From positions 728,410 through 792,409 of the forward strand of contig JAWQFM010000001.1 of assembly GCA_033442325.1 (NCBI GenBank): DNA of 64,000 nt, read 5' to 3'. The notes below the pieces were generated by a model. The model did not search any database. It had not been told where the DNA came from and worked only from the letters and a program-made list of their open reading frames with translations. The position numbers and the translations under genes were made by a program. Below, piece after piece: positions 1-64,000 of the stretch. Source of the DNA: Salpingoeca rosetta. Taxonomy: Eukaryota; Protista; Choanoflagellata. The first letter of the stretch is position 1; the number at the start of each line of letters is the position of its first letter.

Positions 1-403
1 TCAGTTTGTGAATGACAGCAGGATGTTTGTGGCCATATCAAGGTCATTCTTTGCAATCCTGAGCGCCTTTTCAGACTGGTCCCGCGCAAACCCCATCTCT
101 GCACAAGGATACAAGCACACACATACACACATGTTAAGACACGGGCACGTGGAAGAGCACAAAGTGGTTCATGGAGGTGTGCGGGATGAAGCACAAGCCA
201 TCATCAAGTGTCAGAATGCAAGTAAACTCTCCAAGAACACTCCAAGCAACCCGCCAGGAGCAAACGCCACCACCATCAGCGCCACCGCGTGCAGTGGCGT
301 TGAGGCAACGCACCAACGAGCCGTCGGAGGCGAGACGGGTCCACGACCGGCTCCGTACTGCTCATGCCCTCACTGATGTATGTATGTGTGTGTGTGTGTG
401 TGT

Positions 404-441
<38 letters not shown>

Positions 442-722
442 TTGTGATGGTGGTCGTGTGAGTACAGCGCCGCCAGCGAGTAATTGATGGTGTGCATGTG
501 TGTGCAGTGGAGACAACGATACTATTGTGATTGGTGGCCACCTTGGTCTACGTGATGCGCCCTGGGATGCAGACACGCGTGGAAGTGGCGGCAATCTCCG
601 ATTCCTGCCATTGAGAGATGTTGTGAGTGAATGAAGAGTCCATGTTGCATGCGCGTATTATGTGCAATGTGTGCGCGCGCGCGTATTGTGCATTGCGCGC
701 GCATATTGTGTGCGTATTGTGC

Positions 723-790
<68 letters not shown>

Positions 791-3700
791 ATACAACCAA
801 CCTGGACGAGGTTGGGGACAGAGGAGGAGAGATTGGGGGTGGGGGCGCACTTGGACATCCTGATTTTGTTGTGGGCGGGGGGGGGGGGTCGGTATAAAGT
901 GGATGAGGTGGATGAGGTAAGGGGAGAGGAGCAGTCATGGGAAGCGAGAGGGAAATGGCGAGCAACGGGCCTTGCACGCAAATCCCAAACCCCGCGATGA
1001 ATTGGCCAAACCAAAAACAAAGCAAACCAAAGTCAAACACAAACAAATCAAACCACACAACAAGCGGGAGCAAGACGCACTGTGTGAGGGGTAGAGGTCC
1101 TTGAGAAGGTCCAAATCATCTGCGTTCACACCACCACCATCATCGTCGTCATCATCGTCATCAGCGTGATCGACATCATCGTGACCGTTGTCGTCGTCAT
1201 CAGCGATGGGATCAAACGGGTCCACAACAATGTTCTCAACGCTCAAAACCTGGTGATGGAGGCATACAAGCACGCGTGTGATCATGTACATCAGAATAAA
1301 GAAATCAATTGCAGTTGGATACGCGCACGCACGCACGCACACACACACACACACACGCACACATGCAAATACAGCACACACACACACTCACACACTCACG
1401 CACGCACACACACACACACTCACTCACGCACGCACACACACTCACGCACGCACACACACTCACGCACGCACACACACATAAACACAACACAACACAACTC
1501 GTCCAGGCAAACGGACAGGTTTGCGGCAAAAGGGGCACGGCGGGTCCTTCTTGGATGTCTGCGTCCATTTCTGCAGACAGTCGTTGCACATGAGATGCCC
1601 ACACGGCTCCATGCGCACGCTGACATACACATACATATACGTTGTCACATGTCGTGTGAATGGCGTGAAAAATACACATTCCAGAGGGGGGGGGGAAGCA
1701 TGTCACAGTCCACCATTCCCAACACAATCACACACACACACACACACACCTCTTGAGGTTTGCGTTGCAAATCTTGCACAGCTCGAATGTCGAGTCCATG
1801 TTGCAGTAAATGTCATACTCCTCCTTTGTCACCTGGACAACAGAACACACAAATGCACACACATGTGTGGTGTATTGTGAGGAAGCGTCGTCAAAAAAAA
1901 AACCATTGCACCATGAATCACGTGTCGTATGTATGTGTATGTGTGTGCGTGTGTGTGCAATAGCATGTGGGCGCTTCATGCACAGACCTGGACTCTGTTC
2001 TGGGGCGCATCGCTGATCATCCTCTTCAGATCCAATTGCACGTTCTGGTCATCACACGGATACACGTGCACATGATAGTGAGAATCATACCGAGCAATAT
2101 GCCGCACACACACACATACACACACACACACACACAATTAGCTATTCCTCACGCTATCACTACCCCCCCCACCCCCAATCCATGCACGCTCCATTCACCA
2201 CCCATCCACACGATACCACAGCACGCCTCCCCCCCCCCACACACACAACACCCCCGTTCCACCGACCTTTCCATCCGGGTAGAGGTACAGCCTTTCCTCC
2301 ACGCCATCCAGCAGCGCCTGATACAGTGATTTGTTCTGCGGAATCGTCTGCACAATCTTCCCTGCGCGCGTGACAAACCCGATGGCCCACTGCCCGAGAC
2401 GCGTGCAGCTGAGGCGGTACACGTAGCTGCCGGGCCGGTGCAGGTGGTGGCGCAGGATCGCCTGGCAGTGGATGGACGAATGGGTGCATGGACGGAGGTG
2501 ACGTGAACGGTCGTGTGGTGTTGATGGGAGCACAATTGCGTAAAGGTGTGCGTGTGTGCTTGTGTGTGTGTGTGCTTGTGTGTGTGTGCGTGCGGGCGTG
2601 TGTGCATGTGTGTTCAAAAGAGTTCGCCGCCCTTGCGCATGTATCAACGGGCCAATCAACTGTGGCGAAGAGGTGCCGGTCACAGCATACACACGGCACC
2701 GGTGGGCGTCTCACCTCGACTTCGTCGTACGTGATGAAGGCCTTGTACGCCGGGTGGTTGAGCGCGAGCACGTACCAGTTGTTGATCAGCTGGACAGCAG
2801 CAGCGAATCAGAGGATGGGGGCGGGTGGATATCGTGATGAGAACAGAGCGTGCACACACGCGTGTGTGTGCGTGTGTGCGTGTATGTGTGCGTGTATGTG
2901 TGCGTGTATGTGTGCGTGCGTGCGTAAGTGTGGTGAGTGGAATTGTGGGCGAGCAGAATAAAAGCATTGGCATGTCTTTGGCGGCATCTGCTCACCTGCG
3001 ACCACGGTTGGAAGAGACGCGTGAATACGTCAAACTCAAACCACGACACGTGGTTGTTTTCGGTAATGTCCTGTTTTGCACACACACACACACACACACA
3101 CATACACACGCACGCGATGGCAGACAGTGCATGTCAACGTGAGCGGGAGCCAGTTTGAGTGCAAGCAGGGATTGAGCTTGTACGTGCATGTGCTCATGTA
3201 CATACACACCATTGTGTGCTGGAGCGCTGGGCCTTCCTTCTCTGAGAGGCCGAGTTCTGCTTGCATAATGGGAACAAGCTCCGACCACGGCACGACGAGT
3301 CTGCAGCAGCGCGACACACACGTGAGCTCGCAGCAATGTGAGCACACACATGGCACAGACACACAGACACACAGACACACAGACACATGCACACAGACAC
3401 ACACACGCACGCAAACACGCACGCACACACACACACGCACACACACGCACGCACGCACACACACACACACACACACACAAATGCAAGTACGCACCGCTTG
3501 CCAAATTGGCGGTGCCAGAATTCGCGCGCATCGATCTTGACGATGGTGAAATCTGCATCCAAGTGGCCGTCCTTGTACACGGCCTGCAGATCAGCGAGCA
3601 TGTGGCTGAACACCAACGTGTACTGTACACACGCACGCATGCAAACACAGCGTCGGAGACATGATGCATGATGAGGAGAAGGAGGAACGAGCAAGCGTGA

Positions 3701-3794
3701 GAAAGCACGATTGCCTGTTCCAGGCATCAAATAAATGATACTCATAAACAAAGCACAAACCGCCATCCATCACCCCAACGCTGCATTGCTCACT

Positions 3795-3857
<63 letters not shown>

Positions 3858-4678
3858 CGCAATGCAATATCGCAACTCACCTTGTTGAGCTGTCGGCGGT
3901 ATTCGGAGTCCTCACTCTCCATCTCTTCACCGGCGTCACGGAAGAGTTTTGTTGCAATTCTGCAGTGGATGAGGTACTTGCGGACAGCAAGGTTGAGGTA
4001 AGGACAGTCTCGGAGGGTGTCCAAGGTGTTCAAGGAGAAGATGCGCCGGAAAAAGTCGTTTGTGTCGAAGAGGATGCCTTGCAAGTATGGCGGGCTGTTC
4101 TTTAATTTGAGTCGCTTGTTCTGATCAAGATGGGGAAGCAGAAGTGAATACAACACAAGCACACACACACACACACAATGCACACATGGAGAAGGATTGT
4201 AAGGATGGGAATCAGGAGCTGCAGGCGCAAGATGGGCACAAGTCCACCAGCATGCAAGTGTCAGTGGTGGCATTGTTTCTGGCATGCCACTGGTCTGCGC
4301 ACAGACGAGCACCAGACTGACAAAACAACTTACAGAGCACAAAGTCAGCAGCTTGCGCGTTGCCTTCTCAATGCGCGACGTTGTCCTCGCATCCACCGCC
4401 CTTCACGTTCACCATGAAAGGACAGTTGGGAACACACACGAGATAATATCAGCAGCCAGCAAGCAGCCAAACGCAAGACAAAATGAGAGAGAGTGTGTGT
4501 GGGTGTGACTTGAGCACGGCAATAGGGTATGCAAGCATGTGTGGTTTGGGGAGGGGGGACTAAATGCTTTTTCCCGTACAAGCAAATGCACAAGAACGTT
4601 AGCTGCTTTCAAACGCCGGTGAAAAGCACACTTGAACGGACACACACGCACACACACAGACAGACACACACACAGACA

Positions 4679-4717
<39 letters not shown>

Positions 4718-5308
4718 CGACGTACNNNNNNNNNNNNNNNNNNNNNNNNNNNNNNNNNNNNNNNNNNNNNNNNNNNNNNNNNNNNNNNNNNNNNNNNNNN
4801 NNNNNNNNNNNNNNNNNNNNNNNNNNNNNNNNNNNNNNNNNNNNNNNNNNNNNNNNNNNNNNNNNNNNNNNNNNNNNNNNNNNNNNNNNNNNNNNNNNNN
4901 NNNNNNNNNNNNNNNNNNNNNNNNNNNNNNNNNNNNNNNNNNNNNNNNNNNNNNNNNNNNNNNNNNNNNNNNNNNNNNNNNNNNNNNNNNNNNNNNNNNN
5001 NNNNNNNNNNNNNNNNNNNNNNNNNNNNNNNNNNNNNNNNNNNNNNNNAGACACACACACAGACAGACACACACACACACACACACGACACACACACACA
5101 CAAGCGTGACGTACCCACTCACCCACAATACAACACGCACACACGCACACACGCACACACGCACACACACATATACACACATACACACACACACACACAT
5201 GACATACCCAGGCTCGCAGGTGAAGAGATCGGTTCGCTGGAACCGGTCTTTGAGCCACTGCTTGGCTCGTTCTTTGGCTTTGTCAAAGCCCGTGGGTCGC
5301 GTTGCCAT
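1..5308 (-). CDS. CBL: Cbl E3 ubiquitin ligase (TKB 4H-EF-SH2, linker, RING, Pro-rich, UBA); multi-exon, start and stop both present
   Basis: Spliced exons give [12 protein letters not shown]..., [103 protein letters not shown]. The last exon is [32 protein letters not shown] with TGA at 1-3. The N-gap 4726-5048 lies in intron 1. Confidence 0.96.
4726..5048. other. Assembly gap in Cbl intron 1
   Basis: Run of N flanked by (CA)n. Confidence 0.99.
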
Positions 5309-5679
5309 TGTGACGCGATGCTGTGGTCGTCACGTGGTGGTTTGTTTGGTACTGGTTGGTCGTTTCCCAGCCGCTTGCTGGACCTCAAACGAGAAACAGG
5401 ACTTGGTTACACAGGATTCACTCGCGCCTCTGTTGCGCCTCTATAAGCAGGGCCGTCTTCTCAACTCCACTTCCACTGTGCAACCAACCAGCAGGCAGCA
5501 GGGGGTTGTGTGTGCGTGGTCGCAGCAAGCAAGCAAGCCAGTAAGCCGGCAAGTGCGGTGTGCTGTGCTGAGGACGAGCTGGTGGGTTGCTTGTTGGTTC
5601 GTTGTTTTTGTTTTGCGAGGAGGAAGAGGGAGGATTGGATTGCGGAAAATTCTTGCGAATCTTAGGCCAATCTTCCACA

Positions 5680-6138
5680 ATGCTGCTGGACGAGGAGGAC
5701 AGGGTTGTGCTGGCGAACGTGCGGCTGGCGTGCCGCTTGTTGCTGCACAAGGACATTGTGTGCATCACTGCGCAGCACTATGCACTCGTGCAGTTGGCGG
5801 CACAGCGAAAGAACCCAGCCATCTATTTCCCCCCAATGGTGCGTGTGTGTATGTATGTGATGTGCATGTGTGTATGTTTGTGTATGTTTGTGTGTGCATT
5901 TCGAGACAAGGACATCAGTGATGCAGGAACCGCGGGCGTGTGTGTGTATATGTGTGTCTGTTTGTGCGCGCGTGCACAGCTGCTGTTCAGTGGTGTAGGT
6001 GCTCCCAGTGGGTGTATTTAGTGTTGGATTTTGCGATGAACATCTCACGCCCTCGTCGCAATCATGCAGGTCCTCATTGCGACATGCATTTATCTCGCCA
6101 GCGTGTCCGGAAAGAAGTCCGTGATGAGGTTCAGGTAA
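5680..6138 (+). pseudogene. 5' fragment of a cyclin-box-like gene (2 exons: 5680-5838 and 6070-~6102), truncated
   Basis: ATG at 5680, phase-0 GT donor at 5839, CAG acceptor at 6069. Joined peptide VLANVRLACRLLLHKDIVCITAQHY...PPM|VLIATCIYLAS resembles cyclin-box helices 1-3 (consensus L..TC.YLASK.EE). The frame then reads into antisense GSK3 sequence and stops at 6136-6138. Confidence 0.5.
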
Positions 6139-6309
6139 ACCTCGTTGGGCTGAACGGAGGAGATGCACCCAAGGGAGATGTTACGGCAGAGAGCACATGA
6201 GGTCGAGGTTGGGCCACACATCACACCCGCACGTGTCAATACGCATGCTTGGGTCAGACAAGCAGTACCCAATCAACACAGACAGAAAGGGAGAGGCACA
6301 GGCAGGCAA

Positions 6310-6399
<90 letters not shown>

Positions 6400-7432
6400 A
6401 CAAAGCAGCGTGGCCGAAGAACGCACCCCCTGGCCGGACGTGAAGAAGTAGTACTTGAGCTTGAGGAGGTTGCCGTGCGACACCTCGCGGAAAATGTCCA
6501 GCTCGCGGTTCTAATGCACGAAGATGCGGCAGGCAGTCAAGTATAAGGCCAGCAGGCACATGAAGAGGCAGGGGGTGAGGTGAGACGGCAGAAAGAACGA
6601 ACACCAATACAACGGCTGGGCCTTGTGTTGTATCTCTGGATGCTGTGCACAACAGCTGTCCTATCTCCAATGTGTTTTGTCGATAGAGCACCGACCTTGT
6701 AGCGCTGGTCTTGAAGCACTTTCTTGATGGCAACGGCCTCGTTGGTCTCTTGCAGAACCGCCTGCACGCAAACAAAAAGGCATGCAGTGAAACACAGACG
6801 GGAATCGTTCGCCAAAGAGTTGTGTGTGTGTGCGCGCGAACGTGAGGAAACGACCGTAACATGGGATGTGCGCATAGTTGCCCATTGACACGCGCATGGA
6901 CAAGAGAACCCCCCCCCCCACACACACACACACGCCAACCAAGCAGGTCTTGCATGCATGCACCTTGAAGACGACGCCAAAGGAACCGGTGCCAATGACG
7001 GTGGGCTCAACATAGGAGAGGACATGCACCTCCTCCTGCGTGGGGTCCAAGTTGGGCACCGTGGCGTTGACTTGGCACACCTGCACCACATTGGGGTCGA
7101 TGCACACGTGCACACACCGTGTGATCGAGAGGCGCGTGAGTCGACACACCGTGGAGCGAGCGAATCAAAATCGATCGTCTGTGTCATGTGCACGCGTGAC
7201 GAGCCATGCAAACAAACACCACACCAAGACAGTTACGGCAAAACAGTACACGCACCTGGACGTTGTTGTTGGCCGTGAACTGGCTCACGTCAACGGTGGT
7301 GGCGGGCTCGCCACCGTCCTCGTCGCGCATGGTGGTGGTGCGCTGGCGGCTGGCCTCATCCTCAGGCTGCTCCTGGTGCGCATGCTCACTGGTGTCCTCC
7401 ACCATTTCGTCTGGGTTCTCGTCGGAGTACAT
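6090..7432 (-). pseudogene. GSK3: GSK3/shaggy-like kinase, N-lobe only (5 exons), truncated
   Basis: Exons 7432-7256, 7080-6964, ~6761-6696, ~6510-6427 and ~6149-6090 encode [84 protein letters not shown]. No HRD, DFG or C-lobe exon was found before the Cbl start. Confidence 0.85.
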
Positions 7433-8185
7433 GGCTGGCTGTTGGCTTGGTCGACAGTCACGTGCACAAAGAGGGCAGACAACAGTCGGCAAACGTGTCA
7501 CGCAATCGCAGGCGAATGGATCTCTTCACCACGGAGGTGGTTGCTGGCTGTGTTCGCGTGTGCGTGTGTCGAGACAACAACACTCCAAGTGTTGTGGGTG
7601 CGGGTGGGTGTAGTATGCTCGGGGGATGCGCGACACACAAACAAAAAGCGTTGTGTGCTTGCGCTTGCGTTGTCTGTATTGGGCCTTCTCCTTCTTCTTC
7701 TTCTCGTGTGTGTGTGTTTTTGGCACAAGCGAAAAAATGCGGCGGCAGATTTTTTTGCTTTCGCTTGTGTGCTTTGTGCTTCTTTGTTTGTGTATTTGTG
7801 TGTGTGTGTGTGTGTGTGTGTGTCGTGTGAGGAGAAGAAAGGTGCCAACAAGAAGCTAGAAGCAAGAGAGGCAAGAAGAAAGGCAAGTGGTCTGCAATGC
7901 AGCGTGGTGTGGTGTTACGGGTGTCGCACGCACACGTCGGAGGCCGTACATGCATGCATGTGCGTATAGTTGCGTTGCCTTTTGTTTGAAAAGGGAGCGT
8001 TATTTGGTTGGGGACAACACTGAACAAACAGACAAGGACAATGTGTTTGTGTTTGTGTTTGTGTGTTGGGGGAGGGAGGAAGGGGAGAAGAAACGTCGAC
8101 AACCATCGAGGTACACGTGAATAGACACAAGTCACCACACAGACAGACAGACAGACACACACACACACACACACCAAGTGTTCAT

Positions 8186-10359
8186 CTAATCCAAAGACAG
8201 CGATGCACGCATGCTGTCGACTTTCTCTTTCAAGTCCTCAATCCTGTCATGCCTGGCGCATCATACACGCACAAGCACACACACACACACACACGCACAC
8301 ACACGCACGCACATACACATGCGGTGGGTGAGCGAGAGGAGGACGACGTGTGTGGCAGCGCATGGGTCGCAAAAGCAGGGGCAGCTGTTGCAAGCACGCA
8401 AAGACTCACTGGTCGTTGAGACGGTGCTGGTATTGGGCAAGCTGGGTGGGATCAATCACTGCAGGAAGGAAACAAGTGACGGAGTGGGCAACAATAAGAG
8501 CGGTTATCGACCTGATGACACAAGGCACAGGTTGCATGCATGCATGCATGCACAGAAGAGCGCGGCAGGGAGGAGAGGGGTGCGGCTACCAGATGCATAC
8601 AACGTCAGCCAAACACACACGCATGCACAAAAACAGACCTGACTGTGCGGTGTGGTGACGGCCGCGGCGGCCGCGTGCCCTGTGTGCGCGCTGCTTGAGC
8701 TGGTCGACGTGGCGCCACAGCGTCTTAGACGTCGCGTTCAGCTGCTCCAACCGCTTCTTCATGGCTCGCTCCTCGTCACTCAACGCAGGCGTGCGCGCAT
8801 TCAGATCGTGGAAGATGACCTCTGCTCGGTCAACATGCAGGTCCTGCAAGTAGTCATGGCGGTGGCGGCGGCGGCGGTGGTGGTGGTGGTGGTGATGGTG
8901 GTGGTGGTGTGGGAGTGCGGTGAGGGTGGTGGGGCGAAAGATGGAGAGAAGAAAAGTGGTTGGCAGTTCAACAAACAGGCGCAGAATGGGAGAATGGCAT
9001 CATCACGTGACAAACACACATACGCACACACATACAAATACACATACGCAGACACACACACATACACGCACACACACGCGCATGCATACAAGCGCGCGTA
9101 CCATTTGGAGGGCGAGCAGGGTCATGTTTTTGTGCAGTCGTTCCTGCTCCGCCAACACGGACTCAAGGCGCTCCCCTATCGTGTCGAGTCAAAGCGAAAG
9201 ACAAGTCAGCGATTTGCGTTCATCATCACCCTCCCACAACAACGCAGGCACGCGCAGATCCTAGCACCACATGCATAGACACTCATACACACACACTCTC
9301 TCTCCCCCTCTCTATTGCATGCACAGGCACGCAGGTGCATAGTCAGTGCGCACGTTGTGCCTGCACGTAGCGCTTGAGCTTTGCGAGGAGAGCGTCGTTG
9401 AATGCGCGGCGCTTCTGCAGAACCGCCTTTGACTTTTCGATTGTGGGCAGCACCGACGCGTGCACCGTGGTGATGACCTTGTGCACCAGCAGCGCCGTCG
9501 CCTCAACCGTCTTGGGCGGTTTGGGCCTGCACGCAGCACACACACGCATGCATGGTGTTGTATATTCGCGCGATGAATGTGGCGTGTGATTTGGAGGTTG
9601 TACATGTGTTGTATGTAAGGCAATGGACAGCGACAAAGGGATGCGTGGCAGCAAACACGGATGGAAAGACAACAACTGCATGCATGCATGTAATCGTATG
9701 CGCATGACCGTGTTTGTAGGTCTTACAGTGTCGGCACACGGAGATTGGCGAATTCAGACATCATCTCATCGTCTTGCCTCCATACCTTCGACATCTCCTG
9801 TCAAGCACACACACACACACACACAAGTCACATACACGCAAACGCACGCAGAAGCACAAAGATGTTAAGGGCTGAGGACAAAAGTACAACAACTGCGCCG
9901 TGACACCAGTGCAAACGTGTGCGCACCAAGCGGCAACAACCCTGAACAATGCAAACGCCAACGCCACAGCAGCACAGTAACACAGCAGCACAGCAGCACA
10001 GTAACAGAGCAAGGGCGGGCACTGCAGCAGGAGCAGCAGCAGTTTGGGTGGCGATGGTGATGGCGATGAGAACGACGAGTGTCAAGGCCGCGCGTACATT
10101 GGAAACGCCGAATGCTGGGTGGGACGAGGCGGGAACAGGGGCTGCAACGAGGAGGCGGAGCGGGCGGATGGCAACATCGCATGCCCGCCCGCTGTCAACG
10201 CTGTGCAGGAGAACGGTGTTGATGCCCGATGCACGCACCCACACGCTGTGGCCTACCAGCTGGCGGCTGCATCATGGTGGTGGTGGTGGTGATGATGGTC
10301 GTGGGGTTTAATTGTGCGAAGGGGTCGCAGTTGCAGGACCCAAACACGCTGTCAAAGTC

Positions 10360-10421
<62 letters not shown>

Positions 10422-13294
10422 TACACATATATACACAGAGACTCCGGTGTACACACACATGCGCACACCTGTCGCTTTGCTCGTGTTGAAGGAGAGGGTG
10501 AATGTCAGATTTGATCGTCTCGAGATCAGACAGCTGTGGACCCACGCGATGCAAACAACATGAGCAGACAAGAATGTGCACGCACGATTGTTTGGGTTTG
10601 TGACCATGTGTGTTGATGATTGCTCATTGTTTGGTGGCTGTTGTGTGCATGCGTGTGTGCGCGCATGCGTGCGTGCGTGTGTGTGTGCGTGCGCGCATGT
10701 GTGTGTGTTTGTGGGTGCGAGTGTGTGTGTGTGTGTTTGTTTACACTGACCTCCGAAAGGAGTATTTTGTCATAGTATGGCTTCAAGTTCACAATGTGAA
10801 TGCCAAAGGAATGCCTGAAGACCGTGAGAGTGTGTGTATGTTTGTGAGTGCGAGAGTGTGTGTTTGTGCATGCGTAAGTGTGCGTGTGAGTGTGTGTGCG
10901 TGTGTGTGTGTCTGCATGCAAGGCACCCCTTTGCTCTCGCGCCCACTCTGCGTGCGTGTTGACCACTGACCAGACGACGACGCTGCAGTACTGCTCGACA
11001 TACGCCAGCGCATATGTGCCTGTCGATGATGGCAGTTGAAGATCAACAACCTTGGGTTGGTGCAGTGTGGTGCAGTGTGGCGCAGTTGGGTGGTGTTGGT
11101 GTTGGTAGTGTTGGTGTTGGTGTTGGTGTTGAGCCGCACGGGGCACAGAAAAGATTGGCAGCAATGGCAGCAGATAGCTGCGCAGTGTCACGATTCAGGT
11201 ACCAACACAGTACACCCACGCACAACATATACACAACCATTCACGCGTGCACACACCTCGAGTGTGAAGACGTCTGGCACATATTCGCTGTCAGTAGTCT
11301 GCGCATTCATGGCGACAGTGTTCATGAAATAGGAGCAGGGAATGAAGCGATGGTTTAGTCAACAGCTTCAACGATCCAAAGACGCAGGCATGTGGTGGCT
11401 TCACAGCGCAGGATGATCACGACACGGCACAGCGCAAGAACAAGAAGGCACAGCGCGTGTACTCACCCATTGCGGGACAGCAGGTTCTGCCAGGAGTTGA
11501 ATGTACACCTTTCCCTCTTTGGTCAGCGTAAACAGCAGCTCATAATCCCCTGCCGCCGCCTGGCGTGGTGGGCGGCGGTGGTGTGGATGGTGGAGATGGC
11601 GATGATGAGTGGGCGTGGTTTGTTCTTGTTGCATCATGGCATGAAGGCTAGGTGTGTCACACTGAACGCTTCGTGTAAACGCTTCATGTGTATGAATGTG
11701 TGTGTGTATGAATGTGTGTGTGTGCGTGTGTGTATGTGTGTGCGTGTGTGTATGTGTGTGCGTGCGTGTGTATGTGTGTGTGCGTGTGTGTATGTGTGTG
11801 CGTGTGTGAATGCTTGTGATTGTTTGATTATCATCTACATTGATCAATTCAGCTGACATAGTCGTTTATTAGATACGTTTTATTATGAGTGTATATCTTT
11901 ATTAGTGTGATAGCTGTCGTTTTCTGTGGTATCAGTAGTCTTTTTACATGTGTGATCAGGCAGTATTTGATNNNNNNNNNNNNNNNNNNNNNNNNNNNNN
12001 NNNNNNNNNNNNNNNNNNNNNNNNNNNNNNNNNNNNNNNNNNNNNNNNNNNNNNNNNNNNNNNNNNNNNNNTGCGTGTGTGTATGTGTGTGCGTGTGTGT
12101 ATGTGTGTGCGTGTGTGTATGTGTGTGTGCGTGCGTGTGTGTGTGTGTGCGTGTGTGTATGTGTGTGCGTGCGTGTGTGTGTGTGTGGTGCTTGTTGACA
12201 AACCGATTCGATGCAGACCGCGTCGTCCTCAAACGCGTGGCTCTTCGGCAGCTGTGTGTACGGACCCTGTGCACACGACACCCATGTTGACACACGACAC
12301 ACATATTGAAACACACACACGCAACAAAGCGCGGGTACATGCGTACAAGCACACGTGAGGTGTGTTGGCCAAGGCTGCAGTGTAGATTCTATCAAGCACG
12401 ATCAACCTTTCTACCATGCGTGTGTGTGCTTGCGTGTACATGCGTGCGTGCGTGCGCGCGTGGTTGCTAGCGGTGACGTACGATGCAGGTTGGGTGGTCC
12501 GGTCGCGGTACAGACACGCGCAGCACCTGGTCCTCGTCCTCAGCGGCACCGGCTGAAATGTGGGGAAGGACGGAGAGTTGCAGAAGGGCAGATACCACGA
12601 GGGCAGGTCGTGAGAGATGTGACCCGTATGCAAATGCCACATGAAACGAACAAACACGCACACGCGCACGCCCAGTACATGAAACAAACAAACAAACAAA
12701 CAAACAAACAAACAAACAAACAAACGCACACACTATGTCTCTGTCAACACCACTGCGCACTTCGTGGCAGACCTTGGAGGGCCGGAGTGTGTGCTGCGCC
12801 AAGGTCGATGATGCGGTTGACCCACGCGGCCATGCCGCCATCCGCAGCCGTTGCCTCCGCATCGCGCAGCTGCTCGAGGTACTGCCGCCCAAGCAGGCTG
12901 GTGTGGAGAGAGAGAAAGACGGTAAGAGGGGGGGGGTAGATGGGCGTGGTATGGTGGCGTTTGGTTGTGGTGGGGGAGGGGGCGTTGAGGTGAGGAGGGA
13001 AAGCACACTGACGGCATCCAAACACAAGGTGCGTTTACTCACATACGTGACACGTTGTTACACACAGACACACAACCTCGCACCTGTTTGCTGGGATGAC
13101 GGGGCAGAAGGAGGAGATGGTGGTGTCTGCATGCAGAACGTACACGCACAAGCGCTCCCACCCATCGCCTGTGCCGAAGCAGAAGGCAACCACTTCCTTC
13201 TCCCTGCATATACACAGTGCAACGCAGAGAATGGGTGTCAGCAACATGTAGCACACACTGCACCATGAGAAATAATTGCACACTGCCAACACAC

Positions 13295-13334
<40 letters not shown>

Positions 13335-14444
13335 ACACAGCATAGCACAGCACAGTGAGACATGCTCGTGTGCACTGCGTGACTAACGGGGCGGCGATGG
13401 AAGGAAGGGTGAGGCGGATCTCTGGCTCGTCCAGGTCTGGAAACTGGTAGCACCTGTTGGTGGCACACGCAGGCCACGCTCGTCAGCAAGATAGAAGGGC
13501 ATCGCTGTCGAAACAGTGGCCTAACATGCAGACCCTCACGCAAACCAACACACATGCGCACGCACGCCCACGCAAACCAACACACATGCGCACGCACGCA
13601 CACGCAAACCAACACACATATTCACACACACGTACGCGCGTACACGCGGCCAACATACTCGAGGGCTCTGTAGGACAAGACGAAGAGTGCGCGTGGCGAA
13701 AATGGGTGCCATCTTGCTTGCACAACACCCTCCCCACTTGTGATAATGTTCAGCCTGCCATGTCCAGCACACAGAGGCAGAAACACACACACATACATAC
13801 ATGAGTCGCGGAAGTGAGCGTTCGTCAAGCAGAGGGTCATGACAACAGTGCATCAAACCATGGCACGTGCGTAACGTACTCTTTGCATTCCGAGGGTCCT
13901 CTTACAGACAAGTCAAAGACCCTGAGAAGGTGTTACGGTGGTACAGATGCACACGCGTGTGACAATACGTTGCAGGAAGTTCAAAACACGCACGATTCAT
14001 GGTCACCGTCTCTTTGCAATAAGACTACAGTTAACAAGCGAGGGGCGATGGGTGTGATGCAACTCAAGGGGGATGTCACGCACTGGATGTCCTGCTCAGA
14101 GACGAGCGCGGCCAGGCTGCCGGTGACGTTGATGTGTAGCTGGCGCACGGGGAATTGCACTGTTCGGTGCACGGGAATGACCCGCTTCTCCAGGGAAGCA
14201 GGCGCCTGCTGTCGATGCAGCAGGTCCATCACCACCAGTTCTGACGCTTCCTCATTCCAAATGTACACTGCACAAACAAGAGCAACAGACGTTGGGGAGC
14301 ACGCGAGAGTACGTGTGTGAGTATGTGCGCGCGTATGTGTGGGCATGTGTGTGTGTGTGTGTGTGTGCGTGTGTGTGTGTGTGTGTGTGAGTATGTGCGC
14401 GCGTATGTGTGAGCATGTGTGTGTGTGTGTGTGTGTCTGTGTGT

Positions 14445-14503
<59 letters not shown>

Positions 14504-14912
14504 CATGCACCCGGGCAGTAGCTAGCCCCCTCCCCCCCCCTGCGCAGTGGACAGCGTGTTGTGACCAGACACAGCTGCAAACATCAAAGCAGGGCCCCGT
14601 CGCAAAGCGTACAGTGGCACAACACTCGTGCAAGACGCACACACTCGTTTGTACATGCACAGTGACATGTACGCTTGCTCACATCTGTCGCCTTGTTGGT
14701 CTGTAAGAGACAGGGGCATGTTGCCGTCCCTCAGCTCAAGGCCCAGCTTCATGGACTGGACCACATCCCTGCACAAAGCCATCATCAAGGCGGAGAGGGG
14801 GCATTCACGCAGTAGATGAGCAGTAGTTCACAACACACCCAGCAGCCCATCACAAACAGCACCACTGACAGCACCACTGACAGCACCTGATGGCTGACTC
14901 GAAGCGCTGCAT
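8186..14912 (-). CDS. NUP88: Nucleoporin Nup88/Nup82-like (beta-propeller plus C-terminal coiled coil), multi-exon
   Basis: MQRFESAIR|DVVQSMK.. splices in frame. Peptides VYIWNEEASELVVMDL..FPVRQLHINVTGSLAALVS, EVVAFCFGTGDGWERLCVYVLHAD..SFCPVIP and TPALSDEERAMKKRLEQL (cf. Nup88 PVLSDSERDMKKEL). Last exon HDRIEDLKEKVDSMRASLSLD*. The start codon is inferred. Confidence 0.8.
11972..12071. other. Assembly gap (100 N)
   Basis: Run of N inside a Nup88 intron. Confidence 0.99.
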
Positions 14913-15071
14913 GGTCGGTTGGTCAGTTGGTTGGTGCGTTCGTCGAGTGCTCGTGAGCCGGAACCGTTTCGCTGACACGACAGCATGTAATTTCGCCGCA
15001 CAATTTCTCGACAACCACCACCGCCACTGATCGCTCGTCGCTTCCTGTTGTGTTGTGCTGTGTTGGTTTTG

Positions 15072-16740
15072 ATGATGATGGCGTCCTTCCTTGCTGCGGG
15101 CCGGTTGATGCGCGGCGCTGCTGCTGCTGCCGGCATGCAAAGGGCTGCCGCTGCTGCTGCTACTGTCGCCGGTACTGGTGCTGGTGGTGCTCGGGCACGT
15201 CTGCTTCAAGCAACACGCGCTGTCTCTGCCATCTCAGGTTCGTCGGCATTACACAAATGAACAATGTCGTCTGTCAGTCCTTGAAAACAGCTTGTTTACG
15301 TTCCATGCCTGCCCTTGCCCCTTTGCCCTTACCCTTGCCTTGCTTTGATGGAGGGCGATTGCGGAGCAGCAAGGGCTCACCTATCATGCTTGTGCATGTG
15401 TGTGCATGTTTATGTGTGATTGCTCGCTTGCTTCCCCCCCCCCCTTTCTTGCTTCTTGTGTGTGTGTGTGTGTGTGTTTTGCAGTGGAGCCGACGGATGT
15501 TGATGGCGTCAAGATCTTGTACATGAACCACAAGCCCGTGAACGCGCTGTCGCTTGAATTCACCCGCGACCTCGTCAACACAATTGAAGAACTCGAGGTG
15601 CGTGTCCACACGAATGATGATCGTCTTCATGTTCATGTACGCGGTTGTGCAGCCGCGTTTTTGTCACGTGTGTGCGTGCGTGCGTCCACAGCCTTTCCTC
15701 TTTGGCTGTGCGATTGATCGCCCGTCCTGTCTTGGACGATGGTGCGACGATGCTGACGCACACCTCGTTTGCTTCGCTTACGTGTGCTTGCTTTGTGGCA
15801 GGCGGACAAGGACAACAAGGCGGTGGTGATTGCCTCCAGCCTTCCCAGCACCTTCATGGCTGGTCTTGATATCCGCGAAATGTACGACAAGGATCTGCCC
15901 CACCTGAACAAGTTCTGGTCCACACTGCAGGTAAAGCTTGAATGTGTGAATATGTGTGTGTGAATGTGTGTGCGTGTGTGAATGTGTGTGTGTGTGTGCG
16001 TGTCCTTTTGTGTAGGTGGAAGTATGTGTGCATGTCTCTGCCACGATGCGCTCATGCGTGCATGCATGTGTTGTTGCCGCATGTCAAGATTTTTTTCTGA
16101 CACCCTTCATCGTCCATCTCACCCAAACTCTTCAAACACCATTCCCTCCAAACCCATCACCCCTCCCCCTTGCAAACACATGCACACACCAACCCGCGTG
16201 TAGGACCTGTTCCTGAAGCTGATGACGACCCGGTTGGCCACGGCTGCCGCTGTGGAGGGCAACAGTCCCGCTGGCGGCTGCCTTGTTGCGCTGATGTGCG
16301 ACGAGCGCGTGATGGCAGACGCCCCCGTCACCATTGGCCTCAACGAGACAAAGCTTGGCATTGTGGCGCCGGTGTGGTTCATGGATCTGTTCCGCGGTGC
16401 TGTCGGCCAGCGCAACGCGGAGCGCCTGCTGCAGCTGGGTGCGCTGCTGTCTCCACACGAGGCAAAGGGCGTGGGCCTCGTGGACTATGTGCGGCCGAGA
16501 GAGGACGTGGTGCAGACGTGCGTTGATCTGCTCCAAGACTACCTGGCTGTTCCCGCCGCTGCCCGCCACCTCTCCAAGCTTGCCATCCGCAAGGACATTG
16601 TTGACAAGGTGGCCCTCAACCGCGAAGGGGATCTGGAGTTCTTTGTCAAGTTCATTCGGCAGCCGGCTGTGCAGAAGGGCCTTGGCAAGTACCTTGAAGC
16701 CCTGGCCCAGCGCCAAGCAAACAAGACCAAGCAAACCTAA
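15072..16740 (+). CDS. ECI1: Mitochondrial enoyl-CoA delta isomerase (crotonase fold), 4 exons
   Basis: Ala/Arg-rich presequence; MNHKPVNALSLEF, FMAGLDIREMY, AAVEGNSPAGGCLVALMCDERVM, IGLNETKLGIVAPVWF; TAA ends at 16740. Confidence 0.92.
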
Positions 16741-16750
16741 CGCAGCCCAC

Positions 16751-16793
<43 letters not shown>

Positions 16794-17046
16794 TGACTGT
16801 GTTTGTGTTTGTGTTTGAACCTGTGACCCTGTGCGTGCGTGCGTGCGTGCGTGCATGCGCTCCTTCTTGCGTGTACACCCGTGTGTCTCCGCTTTGAGCG
16901 AGTACCTGACCCTGCGTTGCTGCTGTTGTTACTTCAAATGCGTGTCTGCGCGTTCGTCCACGCTCTTCAACGTCATTCTTGCGTAATTTCATGTCAACTG
17001 CGCTGTCCTTCTTCCTGCCAGCAAGACGAGCAGCGAGCGAACAACA

Positions 17047-17816
17047 ATGAGTGAAAAGAAGCGAGGCGTCCACGCACCTGATGCAGCAGCTGCTGCAGCT
17101 GTTGTTGTCGTTGTTGTGGGTAATGGCCAGCACGTGCCTGCGGGTGTGCGCGATGCGATTCAACAACACGAGCAGCATGTGCACATGGTCGAGCACACCA
17201 TTCGTGGCGCAGCAAAGGCGGGCCACAACACGGCTGATGCCATACAAGAAGCGGTGCAGCGCCGTGGCGCTGTGGGGTTGGTGTTCACGGAGGACGCGCT
17301 TTCAATGGTGGCAGAACAGATGGAGCGTGTGCGCGCGCTTCTGCCGTCCTTGTTCATCGTCGTTTGGAGCAGACGGGCGACTGACTCGCTGGTGTTGAGG
17401 CAGATGTGGTTTGATGCCGGGGTGAACCAGGTGACGCACGACACCGGCGCTCTGTCGCACGTCGTGCACACGCTCGTTCGGCAGTGCAGGTCGGCCGGCA
17501 CCTACACGTGCGACATGTGCGGCATGCCTGATCTCTCTGCAGAAGGCATCTTCCTGCACTACCCGCTGTACCACTGCAATCACAACACGGAGGACCGGGT
17601 TTGCCCCATCTGCAACCTCACGACAAACGTCCAAGTGCACATCCGCAACCATCACATCCCTGCATCGCTCCCTGATGTACAACCCGAACCCATGGACGTG
17701 GAACACAGCTACTGCTTCTCACTCATCGTCTGCAGACACCCAGCTACCGGCAGGTCAGGGTTCTGTGGTATGTAGCTGTGAGTGGGTTAAGGGGGGGGGC
17801 ATGTGTGCCTGCAGTT

Positions 17817-17855
<39 letters not shown>

Positions 17856-17871
17856 CTGCAGGTTGGGGGTG

Positions 17872-17932
<61 letters not shown>

Positions 17933-18710
17933 CTGAGTGTGCTTTCAAACAAGGTCAGATCCCGTATCGTTTGGCGCAAAGCGTCTCACCCACGTGTATA
18001 TCTGTGTGTGCTTGCTGTTGCTGTTGCCCTGCATCAGGTTCCTGCTTGTCCAAGACTACGCGGGTTCTGGCTTCTGGCTGCCCGGTGGCCGCGTTGATGT
18101 TGGTGAGACGTTCCAAGAAGCAGCCATTCGGGAAACACAGGAAGAAGCTGGTGTGGACATCAAGCTCACAGGCATCCTTCAGGTGTGGCAGCCCTCCTGC
18201 TTGGGCATGTGTGTGTGTGTGTGTGTGTGGGTGTGGGTGTGGGTGTGTGTGTGGGTGTGTGTCTGGCTCACTGTGTTCGCGTGCATGAGTTTGTCTCTCC
18301 CCGATGCAGCTGTCGTCACGCAGTCGCGCACAAGCTCACACACACACACACATTCACTCAAACAAACACACACACTACCTCACTCTCTCATCCGCACTGT
18401 CAACACGGCCAAGGTGTTGAGCCGGCCTGGTCGAAGACGCCACCGCCGCCAACACAACTACCGCCGCACAGTCGTCGTGTTCCTGGCAGAGCCTGCAACA
18501 CCAGAGCACTGCCCGGCAAAGACAGTCCCCGACTACGAAAGCGTTGGCGCGTGTTGGGTGTCGGCGGAGGAGGTGCTGTCCCAAAGGGACGACGTGAAGT
18601 GGCGTGGCAAAGAGCCCGTGGTGTGGATCGAGTTTGTTACCAACGGCGGTCGCATCTTGCCGCTCGATGCTCTCGCCATGGAGGGAAGCCGACCCCCGCC
18701 CATCCAATGA
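17047..18710 (+). CDS. Zinc finger (Di19/KCMF1-type) plus Nudix hydrolase fusion, 3 exons (17047-17753, 18038-18183, 18414-18710)
   Basis: YTCDMCG..LHYPLYH..VCPICNL..HIRNHH, then the Nudix box FWLPGGRVDVGETFQEAAIRETQEEAGV and a NUDT18-like C-terminal part KTVPDYESVGACWV. Splice phases are consistent. Confidence 0.85.
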
Positions 18711-18729
18711 TGACGATCGACGTTTATGA

Positions 18730-18906
<177 letters not shown>

Positions 18907-19243
18907 GCTTGTATCTAATCTCTCCCTCCCGCGTCTACCCCCTGGCTCGATCGCAGACATGTGTGCCTGGTTTTAATAAAGGAAGAAAAGGAAGGAAGGA
19001 CGGTTGAAAGGTTGGGGGTGGTGCTACACATGAAGACAGAGGGCAGGACGACGATACAACTTTCATGCAGTGGCTGCCCAGTCGCCCACTTTACCGCAAT
19101 CGATCGATTAGATAACGATACACGCACACATGACACACACGCACACACACACACATGACACACACGCACACACACACGCACACAACGATACGTCAGGATG
19201 CCTACACATTCAACAGGGACACCGTGATATCACACATGGCGCA

Positions 19244-26566
<7,323 letters not shown>

Positions 26567-27160
26567 GGTGGGTGAGTGGTGTTTGTGCTCTCGCTTCTCT
26601 GCACTCTGATATTGTCACACCAACGAGACTGGCGCCCGAGCCAACCAAGGAAGCAGTGTGGCTGTGGTCTCGGTGGGCGGTGGCTTGCTTGATGTGAGTT
26701 GTCTTGACTGACAATGCGTTGTCGTCGCTCACGTAACAGGTCGCAGTGCTGTGTGTATTTTTGCCCCCTCAACTCCCTTTGTGTGGTTTGTCCGCCTCTT
26801 GTTTGTTGCTGCGTCCCTTCCTTCCTTGCTCTGCTTCTGCGCGACTTGCTTCCTTCGTCTTTGCTTGCGCTTGGCACCCACAATGTGATGTGAACTGTTG
26901 TTGTCTTCTATTTGGTGGTCAGCGTTGACACGCTGATGCATGTAACGAAGATGTCCAAAAGGCCAAGAGTCACAACCAGTACCGTAACACCACCATCCGA
27001 ACCACTCGCACAAACGAACATGCACGCACACACCCCTCGCACACAACCAAGCAACACCACATCACATCACACAACACAAGGCCGCAGGAGTCCCAACCAC
27101 CAGAGGGTGGCAGCCCCCCCCCCCTTGTCACTTGCTTGCTTCTCTGCTGGCTTGCCTGGC

Positions 27161-28066
27161 TTAGTCTGCCTTGGCACGTCGACGAGCACCAGGTGCAGCA
27201 GCACCAGCAGCGGCAGTGCCGTTGGCAGGCTTCTTGCCTGCTGGGGCCGCTGTGGAGGTTTGCTTGCCCGTCGTCGTGCTCCTGGCAGCACCACCACCAG
27301 CAGCCAGCTCCTCCTCCAGTTCACGGCGCAGCTTGTCGCGCAGGGCGTGGCGGGTGTGCGACTCGATGACGCGCTTGGAGAAGTAGGGGCCGTTCCAGAA
27401 GATGGTGGCCAGGTTGAAGAAGGTGATGACGAAGATGACCCAGCGCGGCGCCGTGTTGTACAGCGACGTGTTTGGCGTGATGGGGGACATGCCTGCGTCT
27501 GCGCGGCGGCAGTACTCCACCCAGCTGATCCAGACGAGGAAGGCGTCGATGACGCAGCCCGGGGACCGGATCCACTGCTGGATGTTGCTGTTGTAGCGCT
27601 TCTCCGTGACGGACTTCATCCACCCCTTCTTCACGGCAACCAGCATGGCGTAGTCGATGCCGCCCGGCAGGCCGGTCGCGTAGAAGGTGCCGTGGCCCAG
27701 CAGCGAGCCCGGCTGCACAATGTAGGACATGGGCAGCGTGATGCCAATCATGATGATGTGGTGCAGCCAGTCCACGTAGGCGAGGGGCAGGAAGGCGACC
27801 ATGTGGTACACGTGCAGCGCGAACATGACGTCGGTGCCGAAGCAGTCGCACTCCACAAAGGCGGCCTCCATCGGGTGCATGTAGGTGAAGAGGAGGTCGT
27901 CCACGTGCACCAGCGTCACCACGAGGTTGCACACAACATGCAGTGTGAAGTAGCGGCCGTTCTTGTCGCTCTTTGGGAAGAAGCCCGTCTTCACAATCAG
28001 CTCATCCAGCAGGTAGAACACCACAAAGCTCACGGCAGCAACCGCCAAGTCATATTGCCAGTTCAT
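27161..28066 (-). CDS. Intronless TLC (TRAM/LAG1/CLN8)-domain membrane protein, 301 aa
   Basis: Uninterrupted 906-bp ORF MNWQYDLAV.. with strong GC3 bias and several hydrophobic segments; motifs RYFTLHVVCN, ALHVYH, DWLHHIIM, GLPGGIDY, WIRSPG. Confidence 0.82.
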   Translation of the reverse strand: MNWQYDLAVAAVSFVVFYLLDELIVKTGFFPKSDKNGRYFTLHVVCNLVVTLVHVDDLLFTYMHPMEAAFVECDCFGTDVMFALHVYHMVAFLPLAYVDWLHHIIMIGITLPMSYIVQPGSLLGHGTFYATGLPGGIDYAMLVAVKKGWMKSVTEKRYNSNIQQWIRSPGCVIDAFLVWISWVEYCRRADAGMSPITPNTSLYNTAPRWVIFVITFFNLATIFWNGPYFSKRVIESHTRHALRDKLRRELEEELAAGGGAARSTTTGKQTSTAAPAGKKPANGTAAAGAAAPGARRRAKAD

Positions 28067-28912
28067 GCTTGGTTGGTCAGTGACGTGATGATATGGGTGA
28101 AGACAACGAAGAAGAAGAAGAGAAGAATGAACGTCGGAACACAAGAACAACAAGACAAAGAGAAGAACAAGGGAAGACAAAAGTAGACGAAGACGAAACA
28201 ACGGTGGGGAGTTCAGTGGCGTGATGCGACAAGGGAACAACAGACTTAACTGTGATCTGAGACGAAGAGAACAATGGATGGACAGTGAACTACAACAGCA
28301 CAACGGTAGGTAGGGTGACGCCGGGGACGTAGCTCCAAAAGTGCGACCAACCAACCAACCAACACAACAAAACACAACCGTGGGGGGACGGGTTCACGCT
28401 GTGCAGAACGACAGCAACAAACAAACACAGCAGCAGCTATGAGGTAACGATGACGATATTGTGAAGATATGCGCCAATTTTCGTAGCACCCAATTGCGCG
28501 AAGCAAAAAGAAGAAGAAAAGCAAGAAACGGACGGACACAACAAACAAACACCTGAGGCAAGCAAGCAAGCAACAGCAGCAAGGTGGTGATGATGATGAC
28601 AGAGAGTGGGGGTTCTGTCTGTTCCTGTATGCCGTGTATGTGTGTGGGTGTGTGTGGGTGTGTGGGTGTGTTGGGGTGCCTGCTGCGTCGGTGTCGGCTT
28701 CTGCAAGCAAGCAAGAACAGTTCGAGAGAGAGAGTGTGTGAGTGACGTCTCTTCACATACGCTCACACTCGCTCGTGTATTGTGGGTTTTGTTGCAGAAG
28801 AGAAGCACGACACGTTCTTGGTGTCAGTGCCAGTCAAGCAGACACAAAGCGGTTCTTTCCGTATGTGCGTGCGTGCTTTGAGCGCGACGAGCAAGCGAGC
28901 CCTTAACAAGTT

Positions 28913-38300
<9,388 letters not shown>

Positions 38301-38690
38301 CCTTTCCAACTCAGTGTGTGTGTGTGTGTGTGTGTGTGGTGATGGTGGTGGTGGTGTTGTTGTTTCTTCTTTTGCACATAACTACGAGCATGGTATTCCG
38401 TCTGGTGTTAATTGTAAACCACACTGCATGCCATGGCATCCTAAGGAACGACACCAACGACTATTGAGCTTGCTCGCTTGAAGCCTGGTCAGCATGCACG
38501 GCCCCAAACACACAAAAACACAAAACGTAAACACGGACGGCACTTGCATGGGAAAACTAACACCATTCCTCAGCCAGCACGCATTCATCCCATGCATCCA
38601 TGCGTTCATTCGCATACACATGACGCCATTGCAAATGCGCGCGCGTGGAAGAACGGGTGCATTGACACATGAGCGGGGCCGGCGTTGCGG

Positions 38691-46849
<8,159 letters not shown>

Positions 46850-47481
46850 ATCGGGTGGTGGTGGTGTGGTGATGATAGTTGTGGTCCTCACGCAACAACT
46901 TCTTGGCGTGTGTTGCTCTTCCTTGTTCTTCGCTTGGTGTAAAAGGCGATTTTGACTTTGTGTCGCCCATTGCGCAATTTCACTTTAAAGGCAAACTTGA
47001 CATTGCCATGGCAAATCTTCCTCCGCCAACTGTTTGAACCACTGGATCTTGAGCAAGCACACGAAGAACAAAACCGCGCGCAGGACAGCAGCCGCATGCG
47101 AACGTGGCAGCCGCGACACTGCATGTGAGAGTGGGGTGTGGCGATGATGATTTGACACGACCACGTGCTCCAACCGGCCTTGCCTTTTTGCTTGGGGCGG
47201 AGAACGTTATTGTTCACAGTGAAACACACACGCGTCCACATCTGCTCACGTGCGTGCCACGACCCCACATTTTTTATCATTTGCCCCTTGTTCACTGCGT
47301 GCGCTTGCTCACGTGGCCTACCCAGAACAGAGGCAAGCTGCAACATGAAGGAAGACACGCGCACGCAAGCGCGCACGTAACTGACAGCAAGCTCCACTTG
47401 CGCGTGAAAGTGGGCCATTTCCCTGTTGTCTTCCCCCACCTCTCCTCCTTCTCCCGGTACCTCAACAGCCCCTACCACAGC

Positions 47482-47596
47482 CAGTGAACAGTGAACAGTT
47501 TTAGTGAACAGTCTCAGTGAACAGTGACCAGTGAACAGTGACCAGTGACCAGCGAACAGCGACCAGTGAACAGTGAACATTGATTGACCAGTGACC
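47482..47596 (+). repeat. Imperfect heptamer array CAGTGA(A/C)
   Basis: About a dozen imperfect CAGTGAA/CAGTGAC units, unlike the CA/GT repeats elsewhere. Confidence 0.85.
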
Positions 47597-47817
47597 ACCA
47601 CCCACAACGACTGTCCACTTGTAAGTCACACCTCGGCCAGCAAAGCAAACCACACATGACAGGCTGGCATATCACACATGAGTGCCCACAAACGAACGCA
47701 ACGCGTGAACAAACCTGGTGTCATCCACGTTCAGACGTGCCTTGCTTGAATTGACTCTTACGCTTCCTCTCCTTGCTGCTGCAACGCCATCCCAAGGACT
47801 TAAAGAACGCCAACAGC

Positions 47818-48264
47818 ATGGACGAGGCAAACCGCAAGGCGTGGAAGAAGGCCATCAAGGAGCTGGGCCGAGATCCAGACTGCGACGACTTGGACCTCAC
47901 GGATGCCGTCATCGCCGCAGAGGAGATGCTCAAGGACAGGAGCACGCGCGAGAAGGACTTGCGCAGGCTGTTTCGCGGCAAACCCGTGTGCATGATGTGC
48001 CTGAAGGTTAACCGCCGGTGCGTGTGCGCTGACGCAAACCTCCTTCAGCAGCTGAGCATGCGCCCGGTTCCCAGCCGCGCGACGCCTGCCGAGCGCCAGC
48101 GCCGGGCCCTCGTGCGCTCGTGCGCCGAGAAACTCTCCCGCGTGGTGCCCAACCTCCAAGACGATGGGAAGAGGAAGAAGAAAAAGGAGAAGTCTATCAA
48201 CGCCAGCCAACACTATGACCCAAGCGGCGTTGCCGGACGCACCCCAAGCCCAAACTACCGATGA
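47818..48264 (+). CDS. Orphan basic protein with a Cx2Cx6CxC motif and putative NLS (may have upstream exons)
   Basis: Repeat-free 148-aa ORF with coding-like codon use; VCMMCLKVNRRCVC; GKRKKKKEK; possible intron ~47620-47796 (GTAAGT..AAG). Confidence 0.55.
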   Translation: MDEANRKAWKKAIKELGRDPDCDDLDLTDAVIAAEEMLKDRSTREKDLRRLFRGKPVCMMCLKVNRRCVCADANLLQQLSMRPVPSRATPAERQRRALVRSCAEKLSRVVPNLQDDGKRKKKKEKSINASQHYDPSGVAGRTPSPNYR

Positions 48265-48749
48265 CGCCTCGTCAACGACAGGCAGCACCATGGAAATCCC
48301 TTTCTGTCCCTCATATGTATTCCCCCACGCCCCGCAATCTTATTTCCACTCACTCAATCGCTAACAGAAGTACTGCTAACCTATTTGTGACCTGACAGTT
48401 GCCCGCTCTTTCCCCAATTCCACCCCCCCTTCACCCCTTGTCCCTTAACTCCTAACCCCACCCCCACTCTCCACGCGATTCATTGTAACCGTCCGTTTTC
48501 GCCCCTGTATCTGCGTGTATCTGCAAGTATCCGGTGCGTCTGTACGTGCGTCTGCGTGTACACTGCGTGGATTTCCCATTGGCTGTGCGTCGAGGCAAGT
48601 TTCAAGCTTCAGTTGACCAATACACGATCAAGCACAACCCAAGCCACCAGGGGGGGGGGGATGTGCCAGAGTCAGAGAGAGAGAGAGAGACTGGAAGAGA
48701 CACAGAGGTGGAGAGGAATGGTGCGAGGTCTAGTGCGCATGTGCGTGTG

Positions 48750-49457
48750 TTACTGTGCATTTTTGTACTCGATGAAGCGCTTGAGGTTCAAGCGCGTCTC
48801 AGACACGCGCGCCTTGAGGTCCGGTGGCATGCCACGCTGAGGGGTGTATGTGTTTGGGGCGGGAGGAGATTAACCAAGCGGTGAGATGCCAGCACGAGGA
48901 AGGAGGTGCCATCCACCATAGGCTGCGCGGCCAAGCATACACGCAAGCAAGAGCGAGCAAGCAAGCACGAGAACACACTAAAGCGCAATGCCACAATGAC
49001 ATCGACATGGGACTGGGCAACCCACCTCAACGCGCGTGTTTGCCAAGAGCTTGGGCACCGTCTCCGCCAGGCCAGATGCGATGTACTTCCAACAAAAGGG
49101 GCAGGAACAGCACACCAACACGCGTGAGAGGTGCATGACAAGCGTGTGTGTGTATGTGTGTGTGTGTGTGTATTCGGCCACTCGCGTGGGTGTGTGAAGT
49201 CACATCATGTGTCCATCCCAGCCCCTTGTGCGGCGCGCATACCTCTTGGTTGACGTCGGCCTCTGCAAACGCATCGAAGACTCCATTGATCGCCTCCATG
49301 CGCACCCTGGCATATACACGCAGCAGAGACACGCGTGAGGTTGGTGGCGCAAAACAAAAATAAAAGCATAAACAAAGATCACAGAAACCCTTGCACACAT
49401 TCACACACACACACATTCACACACACACACACATTCACACACACACACACACACGCA

Positions 49458-49525
<68 letters not shown>

Positions 49526-49835
49526 AGGGAGACGGGTCGGTGGCTGCGGCGTGTGCGATTGCCTTGCCCAGGTCCACGAGGTCTTGCTTGTTTGCCGGCA
49601 GCTGCGAAACACACGCGAGCACGCCAACACACGCCGTGCGCGCCTCCTCTGGCGACGACGAGTCAGAGGCAACCTGCGAGATGCGTGCCACATGCATGTA
49701 TGAACATAACAGGCACACACACGCACACGAAAAAATATACCCACATACACACTTGTCAGATATGCACCCATCGTACGGACTGATGGCTCGTAACAACCAT
49801 GTCTCACTCGCTCGCTACCGTGCACGGACGCAGAA

Positions 49836-49917
<82 letters not shown>

Positions 49918-52900
49918 ACGCGTGCAGATTGCAACGCGTCTCACCAGAAACACAATTTCAAGGTGCTCCCGCGGAATTTGCTGCCAGTGACCAAGGCATC
50001 AACGCAAAGAGTACACACATGTCAGGCGTAGCTGCAAATGGCAGGTGGGGCATGCGTGTGCAAACAACGGACACACACACACGCGCGCAACTGCAATGGA
50101 AGCAACTAACTCATGCACATATCCACACACACACACGCACACACGCACGCACACACGCACGCATACAAAACCACAACGAATACAACGACCAGCAGCAGCA
50201 GAGACGCACCATGCCCTGGCGGATTTCATCACTGGTGAGTGCAGTTCGCAGCACAGACCACGCCGCCGTTGTTGCGCTCTGAAGAGGATAGTAGAGGCGT
50301 GGAGAGGATAAGGAGGCGACGAGGGGCATCGAGGCAATTGGGCAATATTGTTTAAATTTAAAGAGTCGCACAGGGCATCGAATGTGGTAACGATGGCACG
50401 CATGCAAATGACCAGACACGCACAAACACGCAAGTGTGCATGAGCGCTAATGCACGACGACATATGCACATTCTCGCGTCTTTGTGTGCCGACCTGGACA
50501 ATGTCCTTGTTTGAGTGTTGGAAGAGGGAGAAACACGCAAGCCAGAGGGCGCCGAGATCACCGAAGCAGCGCACGCCACGCTCCCCAGCCGACGTGATGT
50601 TGTTGATCATGTTCACTGCAGCTTGCAGCAGCATGTGGAACTGCAAGCCAAGTGGTGGCGGTGTGAATGCATGTGTGAATGCATGTGTGTATTGTGCGTT
50701 GTGTGTTTGTGTGTATGGTGAATGCGTTTGCTGCGCGGAAAGAATCATGTTCTATGGCAAAGACAGTCAGTCAACCAACATCCAATCCCTTGCGCTCCAC
50801 AGTCAACACCAACCCCGACACAGACAACAGCCGCACCTGGTTGAGCTGCAATTGGCCCCAATCGCCGAGCTTGGTGAAGCAGGAGTGGGTGGTGGCATCA
50901 AGCGGTTGGCACCGCGCCAGCACCTGTTGGGACGCACGAGCGATGGCAGTGGAGAGGTCACGGTGGACACCGTGATTACCAGCGAATGAGAGCACATGCG
51001 GGCATGGCGCACACGCATACGCAAACGCGTTCACACCGACACATACTGACGCATAGGCATGCACTCGCTCACAAACTCGCTCACAAACTCACTCACAAAC
51101 TCGCTGACTCGCTCACAAGTAGAAGCGCACATGCACATGTACACTTGCCACCACACACCTTGCTGAAGATGGCATGTTGGTCCATGTGTGCAAAGAGCAT
51201 CTCCATGCGCGCAGCGGCCTCTGCGTCCATGCTGCCGTGCTGCTGTTGTTCCTCCTCCTCCATCATCGCCATCGCAGCATCATCGTCATCTGCATCCTCG
51301 TCAATCACCGTCCACTCCTCATCTGATACGAATGAGAACAGGGTGAGAGGAGAGGTTCGTGCGTGCGTGTGTGTGTATGTGTGTGCCGGTGTGTTTGAGT
51401 GTGTGCGTGTGTGTGTGTCTGTCTGTCTCTCTCTGTCTCTCTCTGTCTCTCTCTCTCTGTCTGTCTCTCTCTGTCTGTCTGTCTCTCTCTGTCTGTCTGT
51501 CTCTCTCTATCTGTCTGTCTCTCTCTCTCTCTCTGTCTCTGTCTCTGTCTCTGTCTCTCTCTCTGTCACACACACACACACTCTCTCTCTGTGTTGAGCA
51601 GACCTGGCGAGGAGAGGCACAGCATGTTGGTCAGGATTTCCAAGGCGAGGCGCTGTGCGCGGATGTTGCTCTTGACAGCAGCAAGTTGAACCTGCAACAA
51701 ATACCAATCGTGATGCGTGAACCAACACGCTCACATGCAAACAACAACGTAAAACACAACAACGTATGCATTGTCTGCTACACCCACTCACTCATTCACT
51801 TACTCTCAAACACCCATCACCACCCACCCACTCACTCACACACACACACACACTCACACATAATCGCTCGCTCACGCTTTCGTCTGCGACAAAGTTGTTC
51901 TGTTCGGCCTGTCGAGCCTGCGGCAGAACGGGAACGAGGGCGGTGAGCGCCGCGCGTGTGTCTTCGTCCAAGACGGTGCCGGCACACGCAACAACAGCGC
52001 CAAGCGTCTCCTCGTTGTCCGTGGCGCGCGCATTAGCAAGTACGCCTGCTCAGGGGTGGCGACGATGGTGATGGTGGTGGCGGCGGCGGCGGCGATGAGT
52101 GGTGAGTGAGGCACGAGGGGATTGGGTGTGCAGCAAAGGCAAGGCATGTCTCCAGCGGGCACTCGTGTCGTTTGAAAAGCGAGCGCCTCTGAAGTTCCGA
52201 ACCACACCTGTTTGATCATACACGCACACACACACACACATACACTCACTCACATACACACTCACATGCACACACACTCACATACATGCACACCCGGCAT
52301 ATCCACAAAATACACACGCAGCGGTCCCTCACCTGCCGCTGATAGGCGCAGCTCTGCAGTGAAAGGTTCTGTGGCGGTGGCCGCAACAAGCGACACGAGA
52401 TGCTGCTGTGCTTGCGTGTTTCCCACCAACCACTCTGAAAACGCCGCGTTGTCCTCGGAGATGACCAGCAGGGACGATGCTGTTGCATGACGAGAAAAGC
52501 GTGAGCGCTGCAGGGGACAGGTAGGAAAAGGGAAAATGTATGTGGCGCAACAGTGTGGCATGACAGTGTGGTGCAAAGCCCGGCAAGTTGGCAGTGTGCT
52601 GTGCAAACGCCTGTCCGGTGCGAGCGGTTGGTGGTGTGACGGTGGTTTGCACGTGCACGCGTCACTGAGCAATGCGCACCTGCGTTGATGCAGAGGGGAA
52701 GTGGAAGGAGACTGGGCCGCATGCACGCCACCATGTTGGCAAGCATGTCAGGTGCCGCTGTGATGGCCTCAACCATCATGGGATTCGTTTCGCTGCATAC
52801 CGTATGTCGAAGCGGGGTGAGGGTGAGCAACGCAGAAACAGAATCCAAAGGCGCCAACGTTGGACAAGCACACCGACACAGCGCACAGCACGCACGCACC

Positions 52901-53905
52901 ACAGGAGGCTGAAGATTTTGCAGAGCTGTTCCAAGACATCAAAGAAGTGAAGTTTGTGCTCATCGTCGGCCTCCGCAACTGTCTGCTCAATCTCCGACAC
53001 ACGCTATCAGCACAAGCAATGGCACGCAGCGTGCGTGTGCGTGCGTGTGTGTGTGTGTGCGTGCGTGTGTGTGTGACCGTGTGATTGTGTGAGAGAGAGA
53101 GAGAGAGACAGACCGTGTGATTGTGTGTGTGTGCGAGTGTGTGAGTGTGAATGTGAGTGGAGAGCGATAATGACAGGCACACGTACATGGGCATACGCGC
53201 TGTGCGTGAGGGCTCACTTTTGCAAACACGGTGCTGAGGGTGTGTTGTGTGGCATCGTCAAAGACGTGCCCCAGAATGCTGTCATCGCTGCTTGTGGCGA
53301 GATTCCTGTCATGCATCACCGCGAACATGTTGATGAAGCAAAGCAAGTTAGTCGGGTGCGGAGAGAACAGTGACTATGTGCGTGGTCATGTGCGCGCACA
53401 CACACATGCGTAAATGTACACACACATACACACACACGTACACGCACACACATGCGCAAATGTACACACACATACACACACGCGTACACGCACACACATG
53501 CGCAAATGTACACACACGTACACACGCGCGCGCGCACACATACACACACCTGAAGCAGCCGGCGGCTTCTGCCTGTACGGGGAGGTTCTCCGAGTCGTTG
53601 AGCGCTGCTCGAAGCGGCTCCACAATGCCCATTTCCAGCAGTGGTGCATGTGCTGCGGGATCGGCAGTGATGTGTGCGAGACTGTTACAGGCGAGGTGCC
53701 GCGCTGCAGCGGCCTCATCTGCCAACTGCACCAGCAGAGGCGCGACAGCGTTCTTCACTGCATCGGCGTTGTTCTTCTGACCCGCTTTTTGCTGCTCCTG
53801 ATCTCTCCTCTGCTGTTGCTGTTGTTGCTGCTGCTGCTGCTGTGACGAGGCCTTGCCACCTCCCTTCTTCTTCTTCCCTTTGTTGTTGCGCCTGTGTCGC
53901 GGCAT
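48750..53905 (-). CDS. HEATR3: HEAT/ARM-repeat protein HEATR3 (Syo1 symportin)-like, multi-exon
   Basis: Basic N-terminus [14 protein letters not shown] plus polyQ; ARM repeats; AALNVCSETNP-like block; [10 protein letters not shown] followed by an acidic loop; [12 protein letters not shown]; C-terminus [16 protein letters not shown]. Confidence 0.8.
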
Positions 53906-54270
53906 GCTGCTGTTTGTGGCTGTCAAATGTGGTGAAGTGTGTGCGCATGTGCAGCAGCGTGTTCCTCGTGGGTTGAATTTGGTGGTGCGACAGCACAAAA
54001 TCCTGCTTTTGCTCTGTGCGACGTGTGTTGTCTGTTTGCGCACACCACCTCTTACCGAGCGCCCCTCCTCCCTCCCCCTCCTTTCTTCCATCTTAACTTA
54101 TTTGCACACTGGCAAGTTTGCTTCGCGTTTTACAAGACGAGACAGCAGCAGCAAAGGGGAAGCGGACATGGTGGGGTATCATGTCCAAACCAACCGAGGA
54201 GTAGTACAGAGTGTGCAACTGGAACAACCAGACAAAACAAAAGGAGAGGGTATGTGTTGAATGGGTGCAG

Positions 54271-55600
54271 TTACTCCTTGGCAGCCTCCTTGCGCTGGGC
54301 GGCCTTGCGCATAGCGACGAGAACAGCGCTCATCTCCTCACGCTTTCTCTTAGCACGCTTGTGAGTGCCCAGCTGTGTGTGTTGGTGGTGTCCAGTGGGG
54401 GTGGTATGGCGCGGATGCGACGCAAATGGTGGTGGTGGTGGTGTGAGCGAGGTGTGAGCGATGTGTGGCAGGGTGGTGTGGGGTAAAACGAGGAACTGCA
54501 CAACGCCGTGGTGCACAGAGAAGAGAGAAGACGCTCACCACCATACGCCACGCGCCACACCACAAAGAACACACACACACGGCGCACACCATCCCAATCA
54601 CACACAAGCGCACACACGCACACTCACACATCTCCCTTCGCACACCCAAGCGCACGGGCATGTGGCAAGGGCACAACTCAACACAGTCTCTAACGCTTCC
54701 ACGCACACACACACACATACATAGATGCAATACATAGATACATACACGCACAGCATGTCAACGAACCCTCTTCTTGCAGAACTTGAGGGCGCGCTTGTCA
54801 GCACCAATACGGAGAAGCTCCATGCAGCGGCGCTCGTAGGGAGCAAAGCCAGCAACCTCACGGATCACGTCACGCACAAACTTTGTGCGCTTGGCAGGCT
54901 GTGAAAAGGCACAAGACAAATCAAAAAGGCAGGCAGGAAAGGAGCGAGAGGGGAAGCGGAGTGGAGTGAGAGAATGGTCACTCGAGCGTGGCACGTGGCA
55001 CAGACGAAAAACGCGGTGTGAGATGCTGCAGCCTTCTGTGCGCGACATGTGACGGCAGCCCACTGGGTCGGCTTGTTGCCTCTTCGAACAACATTCCGTC
55101 CCTCTCAACCAAGCATCAGCCAGAAACCATCTTCGCCTCGACATGCTGTCGTCTGTGCTGAAGTCTAAAGCGGCACCACCATCAACGACAATCAAGCACA
55201 TGGCTGGTCCTCATCGTAGCAACCGCAACAAGTCTTCCATCTCACGCGGGCTGTGGCTGTTTCTCCAAACTCGTAAAGCAGCACATGCACTCGAAAACAA
55301 AAACAGCCTGCCGTTCTTTTGCCGCGCAATCACCATCTCGTCTCGTCTCGTGTCGTCTGGTCTTGTATCGGCTGCATGCGATGCTGATGATGATGATGAC
55401 AGGCAACTCGACCTCATGTGCAATCCCTGCTTCATAACCACACAACACAGCACAGGCCCGGTGGATCAACTTACCCCGCGGTGAGCCTTCTGGCCAGCCT
55501 TCATCTTGGTGACCTTGTGGCCACGGACGAGGCCGTACGCGACATCGCCGCGGGGCTCCTGGGGAGCTGGGGGAGAGAACTTCACAGCCGAGCTCGACAT
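54271..55600 (-). CDS. RPL36: 60S ribosomal protein L36 (eL36), 3 exons
   Basis: [64 protein letters not shown]. Confidence 0.97.
55045..55150 (-). ncRNA. Weaker second H/ACA-like candidate in RPL36 intron 1
   Basis: GACGG..CCGTC stem immediately followed by ACA-TGT; upstream AGCAT..ATGCT hairpin; the H box is non-canonical (AGAGGG). Confidence 0.3.
55249..55375 (-). ncRNA. Candidate box H/ACA snoRNA in RPL36 intron 1
   Basis: On the sense strand: 5' hairpin closed by GCCG..CGGC, H box AAAAGA/AAAGAA (55320-55314), 3' hairpin closed by a perfect 8-bp stem GGCTGTTT/AAACAGCC, then ACA plus 3 nt. Confidence 0.65.
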
Positions 55601-55641
55601 CGTGTGGTCTGTGTGTGCTGGGTATGGGCTGGTGGTAGCAC

Positions 55642-55654
55642 AAGAGGAAAAAGG
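55642..55654 (-). promoter_or_regulatory. Oligopyrimidine tract (TOP/TCT-like) upstream of RPL36
   Basis: CCTTTTTCCTCTT about 42 nt upstream of the ATG. Confidence 0.45.
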
Positions 55655-55941
55655 CACGGCAGACGCGCTCGCTGACTGCATGTGCCTGCGCCTTTTTCCA
55701 GCTCGCACCACACAAAATTTTCACCATCCCGCACACTTCATGCTGTCGTCGTTTCAACTGGTTGAGAACACGACAAAGTGCAGTAGGCAGTTTTTTGGCG
55801 CCAGTCACATCACAACGAGCTCGCCAACCAACAACAACGTGAGACACAGCAGGCAAGCAAGAGTGCGTGGTGCACCTTGATTGATGTTGACGTGAGAGGA
55901 GAGCACCTGTTGCACCAACAACCAACAACAAACAAACAACG

Positions 55942-58900
55942 ATGGGTGGCAACAAGCAGAAGCAGAGCTCCATCTCCCGGTTCTTTGCGCGCAAAAAGGC
56001 GGTGGCAGCCAAAGCAAAGAAGGCCAGCTCCACCAGTGCAAACAGTAGCAGCGGCAGCAGCACGGGTGCCTCCAAGTTCTTTGGCGGTGCGTCAAGCAAT
56101 GGTGACGGGACCAACGGCACGACAAGCCAGGCCACCAAGCCTGCCGCTCCTCTCTCCCCAAAGATTACAAAAGCAGTGGATGCACTGAGCGATTTCCTCC
56201 CTTCCACAAAGCGAGGTGTGTGGGTGTGTGTGGGGGGGGGGGGTGGGTGTGGGTGTGGGTGTGTGGGTGTGGGTGTGGATGTGTGTGTGTGTGTGCGTGT
56301 GTGTGGATGTGTGTGTGGGTGTGGATGTGTGTGTGGGTGTGTGCGTCCATCGTTGATGCGCCTCTCTGTCCCTCTCTGTCCCTCTCCATCCTCCTTTGTG
56401 CCTCGACGTACATGCCCGCACGCCCCTGTCTTTCTCTCCCCTCTGTCCCGCTGCCCCTCTGTCCCTCTGTCCCTCTGTCCCTGTCGTGTCTCCCTCTCCT
56501 TTGCGCTCATAGCATGTGCGTGGCATGGTCACGATTGCAGCCAAGACAGATCGCGCCAGCACCCCAAGCAAGCCGGCGGTGGCCGGCGCAAAACCAGACA
56601 TTGCCACATCAAGCGCAAAGCGCAAAGTGGAGCTGAGTCCTGTCCCCGAGAAAAGCGCAAGTGCGACCAGCATTCTGAACCACCTTGCCAGCTCAACCGC
56701 GACGCACCCCCAGCAGCGACCACACTACTACGCACTACTCACTCCACACAAGCTCAAGTCACTTGCTTGCTCGCTTGCTCACGTGCATGAACGCATGCTT
56801 TGGCTTGCATTCTTGCGACAGAGCTGGATGTGCACTCGTTCTTGCGGGCAGACACACACAAGCAGCGCAAAAGCGCCACAGGCCTGCCTGGCTTTGAGGT
56901 CCCCAAAGGCGCCAAGCTCACGCCGCTCGAACAACAGTAAGGGTGGAATGACCTGGTCACCTCTTCTCCTATCCCAAGCTGTGCGATGGTTCCAATACCC
57001 CAATCCAACGGCCCCGCAAATCTCCCGCAACACACACGCGCACACCCGCGCACACACCCGCGCGCACAACACACGCAACAGGTTCTTGGACGTGAAGCGC
57101 AAGCATCCCAACTCGGTGCTGCTGGTGGAGGTTGGATACAAGGTCGGTTGCTTGCCGTCCGTCCGTCTGTGTATGTGTGTGTGTGTGTGTGTGTGTGGGC
57201 GTGTGTGAGTGTGTGTCCGTGTGGGCGTGTGTCCGTGTGTGTCCGTGTGTGTCTTGCATGTGTTCGCGCTCTCATGAGCTCTCACGGGCTTTTTGTGCGT
57301 GTGTACGTACCAACAGTATCAGTTCTTCGGTCGCGATGCGGAGATTGCTGCCGATGTCCTCAACATCTTCTGCGCGTCAGGTCGTGTCATGTTGTGCGCT
57401 GCGCTGTGTGCTGGTGTTGAAGCCTGCTTCCTGGTCGGTCGTGTGGGCAATAGCTCCACGTGCTGGCTTGTTTTGGCTGTCTGTGCCAAACCTCATTCGC
57501 CCTCACATGTGTTGCTGCAATGCCGCGTTTGCACATGAACAGGACACAACAACTTCAAGATTGCCAGCATCCCCGTGCACCGCCTGTTTGTACACGTGCG
57601 CCGTCTCGTTGATGCCGGATACAAGGTCTGCCAGCGAGCGCATGCAAGCACCCATGTGCATATACACATATGCAGTTGCAAGCCCTCACACACACACACA
57701 CACGCACGCGCGCACACACACACACGCATACACACACACACACACACACGCACGCACGCACGCACACACACTCTCTCTTGCGCGCTCTCTCTCTCTCTCT
57801 CGCCCCACACATCCAACATGTGTCAACATCATTTGCTCATGGACACTGGTGACGATGCCATCATGCTTTCCCCCTCCCCTTCTATCCTTCCCGTGGGACA
57901 GGTTGGTGTTGTGAAACAGACGGAGACAGCTGCCTTGAAGAAAGCCAGTGCGAACAAGAGCAAACCCTTCACCCGCAAGCTCGCAGCCATGTACACAAAG
58001 GTCAGTCGTTGCGCTCATGTGCAAACGATAACCCCCATGTAGCCAACCGCCTGCGTGTTACATACTCTTTCCATCATCATCATCGTCGTCGTCGTCATCA
58101 TCATCATCGTCATCATCATCATCAGGGCACGCTGATTGGCGAGGATGTTGACGTTGGCGATGACGCGGCAGACGTCAATGAGGTCTGCATCAACACACGA
58201 CGGCACTGCCTGCTGTCTACTGTGTGTTGTTGTTGTTCTTGTTGTTGTTGGCAGTGAATCCTCACCACGCATACACACGCACTAACACATACACACGCGC
58301 GCGATTGTGACAGACGGGGTACCTGTGCTGCCTGTGTGAAGACATTAAGGACGAAGCAGGGGAGAACACAACCGTTGGCCTTGTTGCCGTCAACTGCACC
58401 ACAGGTGAAGTGTCACACGAACGCATTGCGACTTGAGCACCCACATGCAGCGCTCAGCTGCTTCGCTCACACACGTTCACACACACGTGCATACATGGTA
58501 CTACGCTTGCTGACCCTCAAACACACACGCACTCATTCACTCACTGACACACTCACTCACTCACACACACACACACACACTCACTCACTCACACACACAC
58601 ACACTCACTCACTCACTCACACACACACACACACTCACTCACTCACTCACTCACTCACTCACACACACACACACACTCACACACTCACACACACTCACTC
58701 ACTCACTCACTCACTCTCACACACATGCACACATGCACACGCTCCACGCGCGCCCATTTCAATGCAACATCACACAGGCGATCTGATTTACGACGAATTC
58801 AGCGATGATGTCAGCAGAGCAGCGCTGGACACGCGCCTGGCACACATCAGCGTGAGCTGCACTGCGATGCTTGCCCTTGTGTTCCTTGCGCTCCTTGCTT

Positions 58901-60422
58901 GCTTGCTCCACGCTCCACGTACACGCGTTCACAACCTTGTTCTTCCGCATCTTCTTTGTCATGATGGCCATTGCACACCACTCACCTATGCAACCAAACA
59001 CGCACTCACAAACACGCACTTACACACTCACAAACACGCACACACACATACACCACCCGCGCAGCCTGTGGAAGTTTTGCTGCCGAAGAATTTGCACTCG
59101 AGAACTGCCCGCCTCATCCACGCGTTTCACTCAGACGGTGAATGCAACATCGATACGACCTGCACATGCCATCCAACCCTCCAACTACGCACTTGCACAG
59201 CCGCCAACAACCACACATGCATGCATCGACAAAGCGACACACACGTTGCACAGCTCATCCTTTGTTGTGTCTGTGCGCTGAATTGCATCCTTCTCTCCTC
59301 TCTGTTCTTCACTTCAGGCGTACGGGAGGAGCGGTTGTCCGATGACCATTTTGACGTCACGCGTGCAGCCAGCGTCATCACGGACTTTTTCTCCGATTCT
59401 CCGCACACAGCATCCCCAACCGCCGCCACACCACCATCACCATCATCAAAATCCACCGCCACCACCACTTCAGCAGCAGCGAAGAATGCGACAATTGTGA
59501 GCACAATGCTGTCGCTGCCACCGCGCGTGCTTGCATGCATGGCTGCACTCCTCCACCATCTCAAGGCCTTCAACCTCGAACGTGTCCTCGCTCTCACTTC
59601 CTCCCTCCGCAGATTCACAACAACAGGTGTGTGTGTGTGTGTGTGTGTATGTGTGTGACGTGTGTTGTGTGCGCCCTCCTGTATGAGACTGCCCAACCCT
59701 GTTTTATGTCATCAAACATGCTGCTATTTTTTTTCCTTCTCGACTCCTCACCGCGTGTCACAATGTTGACTGCGTAGGGCGGGAGATGATTCTCAACGCG
59801 TGTACGCTTAAGAACCTCGACGTGCTGCGGGAACAGGTGCGTTGAGACACCCATGCATGCAATTGCGCCACCACACGCGCACGAATACACACGTACGCAC
59901 ATGTCACATCGCAATGTGCCGCCCACTGCCCGCCAATCCCACGTGCAAGGTTCCGTCCCACACATCCACACATCCACACACACACACACACACACAACCA
60001 TCACCCCCCACCAGTCGACGGGGTCGCACCAGGGCTCGCTGCTGTGGCTGCTGGACCACACGTGCACGTCCTTTGGGCGCCGCCTTCTGCGCCACTGGGT
60101 TGCACGCCCTCTCGTCTCCTTCACGTGCGTCGCTGAGCGCTCGCTTGTTGTGCTTGCCTTCCCCGCATGCACGTACATGTATGCTTACATTTCCTTGGCC
60201 CTGTGATGTGTCTTGATCGTTGATGTTTCGATGCGGCACCTCACACACGCGCACGTGCACCAACCACCGCCGTTTGCAGGGACATTGAGGAGCGGCAGCG
60301 TACGGTTGAGCTCTTCTCGTCCGCGTTTCAGACCGGCGCTGACGACCTGCGCTCGCTCCTGTCCGGAATTCCGGACATTGAACGCGGCCTCCTCACCGTC
60401 TACTCACAACGGGTGTGTATTT

Positions 60423-60490
<68 letters not shown>

Positions 60491-60785
60491 TTCTGTGTGT
60501 GTGTGTGTGTGTGTGTGCTCGTGTGTGTGTGTGTGTGTGTGTGTGTTTGTGGTGCCCCATCATCATTGTTCGCACCATCAGCATTGTTCCACTCACCGTC
60601 AACCTGGGTGCCTGCTTGCGTATTTGTCATCACAATCAGAGCTCTCCGCGCGAGTTCCACGCATTGGTGACGGCAATGTCCCGTGTGCGGGAGCATTTCG
60701 TCATGCTCCAAGCACACAGCGTTTTGAAACGGTCCTCCCTCCTCTCCAAACTCGTGGAGGTGTGTGTGTGTGTGTTGGTGTGTTG

Positions 60786-60834
<49 letters not shown>

Positions 60835-61138
60835 CTCGCTCGCACCTTATCGATTTTTGGTTTTCCATGAAGACTCTCTCTCATCTGACGAAGTTGCTCA
60901 CCAGTAACCATCCACACACATACACACACACATACACACACACACACACGCCAACACGCACGCGTGCCCCCGGCAGACGGTGTGTGATGCGCTCGAGACG
61001 GCGACCAACTATGTCGGCATGATGAAGAAGGAGGCGGCAGAGAAGAACGACAAGATCGACTTGCTCGTGGACTGCCACCACATCTTCCCGACGAAACGCC
61101 CGCTGGAGGAACAGCTCACCACCGTCAAACGTACGTGC

Positions 61139-61178
<40 letters not shown>

Positions 61179-62627
61179 CCATGTCTGCCCTTTAGGATCC
61201 CGCGACACGCTGTCCACTGAGTGCTCACGTGCTGTGTGTTTGCTGCACCGCCACGGTGTTCTCGACGTGCAGACGAGTTGGCGACACACAAGCGCACCAT
61301 TTGCCGCACCCTCGGCCTGAACGCGTTTGAATACACGTGTGTGAGTGGCGAGGATTATCTCATCGAAGTACCCCGCTCCCGCGTAAGTCGCACAGTACTT
61401 TGCCCGTGCATGTGCTTGCTTGCTTGCTTGCCTCCGTGCTACCTTGTGTGCTTGCTTGCTATCTTGCTCGCTTGCTTGCTTGCTTCCTCTTGCCATTCCA
61501 CTCACATGCCCACACACACACACACACATCACACACACATGCACACGCACATCACACACACACAAAACACTCCTTGATCCCACTGTCGCGCCAGTCGTCC
61601 ATTGTTCCAAAGGACTGGAGAACCATCAGCGCCACAAAGCAGAAAGTTCGGTACCGCTCACAATTCATCCACGAACGCGTGCGTATTGCTCGCTGCTGTG
61701 AAGACAGACAGAATGTTTGTTTGTTTGTTTGTTTGTTTGTTTGTTTGTTTGTTTGTTTGTTTGTTTGTTTGTTTGTGCGGGGTGCTGAGCATTTCTTGCG
61801 TTCGCTTGCATGTACGTGTGTGCGAGTGCTTCCGCTCGCAGGACTCGACCATTCACATCCATAATGCCATTCACGCACACCCTTCGTCTGCCAACACGCG
61901 TGTTGTGCCCTTTAGCTTGAGGTGATGGCGCAGTGCAACGAGCAGCTGCAGATTGACGCAGCAGAGGCGTGGCGCAAGTTCATGGGTGCGTTGCGGGTGC
62001 TTTGCATGTTCCTACTCGCCTCCTCTTCTGCCTCCCTCCCCATTATTTGTTCCACCATTGTCATTCACCACAACACCAACGACAACCGTTCCCATCAACC
62101 ACACCATCCCTCGTTCTCACCACCACCACCACCACCACCACTGCCTCCATCATTGCCACCACCACCACCACTGCCTCCATCATTGCCACCATCACCACCA
62201 TCACCGCCACGCCTGTCAGAGTCGTTTTCTGCGTCATATGACGAGCTTCGTCGCGGCATCAAAGCGCTGGCTACGCTCGACTGCCTCCTCTCGCTCGCCC
62301 ACACCGCAAAGCTGCCGGGATATGTCAAGCCAACGCTCCTCAGCCACGCTCCCAGCGGTGTGGGCGGCAACCACGCCGGGGAAGGCTGCAACCACACCAG
62401 CACCCCACCAGACGCCACCACCACCACCAGCAGTAGCAGTGTGCATGGTGGTAGTGGTGGTGGTGGTGGTGGTGGTGGTGGTGTGCAAAGCGTGCGTGGC
62501 CGTGCTGCGAGGAAGAGCAGCGCGCCGCATCTGCACATTGTCAACGGACGCCATCCAATGGTGGCCGCTGTGCTCGACGACCAGTTTGTGCCAAACTCAA
62601 CACACATGGACGTACGTGTGTGTGTGG

Positions 62628-62704
<77 letters not shown>

Positions 62705-63126
62705 GATGAATTGAAATGAGTGTTCGTAGCAGCGCCTTGCTCGTCTGCTCATGCGTACGCGGGTGTGTGCTTGCAGGGAGATGGTGTGCGCTGCATGGTG
62801 ATTACTGGCCCCAATATGGGCGGCAAGAGCTCATACATCAAGCAGGTTGGTTGGCTTAGTGCTGTGTGTGAAGGCGTGTGTGTGTGTGTGTGTGTTTTAC
62901 GGTGTGATGTGCTTTGTGTGTGTGTGTGTGCGTGTGTGTTCATTGCTTCTGTACGCAGAATTCACTTCAGCTCTCACTCTGTTGTCTGTTTTGCATTTCT
63001 GATCTCGTTCAGGTTGCGCTGATTGTGATGATGGCCCAGCTTGGATGCTTTGTTCCCGCAGACAGTGCAGAGCTCACGCTCGTCACCAACATCTACACCA
63101 GGTCCTGCAGGGCGGAAGAGGGAGGG

Positions 63127-63160
<34 letters not shown>

Positions 63161-63408
63161 ACATGTGTGTCTGTCTGTCTGTCTGTCTGTCTGGGTGTCT
63201 AGCTCGTGGCCGCCGAAATCCTCGCAGCCATCCTCAACTTCAACACATCTCACCCCATCCCTCCCCCAACAGGATGGGTGCCTCTGATGACATTGAGCGC
63301 GGGCAGAGCACATTCATGACGGAACTGCGTGAGGCGTCGGAAGCGCTGTGCAACGCAGACACGCATTCACTCGTCATCATGGACGAGCTTGGCAGAGGTG
63401 ACAACTGC

Positions 63409-63442
<34 letters not shown>

Positions 63443-63756
63443 TATGTGTTTTGCAAATGCGCAATCGTCTGGCTGAACATGTGTCTGTTGTTTGTTTGTT
63501 TGTTTGTTTTTCATGCTTGTTTGTTTGTTTGTTTGTTTGTTTTTCATGCTTGTTTGTTTGTTTGTTTGTTTTTCATCTGCTTCAGGCACGTCCACGCACG
63601 ACGGCGTCGCCATTGCCCACGCAACGTTGAAATATCTCATCGACAAGGTGCATCCATTCCGTCCACTGGTGTACTGCGACTAATCACACTTCTACACACG
63701 CGCACTGCTTCTTTACCCCTCTGTCCTCACTCACAAACGCGACCATCTGCCTCTTG

Positions 63757-63814
<58 letters not shown>

Positions 63815-64000
63815 CGTGTTGTGATTTGACCCGCCACCAGCTGCGGTGCCTGTCGCTGTTTGTCACGCACTACCCGAGCTTGGCGGAGGTCACGGCGCTG
63901 TATCCGCAGCACGTCCTCTGCTCACACATGAGCTTCGTCGAGGTGCGACACCTAGTCTGCGTATGTGTGTGCTTTCTTGTATGTGTTCGTGTGTATTGCT
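55942..64000 (+). CDS. MSH3: DNA mismatch repair protein MSH3, 3'-partial
   Basis: PIP box QSSISRFF; [40 protein letters not shown] (MSH3-specific GYKY); Walker [15 protein letters not shown]; Walker [17 protein letters not shown]; LFVTHY. Confidence 0.95.

Follow-up and report, generated by a model that had tools for sequence, protein, structure and literature searches.

The tail-to-tail junction of a GSK3 gene and a plus-strand neighbor in the Salpingoeca rosetta reference sequence is very probably a false join

A minus-strand gene for a GSK3-like kinase and an expressed plus-strand gene abut tail-to-tail at positions 6096-6101 of the window, the 64-kb stretch of DNA that was analyzed as a whole. 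The junction is very probably a false join in scaffold GL832980.1 of assembly GCA_000188695.1 and not a structure of the genome, because DNA contigs of two independent studies, RNA contigs and 64 RNA reads all leave the window sequence at 6096 or 6101. The initial annotation had read the arrangement as the trace of a rearrangement (inversion, translocation or duplication) mediated by microhomology, in which both genes were cut together, with a misassembly or chimeric clone as the alternative. The preferred reading is not supported by the contigs and reads just mentioned or by a GSK3 frame that continues in an ortholog-like manner beyond the break, and the alternative proved to be the one that agrees with the data, which do not span the junction. 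The organism very probably carries a normal GSK3 gene, which would run past exon 5 into C-lobe exons. The 3' parts of both genes are missing from the window, and probably are missing from the whole assembly too.

Scaffold GL832980.1 showed no mismatches to the window across an overlap of 17.4 kb. Judged by this identity, the window is the published S. rosetta reference sequence; the overlap holds the locus that encodes the database protein P0001 on that scaffold. To build this reference of 2010, two kinds of 454 reads, fragment and 3-kb jumping, were combined with Sanger reads of plasmids and fosmids (PMC4054682), and Levin et al. noted that some candidate variants fell within misassembled parts of it (PMC4381721). 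Four data sets were compared with the window on positions 5200-7700: DNA contigs of 2013 (X2), DNA contigs of 2024 from a different study (X7), RNA contigs of 2023 (X17) and raw stranded RNA reads of 2026 (X24). The features of the region are listed below.

5210-5308, minus strand: first exon of a gene for a Cbl-type E3 ligase, from its open reading frame and same-strand RNA depth; it is the left bound of the region and lies outside the junction.
5680-5838, plus strand: exon 1 of the plus-strand gene, from its open reading frame, a GT donor, an RNA joint at 5837/6069 with the cut shifted by +1, and a 780-nt RNA contig (X17 record 2).
6070-6101, plus strand: genuine part of exon 2 of the plus-strand gene (VLIATCIYLAS), which X2 record 6, X7 record 14 and X17 extend beyond the window sequence.
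6090-6095, minus strand: artifactual last codon (R) and TAA stop of PTSG_09505, made of bases of the plus-strand gene; reads leave the window before 6096, and the orthologs have S here and then continue.
6096-6101, no strand: very probable false join, with CGCCAG common to both true sequences; left contigs fit up to 6101, right contigs fit from 6096, and no listed record bridges the two.
6096-6149, minus strand: genuine part of GSK3 exon 5, which DNA and RNA extend into sequence absent from the window.
6427-6510, minus strand: GSK3 exon 4, from RNA joints 6510|6696 and 6149|6427; matches P0001.
6696-6761, minus strand: GSK3 exon 3 with the catalytic lysine strand, from RNA joints and a PDB search; matches P0001.
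6964-7080, minus strand: GSK3 exon 2 with the glycine loop, from RNA joints at both ends and a PDB search; matches P0001.
7256-7432, minus strand: GSK3 exon 1 with the start codon at 7432, from its open reading frame, splice sites and an RNA joint at 7077/7253 which with the cut shifted by +3 becomes 7080|7256; matches P0001.

As read directly from the window sequence, the GSK3-like gene comprises five exons, all in phase 0, separated by GT-AG introns. Each of the four introns is supported by RNA, with joints at 6149|6427, 6510|6696, 6761|6964 and 7080|7256 after the cut shifts given above, and the 5' untranslated region extends to at least 7610 in an RNA contig (X17 record 4). The sequence around exon 2 that is free of stops was used in a word search and matched one protein, P0001, to which the five-exon product is identical. 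P0001 is deposited as 'hypothetical protein PTSG_09505 [Salpingoeca rosetta]', has 167 amino acids and carries the Pfam family Pkinase. The best matches of P0001 in the PDB were all GSK3beta or GSK3alpha (E ~2e-28) and the alignment ends at about residue 140 of human GSK3beta, just past the hinge. Pfam searches with single exons were discarded as a test of identity, as the pieces were too short to give matches, and the annotated model and the PDB were used instead.

Full-length relatives were sought by an exhaustive profile-free search and then by a word search that added a closer one. The closest are the EukProt entries P0151 (414 aa) and P0003 (401 aa), the latter a GSK3 of a choanoflagellate. 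The window product shares 62% identity with P0151 over 173 residues, from the N-terminal extension on, and 52% with P0003. Conservation with GSK3 extends over the N-terminal extension, the glycine loop, the AIKKVLQD strand, the region of helix C and the hinge (EVYLNLI..FPDT in the product), and the product possesses the N-lobe hallmarks of glycine loop and hinge. The GSK3 label of the initial annotation is borne out by the PDB match to GSK3beta and the identity to P0151, and the assignment of the predicted kinase to GSK3 (CMGC/GSK family) is solid.

Compared to full-length GSK3, the window carries residues 1-166 only; ~240 further residues are missing from the reference, but very probably not from the organism. 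The kinase C-lobe motifs (HRD..KPxN, DFG and SRYYRAPE/APE-type) are absent from all six frames of the 64-kb window. The initial annotation had described a gene of five in-phase exons that ends at DTLAR* (6090) after the hinge and lacks a C-lobe, and this description of the reference sequence holds on the evidence of the sequence itself, the RNA joints, the identity to PTSG_09505 and the six-frame motif search. The gene model to the left of the junction, which is of the Cbl type with Cbl_N, RING and UBA families in 553 aa, starts at 5308 and runs downward on the minus strand, and therefore leaves no space there for the missing GSK3 exons. A search with residues 160-401 of P0003 for proteins of 220-700 aa, a range which fragments of <220 aa would escape, placed no S. 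rosetta protein with a GSK3 C-lobe among the best 120 hits. The missing piece thus is probably absent from the assembly and not misplaced within it, with a short or unannotated fragment as a further possibility.

The junction was compared with sequence derived independently of the reference. X2 and X7 are genomic in nature, as single contigs span 6406-7700 including all introns, at even depths of 36 and 24, respectively, and intergenic DNA also is covered. Depth is even at ~35 in X2 and ~24-31 in X7, which is the single-copy level, and the contigs that end at the junction (35-41 in X2) resemble their flanks in this respect. The junction itself was not found in this assembly-independent genomic DNA: among the contigs listed for X2 and X7, none spans 6096-6101. 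Instead, the left contig (X2 record 6, X7 record 14) fits the window from 5200 to 6101 and then continues with ~190 unlike bases that start TCAAGCCAAAGATC... / TCAAGCCAAAGATCACATCC..., and the right contig (X2 record 12, X7 record 20; 881 bases) fits 6096-6279 and is preceded by 644 unlike bases that end ...GGCGAATGATGGA / ...GGCGGCGAATGATGGA. The same continuations recur in RNA: the contigs of X17 depart from the window at 6101, and 64 raw reads of X24 depart from it at 6096 with an agreement of 1.0. The 64-kb window contains neither of the read-derived continuations.

Both true sequences are matched by the window at 6096-6101 (CGCCAG), and the apparent microhomology therefore is 6 bp, not the 9-bp core at 6094-6102 that had been proposed. 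The position at which the plus-strand gene was thought to break, 6102, lies within one base of the point where the independent reads leave the window, which is after 6101. The continuation of the GSK3 strand is read-supported, keeps the frame past exon 5 and extends the gene by 10 ortholog-like residues, beyond which the missing C-lobe motifs of a complete kinase domain would lie. It aligns with DTMASVIRRQKRAG / FFPDTMASVIRRQKRAG of P0003 and with DTLSSIV (FPDTLSSIV) of P0151. The human GSK3beta sequence at this site, which we take to be PETVYRVARHYSRAKQ, is represented in the PDB alignment itself by PETVY only. The terminal R and stop of PTSG_09505, the latter a TAA at 6092-6090, thus are the antisense of the other gene, because the true GSK3 continuation matches the orthologs at this place.

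Taken together, the independent data part from the window at a single point, from either side, and gene structure is regained once the true continuations are followed. Divergence of this kind, restored frames and a truncated gene model are features shared with misjoins and collapsed gaps in draft Sanger/454 assemblies, and misassembly in this reference is on record (PMC4381721). In contrast to the usual misjoin, there is neither an N run nor a repeat at this join, and the 6-bp overlap mimics a biological microhomology junction.

The stranded reads of X24 were used to follow transcription across the join. GSK3-sense reads were taken as those with the first mate on the plus strand, which agrees with the neighboring minus-strand Cbl gene and with the usual library type. 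In the bin 6124-6207, GSK3-sense reads have a mean depth of 22.5 that stems from 26 exonic bases and equates to ~72x at exon 5. In the bin 6040-6123 the depth is 23.9, and a depth of 72x over 6096-6123 alone predicts ~24. Positions 6096-6123 therefore account for the whole depth of this bin, ~0 is left for 6040-6095, and essentially no transcript reaches 6090. Plus-gene-sense depth is ~5 in exon 1, falls to 1.6 in the bin 6040-6123 and is 0 beyond, as expected of an exon whose genuine part ends at 6101. The check by stranded RNA sequencing that the initial annotation had advised revealed expression of the plus-strand gene at ~5x and of GSK3 at ~72x. Its suggestion that convergent overlapping transcripts and an N-lobe-only GSK3 peptide might be produced is not supported, given the near-zero GSK3-sense depth at 6040-6095. 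Neither transcripts across the junction nor transcripts that end at the new stop were found, as judged by this depth and by the 64 reads that leave at 6096. A GTAAAC sequence at 6136 that could be taken for a donor is unused, as no RNA joint begins there. Both genes are expressed and spliced as full genes, not as stumps.

That RNA reads leave the window exactly at 6096 also would be expected if the window were correct and the genes were interleaved, with each spliced to distant exons through long introns or trans-splicing so that the loose ends are splice junctions. Splicing of GSK3 to distant downstream exons had likewise been named in the initial annotation as an outcome that would speak against a rearrangement. 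The same continuations are present, however, in the DNA contigs of X2 and X7 that hold introns and intergenic DNA, which demonstrates genomic contiguity. Moreover, the break on the GSK3 strand lacks a GT or GC donor, as ...CTGGCG is followed there by AGATAA, and neither a C-lobe motif nor either continuation occurs within the 64 kb. Interleaving and distant splicing therefore were ruled out, with a residual probability that is close to nil.

The probable false join also severs the plus-strand gene. Exon 2 of this gene resumes after the AG at 6070, and the intron 5838|6070 is confirmed by RNA, in keeping with the splice to VLIATCIYLAS that had been anticipated from the sequence. The translated reads and contigs reveal the true continuation as VLIATCIYLAS-QAKDHIRRL with no stop, and strand-specific RNA depth in exon 1 is ~5 (X24). 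The plus-strand gene is real, spliced and expressed. The reference annotation has no gene model at 5680-6101, and exon 1 had no counterpart of 82-260 aa in a collection of 5.8 billion proteins.

The initial annotation had described the plus-strand gene as cyclin-like. Even with E up to 10, Pfam returned no family for either exon or for 45 residues that span the splice and include the true continuation, and exon 1 had no match in the PDB. The 45-residue piece gave 12 matches in the PDB with E up to 10, all of which were cyclin C at E ~0.8-1.3 and thus sub-threshold. The stretch PPMVLIATCIYLASQAK of the plus-strand gene aligns with DPVLMAPTCVFLASKVE, which is helix 3 in the first cyclin box of cyclin C, and the resemblance is not significant. 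Membership in the Cyclin_N profile was not observed, a result that is weak negative evidence as the query fragments were short (22-53 aa). In contrast to Cyclin_N proteins, the gene has no Pfam match and continues as QAKDHIRRL instead of the expected K-x-E-E, with ~74 residues known. The cyclin-like label, with cyclin C as the sole PDB family (E ~0.8) and nothing from Pfam, is neither confirmed nor excluded; a cyclin identity of the predicted product is a lead rather than a finding and is unproven. A feature search of the ESM Atlas with exon 1 was set aside as uninformative, as it yielded scores of <=0.76 with unrelated bacterial clusters.

The junction could instead have been real in the culture of 2010. 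Under this proposal a microhomology-mediated deletion, inversion or translocation left that line with two truncated genes, whereas other lines retained intact ones. The 6-bp microhomology and the joining of two genes mid-exon are in keeping with such events, and the DNA data are contigs of 2013 and 2024, which drop rare variants, such that a minor junction allele is conceivable. However, all S. rosetta laboratory lines are labeled as the same organism, and the 16 same-organism runs of several studies (labeled DNA or RNA by guess) carry the region equally well, with 0.91-0.97 of the sampled words of 5100-7600 in each and 1.00 in none. In the DNA of 2013 and 2024, the intact continuations stand alone and reach full single-copy depth, and the RNA of 2023 and 2026 also has them alone. 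The proposal demands that all later lines have the intact form and that the sequenced line was deprived of its only catalytic half of GSK3, which would be a drastic lesion, and there is no other S. rosetta protein with a GSK3 C-lobe among the best 120 matches. A genuine rearrangement therefore is regarded as very unlikely. A shade less probable still is the specific version in which the 2010 culture carried a real microhomology-mediated deletion allele, in which GSK3 and the convergent cyclin-like gene had lost their 3' halves, which would mean that a viable GSK3-null or N-lobe-only lineage once existed.

A false join thus is the favored reading, and two forms of this error were weighed. In the first, GSK3 and the plus-strand gene would be convergent neighbors, and a few kilobases with the 3' halves of both would have been left unassembled. 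Gap closing, whether automatic or manual, then may have joined the contig ends through a chance overlap of 6 bp, CGCCAG. The annotation pipeline presumably turned the stump into PTSG_09505, a 'hypothetical protein' of 167 aa with a last residue and a stop that would come from the antisense of the other gene, and would have called nothing for the plus-strand gene. In the second form, the join is a chimera of two unlinked loci that arose from a chimeric clone or read, and the scaffold is misconnected on a large scale. The departure of contigs from the window on both sides is compatible with the second form. Chimeric reads are a known by-product of circularized jumping libraries. The 454 3-kb jumping libraries used here are of relevance in this regard (PMC4054682). 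A tail-to-tail arrangement with both breaks within genes is nevertheless the outcome to be expected if a convergent pair lost its shared 3' region, and a large-scale misjoin should clash with the mate pairs (4-kb, 10-kb and 40-kb) on which Arachne drew. Fusion of unlinked loci in a chimera consequently is a possible explanation, about half as probable as the first form. The gene orientation and the passage of the scaffold through mate-pair checks point to neighboring genes and a collapsed, unrecognized gap of a few kilobases, which is favored as the most likely form of the error. As assemblers rarely merge contigs that overlap by 6 bp only, the proximate cause may equally well be a chimeric read or clone.

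Among choanoflagellates, Salpingoeca rosetta is the main experimental species, and reconstructions of the signaling toolkit that preceded animals make wide use of its reference proteome. GSK3 is a core kinase of the Wnt/beta-catenin destruction complex of animals. The model PTSG_09505 cuts short a GSK3 that is expressed and very probably intact, and the scaffold lacks sequence at window positions 6096-6101. In the reference proteome GSK3 is represented only by this 167-aa stump, named a 'hypothetical protein', and the expressed neighbor is unannotated. Domain-based surveys therefore could score GSK3 of S. rosetta as absent, partial or catalytically dead. A search of the literature recovered no paper that names PTSG_09505, and papers that mention both GSK3 and S. 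rosetta are silent on this model. The locus calls for re-assembly and both gene models call for correction, which constitutes an annotation fix and no new biology.

Additional observations were made on the composition of the window. Microsatellites of the (CA)n/(GT)n type recur every few hundred bases throughout, exemplified by a tract of ~90 bp at 6309-6397 in GSK3 intron 4. The public short-read contigs break at these tracts, which probably limited the original S. rosetta assembly too. A run of 323 N bases at 4726-5048, with CA repeats on both sides, lies inside the 553-aa model with Cbl_N, RING and UBA families, and the first intron or an early exon of this Cbl-type gene also may be incomplete in the reference.

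Two GT-rich patches of 20-30 bases, at 5936-5966 and 6821-6838, are touched by ~68 raw RNA reads and several DNA contigs that then diverge from the window. Such sequences have, for instance, a (CTGT)n insert between 5964 and 6821, and 72 of 72 reads carry A>G at both 5948 and 5950. These reads appear to derive not from this locus but from a similar sequence at another place in the genome that is transcribed abundantly, and they raise the depth of bins 5872-5955 and 6796-6879. Finally, the database contains a 485-aa 'protein', P0002, in which the GSK3 N-lobe segment NGSFGVV...KKVLQDKRFK is repeated ~7 times in tandem, and which probably is an assembly or gene-model artifact in another organism.
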